Assembly: GCA_028534125.1 (NCBI GenBank)
Contig: CM052816.1
Span: forward strand, 56,670,001 to 56,734,000
Direction of reading: 5' to 3'
DNA length: 64,000 nucleotides
DNA from: Lama glama
Taxonomy: Eukaryota
Shown here: piece after piece, positions 1 through 64,000 of the stretch
Position numbering within the stretch: position 1 is the stretch's first letter
How the letters are laid out: each line of letters starts with the position of its first letter
Notes under the pieces: generated by a model
Database searches by the model: none
What the model was told of the DNA's origin: nothing
What the model saw: only the letters and a program-made list of their open reading frames with translations
Made by a program: the position numbers and the translations under genes

Positions 1-3000
1 GCTGGCTCTCTCATTCAGAGTGATGCCCACCACTCCTGTGTTCCTGTGTGCCCACTTCCTCAAATCTTTTCCTAGGGGCTTTACTGATGAGGAATAAATC
101 TCTCTTCACTTTTTAAAGTTCTTTATCTCTGTGATCCCCGCAAGCTTGGCACCATTAAGTTTCCCACTCCTGAGAAAAAGCAGCATTCTTTTCCACACTT
201 ATATAACCCTTCCATCCAGTCCTTTTGTTTGTTATGTATGTGTTAAAAGAGGAAAGCAGATTGTTCTCTCATCTCCTTGGCTTAAGGGTTTCCTAGAATT
301 TATAAGCAAGCTGTCCTAAAAGAATAAAAAGGGGCTGGGGCAGGACAGAGGGAAGGATCCTTCAAAAAGAAAACAAAAAGCCCCTCGCTTGTGACGACCA
401 CATCTTCCCCTTCTCTGTGTGGCTTGCTGAGGCAACGGCGGAGCCTCATTCAAGACCATCCCTTGCACAGGATGCCTCTGCGGTTCCCGCCTGTACAAAG
501 GTGTGCAGACGAGTGTGTAAGTTAACCTGAGAAGGTCCCTCAGTATTCCCAGACTTCAGTGGGTTTGGAAACTGTTTTGCCCAGAGCACGAAGGATGCTG
601 AGAAAGAAAGAGAAAAAAAAAAAAAGACTCAAAACACTAGTTCACCTTCTCAAAGAAAACTCACCACCTGAGAGGGCGCCCCTCTTCTGGCTGGTCAGTG
701 AGCTTGTGTTTTTAAAGGCACAGCGCTCATCTTCCAGAAGAACAGAGCGTCCCTGGTCCTCTAATGACCTCTCCCTTTGGAAACTCTTATTTATGGTCTG
801 ATGTGTTGAAACAATAAACATGGGTGCCTGCGTCTGGGGCCGGGGGAGGCGGAGAGAGGGGCTTCCCAGCTTTGTGTGAGATGTGAAAATGAGGTGGCAG
901 CTTTCGCAGACCGACTCGGGGCCCTTTTCCTCTTGCCAGGGTGCCAGTGCCAGCTGAGGCCCGACACCTTGTTTTATTGTGTGCAGACAGGAAAGAGATC
1001 TCTCAATTATCTTCAAATTAACTGCCTCTTGCCATTATCTGTTCCCGGAGGACCAATCAGAGCATGTGTTTGCAAAAGCCGGGAGGCAGCCTCCCACTTC
1101 AGCCCCTCTCTGGGACCCCCTCCCACCCAGCCCTCCCCGCCACGCGCCCAGCCAAAGTCATCTGTGGCTGCCATTTTTCTCGTGGCCAACTTTAATGCTT
1201 TAATTAGGAGGCATCTGCGTGCCCACCCTTCACAAACACCATATGGTGCTCGGGACGAAGTATGTTTCATTTTCATGAAGGCAAAGCCTGAGGAGAGGGC
1301 AGTGTTTTGAATATCAATTGTTGTTCCCACGTTGGAGGAAGAATCAATCCGCCTGCCCTAAAAGGGGCGACAGGGGTTCAAAGGAGGAAGGGCTTGTTCT
1401 CCACCTGGCAAAACCTGGGAGAAAAGATGTCCCGTGTTAGAATAAATCAGAAGTCTCCTTTCAAGGCTCAGAAATTGAAAGCCCTTTAGAAGTTACAGTC
1501 CCAGAATCCTCCAGTCTAAAGGTTTAAGCTGAAAGAGGTCCTGTTCTGACATTTCAGCATCTCTCGCACATTGAATCTGGAAAAGCTGGGACCACATCTT
1601 AGAGTGTTGAAAGGCGCCCACTTACCCCAGCGGTCTGCCTGCCCTGCCCTGCCCTGCTCAGGAGAATGGCTCTTTAAGGGTGTCCTGAGTGGGGAAAAGC
1701 AACTACTTTTCTTCTCTGACAGCCACAGACTGACTAGGGAAACATGGCCCGATGGGACATGGCCTTGGGTTTGTTTTCCTTCCAAATAATGTGTCCTTGA
1801 AATAACAAATCTAAGCTTTCCAAAAGTCTCATTTCTCTAAGATTCAAGAGCTTAAATGAGGCCACACTTCGAGATCTCTCCTCCAGTGAGAAACTGAGGG
1901 AGATACAGGCCAAATTCCAACATGAGCCTTTTCCTGCCTGTATGCAAATCTCTCAACATGCAAATGATTAAATAATTAAACCATTCTGGTGTTTCAATAA
2001 GCCATTGATATTTTTCTTCCTTGCCCGGGTCAGCTACCATTCTTTTGTCGAAGGCAACAGGAAAGGGTTAGCCGAATCCCTCCGGAGGGTGAGGGATTGG
2101 ACCGGGAAGGGCTGTAATTACTCATTTTCGTTTTAAAATAAATAAAGCACTGGATGCTAGACAGGGAACACCGGCCCCCTGTTCCCCAATGAGGGGACTG
2201 GTTTCTTTCTTCCTCATCACCAGGGTCCCTGTTCCTCACTCCAGCCCGGGTGTCACTCACCTCAGGTTCCTCTTAGACCCCACGACATAATTATGAGCTA
2301 CCACATGTGGCTTCTGAGACACAACTTTAATTATCCAAACTCAGGGCACACAACGGACTCTGAATTGACTGCACAAAAGCCTAGTAGAAAGCGATCCCCT
2401 GTGGTCAACTGGAATTACTGTCAGGGGCGATGGTGGCTGTGGAATTATCCCGGCAGTGTCTCCCCGGCCTTCTGTGCTGGAGTCATATGAATGATGATTT
2501 GTGCCATCATCTCATTTCCTTTAATGGTGTGACAGCTAAACTCAAGGAGAGGCTGCCTGGCGCTGGCCCAAAACGCAGTTCAGAAGGCAACAGCAGATGT
2601 GCCAACAGTGCACATCCAGCCACTCCTGCCGCGATAGCCTCCATCTTTACACCCAGCGAGCCTGGAGCTGGGGACCAAGGGCTGCGCCACTCACAGAGGA
2701 GCCCCTGAGGCACCCAGCCAGAGCAGCACAAGACTCCTGGAAGTGGAAATGAATAGGAACCACCCAGCACAGTGGCTCAGTGCATCTTTTCCTAAGAAGG
2801 TTTTCAGAGAAGCATCAGAGGGCCTCTGCCGCAGTGGAGAGTCTTGAAATGCACGACATGAATGTGACGATCGTGGCCTTTTTGCTCTATCACTAAGAAC
2901 ACTTTGCCCCCACGAGATGCTCCTGTTTTATCCTTCGGACTCTGTGAGTAGTCCATCATGCAATTCAGCACGGATTTTTCACTTCTCAAAAATGTGACGT

Positions 3001-3832
3001 CGGCTGTTCAGCTTCTGTCCAGAAACCTCAGGTCGACATCATCACATAACTTTTTAATGTGACATATAAAGTTAAGGCATTAAGTTGGAAACCAACTACT
3101 GTTTTAATTGCTTGTTTAACAAAACGGCTTTAATGGCCTTCCTCACCTTTTATTGGCAGGGCAGAGATGGTGATTTAACCAGAGCCCAGACTCCTGCGTT
3201 ACAAATATAGGAAAATTCTGACTTGCCGTCACAGAACTTAGTGATAAATTATATCACACGTTATAGCAAATTCCTTTCTCTTTCCCCCACTTCCAACCTT
3301 CTCCTTAGACCTATCGTGTTTTAGAAGATGTGCTTGAGGAAGCCTATCTTACAGCCCCCACGCCAAGCCAGCTTCTCATGTGTTGTCTGCATCTGTGATC
3401 AGTTTCAAATGAACAAACCCTGGTGTTGAAGGACCCATATAATGTGGGCCTGGCGTGTGAATCTGGTTTATTTTCCCTCCCTGATCTACGCATGCCACAT
3501 AAGCTATCCAAACTCAGGTCCTCAAAATGTTCATGATTTTCCCCTCGCTGTGTGTTCGCTCTGCTCTCTTAGGCTGGAATTCCTCATTTAGTGCCTCTCC
3601 CATCCCCGATCATGACACCCTGCCCACCCTCTGGACAGTCACAGGTACTACGTGTTTCTGCTTATGTTTCCAGGAGCTGTCAGTGCTTTCTTTTAGCAGG
3701 TTCACCTCTGATGGTCCATCCTTCATTCCACCATGCATGGTGGTCTCTGTGTGCTTCTTCCTCCCTGCCTCTTTCCAGAAGGCAGTCTCCTTAAGAGCAG
3801 TGATCAGGAATTACTCACCTATTAACTTGTAT

Positions 3833-4022
3833 ATTCATTCATTCAACCATCTACCCATCCAGCAGTTATTTGTCTATTATTGATTCAGTAAGACGACTGA
3901 GCATCGACCAGACATTGAGGAATATTTCTGGCATTGCGGACCTAAGGATGAGAGAGATTAAATAAGACACAGTTCCCCCAGTCCCTGTCATCAGGGAGCT
4001 TTGAGTCTAATAGAGAAACAGC
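3833..4022 (-). mobile_element. L2 LINE 3' fragment
   Basis: attcattcattc tail followed by the L2-like ataagacacagt...ccctgtcatcagggagctt..gtcta motif. Confidence 0.6.
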
Positions 4023-4702
4023 CTGTGTATCAGTGTTCCCATAGGAGTGGCCCTCGGACCACACAGAGAGCAGAGCCAAATACATGGCAGTTGCTCAAAT
4101 TGTATTGGTTGAATTTAAAGTCAGTCCTGAATTGAGTAAACCCAATTCCCTCTGAATTCATTTTAGAGTACGAAGAGCTTTACCTAAATGTGCTGAGCTG
4201 GTGTTGTCTATGAAAATTCCTAAATTATTCATCTTTAGAGATATATAGCTCCCTTTCAATAATTCAAATGGAGAAGGAGCCAATTTTCTTCATGCATAAA
4301 ACCTTCAGAGATTCTTTCTGAAAGCACATGAGTTAGCACAGGTTGGGGGAAGGGCCAAGAAGGAGGGAGAGGAAGCTGGAATAATTCCTTCTTGAACACA
4401 TGAGTCCTTACTTCTTTCAGCTGGTAGCTGAGTGTCTACCAGTGCCAGGTGATGCAGCACGGAAGGCGCTAGAGGTCTGTCCTCCAGTGGGAACGCTAAC
4501 CGCTGGCATAAAATCGGGAAGGTTCCATAAAGCAACTTGGTCTGATCTGACTTGAATGATGCAAGTTCATGGGCATGTCTGTACTGGGAAGCTAAGTCCT
4601 CCTTCATCCCTATCTCTCTTCTCTCCAAAATGGGAGTTTTTTTCAAATTAAGACCAAAAGTTGCTTTGATATTTCAATTTTTACACAGTTCTTCCTGCTG
4701 AG

Positions 4703-4733
4703 TTTTGTTTGTTTGTTTGTTTTTGTTTGTTCT
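4703..4733. repeat. (TTTG)n microsatellite
   Basis: ttttgtttgtttgtttgtttttgtttgtt. Confidence 0.85.
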
Positions 4734-4763
4734 TTAAAGTGCCTGCAAAGTCTGGGGTTTAAC

Positions 4764-4916
4764 TAATAGTAAAGTGCCAGTGTTGATTTCTTAGTTTTGC
4801 TGAGTGTACCATGGTTATTACGGGGAAATTGGGTGAGGGTATACGGGAACTCTCTGTAGTATCTTTGCAACTTTTTGGTAAACCTAAAATGATTCCAAAA
4901 TAAAAATATATTTAAA
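4764..4916 (+). mobile_element. Old L1 (L1MC/MD/ME-type) 3' end
   Basis: gggtgagggtatacgggaactctctgtagtatctttgcaacttttt...aaaataaaaa, a typical L1M 3' terminus. Confidence 0.8.
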
Positions 4917-4965
4917 CAATTGATGACATAAAAATTCATCATAGAATATGAATAAGAAATGTACA

Positions 4966-5406
4966 TGTTAAGGGAAGTCAAGGAGAATTTGAACACAAAT
5001 TTTTTCTCTGCCCTTTGGCCTCCACTCTGCACTGAGTGTCTGAATTATGCATCGACCAAACCGCCCCCATCGGCAGGAATCCGTGCTCAACCACCAAGAG
5101 CAACGGTCCTCCTGGCATCAGCAAGATAATTCCTCAGGATGTAACCTTCCCGCTTAATCTTGTAAGGGATCACGATGACCCACGCTTTGTACGTGTAACC
5201 TGGATTGTTTAAACTGTCAATAATATGTCATTGAATGCACAGCCCTCTATCTTAAAAACCTTAAATAACTGTGCTTTGACCTCGAACAGGCAGGACAGTT
5301 CTCGGAGCTTTCTGAGAGGCTGTTCCTGGGTTATAATCCTCAATTTGGCTCAAATAAAATTTTCCGTTTCTCTCTTAGATCGACTGATTAATTCTTTTCG
5401 TCCACA
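4966..5406 (+). mobile_element. ERV1-class solo LTR
   Basis: Starts TGTT and ends ...tcgtccACA. TATA-like ttaaataa, AATAAA near 5353, and the R/U5-like tctgagaggctgttcctggg..tcctcaatttggctcaaataaa. TSD not clean. Confidence 0.75.
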
Positions 5407-6129
5407 CAGGAATCCACAAATACGCCTTCCTTAAAGCAATCAGTAAGAAACAGGAATGTCCTTTGGAAGCAGAAACCAACTACCTCCCCCTCGCCCATAT
5501 CAGCCTCCATTCAGGCTCCCACGCATCCTTTTCTCAAGCTGACAGGAGGATGCAAAGCGCGGACCCACTCACCCCATCTGTACCTCTTGAGCTCTTGAAT
5601 TCTCCGAATGCAATTATAGGTCCGAGTCTTCTCGACCGGGTTGGACGAGGTGGACCCAGTGACGTTTTGCCTCGAGGCGCTACTGGTGACAGAGGCTATC
5701 CCTGGGGTTCTGACCAAAGCTCTGTCATTAGCCAGCTACCATTGTTTTGTTAATCTAATGAATGGTTCCATGGGAAATAACAGAGTAAAGGCTTATTAAA
5801 GGTGAAGGCTTCATCCATTAAAATGCTCTTTGTCCTTAATGACGGTCAGTGGAAGACGGATGGTAGGAGGAAATCTCGCTTTATGCTCACCCACATGTCT
5901 TAATTAATCCCCACGTCAAGCAAATCGTTGGACTGGATTTGTGTTTGCTTTTATTCTTTAAAAACCGTTGGAGAGGGGATTACTGAAACAATCTTAGTAT
6001 GTTTTGCTGTTAGGGAGTGGCCTGTAACACACAGCATTCTCCAAAGCATTTGAGTTTATTTTCTGAGATAAAATATTCCCACGTATATATTTCTCTTTAA
6101 TCTCTAATCTCACTAAAATGTTTAGATTT

Positions 6130-6305
6130 CCAGTGTAACAATAGTAAGCACTAGTCACATGTGGTTATTAAGTGCTTAAAAAGTGGCTAGTATGAATTGA
6201 GATGTGCTGTATGTGTAAAATGCACACACTAGATTTCAAAGACTTGGTACAAAAATGTAAAATAGCTCATTGATAATTTTTATATTGATTACATGTATGT
6301 GAAAG
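6130..6305. mobile_element. MER33-like hAT-Charlie DNA transposon fragment
   Basis: cactagtcacatgtggttattaagtgcttaaaaagtggctagtatgaattgagatgtgctgtatgtgtaaaa...gatttcaaagacttggtac. Confidence 0.8.
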
Positions 6306-6310
6306 GGTGA

Positions 6311-6785
6311 TTTTTTTTTTAAGTAATGTATTTTGGGGGGAGCAGTTTTAGGTTTACAGAAAATTTGAGAGGAAAGTACAGAGTTCCCATTGTCTTCTTT
6401 TGAAAATTGGCTATTCAGGGCCTCTGCCCATTTTTTAAATCCACTTTTTTTTTTTTTGAGGTTGAGTTGTATGAATTCTTTGTATATTTTGGATATTAAC
6501 CTCTTGTTGGAGATACAGTTTGCAAATATCTCTTCCCATTCAGGAGGCTGCTTTTTTGTTTTGTTGATGGTTTCCTTTGCTGTTTTGATGCAGTCCCGTT
6601 TGTTTATTTTTGCTTTTGTTTCCCTTGCCTGAGGAGACAGATTCTGAAAAATACTGCTAAGACCGATGTCAAAGAGTATACTGCTTGTATTTCCTTCGAG
6701 GAGTTTCATGGCTTCAGGTCTTACATTGAAGCCTTTAATCCATTTGGAGTTTATTTTTGTGTATGGTGTGAGAAAGTGGTCTAGT
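6311..6785 (-). mobile_element. L1 composite: L1M 3' end (6311-6390) joined to an ORF2 C-terminal fragment (6391-6785)
   Basis: Minus-strand ORF contains [17 protein letters not shown]...[22 protein letters not shown]...LISKIYKE...[15 protein letters not shown], clearly L1 ORF2. It is joined to a poly-T plus gcagttttaggtttacagaaaa..gtacagagttccca 3' end. Confidence 0.9.
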
Positions 6786-7519
6786 CTGATAGAGCTAGAG
6801 GTAAACCCAGGCAATGCCGTTGTACAGTCAGAGGGAGGCGGCTTCAAGCAATTTAAAAACGGACTTAGGAAGGTTGGTAATACCACCCTCAGCCAGCAGT
6901 AAAAGTATAGAAAGGGTGAAACTGGCTGCGGTGTCTCCTTCCAACTAGAGCACTGGTCCCTAGAAACAAAAGGCCACGTTCCTGCCTTTCCATCCACGAT
7001 TGTACTTCTGGGAAGATGGTAAGATGAGCATTAAATTATTTTAATTTAGATAACAATGTGTCCGACGCATCCAGATGTTGCGGGCACGTTGTGGCTGGGA
7101 CCCCTGAACATGGAGGCCCCGTGCTCTGGGGTGAGAACAGATAGTCTCCACCCCTGCTTGTGCTCAGAGTGCTAATTGGCCAGATCAGCCTGGGGAACTC
7201 AAACCCTCACCAGCCATCCTGACAGGGGAGCACCAGGGCACTGTTCTCCAGGGAGCATTACAGCTTTCCTTTCCTTACAGCCATAGGTGAGTGCTTCCTC
7301 AGTACCTGACACCTTGGAGGAACATCTGGGAAAAGCCAATGAAAACAGACACACGGTATTACAGAAATGTCCCCCTTTTTTTATCTTAAAGAGTTATAGG
7401 GGAAAATGTGGGTAGTGGTTGAGGACAGAGGAGACTGAGGGAGAACCAGGATGAGTCAGGCAAGGAGCACCAAGGGGAAGCGGGAAAACACTTGGCTGGT
7501 GGCAAAGGTGACTGTGATT

Positions 7520-7630
7520 CTAGCTCCGACTCTGATAGAACTAGAGAATACTCATTGTTGTATGACCTCAAACAAATCACCTCACCTCAGGACTTCAGTT
7601 TGTTTGTTCATCATTAAAGGAAGGAGCTAA
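7520..7630 (+). mobile_element. MIR fragment
   Basis: tgtatgacctcaaacaaatcacctcacctcaggacttcagttt, similar to the MIR core. Confidence 0.55.
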
Positions 7631-8675
7631 TTTCACCCCTAGAGTTTATCAAACAAAATATATTGGTATATTAAATGATATTGTAAACATATTTCCATTT
7701 CATTTTAAAAAGGCAAGCACATAAATTGAGCTCAACTCTACCAACCCCTCTCTCTCCCCGAATGGGACACGGAGCAAGGTGTTGCCAGGGAAACTCACTG
7801 GAGGTTTAGAACAAGTAGCGCACACATGTTTACACTTCAGCCACGTGTCGTAAGACATTTACACAGTGATTGGTTGGTTGGTTCAGGCTTCTAAACTGTA
7901 GAAATGGTTTCCTTCTTGTTCTTAAGCTATAGTGTGAAGTGGCCTCCTGAGTGATTCTGGGCCTCTAAGAGCTTGACTTATCATTCTCAACACCAGCTTT
8001 CAAAAATTCCTTTCTCCAGTTAGCAATTAAATTTTATACTATGCATCCTTGATGAGACATTTTCTTTTCACAGCTGAATCCTACTGATCATGGAACACAG
8101 GAAAAATTTTATTTGTCATAAGATCTGAAATAAAAATGCAAGGCAGCTGTCTCAAACGCTTAAAACTTTGCTTGTAAGTGGCATTTACACAATAGTTTTT
8201 TCCTGTCTACATAATTTTCCAACATGTATTTTCTGGAGCGTGTACGTTTCTAGAACTCACGGGAGTAAAGACAAGTTTGGGGAACACCTAACACAAAGCA
8301 CTGCACCTGACTTGTACGGGGTATTCAGTTCTTTCACCAAGTGCCACTATGTGCAGATGCTTGCATCCTTCTAATTTTAGACCTGTCTACTTTTGAATTG
8401 TAAGCCCTCTGGGCATCAACCGTGACTAACTGTATGTTTTGAAGCATGCTTAGCGCATGGCTGGTGCTCAATAAATGTTAAATAATTGAAAATGTTAACA
8501 ATAATTGTATTTGTAAGCACATCGGGCAAGACTGTTCCTAAATGTGTTTCAGTGGAGAGCCGAGTGTGTTGTCGGCAGGCAGACAGCATGCAATGGCAAT
8601 AACACCAAATGGTCCTCTTGTTTGTTCCAGAAAAAAACGGGGAGTTTAGTGGCACTTGAACTGATTTTAAGGTCG

Positions 8676-8770
8676 GTGGTAAGCAGAATACTGTCTCTCA
8701 AAATGTTCAGGCCCTAATCCCTGGTAAAGAGGTTACATGGCAAAGGAGACCCTCCAGGGTTACTAAGACC
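8676..8770 (+). mobile_element. MLT1 (ERVL-MaLR) LTR 5' fragment
   Basis: tggtaagcagaata...aaatgttcaggccctaatccctgg...gttacatggcaaaggagac. Confidence 0.6.
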
Positions 8771-9146
8771 ACCATATACGGGCGGTAGGAGCCTAGAAGG
8801 GAACGTGGACAGTTGTTTGTCCAGTAAAATTGTGAATTTTTCTTTTTTTTTGAAATACCCTTTAATGCTATCCTAATAATTTTAATGATATTTCTTTTAA
8901 AGAAAGAAAGGAAAGAAAAACTCATTTTTATAAACAAACATATAAGCCAGTGATTTACAGACACATATGTGTTTTCCAAGGGCTATATGTGATCACATAG
9001 AGTTTGGGGATTTTTTTCCTCCAGATCCTCAACTTCTGCCTGTACTTTTTCCTAAAATGAACCTGGTCTGAGAATAACATGCCTGTGTCCCCAAAAGCCC
9101 TTCTCTGGTGTACAAAGAAGAAAAGCAATTATATCCTTGGTAAGGG

Positions 9147-9333
9147 CCACATATCAGCGATTCTAAGACACCATTTGCTTTCACATTTTCTTGTCTCTGA
9201 AATTGGGGTGTGACTTACAATGATGGCAGGTCACAGCATGACTATTGTTTCTTAGCTTCACATCAATAATGCAGGAAGTGTGATGCATAATATCCTGCAA
9301 TCAATGCACATACGTAGATTCTATGATATATGA
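9147..9333. mobile_element. MER104-like TcMar-Tc2 MITE
   Basis: gattctaagacaccatttgctttcacatttt..tctctgaaattggggtgtgacttacaatgatggc, with a degenerate inverted terminus tagattctatgatata. Confidence 0.6.
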
Positions 9334-10734
9334 TATTTAAACTGAAAACAAAAATTGTAGATGTCAATTTGAAAGTGTGTGGGGATATATGTAGTTTTTC
9401 AAAATTCCCCAGCTACACAGGGAAAACACATTTGCAGACCACTGATGTTGATCATTTCTTGCTGAAGTTCAGCGCTTTGATCACACAGCAGAGAGGGTTG
9501 CCCAAGGCAGAGGGGACGGGTTCAGCTGGTCAGGGAGGGGGCTGGAATGGGGGGGGGTGACCGTGTAAGAATCTGGAGCTCTCGGCAGATCAAGCGCAGC
9601 TGCACAGACTGGTCTCAGGAAATGAAGTCATTTCCCCCGGCCTCTCACCATTGCTCACGGGCCACCAAGTTTCTCCTTTCCAGTTTTCTATCTTATCTGC
9701 CCCTTTTTCCTGCTTCTCTTGGCAGAAAAGCTTTCTTTATTTACTGGAGTCCTATTCCAGGCCTGACACCTCGGCCTGGGGCACTGTCTCTGCCTCCCTC
9801 TGCCAGGTTAGTGTCAGAACAAATCAGGTGACACACAAGGTGGAGGATAACTCAGTCAGTCACATAGCAAACCAAAACAAGAGTCCACTTCCTTAAAACA
9901 AAGTCATTCTTCAAAATCCACTTACAGACGTGTGTTTGACTAGCTTGATGAAGCTCACTGACGACTTCTTTTCGCCTATGCGAGCATTAGTCTAGCTGTC
10001 CCCTAACTCTGTCACAGTTATTGGAGTTTTGACTGAAACAAGGAAAAGCCATGGCCAATTCTTGGCCTAAAATACAACTGCATGATAAACTATATTTTTG
10101 CTCTGCCCTTCCTGGTAGCTAATTCTTTGCTTATTGCCTCCAAATGAATGTTCAGGGGCTCACAGTATAAGAATTTTAACTTTTCAAAGGCAAACCCCAA
10201 AGGCAGGGACGAATCTTCCAAAAATCTATTGGTTAACATGGGTGTGCTGTGGGAGGTGGGCCAATGACAGGCAGATCCTGTTAGACATTTTTCAGCACCA
10301 AGAAGCCGTCTTGTCATAGCCCATTATCAAAGCAGACATAACATGACGTCCTTGAAGGGAAGAGCGCAAACCGTTGGAGCTCAGGCTATTCAGAGCGTGT
10401 CTTGAGTTTCACTTACATGATTGTCTTGTTTTAGTTCATTCAATCTTGCGTTCACTCAGCTCACAGTATACCTCCTCAGCTGCCACTGAGAGATGCTTCA
10501 CCAATAAAAGCAGGATGGGAATTCGGACACTAGCTTTAAACGTAAAATCAGAGGCTGACTGGGCCCATTTGTTAGAAAGAGCCAGAGGAGAGGCAGCTCC
10601 TGACCTGCTGGGCTTTCTCTGAACCTACAATTTAATGCAACTGCCTTAAAGTGGGGAGGGGCCCACGTGTACCCAGGCTGGCTGCCTGCCAGACACCACG
10701 TGAGGGTCTTCATCTGTGTCATCCCAGCGAACGT

Positions 10735-10870
10735 CCCCCTCTCAGCAACCCTTTGAGGGAGGCCTTATTCACACATTCCTGATGGGGAAACTGAGGCTGC
10801 GAGGTTAATAAACAGCTGGGCAGGGGGGTCACGTAGCTAAAAGTGACCTCGGTTGGAGTCAAATGCCATC
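10735..10870 (-). mobile_element. MIR SINE
   Basis: ctcagcaaccctttgagg...gatggggaaactgaggct..gaggttaa. Confidence 0.7.
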
Positions 10871-11554
10871 CTGAACAACTCTCTAAACCACATCCCCCGA
10901 CACTGCACCATGAGACTTCCTACCATACAACCCAAGTGGGCTGCACAGAGTGAAAAAGAAGCTAAGATCACTCATCAGGGCATCCTCGAACCTGCTCAGC
11001 TGAGCTGCATCTCCCAGCTGGTCCCCCTGCTCCAGGCCTGGGTTCACAAGCCCGCGTGGAACACAGCTGCTGGAGCACTCCTCCCCAAGTGCCACTGTCA
11101 TTGTGTTACTCCCCTGCTAAGACCCCATCATCTCCGTGATACTATTCTGGAACCTTCCCCCACAGAGGAGAGCAAAGAGACTGAGGAGGCTTGAGAGAGG
11201 ATCGTTGGGAGGACAAGGCTCTGTGGGAGGTCAAGAAGGGTCAGGTCAAAGGCACAAGAGGGAAATTGACCTGAGAAAGGAGAAAGGAACCTCCTTCCTC
11301 TGAGATACGAAGGAAAGATGAGACGACACATTCAGAAAAGACCCAGAGGCTGAGTGCTCTTAGAAGGGCATCTCATAGAAGAGATGGTGCATGTGGAAAC
11401 CTTTTCAAAGAGATCCTTCACAAATGTGGAATCTTTGGGGATCTGCCAAGAGTCATAAAAGGAAATCTGGCTCAAGAGATGACAGTAACATTGTATAACC
11501 AGAGAATACTCGGCACGCTGGGTTCCTGTGTGGCCAAAACACGGTCACATGGAG

Positions 11555-11991
11555 GACACCGTGATACACCACTCAGCTCTCCCTGAGACTGAAGACCTAT
11601 TGTCCCAGCTTCTGGGAGTCTGTCAGTGGACAGCCTTCAGCTGTCTGCCCACCCCTCTAGGGAAAGCCTCACTGCGATGAGTCATTTCACTCAAGACCTT
11701 GCCCCTTCTCCCGCAGCCCCTATCTACTGGCCGAGTCATCATGGCTTATGAAGACCTGATCATCTGGCTCCACTCAGAGCAACCAGGAGGGCCACCCCAG
11801 CTCAAGAGCTGCCCGTGGGGAAGGCCACAGCTCTCACTGGCCCTGCATCACATCTTGTCTTCAGACCCTCATCCCCACCTGCGGCCGGCCCCTCCTTACC
11901 ACAGGTGCAGATGTCAAGGACACCCCTTAGTCAATATCCTGGCCACTGAACACAATCTCAGGGCTCCTCCTGCAGCAATCCAACCTGCAGT
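11555..11991 (+). mobile_element. LTR16-family ERVL solo LTR
   Basis: gggccaccccagctcaagagctgcccgtgggg...ctgcatcaca...cacaggtg.agat...aatctcagggct, resembling the LTR16 consensus. Confidence 0.75.
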
Positions 11992-12249
11992 GGTACTTTC
12001 ACAAGCAAGGAGCCAAGAGCAAAATAGAAAACCGGCAACCCTTCTGCCTTGTCCCCAGTGTGTTCAGACTATCACAAAAGATCACAAAATCGCTCACCTT
12101 GGGGCTTGGCAAACACTTGAGCAGGTCTGTTGGTTAGCTGCATTATTACCAAAAGAGCCTCCCACGCTACAATGTTCTTATTTTCAAAGACTCACGGTCA
12201 TTTATTCTTATTCGTAACACTATGTGAGGTCAGGCAGTTTCATCCTTAC

Positions 12250-12885
12250 ACAGTCACAGGAGTGGGGACCGCAGACCCTGGAGGCAGACTGGGTGGGTTT
12301 GAATCCTGCCCTTTGTTGTGTTCTACACCTTGGTAGGTAAGTTACTTGGCCTCTTCTCTTGGTCTCAATTTCCTCTTCTATAAAATGGTATTTGTATTAG
12401 TCAGCTCAGGCCAGCATAACAGAACACCACAGACTGAGTGGTTTAAAGAGGAATTGACTTCTCACAGTTCAGGAGGCTGGGAAGTCCAAGAGCAAGAAGC
12501 TGGCCGCTTGCTTCCCTGGCAAGAGCTCTCTTCCTGGCTTGCCGATGGCCACCTACCCACCATGTCCTCACGTGGAACAGAGAGAGGATGCAAGCTTTCT
12601 GGTCTCTTCTACTAAGGACACTAATCCCACTATGAGGACCCCACCCTCATGACCTCCTATAAACCCGATTACTTCCTAAAGGCTCCATCTCCAAATACCA
12701 AGGCATTGGGGGGTTAGGGCCTCAACATATGAATGTGGGAGGCACACAATTCAGTTCAAGGCAGTGGTACAAATACAGGGCTTTCCTCATAGGGTTGTGG
12801 TGGAGATGAGCCTGTGTATGTGGGTGCCTGGACCAGTGGCTGCCTCGTGTGAATCAAGCTTTGTTTGTAAGTGCTAGCTGTTTTT
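12250..12885 (+). mobile_element. MIR SINE split by an MLT1A insertion
   Basis: MIR 5' half to ...tttcctcttctataaaatgg (12390). It resumes after 12763 with cctcatagggttgtggtggagat... Confidence 0.75.
12393..12763 (-). mobile_element. MLT1A/MLT1A0 solo LTR, full length
   Basis: TGtattagtc...ccacagactgagtggtttaa...ctcacagttcaggaggctgggaagtccaag...ggcactaatccc-like...ccatctccaaatacca...caacatatgaat...aattcagttcaaggCA. Confidence 0.9.
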
Positions 12886-13849
12886 TCAAAAACTGAGAAA
12901 TGTCAAATGCATCAAGACTTTCCTTGCTGGAGCTGGGTTTGTCTCTCAAAGGAAGACAGAAAATGAGCTTATTCGTGGGAATGAGGAACAGGTCTATTTT
13001 CATGCAAATATTGGTTTGGAGAGCCCCTTTGCAATCAGTTATTACTCAGGTGAAAGTCTCCAGCCTCTCCATCTTCTTCGCTTTCATACGTCTCCCTTCT
13101 CTCCTTTCCTTTGTGATCAAATGTCTAACAACCTCGGAAACATGTCCACTTAGGGGATTACTCCTCTTAAAGAGTGTTTAGCTCTTAATCCCACGGGGCA
13201 CAAGCAGGTTGAAATAGAAGACATCATAGAAAAAGAAGAATCAAGCAGGGTTAAGCTAGAGGCAAGAGGTGAAAAGGGGTGAAATGCAATCCTGAGGAAC
13301 CTCATCTTGATGAACATGCCAGTTGGAGACGGGCAATGGTTAATTTTTCAGCCTGACTCTCAGGAGCTCTGGAACTGGGCTCCAAAATAATCGTTTTTAT
13401 TTGCCTTCCAAACTTTCTTTACCTCCACGGGGCTTCAGTATATTTTCTTATAGAGACAGGTTGCTGGATTAAGTTCTGCATTCAGGAGATACGGCATTAA
13501 CGTCCTTAGTTAAGTAAACAAAAGGAGAGCTCAAAATCCTTTTGGCTGAGAGAAATGGGTCCTTCATCCTCTCTGGAATTTTTTAAGTCTCAATCCTATG
13601 GGACGGCTGAATTCACTGGCAATTGTTAACAACCTGCTATTTTGATTGTTGCCATGTTGGTCCTTTTCACTGTTGTTAGACTGTAAAGCTGACGGCCCAA
13701 ATCCTTAGATCCCTGGCTAGCCCATTTGATCTTTGGACTTTTTTCCATATTTCTCCTTTAGGAAGAATGGAGAAAGACTCTTAGAATGGAGGATAAAAGA
13801 AAAATGTGAACATACACTGTCAAGGGTGAGGGAGATGCTCTCATTCATT

Positions 13850-14159
13850 TTTTTTTTTAAATAACAGCTTTATTGAGATATAATTCACATAAGATTCATT
13901 CTTTTAAAGGATACAATTTAGTGGATTTTAGTGTATTCACAGTCATGCAACCATCACGGCTAAGTTCAGAACATTTTTATCACCCCAAAAAGAAACCTTG
14001 TCCCCTTTAGCAGTTCCTCCCCACGAGCCCCTGGCAACCAGCAATCTACTTTCTGTCTCTATGGATTTGCCTATTCTGGATATCTCATTATAAATGGACT
14101 TACATAAGATGTGGCCTTTTGGTAACCTGATTCTTTCACTGAACATAATATTTTCAAGG
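13850..14159 (-). mobile_element. L1MB-type 3' end, 5'-truncated, with 11-bp TSD
   Basis: Poly-T then cagctttattgagatataattcaca...ccctggcaacca.caatctactttctgtctctatggatttgcctattctgga. TSD tctcattcatt at 13839-13849 and 14160-14170. Confidence 0.9.
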
Positions 14160-14537
14160 TCTCATTCATTCTTGATAAAGTGTAAATTAACTCAATATTT
14201 GGATAAAAATGGGTCACTATCAATCAAAATTTGAAATGCCTATACTCTGATTCAGAAATTTTATGACCAGGTTAATTAATCCCTCAGAAGCATTCCCTCA
14301 TGCATAAAGACAGTTGTGCCAAGACATTCGTTGAAGCATGGACAAAGGTTAGAAAAAAATTGAAAGGCTACCTGGCTGCATATATTACAGTCCAATTCCA
14401 CAGTGGAGTGATGTGCAGACTTTCACAGAACGTGTAGGTCCTGTGTGGAATGATCTCCAGAATCTATTGATAAGTGAACATGAGGGAACGTAGTAAGAGA
14501 GAACAATGTGAAAAGTTGACATTCGCCTGTGTTAAAA

Positions 14538-14591
14538 GTGTGCGTGTGTGCATATACGTAGTGTGTGTATATATATATATACACACACACA
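14538..14591. repeat. Compound (TG)/(TA)/(CA) microsatellite
   Basis: gtgtgcgtgtgtgcatatacgtagtgtgtgtatatatatatatacacacacaca. Confidence 0.85.
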
Positions 14592-16394
14592 GAGGAGGGG
14601 ATGGAGGAGGGAGGAGGGAGAGAAAAGACAAAGGAAAAGAAGAAAGTGGAGGAAGTGGAGATCTGTGGCAGGATGTCTAAAAGTAACTAGCGGTGGTGGT
14701 CTCCAGGGAAGGGACACGGGAAGGTGGGTCCAGGGAACAGAGTGGCAAACAGAGGGAGGCTGGCTCTTCAATGCGTACCTTTTAGTATTTTTTTTACTTT
14801 TATCTGTATTCTTCAAAATTAAAATGGAAATGATGGCAATAGAGTTTATTAACTCACTCCATGGGCTTATTAGGACCCGAGCCTCTGCCCTCAGGGTTCT
14901 GTCATCAGGCCCCAGGGAGACAGGACCAGTTTTAGTGAAGCACAAAGATCAGTGATTTGAAGCTCAATGATTTCTGTTCTTATCTTCCCAGAGGCCTGCT
15001 GTCACCTGCACGGCACCTTCACCTTCCAGTTAAGGCAGACACATGCCCTTTGATGTCAAAGACTGCCTCGGAGGGGGACTTTGGAGCCGCTCGCTGAATC
15101 CCCCAGCCTCACCCCCAACATCGACCTCCTCACTACTGCTCCTGACCTCACCGTGCCTTTTGGGAGCAGTTCACGAGGGCCGGTCCGCACTGGGTCTGCA
15201 GTGCCACCTTTCTGTTAATCTTCCCTTGGCCTTTGGTGGAAGCATTATCATTTCTGGTCCTGTCTCCTCAGCCTCTCTGGCGTCTACAGAAATACTGACC
15301 CCAAGCGGGAGAGAAGACAAAGTCCAGTTCTTGGCCTCAGCACTGCTACTCCCTGCGAAGTCAAAATCACTTTCAAGTTTAACTTCGACCAGAGCTCGTT
15401 TCCTCCCACTTGTGTTGGAATGAAAGTCAAAGATGAAGTGAAAGACAGATTGCGTAACTTTTATTTTTAAAGGGGGTGTTTAATTATGGGAGGCGTGATT
15501 AATATTTCAATACTGTTTATAATGGCCTCATTTATTTTTTTTTAGCCAATAAGAAGTGAGAAATCCTGTATCCATAGCCAAAATCTGATATAATTCCTCC
15601 CCAGCCATACAAAAGGGTCTCTGTTGCTATTGCGAATTAAAATGTCAATGCGTATCATGATTAAAATTCACCTGTATTTACCTGACACCTTTTAAGATAC
15701 CCCTCCAAGTTGCCTCGGTAACCTCTAACATCAAAGACTGGTGAGAATATGTGAAGTTCTCCTTCCTGTCTGAGTAACCCCTATTAAGAAGGGTGGCAAT
15801 TAAAAGCAAATCATAATTTTTAAACCTTAAGGGAAGCTACTGCAGTGTTGCTGGAAACAGTTATTGGAACATTAGCTAACACCTACCTACACTGCAATTA
15901 GCAACGAAAGACCAACTCCAGCGAGCTTTAAAACAAAACCTCCTCTAAAAAAAAAACCATCATGTAAGTAACAGCCCCATTCAGAGACGTATATGAAATG
16001 TCATCCTTTGTGTGAACTGTTCAGCCCTCTGCATCGCCTGAGCTCTGGAGCTGACTGCTCACATGCAGTCGCTGGGAAGATGGAGGATTTGTCCCTGTGG
16101 CAGCGTTGCTCCACACAAGAGCAAAAATGGAACAATCTGCAATACCAGAGGCAGCTTAGCCCAGAAGGATCAACCAACAGGGGCCATTTTTCAGTGCCCC
16201 TGCGTGTCTCAGCAATACATTTGACCTTGAAAGCTGCGCAGAATGAAAGGAAAGCCACTAAAGCTAGCTTCGTGGGTGTCTTACGATTAATATCCTTTTC
16301 AGAGATCCCACCCATGAAACAGCAAATCCTTCTCTCCTTTCTAGCTGCCCCTGCCCCAGAGAGCAGTGGTCTGATTTCTGGCTGCACATTTTAG

Positions 16395-16550
16395 TCACTT
16401 AGAAGGGGTTGGGGCTGGGGTGCAGAGTTGTTAAAACAGAGCCAACACCAGAGACTCGAAATGAATCAGTCTTGGTTGTGCCCTGAAATTAGTGTTTTTT
16501 GACTCCTCCCTAGGTGATTCTGAAGTTCAGCCAGGGCAGGAAACCAGTGG
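16395..16550. mobile_element. MER5A-like hAT-Charlie MITE
   Basis: gagttgttaaaacaga...ccctgaaattagtgttttt.actcctccctaggtgattctgaagttcagccagggcaggaaaccagtg. Confidence 0.65.
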
Positions 16551-16663
16551 AGCCCAGCACAAGCCTTCCTCATTTCTCACCTGGATTGTGCCAAAGGCCT
16601 CCTCAAAGCCATCAGTCTTTTGCACCTGAGTTAATCATCTTACTGTGTTACAGTAACTGATTT

Positions 16664-16785
16664 TTTTTCTTTGGAAGAGAGGTAGGTGATTAGATTTGTT
16701 TATTTTGATGGAGGCCGTGGGGGTTGAACCCAGGACCTCATGCACGCTAAGCACGCACTCAACCACTGAGCTACACCCTCCCCCC
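16664..16785 (-). mobile_element. Vic-1 camelid tRNA-derived SINE
   Basis: Minus strand gggggaggg-TGTAGCTCAGTGG (A box)...gaggtcctgGGTTCAACCCC (B box), then the AT-rich tail aaataaacaaatctaatcacct. TSD aactgattt at 16655-16663 and 16788-16796. Confidence 0.92.
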
Positions 16786-16889
16786 AAAACTGATTTCTTT
16801 GATTCATATTTTCTGAAGCACAGTGAGAAGATAAAGATGGGCATAATGAAAGAAATACCAGCTACAATCAGAAATAACATGTAACGCTT

Positions 16890-17845
16890 TGTTGTCTTTT
16901 TTCGCAGATTTTTCTGATGTATGTGTGCATAGAGTATATATTCACAAAAACGAGATCCTACTATGATCATTCTCCATAACCTTCCATTCTTCTTTAGTAA
17001 CATTTTGTGGGAAAACGTCCACGTCGGCAGACACAGAGCCACAGCCTTTTTCTTGGCCCCGTGGCACACGGCTGGCCACCACACTGCTACCCAGTCCTCT
17101 GTTTCGGGACGGGCATTTACATCGTTTTCTCCTGGCGTTTTTGGGTTGTTGTTTGTGCTGGGTTTTGCTTTGTTTTTACTATTATAAACAACATAAGAAC
17201 GAACCATTTGGAATGAAGATTTTATGAAAGAACCTATGTACTTAGGACCTATTTCTAAAAGTAGGTTTCCTGAGTCAGTGCACCTCTCACTGTCACACAC
17301 ATCACAGGTGGCTCTTCCACACCCCCTTACGCCACCAGTACTTTTAAAGTGCCTGGTTCTCTAGTTCTTCACTAACACTGGGCATGACTTTCTTAAAACA
17401 AAAAACAAACAAACAAAAAAAGCCTTTGTTCATTCGGCTAAATGAAAACTGGTATCTGCCTGTTTTCATATGTTCAGGCTGCTAGTGCATTTGAACGTCT
17501 TTTATCTCTTTTGTTGCACATTTGAACATCTCCTTGTGCCCATTTTCTAGGAGGTGATCTTCCTTTTCTTACTTATGTGTATGAGCTATTTCTATACCAA
17601 GGCTTTTAAATTCTCTCCAATTTGCCAAACATTTTTTAAGTTTTTTAAAACCCTTTTGTCCTTTTAATAGTGGTTTGTTGTTACCCGACTTTTAAATCTT
17701 TACATATTCAAATCTTTTTCTGTATGGTTTTAGCTTTTTCAGGTCATACACTGACAAAGCTTTCCCCCAAGTGAAAATTATATAAATATTTACCTATGTC
17801 TTTTTCTAGTACTTTAATGGTTTTGTTTTTGAAATAATTAAATCT
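16890..17845 (-). mobile_element. Old L1ME-type element (3'UTR and ORF2 end)
   Basis: T-rich with degenerate L1ME motifs (tttactattataaacaa, atttctaaaagtaggtttcctgagtca, tacatattcaaatc, tttacctatgtctttttctagtacttt). Confidence 0.7.
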
Positions 17846-17859
17846 TTGTGGCTGATTAA

Positions 17860-18395
17860 CTTTGAAAGCACAAATCTGATCATGCCACTCCCCTCCGTAA
17901 ATCCGTCCCCATCTCCCCATTGATTATGGGATTAAGTTCAAGTTCCTTCGTGCCTTACATTATCTGGTCACCCTTTAACTTCTGTGCCTTTTCCACATTT
18001 GTTCACAGGGTTCTTTTCCTCTAGAATCACTCTAGGATTCCCCTTCTCCCTCTATACATAGGGGGATCAGAACTGATTTGATCAGCCCAGTACCCAACAC
18101 ACTGTCTGGGGAGAAAAACAGACATTCTTAACTATTTGTTGAAAGAATGAATAAAATGTTACATTTCCTGGAAAGCCTCCTCCCATGCTCCTGGGCAGAA
18201 TCTGATGTTCTACTGTGTTCCTAAGACATGCCATTCTGATCACTGTTCCATTATATCACATTGTGTCATTACACTGTACTGTAAGTCATCAGACCCACCT
18301 CTATCAATCTATCAGGCCCAACTCGCATCTTATCCCTTGCTCCTCAGTGAGGGTAGGACATGCAGCAGGTACTCAGTACATGCTGTTGAATTCAG
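17860..18395 (+). mobile_element. L2 LINE fragments including 3' ends
   Basis: caaatctgatcatgccactcccctc..taaa...ctccccattg, tatttgttgaaagaatgaata and gcaggtactcagtacatgctgttgaat. Confidence 0.7.
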
Positions 18396-19169
18396 AGAAA
18401 GGAATTCCAATGAGACCTCCCTGGCTGGCTGTTCTGCCTTTGGTGTGCCCAGATGTGTCCTTGTATTTAGAAGAAAAGACCCTGACAGTCTCTAAAAAGA
18501 CAACTCAATTATTAGGTGACAATATACACTCCAAGATGAAAGTTATGTGGAGTCAAAACAGCATACCATGAAAATAGTGTCTCAGAATAAAGGTGAAGCA
18601 TGGTCATGATGCCTTTGGGCACCCTCTCTGGGGCACCAGGCACCCGGTCAGTGAGGACCAGAGCATCGCTGCAGCCCCAGGGCCCTTGCCGAGGTGGATC
18701 ACAAAACAAACAAAAGCTCTGCAGTGGGTGGGGAGTGGTGAGGGAGCCATCGAACTTTTCTGCAAGAACGTTGTACCTGAAGAATTAATGCATTTCAACA
18801 GATAATGAGAATTGAGTTACTCATACTGTTCCCCTTGGCTGCCTTGAAGTTAGAAGTTTAATATTGTTTTTCCCTGTCCTTCTATATGTAATTTTTTTAA
18901 AAAAGTAACAGCTTTATTAGATGCCTCCCTTTCCTTACAAGCCACCACAAATCCCTTTAGACAGTTAGCAGAGTACCCATTATAAATAATAATAAAAACC
19001 CTTTCCCTCTGCCTCAATTTCGTCTGCCCAGCATAAACCACAAAAACTGAGGCTTTAACCAAGAAATAGCATGGAAGACCTCTGAGAAAGCGATCTTGCA
19101 AGCTGGTTTCACTTGGTAGGCTGGGACAAGAATTGGGACTTTCTTTGGATGACAACCACGATCATCATC

Positions 19170-19295
19170 TGTGACATTAAACTGACCTTAGGCTCGTCAT
19201 TTTACCACCGCAAGGTTCCTTTTTCTTATCTGCAAAGCAGCAATGCGGGTGGGTCTACATGACCTCAAAGGTTCTTTCCTAACCCAGCTCTGTAT
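19170..19295 (+). mobile_element. MIR3/MIR fragment
   Basis: tgaccttaggctcgtcattt...tttcttatctgcaaa...atgacctcaaaggttctttcct. Confidence 0.55.
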
Positions 19296-20229
19296 CTAAT
19301 CATCTTTTCTAGGAAGATGGGAACAAAGAGACCACCCAGGCAGAGAAGAGAGGGCCCTCTCGCCTTCCGCCTGGCCCTGTAACCCTACCATCTGTCAGTC
19401 ACCCAGCTACAGATAAGATAGGGGAGTGAATTCCCAGCCCAGCCACACAAACACAGCAGGACTGCCCCGGGTACGTGCGTGTGCCAATCACACGGCTTCC
19501 CCCGACCAAGCAGCCAGACCGTGAGTCAGCTAAGTGTCTGCTGCCTGCATAGACAGTGTGCTGGCTGCTTTTTAACGACATTGTGCTTCCATGTATATGC
19601 CCTAGAGGCTACTGGCAATGGGGTAATTTGGGCTTCTACAAAGGAAAGCCTTTTTTCCCTTTTCAAACCATATCTTAGGTTTTAATTGTCAGGTATGGAA
19701 CATTAAAGTAGAATTGTTTTGGAGCTGGGAGCCTGTTTACCCTCATGCTTTATTCAAGGGGACTGGGGACCCAGGCTGGACCCTACCAAAGACAATTTTC
19801 TGTTCCTAAGGGACGTTGCGTACCTTCAGCCTTCACTAGTTCCTGGTTACTTCAAATCCTCCAAAGAACCAAAAGAGTGAGCTGGCAGGACTGGGCCATC
19901 TCTCCTGAATTTCCCCGAGGGAGCCCAGGGCAGGACCAAGGAGAGGTTGTTATAGGGTGGTGGAGAGTGGGGAAGATTTCTCTCCCCTCCCTACCTGGCC
20001 AACAGAAGAAGCCCAGGTGAGGGGAGAATGGAGGTGAGCATCCCAGTGACTACTCAGCTCACCTTCTAGCTTCTGGTTGAGTCATGACACATGGTGCTGG
20101 GCTCACGTCATACATTTCCAGGCTTTCGTACAGCTCCAGGGAGCAGCCGACCCTACTAGACTGTACTGGGGACAAAGGACTAGCCCGCCTGGTACTTATG
20201 CAGACATAAGACACAAACAGAGAAGCAAT

Positions 20230-20431
20230 TAGCCTCATGGTTATAGGAGTCTAGGCCCCCCCAGACTGCCTGGTTTTGTAGCCTGGTTATGTGGACTTGG
20301 GTAAATTGCTTAACCTTTCCCTGTCTCAGTTTCCTCATCAGAGAGATGTGGCTGCTGTGACAATAAAATGAGTAAATACAGAGTGTACAGAACAGTGCCT
20401 GGCACAGAATAAACCCTCTAAAAGTTAGTTA
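20230..20431 (+). mobile_element. MIR SINE
   Basis: ccagactgcctgg...cttgggtaaattgcttaacctttccctgtctcagtttcctcatc...agaacagtgcctggcacag. Confidence 0.85.
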
Positions 20432-20779
20432 GTATTTTATTGAAGTAGAGCTGATTTACAATGTTGTGGTAATTTCTGGTGTACAGCAGAATGACTCAGT
20501 TATACATGTATATATTCTTTTTTGTATTTGTTTTCATTATGGGTTATTACAATATACTAAATATAGTTCCTTGTGCTATACAGTAGGACTTTGTTGTTTG
20601 TCTATTTTATGTATGGTAATTAGTATCTGCTATCCCAAACTCCTAATTTGTCCCTCCCCTCCTTTCCCCAGTGGTAACCATAAGTTTGTTTTCTTTGTCT
20701 GTGAGTCTCTTTCTGTTTTGTGAGTAAGTTCATTGGTGTCATTCATATGTTATCTGTCTTTCTCTGCCGACTTCCTTCA
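20432..20779 (-). mobile_element. Cetartiodactyl-type L1 3' end with 13-bp TSD
   Basis: ttttattgaagtagagctgatttacaatgttgtg..atttctggtgtacagca...atatagttccttgtgctatacagtagg...ggtaaccataagtttgtt. TSD taaaagttagtta at 20419-20431 and 20780-20792. Confidence 0.92.
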
Positions 20780-20801
20780 TAAAAGTTAGTTACTTTGGAG
20801 A

Positions 20802-21301
20802 NNNNNNNNNNNNNNNNNNNNNNNNNNNNNNNNNNNNNNNNNNNNNNNNNNNNNNNNNNNNNNNNNNNNNNNNNNNNNNNNNNNNNNNNNNNNNNNNNNN
20901 NNNNNNNNNNNNNNNNNNNNNNNNNNNNNNNNNNNNNNNNNNNNNNNNNNNNNNNNNNNNNNNNNNNNNNNNNNNNNNNNNNNNNNNNNNNNNNNNNNNN
21001 NNNNNNNNNNNNNNNNNNNNNNNNNNNNNNNNNNNNNNNNNNNNNNNNNNNNNNNNNNNNNNNNNNNNNNNNNNNNNNNNNNNNNNNNNNNNNNNNNNNN
21101 NNNNNNNNNNNNNNNNNNNNNNNNNNNNNNNNNNNNNNNNNNNNNNNNNNNNNNNNNNNNNNNNNNNNNNNNNNNNNNNNNNNNNNNNNNNNNNNNNNNN
21201 NNNNNNNNNNNNNNNNNNNNNNNNNNNNNNNNNNNNNNNNNNNNNNNNNNNNNNNNNNNNNNNNNNNNNNNNNNNNNNNNNNNNNNNNNNNNNNNNNNNN
21301 N
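20802..21301. other. Assembly gap (500 N)
   Basis: Run of n. Confidence 1.
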
Positions 21302-21759
21302 GATAATTCCTTATCTTATTGGCAACTCTCTGAGTCTACAGGAGCCACTCTGTTTGGCACGGGTGACTGATCACTGGCTGGGAAAAAAATTCCCGGAGGG
21401 ACTGTCCAGGCCTGAGCTGGACATGGCTCAGAGGTACCCCGCCTTGTTTTGGGGAGACGGACACCTCGTTCTGCGTGCGGGCTAACGGCCTGGCAGGAAA
21501 CGGGGGGCCTCTCCACCACTCTGGGGCAAGAAGTGAACATTTGGAAACTAAATGGTTCCACTGGGGCTGTGCTGGGATTTAGCCTTGAGGCCTCCTTGGC
21601 CACGTCTGTGAGTTTTAGGAGATGCCAGCCCTCCCTTCTGACCCACGCCGGGGTATCAAATGTCACGCGGGGCCGAGAATCCAGCGCAGCACTCAGACAG
21701 GACTTCCCATCAGAGCGGCTTCAAGAGCAGAGGGTGCACTCCTCAGGTGAGCGTGCAGC

Positions 21760-21935
21760 TCGGGCTGTGGGGTCACACACGCCTGCTCTGCCTTCTGGCT
21801 CCGCCTCTTTTCTGTTACGTGATTTTAGCCCCCTCTTTACTGCGTCAGGCTCATCAGGCAGCTGTGAGAATGAAACACGATAATGTGTATCATCTCTTGC
21901 ACAGTGTCGAGCACAGAGAAAGCTTTGATGAGAAG
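21760..21935 (+). mobile_element. Degenerate MIR
   Basis: ctggctccgcctctt..ctgttacgtgatttt...gctgtgagaatgaaacacgataatgtgtat...gcacagtgtcgagcacagag. Confidence 0.55.
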
Positions 21936-23559
21936 CCAGTAATCACTGCCGTTCGTGTGATGGTGACATTGTGATGCCTTCCCAGTGACTCTGGGCGGGC
22001 AGCGACCTCGGTCTTTTCACAGACAGAGGGTCCGTGCTTACTGCAGGGCCTCTTCCAGTGTCTGTCCAGCCCCAAGGATGGGCCCAAAAGCCTCGTGGTC
22101 AGGAAATGTGGCCTACCCCAATCTGGAAAGCACTAAGGTCTTCCCACCCATGCTCTGAAAAGTGTTCACATCCCCGACAAACATCCCTGACACGTAGGTA
22201 ACACACATGGAACACGTAAATAAAAGCTTTTTGACTGGAACCAAGTAACGCTTGGTTAACCTCACTCTGTCGAGCGCTATCCGTGCCCCTCGCCACGTGG
22301 CGCACTCGTGCAGCCGAAGGGATGAGTGGTCCATACACGTGACTGCAGCTGGCCTGTGTCTCACGCAGCACAACTGCAGCTTTCATCTGATTTTCTCCTT
22401 TCCCTAGTTATCCAGGACAGTGTTCTCTCAGTGTTTGCAGTGACTGTTTTCTTGATTCTGGAGACATTTCAAGAGATGATGAAAGTCAGACAGCACTTTC
22501 AAGTTTCTGAGGCTCATAATCACCCCCACTATCTCCAAGGCCAATTGGATGGGGCCTCCCAGGCTCAATTCCACACATCTTCTCAGACAGCAGATTGCAT
22601 CTCTTTTTCACCTTTAAAGTCTCCCCTTCAAGTTCATTTCTGACAGCCTACAAAAGCTTCCACATGTGTGCCGCCGGGGGAGGGGGAGCCTGCCTGCCCC
22701 GAGGAGGATCTTGAGCATATGTCCTCTCCTTCCCTCATACTCACCAGACCATCCCACCTCACCGGAGAGACCCAGGCCTCACTCTTTTCCATGCAACTCA
22801 AGGGACCTAGAACCTTCTCCAGTGCCTGTCACCTTGGCCACCAGGCACCATGGCCAGTACTTGCAACGCGCTTTACAAACCACCTCACTCCATCCACTCC
22901 CAGATCTGTCCTGTATTCCTCTGACAACTGGCGACAGTGTCCTCAGCCTCACTGCAGTCCTGGGAGATGTCCTAATGGGTGAACAGGCAGCAAACGTGTT
23001 CGTTCAGTCACCTGAGGTCTTGGTGCTGCCTCCCTCATAGCAAATAAGAGTATCTTGGGTACTGCTGTGGGGGGTGGGGTCCCCCGGGAAGTGAGGATGA
23101 AAACTAGCATCTCAACAGCCCCCACCCTTTTGTCCCTCAGTTTCAACCCTCGGCCTACTGGGCCCTGACTTTTTGAAAACACATTAGGTCAATAAATTCC
23201 AGGAGATTTTTTTCCCCCTAATTTCCCATCTCCACCCATGACCAGAAATAAAATCTCTCTCTGGGACCCAGTCCCATTTTGAATGGCATGTGTTTTCTAA
23301 CACCCTCTCAGTGGAATAACATTAAAAGGCTCTCTTTCATATTCTAAGGGTCTTGAGCCTATGATTAAATCAATTCTGATCAAAGAACACGACTCATGTT
23401 ACCACCGGAATACACAATCATTACGTTTCTAAACAGAGCGATCATCAATTACCAGAAAAGCAATGCTCTTCAGCAGTTGGGACAATCATTTCCATCTTAG
23501 AAATTGGCTTTGTGCCTTCCTTTAGCTCGTACGGAGTCCCTATCCAGGCTGGACCTTAG

Positions 23560-23670
23560 AATGTTTCACAGTACCACACAGGGATTCCTGCACAAAGTTA
23601 GGATTCTGTTAGGAAGAAATAGGGGCTGGGATGGATATTGGACAGGCAAGCCACAGCATCTCCCCCTCAC
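23560..23670 (-). mobile_element. MLT1J-type LTR fragment
   Basis: ggattctgttaggaagaaataggggctgggatggatattggacaggcaa. Confidence 0.6.
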
Positions 23671-24254
23671 GGGGCACCAGAGCACTGACACTGTCCTTAA
23701 CCTTCATCACATCCCCATGGAGTGGAAGAAAATCAGGGTGGCTGCTGATTCTAGATGAAAAGATGTTACATGGAAATGATTTGCTATAAATTTCAGGGTA
23801 AGTTCATGACAAAAGGTAGACCAGGACACTGCCTTCTACTCTCCACTTCCTACGTTTCCTGAATAAGCTCTCACTAGACATACAACTTCAAGCTGCCCAC
23901 TGTCTGCCAGAACCTTCCAGCTCTTCTGCCTGAGTCGCCTCTATCTCGATTTAGAAAGGATTTGGTGCCAGTGAAAGAGCACACTTCCTCTCACTGTGTG
24001 TCTTTGCTCTGCAGTTGTTCCTTTAGAGACAGCAAAGATGGAGCTCATCTTTGATTCAATTCAATCCAAAGGATTGCAGGTAAAAAGGAAAAGCAAATGG
24101 TATAATGGAATAGCTGGTCTCAGCATTATGTGGCTTATTGGCTGAAGAGCCAGAGGACCCAGGTGTGAAGGGTCATGGGCATGGCTGGCCTCTCTGCCAC
24201 TCGTGTCAGGTGCAGAGTGATAATCTTCTGCTGTCTCTCTCCACTAAAGAATAA

Positions 24255-24625
24255 CTGAACTCTAGGAATAAGAACTCAGCTCAGCTCCTTTTAACTAAAA
24301 AAGATGTTTGATTGGCTCATCTAGCTGAAAACATCGGGAGATCAGGGAACAGGTGTGCTTTGCATCAGGTCCTGGCTGTACACTTTCTGGCTCTCTTGGC
24401 TACAGAGAGGCATGGAAACTCCATGAATGGTTTTCCTCTTTTAGCTGCTATCAGTAGAGCTATGGGAGTTCTGGACCTTGTATCTGTACATGACCACCTC
24501 CATCCTGACATTCCTGGCAAGAGTCCTGAAATTCATCTTGACTGGACCACTTTGGTCAGATGCCTTCCTCCTGAATAGATAACATTGGACAGAAAAATGG
24601 AATGTGCTTGTCTCAACTAGAAAGG
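24255..24625 (-). mobile_element. MLT1K-type LTR
   Basis: attggctcatctagctgaaaa...gagtcctgaaattcatcttgactggaccactttggtcagatgccttcctcctgaa...ggaatgtgct. Confidence 0.6.
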
Positions 24626-24849
24626 ACCCCTGGACCATTAGATTGAACCACCAGGAACTGCTCATAGTCAATGATTTTTGACTTGTAGAAACAGTCATTT
24701 CATACAGTTCAACCCAGCATGGGATGTGTGTGGAGAGGGATGAGAGCCAAATGAAAACCCTTGTGGTTAAGAAAGTGAGCAGGAAACCAACATGCCCCAT
24801 GTGTGACCCCCGCAGGGGGGTTGGCACTATTTCTTTGACCGGCTTTACT

Positions 24850-24998
24850 GTGTATTAGCTATGTTAGGTAGATTTTTCAATTTCTCTGAGATCACAATAG
24901 CACCTACCTCAAAGGGTTGTGTGAGGATTCAACGAGCTAATACACAAAACTTTTGGAAGGGTACCTAACTCGCAGATTCTAAGCCATCATTATTGTTG
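24850..24998 (+). mobile_element. MIR fragment
   Basis: aatagcacctacctcaaagggttgtgtgaggattcaacgagctaata. Confidence 0.75.
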
Positions 24999-26204
24999 TT
25001 GCTGGCGTTGCTGTTTCTGGGCAAGTGCAATGGCCTTCATTTGCCATCACCATGGTGCTTCGTGGTCCACACTCAGGTGACCTGCTGTCTTGTAGCCAAC
25101 AGCAATGGCTGCACTCCCAGAGCATTAATATTCTGAGGGTTCTTAAAAACTGGGGTCAACATTCAGTTACATTTCATCACACTGAGAAAAGGTTGCTTTC
25201 ATTTGTGCACGTACTCACAGCACCTCTGCCATCACCACACTCTCAGAGCCAATTCGAGTCAGTGAATTACCCAAAGACAAAGTTAGTGAGATCTTCTGAC
25301 ATCATCATTTTCTAGAAAGTACAGACTAGCTAGAGAGGCAGAGACACAAATAAGATGACTCCTTTCATGCGCTTCTCAACCCCAAGGGGAATGCCAGGGG
25401 CCCCACTCTCTCCCACCCTCTTAAAGGAGATCTTACTTTGTCTTATGTATGTTTGTTTTTAAACCCTGGGTCTCAGCATTGTTGGCAGCATCCTAGGAAA
25501 ATCATCTTGGTTTATCCCTCTACTTCTAGCCAAAATTTTATCAAAACCATCCCAGGCTAGCTGGGGAGTCACTCTACCCAGAGGGACCCACCTGAGCCCG
25601 GCAAGAAGCCCACCGCCCGCATTTCCTCTGCTCTGCCCTCACAGGGAACCGGGGCTGCACTGACGGGCCAATAATGGGCAAGGCTGGTAGGAGAGGTGGG
25701 CATGGAGTTTGGGCAGAGGAAGAACTGTTCTAAAAGGTGAGCCACACGAGCCACCCACTCCCACCGGCACTCCCAGCTGAGAGAGTGAGTGTTGGAGCGT
25801 CGATAAAGAGGGGCAGGTATCTTCTGGAAAAAAAGGTACTTAGACTGCTTGACCTTTAGCATCACATTCAGCTACAAACTTCTAGGACTCAGGGGTCTGG
25901 GGGCCTTGGTGACATCCCTCCCCATAAGTTCCATTCTAAATTCCCAGGGCCACCATCCACTAATACACTCTACCCCAGGACAGACAGTGCTGGGCTGCAA
26001 AAACACAAAAGCACATCAGGGGACAGCCTGCCTTGTACCTGCCAAACGGAGTGTCCATCATGAATGCCTTCACAACACAATCCAGGGTACCACAGGGACT
26101 GAATCTGATTTATAGCTACCTGCCTGGATAATAAGGCCATTGCATAGGAACCACGTTTAATTCAGTCTTTTGCATAATACAAATTAATTGTAATAGCCAC
26201 AGAG

Positions 26205-26452
26205 AAACCAGCCAGCTTTTAATGCATGGGGATTCCGTATCAGGCAACTAAGCTCTTCGCCTGCATTATCTCATTAAACCCTTGCAATAACCTTCTGAGG
26301 TAAGATGTACTAGCCCCAGAGTGCGTATGAGGACACTGAGGTCAGGTTCAAGGAGGCTCAGTAACATGCCCAAGGTCATCCAGCCAATATATGACACAAG
26401 GAAGGCAAAACCTGAACCAGGTTTCTGCTTCCCTAGTGAAGCTCCTTAATTC
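26205..26452 (-). mobile_element. MIR SINE, near full length
   Basis: tgcattatctcattaaacccttgcaataaccttctgaggta...atgaggacactgagg...agtaacatgcccaaggtca. Confidence 0.85.
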
Positions 26453-27744
26453 TTAAGTGCCTGGGTTGCAGGCTCCTTGGGGACACACATCACTCTGGGC
26501 CCCTGTCTCAGCCCCCAGCACAGAGCTGAGCCCCTTGCTAGAACTTTACACACCTCTCTCGATTGGCCTTTCCCGCCGATGAGGTCTGCAGAGCTTCACA
26601 CCAGATGGCCAGCAGCTGCCCCGTCCCTTTCTAGCTCCACCCCACCTTACTGTTCTTGTCACCACATCAGCCATGACTACTGGATACCAGACAAAAGCAA
26701 GAACTATTAGTTTTGGAAGGCATCACAGGTATGAAGTGAATTCAGAGAATTTGGCTCTCAGCCTGCTGAAACTTGAGGCATCAAGCAGGCACATGTTGTT
26801 CAAGTTTGGGGATTTTTCTAGAGATGCGTGGCCCCCTTAGCTTCTGTTCCACATTCTTCGGGTGCTTGGCTGGATGTTCAAGTTATAGCATTAAGCTTAA
26901 CTTTCCAGCCTTGATAACATCCCAGAGCTGTGAGATGGACCAAGGTACTTGGTAATTCATCTTCCTCGAGATGTTCACAGCTCGGTAAGCATGCCTTCAT
27001 TATCACAGAAATCACTTTAATGTTTAACAAACAGTTCTGGCACCTTCTCCGCATTCATGTTTCCCATTTTCACCTAACCTGTTATGAGACATGCGATGTG
27101 TATACAAATCAGCTATTCATGCAGAGATGATTTTTCACTGCCTCTGAGAAAAGACGTTCAGGTTTCCGATTCTTTTAGGAGAGAGGTTTCCCATTCCTCA
27201 ACAGGCTCTGTGTTCTGACTCTGAGTAGTTATACCCCCAGCATGGAAGTTATACCCACTTCTATTCAAGATCCATGAGGGTTTCCCTGAGTAGTGACACA
27301 GCTACTTTGCAGGTGTGTAACACTACCTGCCCCAGGTTGATAGTGTGTGGTTGCTGTTTCCTGTGGGTTACTACGTCACGTGAGTGTGGTCCCTTCCATT
27401 AGATTGCAGGGATTTGCCAGTTTCTTCTATTTCTTTTGTGTGTCTCCCACACTTTGTGCTGTGCCCCCTGTTAACTCTATAAATGCGTGGTAATTTGGGG
27501 CACCAGGATATCAGGTTTCTTTGAAAATATCCTACCAAGGACCCACCAGATAGCCACAGACAAGGTGTCCTAAAAAAAAAAAAAAGCAAAAATACATAGC
27601 CTGCTCCTTTTTTGCAGGTTGCCTGCAATTGAGTTGGATAAGATTTTATAGATGAAATAATAAACAATGTAAGTTAGCATGGTAGAACCATGGCGTTCTC
27701 CAAGGTGCAATTTTAATGAGCTTCCTCATGACAGAAGATACACT

Positions 27745-27936
27745 GTGGCAACCAGCCAAGTCGTCCAGGCATGCACACAGAGCTTATCCTACACGTTGTT
27801 GGCTTACAGAGTGTTTAAAAATTTAGAAATTAGCTGCCAAAAATTTGTAAAAATAGACCATATCACACTATCTGTTTCCAGCATCCCTTTTAGAAAATCA
27901 AATATGTTTCTCTTTTTGGAAAACAGGCAGTGCTGA
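27745..27936. mobile_element. MER102-like hAT-Charlie fragment
   Basis: ttggcttacagagtgtttaaaaatttagaaattagctgccaaaaattt...tttccagcatccctttagaaaatca. Confidence 0.55.
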
Positions 27937-28259
27937 ATCTGTATTCCCATCCCAGGATCTCCCAGGCTGGGGTATGAAGCCTCCACTTCTCCACAGTACC
28001 CTCATTTCCTGCTTTTTCTCCAGCACTAAGAGTTCAGCTAACATTTATTATCCTTTTCACTCTTAAAATTCGAGGGGTTTTCTTTTCAAAAATCAAGAAT
28101 GTAGACTGCATTTTTTCAAAAAGTGGGTTGGAGGGTACATTTTTAATGCAAAGGAAGACCGTGATAACGTGTTAAAACAGGAAAAAGTGTGTCTGAGTGA
28201 AGTAACACAGCTTAATGTTTCATTATAAAAAGAAATGTAAGAACTGTGACCAGTGAACT

Positions 28260-28607
28260 GGTCAAGAATACATTCAGCTGCAAGTAACAGAAAACTCAAC
28301 AAGGTTGGCTTAAATATGTATGAGGATCAACAGCTCCACAAAGCTATCAGAGACACAGTCTCCTTCCATCTTTCTGTTTTTCCATCTTTTGTACAGTTTT
28401 CATGGTCACAGTTGAAAAGCATTTTGCACATTTCAGGGAGCAAGGAAGGCAGAGAGAGAAAAGGCAGCCCTCCCCAGTGCCCATGGGCCAGGACTTTGTC
28501 ACACATTTAGAGTTGCAAGGAAACTGGGAAATCAAGTTTCAGCCTCTAGAAGTGAGAAAGAGAAGGGAGCAGGGGGTTCCAGAGAGACCTTCAATGTTAT
28601 CGCCACA
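28260..28607 (-). mobile_element. MLT1J/I-type LTR
   Basis: ttcagctgcaagtaacagaaaactcaac..tggcttaaa...tccttccatctttctg...gggccaggactttgtcaca...tgcaaggaaactgggaaat...gccaca end. Confidence 0.8.
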
Positions 28608-30804
28608 GTCAATGTATGGAAAGCTCTGTCGGAAGAGACAGAAATGGAAATGCCAATAGAGCACATTGATGAGCTCTTCCTTCTTCACTCATTTGCACGG
28701 CCCTGTCAGTATCTGAGGTTGCAGTCCTTGGTTCATGACCCACTGTCATTTTTATGAATGCAAACTTGAATCATTTATGGTAGGAGCCTGGTATACAGAG
28801 GAACCACTTCACTGGATACCGGAGCCCCGTGTAACCCACAGCATCCTCCTGAGATCTGGGCTTTGCCTCCCTGTCAGGGCCCGTGCAGTAATGTTGGTAA
28901 AATCATAAAATTTTATTTCTTTGTAAGAAATGGCCTTGAAATGAAAGCTAACCAGCTTTATAAGTAACTTAAGTCCTATATTTATAGAGTCATTAAGGCT
29001 CTAAAGGAACACTTAAATTTTTCTACCACATTTTTACTGCATTGTGTGAGGGATATTATTATGTTATAATAATATTTGCAATTCTGGGGATTCGCTAAGG
29101 CTTTAGAACATATCTTTAGTGAATTCCGGGGGCCTCCTGTGTGTAATAAAATGCTAACTGCCCCGGAGATCAAAGTGATCCCCTCAGGCAATCAGGGGAG
29201 GGATTAACATGGGCCGGACTGATCAGGAAGACTTGCGCCATTCACTGCTGGAGTCAATGGACACACAGGCAAACTCAGTTAAAGTGATAGGTTCCTTTTT
29301 CAAGACTATAGCAACATCTCAATCACCTAGAATTCAGACATCTAATAATTTTCTCTGTCTAGAACATTGCAGAGAAACACTGAAACAAGCACAAAAGTCT
29401 CCTAGAATAGCCCAAAGAGATCTAAAGTCCATGTGCTGAAATGTGAATGTTTATTCCTAAGAAAACCTCAGAGATCACGAACACTTGCTTTACATAAAAG
29501 TTCACAAAGACGAGTTATCTGGTCTCAGTCTGAAGTTAAGTAGGAATGGCTGATTTAAAGAGAAAGCATAGAAGTAGACCTACTGAGAGAGGCAAGAAGT
29601 TACACCAACGGAATGACAGCAGGGAAGAATACAAGAAATATTCTAAAAATCAGAAATCCAAAGACATCACCACCCAGAACCATCATCTAAAGAAGGCCAG
29701 TCTTGGATCTGTACAATAATGGTGTTTTTTAACCCTCATTCTGACTTACCAAAAAAAGTTAATTTGTGTTGAGCATCACTGTTTAGTATGTTAGAGAAAT
29801 GTTTATTTCAAAAAGAGATTTTCATTTAAATGATTAAATATGTTTTCAATCTCAAAGGGAATAAGTTCCCGTTATCTGGAAAATTCTAATTGGGGAGGAC
29901 TCAATTCCCTAATACTGCTGGAGAGATGTGACCTCATTGTATCTATAGAGTGGGGTTATGTGTCTATGTTCAGCTTGTAAAAAACATGAGAAAACGTTCA
30001 GGAGATAATGGATTATAATTTTAAAAAGAATGGTTGAGTCAAGCTGTAAATATTGCCGTACTTGAACACAGAATGAAATAAACATGCTCAAGGATATTTA
30101 TTGACCTTCACTAACTCCTTAAGTCAATGTGACTCTAATACAAATTGCCTCCAAAGCATTCCAAACCCCCCTCCCTCTCATATCCAACACAGGCAGGACT
30201 GGACAATACAAGACAGAAAACAGAACAACCCAGGTACGATGCTCATTAGCCACAGGCACATGGAACACTCAAGCATGTTTTAGGGACTGTGGTCCAGCTG
30301 GACCACAGTACTGAGACGCATCACTTCCAGTAGAGAAGTATCGAGTAACAGTCTCAAAAATCAGGCCCTTCAACAATTTTTCTTCTGTTCAATAAACTTG
30401 CTGCCAAAAAGGGTATACATTATATGGTGAGTGACACTTCAGCAGGAAACAATATAGAGCTACCTGGCAGTTGGTTCTTCTCATATTTTGACGGGGAGTG
30501 CTTTCTCCTCCCACTCAAATGGAGGAAGGGGCTGGACTTGACCGACTGCTCTCCTGGCTGGGTTGGGTAGCAGTCACCTCAGCACTGGGGCCGACAGCGA
30601 GGGAAGGAACACTGCTCTGGAGGCCATGAGAAAAAGAGGCAGCAAGCATCTAGTCTGCGTCTGCAAGTCTCAGCGTTTGCAGGGAAATCAAGGTTTTTAG
30701 AGCACATCCGGAGATTAAAAGGTTAGAGACAGGTCAAGAAGGTGTCTGAGGCTGAAAACGAAAGCCCCTTCTTTCTGCTATCAACCTTGACTCTCAAACT
30801 AGCA

Positions 30805-31033
30805 CCATCATTATCATGCTTATTACATCACCTTCCACTTTTTCCATATGAAGCCCTATTCCAAGCATTCTATGTACACACAAGCTCTTATTTCATCCTA
30901 TGAGGTAGCTGTTACTGTCCCATTTTCACTGCTAAAAAAATGGAAGAGTAAGTAGAGACTCGCACAAGTGGTACAAAACAGTAGGGGGATTTGAACCCAG
31001 GCGTCTGACCCCAGAGCCCATAGCTTAAACACT
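30805..31033 (-). mobile_element. MIR SINE
   Basis: cctatgaggtagctgttactgtcccatttt...ggatttgaacccaggcgtctgaccccagagccca. Confidence 0.85.
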
Positions 31034-32691
31034 GATCGTGTCACCCAACAACCCCTTCCGTGGAGTGAGCCTCAAGGGTAGAAATGGAGGAGTTCTAACC
31101 CTTTGTGGCTCAGATTCTGGTCTGTGTTGCTCTCTGGCCTCCTGGACTTCCCAGCTAATATTCCAACTCCTGCAATCTGCCAAGTCTCCTCTCACAGCTG
31201 CACCCGAGTTGTGGCACTACAACGCATTCATGTAGTTATACCTCAAAGAAGGCAAGAAGGACTGAACTGTAGGGGAAGGGCTTTCCTTGAATTTATCTTT
31301 AAACATGTATCAAGATCAACTGCCTAGTCCTAGAGCCCCAGGTATTAAAAGGCCCCAGGTGAGGTGACACTTTGCAGTTTCCTATTAGCCACCTCTCAAT
31401 CTCAGATACATCTACTCAGGTCCTTTATATCTTCCCATAAAACTGATCGGTTTCTCTCTTGCTAAAATCTTTCAGCATCACTTTCCTTTGCGTTCTTGTT
31501 CCCAGATCTTTAAAAATGTCTGTCCCTTTACTTAGTCGGCCCGTGGAGATGAAGTCAAATGCTTGGGCTAGCCAGGAGGAAGAGACGTTCCATAAGGAGG
31601 GAGGAAAAGTGGGTGCACCCCATTCTGTCCCTCCCACAGGCACCACTTTTGCTTAGGGTAAAAGGAAGACCCTATACATTTTCCGTCTCAGTTAAAACTG
31701 TGGAAATCAACTTTCACCTCCTTTGGGGTTGCTTCTTTTGCCTGGTTGGTGGTTTCCTCTGAGAACTAAGCTTTTAAGTGATTTGCATGCTTGGGTAGCC
31801 AACAGAATCACATTCCTGCATCTACCCACCCTTTCTCTTTCCTCACTCACCAGCAAACCCCTTTTACCATAGCCGTTCTTTCCCTGAAACCATACCCACC
31901 AGCTTCTCATGGCCTTTGCCAGAGTTGCCCACTCTTTGAAGATCTCCTTCCTACTCATGGGAACTGAAGACAGCCAGCAGTTTCCCACCTGCTCCAAACT
32001 TATCACCACCACCTTCATCAACTGCCCTGCCCCAGCCCACACGCTGGGTGGGATTAAGGGAGGGGAGGTGGGTCAGCTGGAGTCTAGAACTGAAAAGTGG
32101 CTGGTGTGGAAAACTGGGAACTCAGGGAACATCAAGGTCAGCCCCAAGGTGAAGAGCTGCCCGGGCAGGGCTGGGCGTGAGAGCAAGAGCCAGAAGCCCC
32201 AGGGGGTTAAACTGAGAGAAGGAGTGCAGAGGCCCGGCATGAGTGAGAGGTGGGAACCAGCAGAGGCGTTGAGTCACGCGGAGCAACCTAACGCCCAGGG
32301 CCAATCCACAGGAGGAGCCAGGTCAAGACAAGTCATGACAGGACAAGCATGGGATTGAGGTGAATCCAAGGACAGGAGTCGGGAGCCAGAAACAGGGCAG
32401 AGTTGAAGGGAGGACAGAAGGAACCACGTGTGAAAACAAGATGGGGTGGGGGTGGGGGCATATGGTATGATATCCAAGGGCTGAGTTTAAATTTCACCAC
32501 TTAAACATCCCAACCATATTTTGTGTCTGTTCATTCTAGAAGCATACCTAGGTTCATGCACTGAAAAGCCAAGTGGCTTCTGATCTGAGACACTGTTTCA
32601 GCAGATGCTAAGGACAATTGAGTCCAATGTCCCCCAGCATAGACCATTCCTCTGCTAATTAGTTAGGGGCAGACCTGGTCTCAAGCCCGTT

Positions 32692-32772
32692 TTGCTGGTT
32701 AAAATGAAGTTGACCTACTATTTGGTTGGTTTTGACGCACAAAATGACAATTTCATATGGTTCAATTTAATG
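32692..32772. mobile_element. MADE2-like mariner MITE
   Basis: ttttgacgcacaaaatgacaatttcatatggttcaatttaa matches the MADE2 terminal inverted repeat as I recall it. Confidence 0.65.
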
Positions 32773-32794
32773 TCACAAGAGCATAGACAGTTTA

Positions 32795-32940
32795 CATCAT
32801 TTTTCCAAGCCTCAGTTTTCTTTCTGTGAAATGGAAATGACACCTACACCATGCCGTAGTGATTAGATGAAGCCACAGATTTTAAGGTGTTTGGTATAAT
32901 GTCTCACACCTGGAAGTGCTTACTAAGTATTAGCTATTAC
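32795..32940 (+). mobile_element. MIR 3' half
   Basis: gcctcagttttctttctgtgaaatggaaatga..cctac...gattagatga...taagtattagctatta. Confidence 0.7.
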
Positions 32941-34239
32941 CCCTAGTTTTCAGGAATAAACATTGCAGAATTAAATTTGGTAGTTACAGGCTCAGAACAC
33001 TCACTCAGCAGGTAGTCCTAGATACACGTAAAGTGCTTTTGATGCCCTGCAGTACAGGGCCCACCAAGAGCGGTTCTGTCTAGATCTAACTCACATGGCA
33101 GTGGAGCACATGTTTAAAACCATCCCTGGTCTTTGAACACAGCCAGTGGTTGAATGAGTCCATCCATCACTGGATGACTTTGAGCAAATCACTCAGCCTT
33201 TCTGAACTCATAAGGGTTATCTGAGGATAATAACCACACCTGCAGAAATACGGCCTGTGACATGTTAGGAAAACGGATGGCATGTCCTGAGCAATCAATG
33301 GATGGCAGCCTTTACTTGCTGATCAGATCTCAATTCTGACCCAGGCCTGGTCACAAATTCCAGGTCCCAGCACGAAACCACAGCATCTTTTGTGCGGGAA
33401 GGAGAAGGACAAGCATGCTCTCCTATCTTTCATCTATTTACCTTTCTCCCACCCCGATTCTAGGGCTTGTCTTGCCTGGAGGTCCTGGATTCACGGCACT
33501 GCCAGCCATTGGCCAGTTCAGTTAGGTGGCTGGTTATTTCATGGCAGGCAAATCTGGGAGGCGGTTCGGCTGGGTCTTAAAACAGCTCTTCTCTTTCCTG
33601 TGGCTTCTGAGTTTCAGAGGCTGGAGAATTGTTGGCAGGTGGGGATTTTCTCATTCAAAATAAAACAGCTTGTTTTAATTGAAAAAAGACGTGTTAGGTT
33701 CCCGGGACATCATATGGCTCTTAGGGGACGATTAATTGGCTTCAGCAGAAGGGTCACACAGAAGTGAAGGGAGAACATCTCCCACATGCAGATGGGTCCC
33801 AGGGCTTGGTGCAAAGAGCCCACCAAGGACACACTGGGTAGAGTTGAGGCCACAAGGTCTGCAGGCGTCGGGCTGAGCCCGGTCGGCCGGCTGCTTTTCC
33901 CAGGGGAAGACTAAGCAGTACCAACCCCCCTGCCGCCAGATGACATGTTGCTACCGGGAATCGCGTTATGTCATCTCGAGAAAAATCTGCACAAACACGC
34001 CAGCTTTCTTCGGTAAAATCAAAGTCCCACTCGTCTCTTTCATCTTCCCGGCTCTACGCCGCCCGGGCTCCCAAGTTGCCACCTGTGGCTCACTCTGCCT
34101 TGAGGTCTGCAGAGCTTATCAGCTCAGGTAGTCTGATTCTAGAAACCAGGCTCATAACCAGCGACTTCGCACTGTGTTTTGCATTCACCTTAGATCTGTT
34201 AAGGCCAACTGGTTCTACTGATCCTATTTAAACTATTTC

Positions 34240-34927
34240 TTTAAAGGAGCAGGACCCTCTGAAGCCTTCCCAGGACAGAACCCCCCCTCCCTTGTCCTCC
34301 ACCTGCCTCTTGTCTGTAGAAAAACTTTAGCCAGAGAATAAGCTAGAGACTCAAACGAGACAGAAATGATAGTTTAGCCATTATTAAACAAAGCCACGGA
34401 CTTTAGTTCCTCCTCCAGGGCTGTAGGTAATATTCTTAGCCATATCCTTTGAGCTGTTCTGCAGACACAAACCTCCATCAGGTGAAAGTTAAACTACATC
34501 TGTAGTTAACAAGAAGTTAACTACATCTTGACCAGACTGTAGCCATGACATTAGCTGTTCCATCTTGCATGATTTCAAGAATTGGCCTCAAAGAAATGGC
34601 AACAAACCAACCCTGAAGTTAAAGATTAACTGTACTTAAATCAAGATGGCTTTGAGGAGCCACCACATGACCAATTTCAAGATGACTGTCAGAGCCAACT
34701 GTGCTGTTCTGCACACAGGCTCCTAGCCCCAGCTCATGCATCCCCGAAATTCCTTTTTTAAAGCTCTTGTTGCCTGATGGGCAAGCGGGAGTTGGTTCTT
34801 TAGGATGAGTTCACTTTCTCCCCAGGACTGTGGCCTCTTCAAAAAAAAGCTCTTTCCTTCTATCCAACACTTGTCTCTCATTATTGAGTTCTTGAGAGAT
34901 GAGCAGCTGAATCTGAGTTCGGTAACA
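34240..34927 (+). mobile_element. ERV1-class solo LTR (~690 bp) with 4-bp TSD
   Basis: Ends gagcagctgaatctgagttcggtaACA. TSD tttc at 34236-34239 and 34928-34931. The 5' dinucleotide is TT rather than TG. Internal duplicated motif aagtta(a)actacatct. Confidence 0.85.
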
Positions 34928-37132
34928 TTTCTACAAAACACAGAAAATGACATGGCTGTTTCTTCCTCTGAGGCTAGGATTCTCTGTGGCACGTTCTAGC
35001 TGACAAACTCCCATCTCCTAGTTTGGGATGAATTAATAAACCTTCAATGACTTCTCTTCTGCACCCCCAATGTTTAGTTGACACCTTCAGATTGCTCCCC
35101 CCTGGAGGAATATTTTGAAACTTCAATTAACTCAGTTGAATGGATTGGAGGCGAAATGCCTACCTTGGTGGCATAAACCCTAACACTGCATGAGTAGGGC
35201 CAGCAAGGAAGTTCCACTCACTGGCCTTATGCCAGCCCCACCCTCAGTGCCAATCTATAACTCGATGTTGTCCACATGAGTCCATCAGCAGGCTTGTCAG
35301 TGGCAGTGGTGGGGATTCCACCATCCCCCAAAGCCCTTTCTTTCTTTGCAGACAAGGTTGGAGCAAAGGGTAGGAGAGTCCTGCCCCAGGGTGCGGCAGG
35401 AGGCTGCCCGCCAGCATGCAGACCCTTTGGGAGTTAGCACAGTTTCTTCAACAAGGGTGGCGGAACTTTGTCTCTCATTAAGCTGCCTGAAGTCATCTCT
35501 TGATGGATCCTGGGGCCGGGTGGGGGGAGGGTGGGGAATCAAGAAGGAAAGTTTATTTTCAGACTCAGCTTAACAGCAACCAACTTAAGCACCTAAAAAA
35601 TGGTAGGTATTTCTCCAAGGAGCAAATTAAGGTAAATACCCCAAGACTTATTCCACATTGATCTGTTTAGAAAGTGCCCAATTAGGATAATATACACCAC
35701 ACTTCAGGGACCAAAGGGACTCTTTTGCTTCCCTCTTTTTTGCTACTGTTGATACTCCAGGTTTCTAGGGAAATAATACACATATTTTTCACATGTTCAG
35801 GAGCAGCATACCCTCTCGGAGGAAGTACCAGGAGCCGTATTTGGCGGCACAGTATCACCCCGATCTGGGGAGTCAATGGCTTAAGAGGCAGAACTGAAGT
35901 TAATTTAGAGCAAAGAATGGGACCTGATTAAAAGGACAAGTCTCGCTGTCAGTCAAATTTGTGTCGAGTGATGTGACTCTTAGGACAGCCCTTTTGTGCC
36001 TTTATCTGTTCAGCAAAATGAAATGAGCATCTACTTTTTCCGAAGGAAAACTAAGGGGTCCCTTGTCTGTTGATTTTTCTCGGGCTTTTAGATCAATGTC
36101 CTCCAGAGTGGATTCATTCCCAAAGGATTTAAAAGCATCTTGGGGTCGATCCTCAAGTTTGGAGTCCTTTACAAGCCTTGCTTCATGACTCTTCAGTGAC
36201 AGAGTGAGCTTCACTATTAGACCATTTTACAGATGGGGAAGACGGAAGCCCGGGAGTATGGGGGTACCCAAGAAGGGTCGGAGGCCTGCTCTCAGTCTCG
36301 GCCTCTTCCCCTCAGCCCTCTGATCATCCTGCGCCTCATGGCAAAGTAGTCAGCACACCCTTCCCCAAACAGATGACAAGTTCCCAAGTGAGGGTGGATT
36401 GGTTTAGCTATCCCACCTGAGCTTTTGGACCCTCCCATATTTGGCAGGTCAAAGCTGGCCCCACCCACTTAACAGAACCAGTTTTTCTTGTCAGCCAACA
36501 AGGCAGGTGTGTCTAAAGCACATCAGGAAACTGAAGACGGTAACCACCAGGGTCTTTGACACGTGAAATGCCTACCAGAGTCTCCCATCCATTATCAAGA
36601 TTAATATGAGCAGAAAAAAAGCAGCATTTGGATGACTTTTGGTATCTGCAATGCAAATTCCTGCAGTGCAAATGCAGAAGGGGCCTCACCTCCTTTGCTT
36701 TGGGCCAGGAGCAGATCATTTATTAACCCCTCGCCATGAAAAGCACAGCAGAGCCCTCATTATCTCATATCCATGCTTTCCAAATCAATCAGCTCCCTGC
36801 TCCACTGCTGGGCTCTTTAATTTAAATGTCAGCTAAAGTTAGAGTGTGCTTTATGAAAATGTCAGAGCCTCTCGTTAACTTCGGTTCTGTGTCGGTCCAT
36901 CACTTTTCAGTTGACGAAGTTGAGGAAATGACTTCTCTCAGAACGCTTGCGCTAAGGTTCCTCTTTGAAGCTTTAGGACACTCTCCTTAAAAATCTGAAC
37001 TCTGGTTTAAAAAAAAGGTGCTTCAAATACCAGTATCTATAAATAGTCACATCTCAGAATGTATGAAAGTTTTCTAAATGCTTTCCCACATTTGAATCCA
37101 CGTTATGAATATTCTAAAGAGCTGGAATTCGA

Positions 37133-37315
37133 CTGGCATTTCTCAGTGGGCTTTTGGAGGGCGACAACTGTCCTTCCAGGACTGTCCCACCCACCATAGC
37201 AGCTGAGCTTCCCTGCTCCTCCTCGCCACTAAATGCTAGTAACTGAAGCAACCAAAAGGCCTTCTACTCAGTTTCAAATGCCTCGCAGGCCGCAGTCTGC
37301 TCCAGTTGAGATGAG
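37133..37315. mobile_element. MER20B-like hAT-Charlie MITE
   Basis: ggactgtcccac...ccactaaatgctagta...caaccaaaa...tttcaaatgcc...ccagttgaga. Confidence 0.65.
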
Positions 37316-37371
37316 AGTCAACCAGAAATTTCAAAACCCTCATACCAGACAAAACCCAACCAAAATGCTTG

Positions 37372-37471
37372 NNNNNNNNNNNNNNNNNNNNNNNNNNNNN
37401 NNNNNNNNNNNNNNNNNNNNNNNNNNNNNNNNNNNNNNNNNNNNNNNNNNNNNNNNNNNNNNNNNNNNNNN
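37372..37471. other. Assembly gap (100 N)
   Basis: Run of n. Confidence 1.
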
Positions 37472-40400
37472 ATCTAAATCCTGGACCACTGGCTATTGGC
37501 TTAGTAAGAGATACAGTTACACTCCATCTCTATGCTTCTTACCCTTCCTGGCATGCAGGGGTTGTGCTTGTGTCTGCAGCATGGTGGCCTTTGGGTTCTT
37601 TTGGCCTCGTATTAACACATGAAGAGACCATACAAGGAGTGTAGTAAGGTCTGTTGCTAGGACAGCAGGTATATTGAAGCAACCGCAAATACGAACTTAT
37701 ACACACACACAGAAATACGTCTTAACACTTAATAAAATACTTTCTCAAAATTTGATGAGTTAGGGGAAAAGTAGATTTTCCTCTTGAACTAACTCCCTAT
37801 ACTGGCTGTTTTCAATCGTTTCAAGTTTCCAACTGTTGTTCTTACACTTAACAGATGTCCCCTCCGAAGGCATCAACCCACTTTGTTTTTCCCTCATCCT
37901 AACTCCTTTTTCAGTAAAACAAGTTACCCAGAATATACTTTCCCTTTTATCTGTATGTGTTAGAGAGAAGAAAAAGAATTTTATTTTTAAGGTCATTTTT
38001 CTCACTAATGACCAGAGACAGAAATAAACCACAGTTGATTCAAAAGGCAAATACTAGTCCTTCCTATTTCTGTGGCCTCCGCAGTGCTCTCTCCCATGAC
38101 GGAAATGGAAAAAGTCCTCAAGTAAGAGGAAAAGTGGAAAATACAGATTCAATGATCAAGTTTAAGGGTGAGCGAATGACAGGTCACATCTGGAGACAGT
38201 ACAGAAACGTAGATGACAGCTTTTTCCCCCCTACATGGTAATAAATTTACATTCATCCAATTTGTCCCTCTTTCCCTATCTCTGTAGCTCTCAACAGCAC
38301 ACAACTGTAGGGTATTTGACCTTTGCTAAGATTAAGACTGCGGCCTGCAGGCTTCACCCAACAAAAACAAAAAGGAAAGAAACTGCCCCATTCATAGACT
38401 GAACCAGGCTGCGATCAGCGGCATTGCAAAACCGGGTAAAAGTTACATCGGGGGTAGAGCATGGGGTGCCTGACTCTTTAGGGACATGTATGATCAGATG
38501 CCTAACTGTGGTTGAGACAGCTTTGTCATTCTCTACTCTCTCTCTCCTCCCTCCCACCCTCCCAGGTGTGCAATTCCCTATTACATCATCCCAGTCTGTT
38601 GCATGTCCAAGGTCTGGGAATGGGAAGAGGCTGAGTTTAGCCACTAAGACACCAGGACACTATCCCCCAGGAAACAAAGTATCTCTGTATGTGATGCTCG
38701 GAATCCCCATTTTCAGACAACACTGCTCCTGCAGCTTTCAGACAAAATAAGAATGGTCATGCTTCAAAAGCTAACAGTCTGGTCAAACTGTTGCCAGGGC
38801 AGCAGAGAAACCTTAGGATGATTTCAACTCATCTACTCTTTCCCGCCAACCAAGAGACAATATTGGGACACTACTCATCGGGGACACTAAGCAGGATTCA
38901 AGTGGAACTTAAATTGCTGAACTTGGACCTCAACCCAGCGTTAATGTTATTCACGTGAAAAGTGAAATACAGAGTTTTAAAAATCAACATTTAGTTCAAA
39001 CTGAAACAGCCAAATCTCCAAATTAAACCTGAACTAGACTGATGTTTCATTTACTTTCTAATCTTGAAGGCATTCCCATGACAATTTCTCCATGCCACTG
39101 GGCAGCCAGTCGCTGTCTTGGCTGCCAATTCACTGATGACAATATCCCCAGCAGGGTGGACAATTAATATAGCTCCAATCCACAAACTCAGCCTCCCTGC
39201 CAGATAGTCTAAAACCCATTTACACAGTCCAGTTTGATCTGAGTGTTTAGACAGATGGGTTGTTTGAACCCACTGCTTCAAGAATATATTTTTGTATATT
39301 CCTATGCCTCTTATCAGACCCAAAAAGGAAGAATGGCTGGACTGACTGCTTTGTCCATTTCAAGCAATTATCCTGTCTGGCATGGGTGGAGGTGAACAGA
39401 GCAGTGTCAGCAGAGCGATCAGCGGTTCATTTCACTGGAGGGAGTGTTACGTGTCCAGGGCCAAGCACTTCTGTCTGTCTGACTGCTTTGTCTCCATTTT
39501 CCCTCCTCTCTCACGTACACACAGACCCTCTTTAATTACTAGCAGAAAACAGTACATTCTACACACTTCACAACATCTGTTCAGGCCTTAATTAATCCAG
39601 CTCTCTCAGTCTCCATAGCAACTGTGCTTAACAGGCTCTCTCCGCATGCAAAAATCTTCCTCTGAGTCAATGACTCGAAATACGGCCACTATCGAAACAT
39701 GTTTACATTAACCCTAGTGTCAGATATGAGAACTTTGCAGGGAGGGTGTCTGCATGGAAAGACCAAGTTGTGAGACCATATTCACCATCACCGTAGTAAA
39801 AGCAGCTGCTTTCAAACCAGAGACACAAGTTAACGCTAATTTTTCAAGGTAGTGCAAAATAAAAAAATCCCATTTCTACCTTTATGTTACTAGAAGTTCC
39901 AGTGCTCCAGAAGATTAATGAGCACAGTTACCCTGATGGAGCACACGGTTGTTGACTGTAGGGCAGTTAAAAGAAATCCAAGCGTTAAGAAGAAACTCAT
40001 CGGGAGGTGGGCCTCCTGAGCCGCTGGCCCTGCAGACCTGAAATCAAAGCTTATTGTTCTTTGCAGGCACCTGCCAGCTTCTTCCCCAGATTAGAGCTTG
40101 CCAGCAGCAGAGAGGTTAGCTTTTCCAAGGAAGCCGTGAACACCGCCAAGGGAAACGTCAAGCACGTTTCCCAGGGTCTGTTTTAGCTCCGTGGACCTTA
40201 GAGATGCTCTCCTTGACGCTGGCTGTGTTTGTGTTTGTATTTGAAGCTGTTATGTTAGAGATAGTAAAAATAAATACTGCCGACTGCCCAGAAAACCTGC
40301 TCAGGTACGATGTGTGGGGGTTGGGGGGAGGGCAGTGGTAAAAGAGCGTGGACAAATGAAGCCAGGCATTTACCCTCCAAGTGGCGTTTCAGTCCACACC

Positions 40401-41793
40401 GGCTTCCATCATTAAATGTTTAACCTGGGTTGCTAACAAGAAGTAAACCATTCAGAGTCCTGGCTCCTTTTCCCCTTCACTGCTTCCTTCTTTGAATAGA
40501 AAAACCACCCAAAACCCACTGAGAAGTGAGAAGAAATTTAGACAAACTCTTGGGCAAGTAGAAAATGCATTTTGTAGACAAATCAGATCCCTTTTATGAT
40601 AAACATAGGACACGCCCCATTTTGAGCTTCTGAACAAGGAGAGAACCTTCCTGAACCCCCCCAACCAGTGACTGGAACTCTGTGGAGCCTGGGGGATAAT
40701 GAACCCCCAAATTGAAGGAGTCGTCATTGGGGAGCTTCTGCAGGAATAAGGGCCCATTCTCTAATGTAACTATAGTAGCTGGTGAAACTAGCAAAGAAAG
40801 TATAACCCTGTTTTCTCAAAGCTCGTTCTTCATCCGCAAGCCGTTGTCTCTTAAGAGATTTCTGACTTTCTGCTCTTCAGAGAGCTTTATTGCTAGGCAG
40901 ACAACTAGGATTCAATTAATGGCATGTTGAAGTTTCTCATCCATGAAGCTTCTACAAAGCTACTGAACCATGGTCCCCCCCCTTCAAGTGACTTCGCCCA
41001 AAACATTATTCAATCACCAACTTGAAGTGAAGGCTTTGAACTCACAAGCCAGAGACAAAGAAATGGAATGGAAACAGGATCAGGGTTCCAGTTCTACCGC
41101 TTCTTTGATCTCAGATTTCCAGAGACTCCTGTTCACCAGGCTCGTCCCCGAAGTCTCATGAAGCTCTTACTCTGAGCACAGTGTCAGGGAGGGCTTTGAT
41201 CCCGGACATCTCCCAAGGCAAAGGAAAGTGGGCTGTGAAAACCTGAAGCAAGGATCCCCCAGCTACTTTGGTTCTTGAGCACGCCCAAGCCCGCCTTCTC
41301 CCTACCCCTAGTCACCAGCATGCGACCCCTGCTGTCATTTTCAGAGGGGGGACTGTGTGGCATTTACCGCTCTAGGCTAAACTCGTTTGGTTTTCACAGC
41401 AGCCCTGCAAGGGCATGGCTATTACTCTCCCCATTTCATCAATAAGCGAACTTAGCTCAGAAGCAAGGCTGTGGGATTGCGCAAGAGATTCCACAAGCGA
41501 CTCCATAACACACATTAAGTGGTGTTGTGCAACCCTGTGGCCCTGGGGAACTTCACTAAGCAGAGCCCAAGTCTGTTTGGTTTTTCCCTACGTTTTTACT
41601 CCTGTCTCTCTTGGTAGAGGGCAGCCGGCATGAGAGAGCATAGAGAACTCTCCGTACTCATCACAGGATCATTGTGGAATCCATGTATCCCCTTCCACTC
41701 CTTCCCCCCACCTTTTTTCCATTTCCCATAAAGCCCAAAGTGGTACATTAAGATGGGGTGAGGGGCGGCATCAGAGATAAGAAAATAAAGCAG

Positions 41794-43057
41794 GTGGTCA
41801 AGACAGCCATGGAGGAAGATCCTACAGTCACCTCCTCCCTTAGACACACTGAATCTATAGCTACATATAGGGCAATTTCTTCTGAAAAAGACCTAAAAAC
41901 TAGCTAAACAGATGGATCACAAACAGATGGAGGAAAGGGCCACAATGAGGCGAGTAGGAGAGGTTGAGATGTGGTCACGTTTAAACAGCCCACAACCCCC
42001 TCCCCCCTAGCACCTCCAGGGAACTCAAACCCAGAGTTTCTCCCTAAGGAACAAAGGGTTCACTCCCCGACATCGGCACCCCCGCTTTTGAGACCTGCAC
42101 TTGAGAGATGAGTCCCTGAAACATCTGGCTTGAAAACCAGTGAGTCTTGCCTCCCCAAGACCCAAGGGGCTGTAGGGTTCTGAGAAACGGCTTTTAAACG
42201 GGCAGGCGTGCAGACTCTCTCTTCCCAGGGACGGCGTGGAAGCAGCCGTTTGAAAAGCGCACAGACTTTATGAGATTCATTTGCTGATATTAAAGCTATG
42301 GCCTGAGGGGCCAAGCCCCCTACTCTTCTGGGATAAGGATGAAGGCGCTGGCAGGCGCGTCTTACATGCCCGCCCTCCCTTGCTAAAGCCAGTGGGCGCA
42401 GGTGTTTTCCCCCGCTTGCTCACCCTCCATCTCCAGTCTACCTGCACCAGCGTCTCCCTGCAGGGGAGCGTTTGCTCCAGTCCAGCCCCCCGGGGTTTTT
42501 GCTGCCATCTTTGTGCCCTCCCTCTGCCTTGCCCGAGCTGGCCAGCTCCCCCAGAAAAGAGTTTATGCCCTGATCTGATGCCCTAGTTTTTCCGACTGTT
42601 GTCTAGCAAACCCCCTCCGGGTAGCCTGGCTCTCTTGGCCAGCAGGGCTTAGACTTGTGTCCCCACAGCACTGTCTCCATCTTACTGTCAAGTATTGACG
42701 TACTTTAAAGCTGCTGCTTGAGGATCTGACTTCCTAATCAGCCTGAATCTAGGTTCTGACTGAGGTGTCCCCCTCCTAGGACGCTGATAGGTCCTTGCAC
42801 ACCCTCAGGCACTGGAAGCCACCAAAAATAAAACAGGGCTGCTTGGATCAACACAGAGGGCTGGGAGACACCCAAGGGCTAGGGCAGGCTTGAACAATAA
42901 GGCTCATCTCCTACACAATCGCCACGATTTCGAGAGGCGGTTGTTTCATCTAGAATACAGAAACCCCGCAGAAAGTCAGGTTAAAGAAAACAGAAACATG
43001 GTCCAAAGGAAAGAAGATAAAATTTTAAGAAGAAAATCTTACTGAAACAGAGATAAG
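41794..43057 (+). mobile_element. L1 5'UTR plus start of ORF1, 3'-truncated (Laurasiatherian-type L1)
   Basis: Begins gtggtcaagacagcc..ggaagatcct..tcacctcctccc..gacacactgaatctatagctacatatag...ctgaaaaagacctaaaaac. GC/CpG-rich interior. Ends in an ORF1-start-like stretch cagaaacatggtccaaaggaaagaagataaaa...tgaaacagagataag. Confidence 0.85.
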
Positions 43058-43285
43058 AAAGCAGAAAAGCGAAGTGAGTCTTTCCCCTTCCCACCACCCC
43101 CTCCCGGCCGCTTTTTTTCTTCCACTTAAAACTGTTTGGACTCAAGTCCTCAGTTCATCCCACAGAAGCACCCTGAGGCATCCTTCCAGATCCCTCTGTT
43201 CCAACAAGCATCTTCAGGTAGCCCCAGGGTCCCCTTTACTTTTGGTTTCTTGTGGCTAAGCACCAACAGGTAGCTACCCCACTGG

Positions 43286-43385
43286 NNNNNNNNNNNNNNN
43301 NNNNNNNNNNNNNNNNNNNNNNNNNNNNNNNNNNNNNNNNNNNNNNNNNNNNNNNNNNNNNNNNNNNNNNNNNNNNNNNNNNNNN
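43286..43385. other. Assembly gap (100 N)
   Basis: Run of n. Confidence 1.
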
Positions 43386-43679
43386 GTGAAGGCAAGTGAA
43401 ATGCATTTGACTAAGGCTTACCCTGGGTTTCAGTAGTCACCATAACCCAGCTGTACGTGGGACGTGATCAGTTCCAAGCTGGGAGAGGTGCTCCCATGTT
43501 TCCCCACGACTCGCGCTAGAGTGCTGGAAAGAAGCGAGACAGATGGGTCCTTCTCCCTGGACACCTTAACCTAGACGGGGAGGGGCTCCTTCTGCAGTGC
43601 TTCCAAGTGTGTGTGTCAGTGTCTCTCAAGTCTTGTTTTATGCCTCTGGACTTTGGCTTGGGTCCCCCACCCTCTGACT

Positions 43680-43903
43680 CTCTACTTATCCTTCAAGCCT
43701 CGGGCATCTTCTCCTTTAGGACAACTCCCTCCCTGCACATGTTACTGGCCCCTACATGCTCTTTCTCTGAGCTCCCATAGTGCCTTGTACTCCTCCGTAT
43801 CTGTTCCTGTGTTTGTCTTCAACAACTTACAAACTTGTTCACTTTTACCTTGTTTCTAATAGACTGGCCTTTAGGAGAGTCAATAAATGTTAATTGAATG
43901 AGT
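43680..43903 (+). mobile_element. L2 3' fragment
   Basis: ctacttatccttcaag...tctctgagctcccatagtgccttgtac...caataaatgttaattgaatga. Confidence 0.65.
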
Positions 43904-44067
43904 TCAATGCAAATAAGCTGAAAGCTAACCTTAGGAAGCCTTAGTCCACTCTCATACCTACCATCTCCAGGCATCTGACCGCTCTACTCACTGCTTCTGG
44001 CTGTGCAGGTGCAACCTGCCTAAGGTCTGGGACCAGGCTGAGCAATTATTCAGAGTTTTTTATGATA

Positions 44068-44285
44068 TGATAATAATAGCTAGCACATATTGAGTGGTTA
44101 CTATGCCCCAGGCTCTGTTCTAAGCACATTGCATAATCATTTAATTCTCACAACAGTTCTGTAAGGTAATCATCTTTGTTTCACAGATGAGGAAACTGAG
44201 ACCTAGAGAGGTGAAGTAACATACCAGGGACACAGCCCGGAAGTCAGAGATCTATCTGGCTGCAGAATCTCTACTCCAAGCCTCT
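44068..44285 (-). mobile_element. MIR SINE
   Basis: taataatagctagcacatattgagtggttactatgccccaggctctgttctaagcac...cagatgaggaaactgagacctagagaggtgaagtaac. Confidence 0.9.
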
Positions 44286-45572
44286 CATCCAGAAAGACAG
44301 AGATGATTGAACCTTAGTAGCCTCAGTTTTATTCTGAGTTTGAAAGACGGTCCGAGGTCACAGGAAGGAATACATCCTCCTTTTCACTTATCTGTAACCC
44401 CCAATTTCATCTTATCATCTTCACCTTATATAACCCTTACACACACACCCCGCAGCAAGTGTTTTTACCCTTTTCTGAATGACCAGGGCTCCAATGGTGA
44501 GTGGGCTGGGAAGTGTCCCAGGATTCCAGCAACTATGCCCTGATGAGCCGCAGAGAAGCTTGGACTATAAACGAGATGCAAGTAGATGAATGCAGCCTGG
44601 AAGGGACAGAGCAAAAAACGTTGCTTTCCCTTCCACAACCAGTCTCTAAAGGGATGAATGTTTCCTTCAAGATCTTCGGTGGGTGGGAAGTATCCTTTGA
44701 CGGAAACTTACTTATGATGCTGAGAAATAGGGTGGTCTTCTAAGATTAGCGAATTTCTGTTGGAGCCACAGAGTGAACTCTACGGAGATCTGAGCTCATT
44801 AAATAGTGAGGACAAAGTAAAACGGAAGAACTTATCAAAAAACCTTTGAGACTTAGTTATGTTAATTGAAAAGACATAAAATTAAATATTAAAGTTATCA
44901 AGAAGAACCTATGAACAGAGACATAACAAAAGATGCCAAGGCCTTCCCCAGGGTGGCTACACAAAGCCCCAGAGTTTGCAGGGCTTGAAAATCAACTGAG
45001 CACACATGTTCTTAAAGAACTCCACGGGGATTTAGAACATCTCTACCTATTTTCACACATGGTTAATGTCCATATCTGCTGTCAGGAAAAAGGGAAAGAT
45101 ATTTATAGTTATTGGAGCAAGGATTTGGACTGAAATATCTATATGCTTTTTATTCGAAGGATAGAGGATTCTGGAATAGACATTACTGAGAGAGAGGGAA
45201 GATAGAGCCTTCTGTCTCGAAGTCTTTAGGGAGAGAAGATGCATCTTATAATTGAGGAGTTCATTTTGGAGATGAAGTGATTGATTAACATTTTAGTGAG
45301 CTATATCCATTCTGTGAAGATTTGTCTCTGAATGTGTTAATATGATTGTGACCCAAATGGCCAGAAGCAGCAAGTCAAAAAAAAAAGGGGTGCCCCTCTC
45401 CCAAAAAGGCTTTCTTTAAAACTAAGATTTGACTTGCTCAAGTGAAAATAGTTATCCAACTGGCAACTTTAGGGAAAAAACAAGCAATGGGAGATGGGTG
45501 AATATTTTTCCTTTCTGATCACAGCTCCCTCCTGGTAAGGACGGCAAGTCTGGGTGGATTTAGTATTCCTCC

Positions 45573-45752
45573 TTTATTTTCATTTTTAATAAAGGGAGGT
45601 TGCATTTGAGTATGAAATGTGTATTTTATTACAGTTCCACACAATTTTAAAATTTCAAAGTAAAATAGTGAGGTAAAAGGTATTTATTGACACTGACCAA
45701 AACATATACAGATATTTCTGAAGAACCACCTGAAAGCATTTCCCGGTTTATT
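45573..45752 (-). terminator. ARHGEF28: Cluster of four canonical polyadenylation signals (AATAAA on minus strand)
   Basis: Plus-strand tttatt at 45747-45752, 45683-45688, 45625-45630 and 45573-45578. U-rich sequence lies downstream of the 45683 site on the minus strand. Confidence 0.7.
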
Positions 45753-46694
45753 TTCTCACAGAGAGACCCGTATTACCCTGAAGGCAAGACGTACCGGTTT
45801 TCCTCTGTGGAAAAGCACATACAGGCAACAAGCTTCAGCGGGGAGCCGTTCTTGTCCTGAACTAGCTGCAGCGCGGAGCTCCTTCCAGGGAGTGCAGGCC
45901 GCTGGCGACAGGCCAGCCACCAGGAGCACGGGCGCCCACTACTGACGCTTCACGTTAGTAGCCAAGTTTACATCCAAACCGACTCGTTGCGGCTTTGCCT
46001 CTGGGCTGTGTTGAATGATGGATGATGCTGAACTGTGGCTTCAAAGCCGACAAGCCTTAGGACCAATAAAGTGTATCTGAAAAACCTCTGGCCCAGGTCC
46101 TGAGTCCAGACTGTGTCCACAGCAGAGTGGCCGCCCGGTCAGGGCAGATGTCCAGACAGGACACCTTGGTTGCATGGTGACTGTAACAGATCACCACCAG
46201 GTGTGACCCCTTCGATGTCCCAAAGACTAGCCAAGAAAAGGCCTTTTCCACATCCTCCTCTGTCTCTGAGGGCACTGAAGTCACTCTCCTTAATTAGCTG
46301 CTGTGATGGCGAAAGTTTGCACAACATGAGTATCACTCTTTCTGTCCGAACTGCTTCGTCAAGATTTTAAAGGACACTTTGAAAAGCAGATGATCCAGTA
46401 GAAAATATAACATGGAAACTTAGGGTCCTAACAACTTGGAAAATATTTTTGCTTACTTAAGTTAATTTCTCCTCCAGAAATCTGAAATTAGGTGTGGTAA
46501 GTGAATGATCATTACAAACAGCTGCTTTCAATAATTTAATTATTAGACTCATGCCCCCAAATGAACTTGCACGAAACGTTAAATATTACTCCTAAAGCAA
46601 TGTGGACGCAGTCACACACACATCAGGAAAAGGAAAAAGAAATTTCTCCCGAAAACACCAGTGTTTTGTTTTGTTTGGAAACACAACAACACAG
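45660..46694 (-). other. ARHGEF28: ARHGEF28 3'UTR (3' end approximate)
   Basis: Repeat-free ~1 kb immediately after the stop codon, with AT-rich patches, ending at a cluster of minus-strand AATAAA hexamers. Confidence 0.7.
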
Positions 46695-46858
46695 TTAGAG
46701 GTAAACAATATTTTCTTCTGCTCCATCTCCAGATTCCCCATCTGGGCTGGTCACTCTCTGTAGACTGAGCTTTGCTTCTGCTATAAATGTCTGCAGCTGA
46801 GGGCCGTGTGGATTGGAGTCGCTAAGGGGTGGGTATTCAGTCTGAGAGATGTCCAAAT
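46695..46858 (-). CDS. ARHGEF28: Terminal coding exon of Rho guanine nucleotide exchange factor 28 (RGNEF/p190RhoGEF), C-terminal 54 aa
   Basis: Minus-strand acceptor ctgac...ctgtgctgtcttgtcttttgcag|ATTTGG (phase 1). Open frame (D)LDISQTEYPPLSDSNPHGPQLQTFIAEAKLSLQRVTSPDGESGDGAEENIVYL then TAA at 46695-46697. Matches my recollection of the ARHGEF28 C-terminus (PQLQ.FI.EAKL...DGE.GDGA.ENIVYL). Followed by a repeat-free UTR and poly(A) signals. Confidence 0.9.
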
Positions 46859-46898
46859 CTGCAAAAGACAAGACAGCACAGGTCACAGAAGAGTCAGC
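46859..46898 (-). promoter_or_regulatory. ARHGEF28: 3' splice site of the last ARHGEF28 intron (branch point, polypyrimidine tract, AG)
   Basis: Minus strand gCTGACtcttctgtgacctgtgctgtcttgtcttttgcAG, with a CTGAC branch-like motif at 46893-46897. Confidence 0.8.
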
Positions 46899-48309
46899 TT
46901 GAGACCCACAAGGCAGGTGACACTCAGGCAGACCCCCCTAAGACTGGGAAATGCCACGGCCACAGAGCCAGCCGCAGAGAGAATGACAGAGTCCAGTGAG
47001 GAAGGAACAAAATGCATACCTAATGCCTTAATCAAAAATATTAAAATGTTCGGTTATGTGTACAACTGTCTCCTATGGCTAAAGATAACCTTTACAAAAT
47101 ACTCCCAGGGAAACATCAAATGAATAAAGACGTCACCAGTTGTGGGCTGTTAGAACACTGGGACTGCTGAGAAAGGGGTGCCCAGTTAGTTTTAAAGGTG
47201 GTTCCACGTCTGAGAAATACAGTATCTCCTCTAGCTCTGTGCAATCAGCCGCATTTGCATCTGCACAGCATCCTCCCTCAGAATATCTCAAAGTCAAGAA
47301 CTGACCTGAAGACTCAGATAATGTACCTGGAGTTTTACTGATGGGCAGTAAGGGGCCAGGAGAAAGGAGATGAAGGCTGGAGACCCTCCAGCCCCAGCAG
47401 TATACAAATCTGTTAACACCACACGAATCATTTTGCAAGAGCAGCCAGGTTCCTGGGGGAAACCGTTCCAGTATCGACTGACTGGCTTTGTTGTTTTTTT
47501 TTTTTTCTGGTTACCTAGCAACAGCAGGGCATATCTGTTTTCTTCTTTTCTGGTAAAAACCTTCTAATACATGGTTTGAAGGGAAGGCAAAGGTGGCTTG
47601 TGATTTGGGGGAAAAGCAAGGTTCCTGCTGCAGACCACGTTCTCCACGTTGTTCCGTGGACCACCATCCCTGAAGCCTGGCTCTGGCAAAGTTACAAACA
47701 ACCAGCTTCAGCTGGAGCAGGAAGCAGAGGACATGTGGATACCCAGGTGGGAAGATGGAGAGCCCTGAGGGCCGCCTGCTCTTTCTTTCAGTCATTAACA
47801 AGAGGCCATTATAATCCTGGCCACATTTTATTCAAAGCCTCTATCATTTAGATGGATACACAGAACTGCTGGCATGCTGATGACAAAAACGCTTGTAACT
47901 CTGACCCTCCTGACAAGGCTCTTCAGTTATTAGGGAGGCAGGTAGCAAAGCCTGGCAGGAATGAAGGGCCCAGAGTCCTCACAAGGCTCCACCTTCAGGG
48001 ACGTGGCTTCCCCACTATACTTCCTTCCACCACTGCCTCCACAGGGAGTAGACACCAGTCACCAGGAGGGGCTGACCTGTGCCTCGCCTGAGAAGCTGAG
48101 AGGACCCTGGGAGGAAGGGAGAGCCGGGGGAGGGGGTGCTGCACTCCACAGCTTTGCTCAAAGGTTTAGGCCATCTCACACACCTCAGATATCCATTGAC
48201 ACTGGGATGATGATTCTCGTGACCCTCATTCCAAATCCTGTACCTCAAATACCGGGAACTCACTCTGATACTGGAAACGTAACTCTGGAAGATGCCTCCA
48301 AGTACCACC

Positions 48310-48460
48310 ACGTATAGAGTGTTCCAAGTCTTCTACAGTCATCGTCTCTCTAAGCCTCAAAATACTGTAACTCACAAAGTACAGGTTGGGAAACCGAGGC
48401 TCAGGCCAGTTACACTCTTGCCCATCACACAGCCAGGAAGGAGTCTAGGTGTGAACTCGG
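48310..48460 (-). mobile_element. MIR fragment
   Basis: tacaggttgggaaaccgaggctcagg...cttgcccatcacacagccagg. Confidence 0.65.
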
Positions 48461-48740
48461 AGGGCCATTGCCATTTGCCCATCTGCTCAAGATTCTCATG
48501 ATCCCCATTTCTCCTTGTGCTGGAAATGGCTTGACCATCTTTGCTGAATTAAGAGACCCTGGATGTTTAATAGTTATCCTCCTTCCTAAGGACCACATTT
48601 TAAAGAGTCACTTACAAAAAAGAGAGAGAAAAAGACATTCTGAGCTCCTCCCAACTGACATGGTAATTACTATAAAACTAGGAAACTCCCTCATTGAATC
48701 AGGTAAACCCCAAAGCCCCCAGGCAGTGATTTCACTATTG

Positions 48741-49240
48741 NNNNNNNNNNNNNNNNNNNNNNNNNNNNNNNNNNNNNNNNNNNNNNNNNNNNNNNNNNNN
48801 NNNNNNNNNNNNNNNNNNNNNNNNNNNNNNNNNNNNNNNNNNNNNNNNNNNNNNNNNNNNNNNNNNNNNNNNNNNNNNNNNNNNNNNNNNNNNNNNNNNN
48901 NNNNNNNNNNNNNNNNNNNNNNNNNNNNNNNNNNNNNNNNNNNNNNNNNNNNNNNNNNNNNNNNNNNNNNNNNNNNNNNNNNNNNNNNNNNNNNNNNNNN
49001 NNNNNNNNNNNNNNNNNNNNNNNNNNNNNNNNNNNNNNNNNNNNNNNNNNNNNNNNNNNNNNNNNNNNNNNNNNNNNNNNNNNNNNNNNNNNNNNNNNNN
49101 NNNNNNNNNNNNNNNNNNNNNNNNNNNNNNNNNNNNNNNNNNNNNNNNNNNNNNNNNNNNNNNNNNNNNNNNNNNNNNNNNNNNNNNNNNNNNNNNNNNN
49201 NNNNNNNNNNNNNNNNNNNNNNNNNNNNNNNNNNNNNNNN
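48741..49240. other. Assembly gap (500 N)
   Basis: Run of n. Confidence 1.
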
Positions 49241-49635
49241 AGGCCACAGGCTGCATGGGGCACTGATACCCAGAGACAGCCCCCTAAGTCCCCCCATTTC
49301 TAGCCCTTCACTGCAACCTGATGGTTGAGATGTGCATTTATCGTTTTCACACTGTGCGCACCAGCTCTTGGAATTTCAAACAATCAGAGAAGAGGATGCG
49401 GGATCTGGGATGATACAACCACAGGGATCAGCTCCTGAAGGGCAGGAAGGAACATGGGCCCCCTCCATCAGCTCAGCATCATGGTCATGCTTTTGAGCCA
49501 ATGGGACAATTGGTTACTTTCAAGACCAGACTGTAAACTCAAGGTGTAAAATGCGACCATGTGTCATATGAAGAGTGAACAAAGTGTCCCCAAAAGTGAG
49601 ACATGAATGAAATTTTTCAAACTGCAAGATAAAAT

Positions 49636-49725
49636 GTAAACTTGGGCAAGTCACTTGCCCTCTCTGGGCTTCAGTTCATGAAGGATCCAACTGAAATCAT
49701 CATTCAGGCCTCTTAAACTTCTTAC
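49636..49725 (+). mobile_element. MIR/MIR3 fragment
   Basis: cttgggcaagtcacttgccctctctgggcttcagtt. Confidence 0.7.
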
Positions 49726-51709
49726 ACTGTAGGAGGATTTTTGCATCTGTGTTTTGGCTCAGTAATGCAGTAATGCACCAAATAATATTCTAGGGGTGCA
49801 AGAAATGGAAACATTTTTTTCAAGTGCTCTATGCCCAAGGCATGCAAATTTACTACCTTAGGTTGAATTTAAAAATAATGTTTTTAGGGTAATTTCCAGA
49901 CATAGATTCCACCCTTCTACTTTCAGTCTTCCCAAAAACATGTATTTGAGTTGAGCCCACCCAGTCCTTAAAGCACAGTATTTGGAAAGTTACTTAATTA
50001 GTGCAAATAACGGCCATGGTCAAATAATGGTCAAAATCTGAACTTGATCTCCCCTTCTATGAACAGCAAACTTAAGAGTCATTTGTCATAAAGAACAGAG
50101 GTGTCTAGAGTTTTACATATTTAACTCATCTAGTCTTTGCCTTCTTCTGGATTTTCTGGAATAGAAAAGCATTTTAAAACCATGGTAATTTTTAAAGAAA
50201 TGCTTTGTTTCCATTTAAAAGCACCAGAAGAACTCCCATCATAAACATTAGCTGTCTAGGTCTGAACATTGTCCAGGTCTGAAAGCAGCTCAACACTCCC
50301 CAACGGCCAGCAATGCAGAGCTACAGAAAGTACAGTGAGTCTACTGTCGGAATCACTGATGATGCCTTGTTCGGCCCTCCTCCTGTCTTTTCCTATTCCA
50401 TTCTCCCCAACAAGCCTCACAAAACAGATCTCCATGTCTCCTGGGTCTTGGCTCTGCTCTTCTTTATTTTAACGAAGTGTTCTGACTTAGACTTCTTGTT
50501 CCTGTATCCCTTGTGCATGTTCCTGAAATCAAACTTCACACTTTCCTAGAATAACACCACCTCCAAAGAAATTGTCATTAATGTTCCAAGTCTGCAAAAT
50601 AACTTGTATGCCCTATTTAATGATCGATTCATGCTTATACTGTGAAACATTTACAAAATTGTTTCCTGATGGCATTACTGGCAATCACTGTTCTTTTTTC
50701 TCAGGAGCTTTAATGCACAGCATTTTCCTTCTAATGGAAAACACTTATTGTACAAAGCTCAAGGTGTCCTCCGAGCAAAGGAAAATTGGTCTGTCTTGCT
50801 AATTTTGCTCAACTGCACTTCCCATTGTGAGCCACAAAGTGAGCCTCTGGCATAAAAACCAATCTGGAGTTGATATCTGAAGCCAACAATCTCAGTGTTA
50901 CGATTCCCTTTATTACTCCTCATGTACCAATACTGCACCTGAAATAAAAGAACTGAAGTGTGCCCTGGGGGGGGGGTGCACACACACACGCATGCATGAT
51001 GTACATGTGTACACTTGTAATGTAAGAAACCAAACTTACAATTTTTTTTTTAGGTTGTGACTGTTAGAGAAAATAAAGTTGGACTTTATATTCTTACTAG
51101 TAATTAACATATTGGAAATAATCTGTGTTGGTTACGTAGGTAATGCTGACAAGGAACAGAGCAATTGAAGCAATCAGTACAATGCCGATATGATTATATT
51201 AACACAAGATGTGTTATGATCATTAGTCATTAATCAAATACAAGATGTGTTACGGTACGCCCATTCTCTCTGGTGTCTGAACTCGGATTTGCTCTCACAC
51301 TCTTTCTCCCCTGAAGGGCCCCGTGTTAAGGAGTCATGATCTCAGTATCAGCAAGCCCCACGGGAGGACGGGGTGAGTGCCGCCACCTTCACCTCTTCTT
51401 TGAGATGCATTTTGAAGCGTGTTTCTCTGAACAGGATACTACTAGGTATTGATGATAAAAGAATACAGTGGTGAAGCAAGTTGATGAAACACTGGGTTAA
51501 TCAAGTTTTTTTATTAGCAGATTCCTCAGAACTTTTACAGGCTCGCCTGCACTATAAACCTCTGAGAGGGAAAAACTCCATGTGGCCAACCCCAGACTCG
51601 GGGAGATTTCTCTCACAGTGTACTCTGCAGCGTCATGTTCTATGCAACACACTCTGGGGAAGGGTGCACTAGCGATGCTCAATCTCTGGTAGACTCAGAC
51701 AGACAGACA

Positions 51710-52790
51710 GTAAATGACCAAGGTGCCAGAATAAATCAGGGGTGGGAAGCTGGAAATGGGTGAGGTTTTCCAAAGTCAGAAACTTTTAACCCTGTATATA
51801 ATGTCTAGAGAGGACTTGGGTTATCACCATCAATAGCTGCTAACACCATTAGAGAAAAGCTGATGGGGAACTTTTTGGAGGGAGGGGATTGAACCTAGGA
51901 CCCCATGCATGCCAAGCACGTGCTCTACCACAGAGCTACACCCACCATCCCCCAACCCCCAAACTTTATAATGGATGAATCAAGCTGACAACATCTGAAT
52001 CCATGGATCAATCTTAATATCACAAAAAGAGAAACAGACATGGCAAGCCTCCTGATGGGATGCACAGGAAATATACAACATATATCATTTAGGAAATAGA
52101 CAACCCTATCTATGAAGATCTTTCATGTCAAAAAAAAAAGCCTGTATCTAGTCAAACATCAAATACCTATTCCCCAGTTGATAGGAAATACAGCCAGAGA
52201 AGATTATGTTAAATGACACCATATGGATGAAATCAGCAAAATCTAGAACGCAGAAAATTTTTCAAAAGAAAAATATAATTTTTTTCAGAAAAAAATATCT
52301 TTTCAGCAAATAAACAACCCAGTCTTTTCAAGATTTATAAATCTTTTGTAAGTTTTTTTTAAGGCAAGGGAACCTTAGATTAAAGGAGACTTTTAAGAGA
52401 TACAAATCAAATGCAATATATCAAATTATTTGGATCCCATTTTGAACAAACCAAGGGAAAAAAATTGAGACAATCAGAGAAATGCAAGTACTGACAGTAT
52501 GATTTTAAGTAAAAATTGTTAAGGTTTCTAAGGTATAAAAATGATACTGTGGTGACGTAAAAAAAAAAAGAGTGTGCATCTTTAAGAGAAAGATACTGGA
52601 GTATTTTTGGATGAAATGATGGGATGTTCTGGATCTGCTTTAAGGAAGCCTAACATGAGAGGAGAGAAGAAAAGGCACTGATGAACCAGGGTTGGCTGTG
52701 TGCTGGTAATCGTTAAAGCTGGGAGGTCATTAAATCATTCTCTCTACTTTTGTATATATGTTTGAAACATTCTATGATAAGTTTTTTAAA
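51710..52790 (+). mobile_element. L1MC4/5-like 3'UTR, interrupted by a Vic-1 SINE
   Basis: gatcaatcttaatatcac...cctcctgatgggatgca...aaatcagcaaaatctaga...tagattaaaggagactt..gaga...aaatgcaat...tctacttttgtatatatgtttgaaa. Confidence 0.75.
51875..51961 (-). mobile_element. Vic-1 SINE (tRNA-like head with minimal tail)
   Basis: Minus strand gggtgtagctctgtggtagagcacgtgcttggcatgcatggggtcctaggttcaatcccc. Short direct repeat aacttt on both sides. Confidence 0.85.
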
Positions 52791-53440
52791 AGTCCATAGT
52801 CTTCCATATATTTGGAATATAAAATTCTAAAGGTTTCTCTATTATTCCAATAGCCAAGCTTTTGTATGTTTGATATAAACAGAACATTGCGGCAATAAAT
52901 CAGATGCCTCTTCTGGATGCTGAGTGTGTTTATATCAAGTTTAATGTGACTGTATGACAAGTCATTGGCAAGTGCTGTGTATGGGTTCATGTCTATTTAG
53001 AAAGATACACAATTCAAAGAACCTATTCCATAAAATAGATGAGGTTCATTTGAGTTTATAGCTATCCATAAAAATGATACAGATTCAGGTATGGTCTTTG
53101 CTCTTGCCTAGAAAGGCTAACATATCCTAAGTGAAATGTAATTCAGAAAAGATCTCATTTTATACCCTAGGTGTATTTGTCCTTGGCCAAAATGAATTGA
53201 TAAGGTTCTTTCAGAATTTAGTTTCCTATTCTTTAGCCTTTTGAGTTTACATAAAGCTAAAAAGTAATATTTTTTTAAGAAATAGGAACTAAAAGTAGCA
53301 CGTCTAGTCCAGCAACATCAAAGTCAACTTCAGTTCATAATAATAGTAGGTATCAATAGATACTGTCAAATGAACAGTGAATACATCATTCAAAAATTCT
53401 CTCTAATTAGAGTTGTGGGAATCGCGAATTTGAAATTCTT

Positions 53441-53790
53441 TTTTTTTTTGTATATATATTTTTATTGAAGTATAGTCAGTTTACAATATTGTGTCAATTT
53501 CTGGTGTACAGCATAATGCTTCAGTTGTACATATAATATATTCGTTTTCATATTTTTTTCACCATAAGTTACTACAAGATATTGAATATAGTTCCCTGTG
53601 CTGTACAGGATGTATGTGTTGTTTATCAGATTTTGTGAGAATTCTCCTGTATTTCAAAGCAAGAGACACTCTGCCAGAGTTCAGTAGGTGTTCTTTGTGA
53701 TTCAGTGGGATTGTAGGTGTAATTCTCGGTCTATTTGTGGGACAGGGCGAGCTGTGAGTCTCCCTACTCTGCCATCTTGGTACCTCCCCC
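53441..53790 (-). mobile_element. Internally deleted (probably spliced) L1: 164 bp of 5'UTR joined to 186 bp of 3'UTR/poly(A), 10-bp TSD
   Basis: Minus strand starts gggggaggtaccAAGATGGCagagtagg (L1 5' end with YY1 motif). It joins at 53627/53626 to ataaacaac...tgtacagcacagggaactatattcaatatcttg...aataaaaa-poly(A). TSD tgaaattctt at 53431-53440 and 53791-53800. Confidence 0.88.
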
Positions 53791-53949
53791 TGAAATTCTT
53801 GTTTAGAAAGTACCTTAAAATTTCATTTCTTGTCTTCTCAGCAGCCTCAAACTGAAAGTGTAGTCAAGATAGAACTACCTGATAGGGCTTCTATCTTTAA
53901 GCCTATTATTATTTGACCTTCAGTCAAACATTAAAGTCAATCTTCACAC

Positions 53950-55200
53950 CAAGCCACAATGGCAGGTACAGCATGATTAGGAAGGAGAGCGCCTAGAACA
54001 AACATGGAGATAAACCTAACCTGAAAACAGAACACAAGAGAAACACAAGAAGCTGAAGAAAACATCCCAAACCATAATATCTTCAAAGATATATTTAATA
54101 GACATTTCAGCCACCAAACAAGATTCCACAAAGTAGGAGCGATAAGAGAATAAGGGAAATCTCTTAAAAATTAAATATATGTTGGCTGATTTAAAAAAAA
54201 AATCAGTAGAATAGTAGGAGGTTAAGGACAAGAAAATCTCCCAGAAAGTAGAACAAAAACATGAAGAAATGGAAATAAAAGGAAAAAAAAAAAAAACAGA
54301 AAAACCAGAGGATCCAAGGTGTCCAATTTATAACTGGAAACTTCTAGTGAAATAAAACTGAAAAGAAGCAATTTATTTTAAAGAAGAAAATATCCCAGGA
54401 TGAAAGGAAACACATTTCTAGATTGAAAGAGACTAATGAATAATTAGTAAAAATGATTTTTAACAAAAGGCCACACTAAGGTGTGTAATCAAATTCATCC
54501 AAGAAGGAGTAAACAGATAATTCTAAAGGTTTCCAAAAAGCAAGAGCAGGTCACAAACATAGGATTAAAATCAGAACAGCATCAGACGTCTCAACAGCAA
54601 CCCAGAGAAGGGGAAGAATCAAACCCTTCAGAATTCTGAAGGAAAATAATTTTGACCTAGGATTCTAAGCCCAGATATGTTATAAAAAACCAAATGTAAA
54701 GGTAGCAAAAATGAATAAATGAAATGAAAAAGACATTTTAACTAACGGGGGAAAATGTGCTTTCATTATACCTTTTCTTAGGAAAGTTTAGAGATATGCT
54801 CCATTAAGTAAAGGAAGATATCACAGAAGAGGAAGGATGGGGCTGAAGACACAGGACCCAACACAGGAGAGGCGTGAAGAGATGTCCCAGGAGACAGCCG
54901 CCCTGCAGGCCTGGATGCAACAAGGGCGTATTAGAACAAGAGGACAGAGGATTCTGAAAGGGATGTTTCCGGAAAGGAAAATGAAGCTGGTGGATTTTGG
55001 AATGTGTTGAGTATATGTAAAATAATATTGATCAATATTGTTGAAAGAAGTAGAGGAACTTGGGAAGAAAACACAGGAGGTGGGAAAAAAATTGAGAATA
55101 CTGAAAAAATAAGGCAGATGGTTAAAGTTTCAGTAGGACAGAACAGAACTGTCAATAACATTATTTTTAGTAGCTTGTGTACATAGAGTTGATTTTTCTC
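53950..55200 (+). mobile_element. HAL1 (half-L1, ORF1-only) element, degenerate
   Basis: A-rich ORF1-like motifs (aaatctcccagaaagtagaacaaaaa, tcagaacagcatcagacgtctcaacagcaa, aattctgaaggaaaataatttt) plus the HAL1-like ccaacacaggagagg...tcccagga.acag...gcaggcctgga. Confidence 0.75.
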
Positions 55201-55339
55201 CACCTTGAAAGAGCTCAGCTCTCACTAATGTCCTTTTCCAATCTTAAAATATCCACATATAACTGTAAATATGATTCCTTGGAAAACTACTTCTCAAAAT
55301 ACAAAATATATTGAGCCCATTCAAAAAGAAGTAATGTGT

Positions 55340-56355
55340 CTGCATAATTAAGATTGGATACTTTTGAAATTCCAATAGACTGGTGTTAGAACAAACCTTT
55401 ATGAACAGGCACTTCAGAGAAGAAGAAACCCAAAAAGCGAATAAATATAAATAACGTGCCAAAGCTCCCTGAAAGAATTGAAAAGAATCGAAAGAATGAG
55501 TTAGCCATTCCATATCCATGATATCAGCAAACTCTAGAAGCCTAACAATAGTAGGTATCAGGGAGAACCTGGAGAAACTGGAACTCATATATTGCTGAGA
55601 GTCACATGACAATTTTACAGAGAAATCAGTAGTACCCAGGGAAACCAAAGACATCCCTGCCACTTCTAGGTGTTTATAATCTAAATAAACTCTCATTCAT
55701 GTGCACAAGGAAATGTGCATAAAAGGATGTTTACTGAGAATCATTTGTAATAGAAACAAATTTAGAAACATCCTAATTACTTATTAGTAGGATAACGAAT
55801 ATACTGTTTGTTTACTAATTAAATAGTACACAGTAGTTTAAAAATTAACTGTTCTACATGTATGAATATGCATGTTGCATGAAAAAAATAAGTTGCAAAT
55901 AGACACACACACACACACACAAATATATGGGGGGGAGAGAGGGAGGGGCAGGCCAGTCTATACTATCACTACATTATATGTATCCCTAAACAATATATCT
56001 TTTTTTGTTGTTTTTCACTACCTATGTATGTATCCATCAATGATAAACAATGTATTTTTTGTTTGTTAAACAAAGCAAACATATGATATATTGTTTACAG
56101 ATACATAAGTGTTTAAATGGCATAAAAACATACTACGGAAATGATATACACCAATTACAGGAAATTGATTAATTCTGAATAGGAAAGAAAGAGAAAGATA
56201 AGGGGGAGGGATTTTATACCTAATATTTCTTTAAAAAAAAAAAAGGGCAGAGAGATCTCTGAAGCATATATGGTAAAAGGTTAACTTCCGTTAAATGCAC
56301 GCCTGATAACGTATTTTCTATGCTTTTTCGCAAGTTTGAAATTTTTCATAATTAA
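55340..56355 (+). mobile_element. L1ME-type ORF2 end and 3'UTR
   Basis: atgaacaggcacttcagagaagaagaaacccaaa..gcgaataaatata...tggagaaactggaactc...catgtgcacaagga...tttgaaatttttcataatt. Confidence 0.75.
55903..55921. repeat. (CA)n microsatellite
   Basis: acacacacacacacacaca. Confidence 0.85.
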
Positions 56356-56374
56356 AACTTTTATGTTACAACTG

Positions 56375-56772
56375 CATTAAAAGACAGCAATGACTGCAAC
56401 ATGTGGTCTTTATTTGCATCCTGAGTCAAAAAGAAAAAAACTAGAAAAAGGACACACGTACGACAGTTATAAAACAACTGGAAATTTAAACCCTGACTAT
56501 ATGTTGATATTGTGGAATTTTTGGTAATTTTTTCCTAGGTGTGATAATAGTTTTAAAAAGAGAGCCTTATCTTTTAGAGACATATACTGAAATGTTACAT
56601 ATCAATAAATGTTTACATATGATTTTCAGAATTTGCTTCAAAATAATGCAGGGTGTGTGTGGTTGAGGGGACAGCCAGGAATCTAGAGGGAACGTTTCTG
56701 ACACTGAGCGATGGTACATGAGTGGCTCTCACACTCCTCTGCTTCATGTTGTACATGTTTGAAACTGTCCAC
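56375..56772 (+). mobile_element. L1MC/ME 3' fragment
   Basis: taggtgtgataatagt...ccttatcttttagagacatatactgaaat...atttgcttcaaaataat...tgtacatgtttgaaa. Confidence 0.7.
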
Positions 56773-58869
56773 CCATTCAGGTAGGCAAGAAATACATCAA
56801 GCTCAAATTTTACATCAAAACAAATTAAGATGTCCCAACCTCACAGTCCCTGTTAAGAGGTAGGCATGGCTTTTTGAGATTTTCCTGAATTAAATGACGT
56901 GTGGGTCTCCAGCTACAAGGACAGGGCAGTATTTTCATAGCATTGAATTCCTCTTAAGGATGTGAGAGACCAGGGACTTCTAAATACCATGGCAATAAAA
57001 CTGGAAATGGCCTGCTGTGACCCTACCCACATTGAAAGAGTTATGCTTCTCATTTTGCTGAAAGAATTGAATTCACTTCTCTGCCAGGTGAATAATGCAG
57101 GAAATCAAGCTAGGAATTTTAATGCTGCATTTACTTCTTACTGGTTCAGCAGAGGGAAAAGCAGCTGTTTAAATTCATCAGCATACAAGATCCAGTGTTT
57201 CTGTTTAAACCAGAAAAGGGCAAGCAATTAGCTCAAACACACCCAAGCTAATTAGTTCTACCTACTTCTTAATAATTATGTTATTACCAGACTTTAAAAA
57301 AATGGCACTCAATTCTTTCAAGGTATACAAATGAGCGTATTTTTCTCTTGACCTACCACAAAATTATGAGAACTCAAAATGATGCCTTTTTCTGTCCCGA
57401 GAAATTGGTATGTACGGTTTTCAGAGCAACAGAGAATTTCTTCTTTTTAAAAACAAGAACCACTTTGTAACTCTTTGAAGTAGCATTTGCTAAGAAACCA
57501 AAGCCTGAAATATCTTTTCTGACTGCAGCCTCAAATTTATGTCGCTCAAAAATGATTCTAATTTTAAAAGTACAACATAATATATAGAAAACTGTTTTTG
57601 TTCAGTGGAGATTTTCACACACTTAGCATTCTTTCCATATTTATGTTTGCTATCAGAGTAAAGATGACTATATTACATTTCTGGAAATTAAACTTAAATA
57701 TTTTCAGAAATTGTACCATAAGAGAAGGAGGCAGTTTGCAGAAGAGAGACAAAATTAGGACTTTAAATTACCGAAACAGCAATCAAGAGAGAACATACAT
57801 CACAAGAGAAAACACTTCTCCCCTTGGAGGTCTCCCTTCCTGCAGGTGAACGTCAATTGTCTTATGCATACAAGCATCACATGCAGCTACTCTAAATGTT
57901 AATATTTGTGCTTCCCGATAGGCTGGTGACCTGTAACCAACACTGGAGCCCAACGAAAGCTAATTTCCTTTTAATTATCTGCCTGGTGACACAAATCCCC
58001 AAGTTAGTATATATCCTCCTCGTTTTAGACAGATCTCGTCCTTCTGTAAACAATTCTTCTTAAGAAGGAGCCATAGTATCACCATATAATTTAACTTCTC
58101 TTTAGTTGAATCGGCCACCAAGAGCAAAGAACAAGTAGCCTCAGCTACTCGACTAGTGACCAGTGGCCCCAGCTCCTTCCAGGCCACGAGGGCCTAAGCA
58201 CACTGCCCTCCGAAAGCCTATTACGTCACAGAATAGGAAGGTGCCACCACAGACAACTACAAAGAAGGCAGGATAACCTGCCCAACCACGAATGCAGACC
58301 GTCCACAGGTGGACACCACTTCGGAGAGAGTGTTTCCATGCAGGGTGGCCAAGACAGGCTTCAGAGCACAGAAAGAATCTGAATGGAGCCTGGCTGGCCA
58401 GAATGTCAACAGGGAGAGGTGGCCTCATGTGGCGGTGGCCCAGGTGGAGTTCCCCACTACTGCGAAGGGGAGAAAATACTAGATGCTGTCAGCAAAGGGA
58501 ATGTCGGGTTCTGGAGGAAATACGAGTTTGTGCACATCAAGAAGAGGCGTGGACGTGTGTTGGAAGAGTAGGTCATGGAGCATCTTGAATGGGAACGTTG
58601 GGAGATTTAACTTTAGGAGGTAAGCCTGGCAGCTACTGGTGGTCAGGACCCTTCTATGGTCCCTTGTTGATCTATATACTTGGCTTCACCTACACATGTA
58701 GGTCCAAGGGCAGGGGCAGAAGGGAGCTGTTATTCCCCATTTTTTTTTTTCTGCTTGGAAAGAGTCCACATTTAGCCAGTCAAGTTTCCATCCCTTTGAT
58801 GGACAAAGCATTAATTTTTTTTCCAGTTAGTAGAGGGTGTGTTGGAATGAAAACTGTTTTAAGCTTCTT

Positions 58870-59760
58870 GTCCATTCATTCTTCAACAAACACTGAGGGC
58901 CTAGTATGCGCCCTGTGCTGGGTTGGACACCAGGGAAATCGAGTTGAACATGATCTCGTCTCAGCACCCAGGAAGTTTACCGTCTGTACAGGCACTTTGA
59001 AAACTGTTTCAGTTTCTTAAAAGTTAAATAGGCATCTATTCCAGGAGGAATTCTATTCCTAGGTATTTAGCCACGAGAAACAAAAACATAATTCACAAAA
59101 AGTCCTGGACAAGAATGTCTATAGCAGCTTTATTCCTAAGAGCCAAAGACTAGAAATAAGCCAGGTGTCCATCCACAGAAGACTGGGAAGTAACTGGGGT
59201 AAATTCATCAACGCAAGATTCCTCAGTCATAAAAGGGGACCAACTATAGATTCATGCCACAGTGTGGCGGCATCTCAGAAACAGTATGCGGAGCAAGAAA
59301 ACCTGGGCACATCAAGGTACACTGTATCTGATTCCATTCTAACCTAGAATAAGCAAAATTAACCTGTGGTGATGGAAAGTAGATGGGTAGTAGGGAAAAC
59401 AAGTGACAAAATATGGTGGAAAGTAATGCAAGGAGCTACTGGACACTGTAAAATCACAAGGAGAGCTCGTAACCCAGATCGGGAGGGTCTGCATAAGCGC
59501 CCGGAAGAAGTAACACTGGAGTCAGGTCTTGAAAGATAAGTAAGAGTTAACCAGGTTGGGAATAAAGGGCAGAGGAGAAGAGACACCTGACAGGGGAAAC
59601 AGATGAACGGAAGGCGGCGCTGGGGGCGGCAGGGAGCAGAGGGGCTGCTTTCACGTACGTGAAGGAACCTCACGTGGCTGGACCACAGGGGGAGAAAGGC
59701 CGGAGCAGCACGAGCGGAGGCTGAGAGATTAGAGGCCAGATCAGGCCTCCAAGCCCAAGC
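58870..59760 (-). mobile_element. L2 fragments (58870-58990 and ~59430-59760) split by an L1 insertion
   Basis: cattcattcttcaacaaacactgagggcctagtatgcgcc, then later gaagaagtaacactggagtcaggtcttgaaagataagtaagagttaaccagg. Confidence 0.7.
58995..59425 (+). mobile_element. L1MB/ME ORF2 end and 3'UTR fragment
   Basis: gtttcttaaaagttaaata...aattctattcctaggtattta.ccacgagaaac.aaaacata...caagaatgt.tatagcagctttattc..aagagccaaa. Confidence 0.8.
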
Positions 59761-60439
59761 ACATAAGCTCTTGTGCTTCTTCAGCGATGACTGACTTCAG
59801 CACTCGGCGCACTTGAATAAGCCCAAGAAAGGTCTCCCAAAAGAAGCCCTAGGAGGACCGGACATGAACCCTTGTCCACAGGCCCCAGTGCTGGCCTGGG
59901 GCCAAGCAAAGCTCTATCATAAACGTACTGTGTTGGATCTGGTTTTCAAGACAACCCACGTGGTAAGTCATGTTGGGATATGTCATTTGGATTTCAGTTG
60001 TTCCTACAGGAGGAAAACATACATTTGAAGGGTGTGCCACACACAATGAGCTGCTTTCAACACCCACTCACAGCAGTGGGTTTTTTCCAGTGTATTTTAA
60101 GGAATAGAAGCCCTGCAAGATTCTGGGCTGCAGAAGAGGATGCTGTGGTTAAATCGGTTTGGGAAGTGCCACGTTCGGAGGTTCACAGTACACAGGAGCA
60201 CAATGGAAGTTTTGAAGAAGCTGTGTAGTCCCCAAACCACCATTTCCCAATATCATCTGACTATGGGAACTTTCCTGTCATGTGCTGTGGAACATTTTTT
60301 GAGAAGTGTCTATTTAGATAATACTCAAATGAGACATAACACATCCTTCAGGTCCCAGAGCAACCATTTTGGAAGCAACCCAGAGGCTCAAGTGACCGCA
60401 TGCACTTCCTGACGATTGACTCCTTTCTTAGCACAAGAT

Positions 60440-60705
60440 GTAACAGTAACAGTGACAATAATTGTGTCTACCAAGCGCTTCCAAAGGTTTCAGAATTTTA
60501 CATTTTGTCTTATAAAATCCTCATACTACCTATAAAGTAGATACTATCAGAAGTCCAATTTTGTAGATGAGGAAACCGAGACACCGCAAGTTTAAACACT
60601 CGCTTAAATGTTCACAGGCGGTAAATGACAGAGGCAGGAATCTGAACCCAGGAGTAATTCCCAGGCCTTCGAGCTCAACCCCCACGCCCGGCAGCCATCT
60701 CCACT
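60440..60705 (-). mobile_element. MIR SINE
   Basis: aaatcctcatactacctataaagtagatactat...ttttgtagatgaggaaaccgagac...aaatgacagaggcaggaatctgaacccagg. Confidence 0.85.
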
Positions 60706-63700
60706 GTCCCAACATAATCAAGTGCATTCATGTGTTCATGCATTCATTGGTGAATCCATTCATTTATTCATTCATTCAAATCCCTCCCTTAAAAGTAAAG
60801 CACCAGGAAATGCACTTACAGTTCATGACACTGGAAAAGCATCATTTTAGTCTTTTTGCTGAAATTTGGTTTAGGAGAGGGAAGAAAGTAGATTCTTTTC
60901 ACCTTTAAATGACAGGGAAATACTGCATTGATTACTTTCCTCACAAGAACATCTATCTCACCTTGATCATTTTGGTCAAAAATGACATTGTTAGGCAGGT
61001 TTCCACCCTCGTGTTTTGTTTTGTTTTTTTCTGGGTCAGTGTTGAATCAGTCATTCAATTAAGCCTATCATGAAATACATTTTCTGAAAATTTCCCAAAC
61101 TGCACATCCTCAAAGTTAGCCAAGAGTCTAAAAAAACAAAATAATCATCTCTAAAACTATATCTACCATATCTACATATCAAAATTTCTTTATCTCTTAT
61201 TTGAAGAGGAAATATTTTAATTTACTGGCAGCAGCATTTGTAAAAACTCTTCCACATTCTTACCAGAAGCAATAACTTCTTTGAGTAGGATCACTTTAAC
61301 GTGAGTTTTCCCAGTACTTTGTTAGCTTCCAGGCTCACACAGTGAAGATTTAGGCTTTTGTCCCCACGTTCATTAAGGTAATCAATTCACGCCCAGCTCA
61401 GAGCCAAGGGAGCCCATGAAAGACAAACGTAGTACCTGATCCTTCCTGATGCTTTACCTCAGGCTGCTTGTTCAGTGCATAAAATAACTAAAAATTAAAA
61501 AAAAATCTTCGCAGGTAGTTGAGTGGATACCCTTAAAGGCAGCCAAACACATCCCCCCGCCCTTGCAGTGTTGCTGCTCCTTACAAAGGGGAGGGGACCC
61601 AGCCCACGGTCCTCAGGGGGTGTACATCGGGGTGTAACTGCACTACCTCACACCGGAGCCCAAAGGCAGAACATGCCCTCACCACTATATGCTGACTAAC
61701 AGACCATCACATTTTGGCCTAAGCGTTCACTGTCTTCTCCTTCCAATTTCCGTGCCAGTGAAAAGTAGTTTGCATATGCGAAACTGTTTGAGTATATTTT
61801 AGAGCTCATGCTAAACAGAAGAATCAAGCATCTGAAAATACAGGATGAGCTCTGCTTTGGGTATCATCTATTATGCCAACCTGGATAAATTAACAAGGAA
61901 TTAAAACCAGGACAGCTTTTTTCGGTAGGAATAAATCCATCAAGAGTCAGAAGTGTAACCTACTCACTGGAAGTAACAACACAGCTCTGAAAACCTTTAG
62001 TTTCTTAAAAGGTACAATCTTAATCAGATGGAATATACATTTAAGCTTCTATATTTGTTATAAGAACAGCCTCAAAACAGAACCATATGGAAACAAGTAT
62101 AGAAAACACAATCTACACATATCCAAGAGTTTAGGCTTATATAATTTTAAGAATATTTAATACCTCCATATTTACTATGCTAAAATAAGAAAAAAAAAAT
62201 CCAGCAGAGCTGAACAGTTAACTGCAAGGGTACATCTGAGATGACAAGAATACAAACCTAAGATCCTAAACACACAGATTCTAGAAGCGTTTGGCAAAGC
62301 CAAGTACGTGAAGCCTCTTCCTCCTTGACTTCTAGTATCACACCATCCCATCTTCTGCCATCTGCCTCTAGCAAACATCAGTGCCAGGATGGAAACACGC
62401 TTCCTTTCTGAATCATTCCTACAAAGACTCCCCAAAATAAGGCTGACTGCACTTGAGCACGATTCCCCTGAATTCAGGGGGAAAAAAACCTAAACTACGG
62501 TAATTGTTTCAGTAATTCAGAAGAATCCAGAATCCCTCCCACCTAGATGACTGGTATCTAAACTGAATGAGGTAAACACTCACAGACTCCTATATGAGAG
62601 CCCAAACCATCTTTGAGAAAGAGAAACATCAACGCTCAGAACATACAAGAAAGGACTGAGGCTTCCAAGGACACATTAGAAAACAGAATATTAAAATCAC
62701 CTGCTCCTTTGGAGTTTTGCATGGAGTGGTCTCTGAGCATGCAACTCGTGTTTTTTGTTGCTGGTGGATTTATGAGACGCAGAGCACAGGGCCTTTATTG
62801 CAGTGTTACAACGTTCTGTATGATTAATTGATTGCAAATCACCACACAGGGTGCCAAGATCAGTGGTAGGAAGCAGGTCATTAAATAAAATGAAAACCCT
62901 GCCAATGTTTTGCTTGTAAATGTTTCTTCCAAAGCCTTACAACGGCCCCAGTCCCTACAAAATGACCTCAATTCACCTGGGAAGTAAAATCTCCTGTATT
63001 TTTGGCAGATGAGCCAAATATTCTACATTTAATCCAAACCTCCAGTATGTTATGTTTTGGGGGTTGGGGGGGAGAGCTGTCGTGTAATGAAATTTGCACA
63101 AAGAGCTATGGAAAAGAACTACCATGAAAATAATTAAATTTTGCACAGTCTTACCGTGAAACTGTTCAGTAAAAGGCTCAGAGCCCTCTCCTGCATAACT
63201 TGGAACCTTGTAAGACTACATTTTTCCTTAGGTAAAACTTCAAACCAAGCTTTAACGTTTCAAATTAAATTGAATTAATGTCTCATCCAGAAGGAGAATG
63301 GATATCCTGGTCCCGCATCCAAGGAAACTCCACAATGATTTATCGTGGCAAATTAACATCTCTACAGATCAAAACTCAGGCCCCGGCTTATTTATTATCT
63401 GGCTCGACGTCTGAGCAGAACAACAGGACAAGACTTCTCCCCTCAACCAGCTGTTTCTGGGTACTGACCAGCTGAGAACACACAGGTGCCTTTCAGTCAG
63501 TCGGTCTAGGGTAAAGCAAAGGGAGATATTTCTTAAGATGCCACCACCCTTAATTTTAAGATTGCTGTAATAAATATGTGATCTTTCAGGCAATATTTGA
63601 AGGCTGACAAGTAGAAGGTGGTGCCAGGGAAATTGGTACACGTTCTAGGAGTGCACTTAGCTACACAGATACTAATTGTCTTGCCTGGGGAGATACACTG

Positions 63701-64000
63701 GGCTGTTACACAGGATTTAGCAGAAGAAAAAGCATTTATGAAAGTGTTTCATTGATGCTGAACTAGCTGCCCGTGTTTAGTTCACTGGTGTTCGAGCTAC
63801 TTTACAGTTCAGAAAGAAATACCCCAGCGAATAGATAGGCTGACTAACTGTTACTGATGTAATAATTAAATGCTACATTGTTTATGTGCCATCTTCCTAA
63901 AATGACAGCAATGGATTCATTTCTACTTGTTGAGAATAAATTAAAGCATTTTATGGAGAATGTGTTTTAGCCTTTGGAGTTTTCAGTGACTACCCAGGGC

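Follow-up and report, generated by a model that had tools for sequence, protein, structure and literature searches.

Copying of a spliced RNA by the L1 machinery is well known from processed pseudogenes, in which a spliced and polyadenylated RNA was copied by L1 proteins in trans and is flanked by a target-site duplication (TSD). Splicing of L1 RNA itself was reportedly described by Belancio et al. in 2006, whose data may include 3' acceptors, and Repbase may hold short L1-derived entries. The human L1 SpIREs are spliced within the 5'UTR or from the 5'UTR into ORF1 (97/622, 97/790, 97/853 and 97/976) and keep ORF2; in the accessible text of Larson et al. (2018; PMC5860796) they account for 131 of 6,609 full-length L1s (~2%) and are regarded as dead ends, and the 5'UTR/ORF1 SpIREs require ORF1p in trans. 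HAL1 (half-L1) retains ORF1, the L1 5' part and the 3' end, as described in PMC5786205. ORF-less bipartite LINEs are listed only for the RTE, Ingi, Vingi and R2 clades in the accessible part of Kojima (2018; PMC5786205), and an L1 SIDE is stated as not observed in that of Eickbush and Eickbush (2012; PMC3414825). For these ORF-less LINEs and SIDEs an origin by deletion or template jump is proposed, and they propagate in lineages.

In the window, the whole stretch of 64,000 nucleotides of Lama glama DNA that was analysed, a minus-strand insert of 350 nt (53790-53441) was found in which a 164-nt L1 head is directly followed by a 186-nt L1 tail. We consider it probable that this insert, called mini-L1 in the following, is a retrocopy of an L1 RNA spliced from the 5'UTR to the 3'UTR that was mobilised in trans, and that such copies are dead ends which were formed repeatedly. 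Its parts are the following, where L001, L002 and L005 are L1 heads from other DNA that are introduced below:

53791..53800, minus strand: target-site duplication, 5' side; reaches 53804 with one mismatch
53627..53790, minus strand: L1 5'UTR head, 164 nt, the predicted first exon, from its likeness to the L001, L002 and L005 heads
53771..53779, minus strand: CAAGATGGC, YY1-type motif near the L1 start, from the sequence
53626..53627, minus strand: junction CTG/ATA, the predicted exon-exon joint of a GT-AG intron, from contigs, alignment and sequence
53441..53626, minus strand: L1 3' end, 186 nt, from its match to window positions 20601-20435
53431..53440, minus strand: target-site duplication, 3' side, from the sequence

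The original prediction of a minus-strand, L1-derived insert with a perfect 10-bp TSD, a 5' head and a sharp junction is confirmed by the sequence. The 10-mers at 53791-53800 and 53431-53440 are identical (plus strand TGAAATTCTT), which has a chance of 3e-6 at one given place. When one mismatch at 53801 is allowed the TSD extends to 14 bp and the target becomes CT/AAAC, which is nearer to the L1 site TT/AAAA; a better target fit is often given by such relaxed TSDs according to the passages on this point in Kojima (2010; PMC2912911). Together with the A tail, the insert shows the hallmarks of an L1 insertion, i.e., TSD, A tail and an endonuclease-like site. The head begins GGGGGAGG and shows 65-67% identity to the L1 heads L001, L002 and L005 (z 15-18, 0/300 shuffles as good), with which it also has the CAAGATG in common. 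The sequence CAAGATGGC at 53779-53771 is presumably a YY1-type motif. The junction reads ...CACAAAATCTG/ATAAACAAC... at 53627/53626. From its first base on, the tail is identical at 134/166 positions to the other L1 3' end of the window (z 25.9); it carries AATAAA at 53466-53461 and an A tract of only 9 nt (53449-53441). Both ORFs are absent and stops are present in all three sense frames of the 350 nt.

For the head no Rfam match was found up to E 1, and at the insert neither a tRNA call nor a B box was obtained, only one A-box-like match; an identity as a small-RNA (polymerase III) SINE was therefore rejected. Elsewhere in the window a tRNA-Ala call lies at 16709-16781 (window feature 16709-16787), with an 80% similar copy at 51876-51955. 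These two are probably tRNA-Ala-derived SINEs, a kind of SINE that is known from camelids. The surroundings of the insert (~52000-52800 and 54000-56100) are presumably very old, A-rich L1-like remnants on the plus strand.

Compared with the described systems, the insert resembles SpIREs in being an L1 retrocopy with TSD and A tail, in its deletion from a 5'UTR donor to an internal acceptor and in the recurrence of a fixed joint. In contrast to the described SpIREs, it has its acceptor in the 3'UTR, lacks ORF1 as well as ORF2, is only 350 nt long and comes from a host that is not a primate. It is thus a variant outside the described SpIRE classes, which differs from them only in the acceptor position and the loss of ORF2. 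Like SIDEs and the bipartite non-autonomous LINEs it retains nothing of a LINE but the 5' and 3' ends, has no coding capacity and needs an autonomous partner, but unlike SIDEs its origin looks like splicing. The insert works like a SpIRE and has the anatomy of a SIDE. With HAL1 it shares the status of a non-autonomous L1 derivative with L1 5' part and 3' end, whereas no ORF is present, and it differs from processed pseudogenes in that its source is L1 itself and the internal promoter start is kept. Neither ORF-less spliced L1s nor such camelid elements were found in the published literature that was searched. In the accessible parts of the camelid papers PMC8605555 and PMC6726744 and of an L1-chimera preprint (10.1101/2025.02.02.635956) no such element is mentioned.

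To see the joint outside the window, four public runs (of 24) were used in the form of contigs at 82% likeness; X1 and X11 are DNA runs, X15 and X19 are RNA runs. Of 75,917 matching pieces 32 were listed individually, and a piece was counted as bridging when it has at least 31 letters on each side of the joint. Three of these 32 listed pieces, from two of the four runs, bridge the joint and are 9-17% unlike the insert: record 10 of X11 (32 letters on one side of the joint and 121 on the other, with 26 differences in 153 and no gap), record 19 of X15 (39/127 letters, 27 differences in 166, no gap) and record 18 of X15 (71/89 letters, 14 differences, 12 gap letters). Record 2 of X1, with 29 letters, stays just under the rule. 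As the insert's own flanks differ by only 0-1 letter in both DNA runs, the bridging contigs must come from other loci. The same joint, for which recurrence had been proposed, is therefore found beyond a single locus in three diverged contigs from two runs.

Two of the three bridging contigs belong to the RNA run X15, and in the two RNA runs the flanks of the insert are almost uncovered; such contigs cannot show strand, start or splicing. The longest of them, record 19, continues for 517 letters where only 37 head letters remain and is therefore part of a longer RNA or DNA and not a free mini transcript. In addition, records 20 (X15) and 31 (X19) match for 8 letters beyond the junction, to 53619, and then diverge; they may represent additional minis whose tail has changed, or a different joint.

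The insertion itself is shared by the organisms labelled A and E, because a piece that crosses its 5' boundary (53732-53975) has 0 differences in both DNA runs, which come from these two. Sampled words were present at 65-72% in 14 DNA-type runs with five organism labels from five studies. An empty-site joint was not found among the 15 of 38 joints that were listed. One joint, 53612-53820, was read as chance, since its far side apparently covers only ~18 letters.

The sequencing depth is very different for the two parts of the insert. In run X1 the tail reaches up to 3.4 million whereas the head shows 3.9-20 thousand, where depth is not equal to copy number. The tail thus exceeds the head by two to three orders of magnitude, to which older L1 families contribute, and this gap would fit if minis made up little of the total of L1 tail insertions. 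At 53626, the first tail base, the depth that carries A corresponds to ~175-190 single-copy depths; as minis and ordinary tails are mixed in it, this is at most a rough upper limit for copies with a likeness of 82% or more.

A splicing origin requires a donor in the parental head. The original prediction had pointed to an older head in the same window:

41794..41960, plus strand: older L1-type head, a comparator outside the insert, with weak homology

In this head a GTAGGA is present at 41954, i.e., nt 161. However, it is barely homologous to the insert head (z 2.3, 6/300 shuffles as good) and in the alignment its GT falls two columns beyond the junction, so that it was discarded as donor evidence. 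As donor comparators we used five host L1 heads (L001-L005) of a related but more distant family, which were obtained in a metagenome scan. In all five (5/5) a GTAGGG starts 13 nt past a C(C/T)CAC anchor, and the junction of the insert lies at the same distance. In a MAFFT alignment the G of this GT shares its column with the first tail base of the insert.

L001-L005 are metagenome-assembly contigs with mammalian L1 5'UTRs, i.e., host DNA, and the scan yielded these five heads of the more distant family and none of the insert's family. The L004 head shows a 43-nt tandem duplication (locus ~1028-1100) that repeats a conserved motif block. Scans of viral contigs with two head patterns gave 0 matches each. 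Four bacterial matches to the junction pattern in the genome-contig scan were considered as chance, each being confined to 20-21 pattern letters.

For the insert's own L1 family the donor can be followed in the DNA runs. At 53626 a G instead of the A is found in 1785/4074 depth units from 17 contigs in X1 and in 1598/3843 depth units from 18 contigs in X11, i.e., a G share of 42-44% of the depth. In X11 no A>C change is listed and only a single A>T, at 53710; therefore the base after that G would be T or C, with neither G nor A at 5% or more, provided that the contigs cover it. The full GT is read only in heads that are 65-67% identical to the insert head, while in the insert's own family the G is direct and the T indirect. 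The predicted GT at the donor breakpoint is in this way present in 5/5 related heads and half seen, half deduced in the insert's own family. Furthermore, records 4, 12, 22 and 32 end their likeness at 53627-53629 and continue with 69-319 unlike letters, and behave as unspliced heads would, judged from the letters of the contigs. Heads of both kinds, spliced and unspliced, thus occur side by side within the same genomes.

For the acceptor, the tail was compared to the second L1 3' end of the window:

20435..20779, minus strand: independent L1 3' end, a comparator outside the insert; AG at 20603-20602 directly before the homologue of the tail start

This copy reads ...ATAAAATAG/ (TAG) before the base homologous to the tail start, 20601. 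It lies ~20 nt from a 500-N gap (20802-21301), so that its 5' extent is uncertain, and its AATAAA is not followed by a clear A tract. Of the six loose-end majority rows shown for 53602/53608, two also have the AG, one from X19 (53608) and one from X15 (53602); in the other four it is not clean (agreement 0.57-0.63). An AG directly before the tail homologue at the position of the junction, as had been claimed, is accordingly supported by the TAG of the window copy and by two loose-end majorities. The acceptor is weak in the window's L1 3' end, with pyrimidines at 10/20 nt before the AG and no clear tract; in that copy a CTAAT resembles the yUnAy branch motif, with the A at -19.

The joint could also have been made without splicing, once, by a jump of the reverse transcriptase from the 3'UTR to the 5'UTR or by a genomic deletion, followed by amplification, in which case GT-AG would be coincidental. 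For R2 SIDEs an origin by template jumps and recombination is proposed in the accessible text of PMC3414825, and the weak acceptor would fit. Head end and pre-acceptor sequence also share AAAAT and the final G, and directly beyond the cut they agree at two of three bases (GTA vs ATA). However, AAAAT is one base out of register; because it is common to both sides the BLAST match runs 11 nt past the junction. In register, the microhomology at the joint is 1 nt (the G), which was the outcome when microhomology instead of GT-AG was looked for at the breakpoints. A switch at AAAAT is disfavoured because it would have kept the AG, whereas the insert keeps the CTG of the head. GT..AG at both ends of a random cut has a chance of ~0.005 over two registers, a rough and post hoc value in which the GT frequency is taken from the related heads. 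A deletion after insertion cannot yield the same register at other loci, as seen in records 10 and 19 without gaps. We therefore regard an origin without splicing as improbable, and that the mini-L1 was made by splicing, in any of the three forms considered here, as very likely. The originally predicted splice between a 5'UTR donor and a 3'UTR acceptor is supported by better comparators than the 41794 head, which carries little weight.

In the favoured reading of splicing followed by insertion in trans, a full-length L1 with both the head and the tail of the insert, assumed here to be a single parent, would be transcribed. The spliceosome would then join the donor at nt 164/165 to a cryptic acceptor in the last part of the 3'UTR, ~175 nt upstream of the poly(A). 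Everything in between, from the remaining 5'UTR through ORF1 and ORF2 into the first part of the 3'UTR, would be removed as one GT-AG intron. The 350-nt polyadenylated noncoding product would be captured by ORF2p from a different L1, which would insert it by target-primed reverse transcription; as neither ORF is left, mobilisation would have taken place in trans. As the mini RNA is short it would often be copied whole, while most L1 insertions lose their heads, and this could let minis seem common beside full-length heads although they make up little of the total of tail insertions. Infrequent capture in trans could account for so small a share. Minis would originate repeatedly from full-length L1s, each copy being a dead end as for human SpIREs.

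Alternatively, the L1 RNA might be spliced after it has bound its own proteins, for example in a particle that is back in the nucleus, and be inserted in cis. We consider this highly improbable. To our knowledge splicing on assembled L1 particles has no demonstration, and capture in trans suffices, as processed pseudogenes prove. Its advantage is that ORF-less copies could then be produced in large numbers despite the cis preference of L1 that is described in the accessible text of PMC5860796.

In a further variant splicing made the first mini, and one or a few inserted minis retained sufficient promoter in their 164-nt head for transcription and spread as a polymerase II-driven non-autonomous family. 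The insert would then belong to an L1 parasite of 350 nt that has no ORF and propagates itself, spreading from master copies by means of L1 proteins. The L1 start, the YY1-type motif, AATAAA and the A tail are all kept, the joint recurs, and at 53626 A has as much depth as G, where the A again mixes minis and ordinary tails. However, the distance from the insert is 14.5, 16.3 and 17.0% for bridging copies, with one closer piece at 8.8% plus 12 gap letters, and 13.7-17.5% for the unspliced heads, so that in this comparison of eight long, diverged pieces the bridging copies appear not clearly closer to the insert than the unspliced heads. The distances of 8.8-17.5% suggest an old family. Moreover, the insert head retains only 2 CpG, and human SpIREs that have lost the inner 5'UTR show reduced promoter activity according to PMC5860796. 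Taken together, we regard a self-propagating family as rather unlikely, and dead ends formed repeatedly by splicing and trans insertion stay the preferred reading.

The mini-L1 represents spliced L1 retrocopies at their extreme, as an L1 body of several kilobases would be taken out as one intron. It bears on splicing as a brake on L1. It also bears on the strictness of L1 cis preference, since a noncoding RNA of 350 nt could still be inserted repeatedly. If the self-propagating reading were true, the element would be an L1 counterpart of the SIDEs, which are reported as not observed in the L1 clade in the accessible parts of PMC5786205 and PMC3414825. It also points to a route besides deletion by which a non-autonomous mini-element could arise from a LINE. 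As L001-L005 all carry the GTAGGG donor, comparable spliced minis may be present in further mammalian lineages. Annotation would probably split such minis into two L1 fragments without a link between them, and they may therefore have been overlooked in other mammals.
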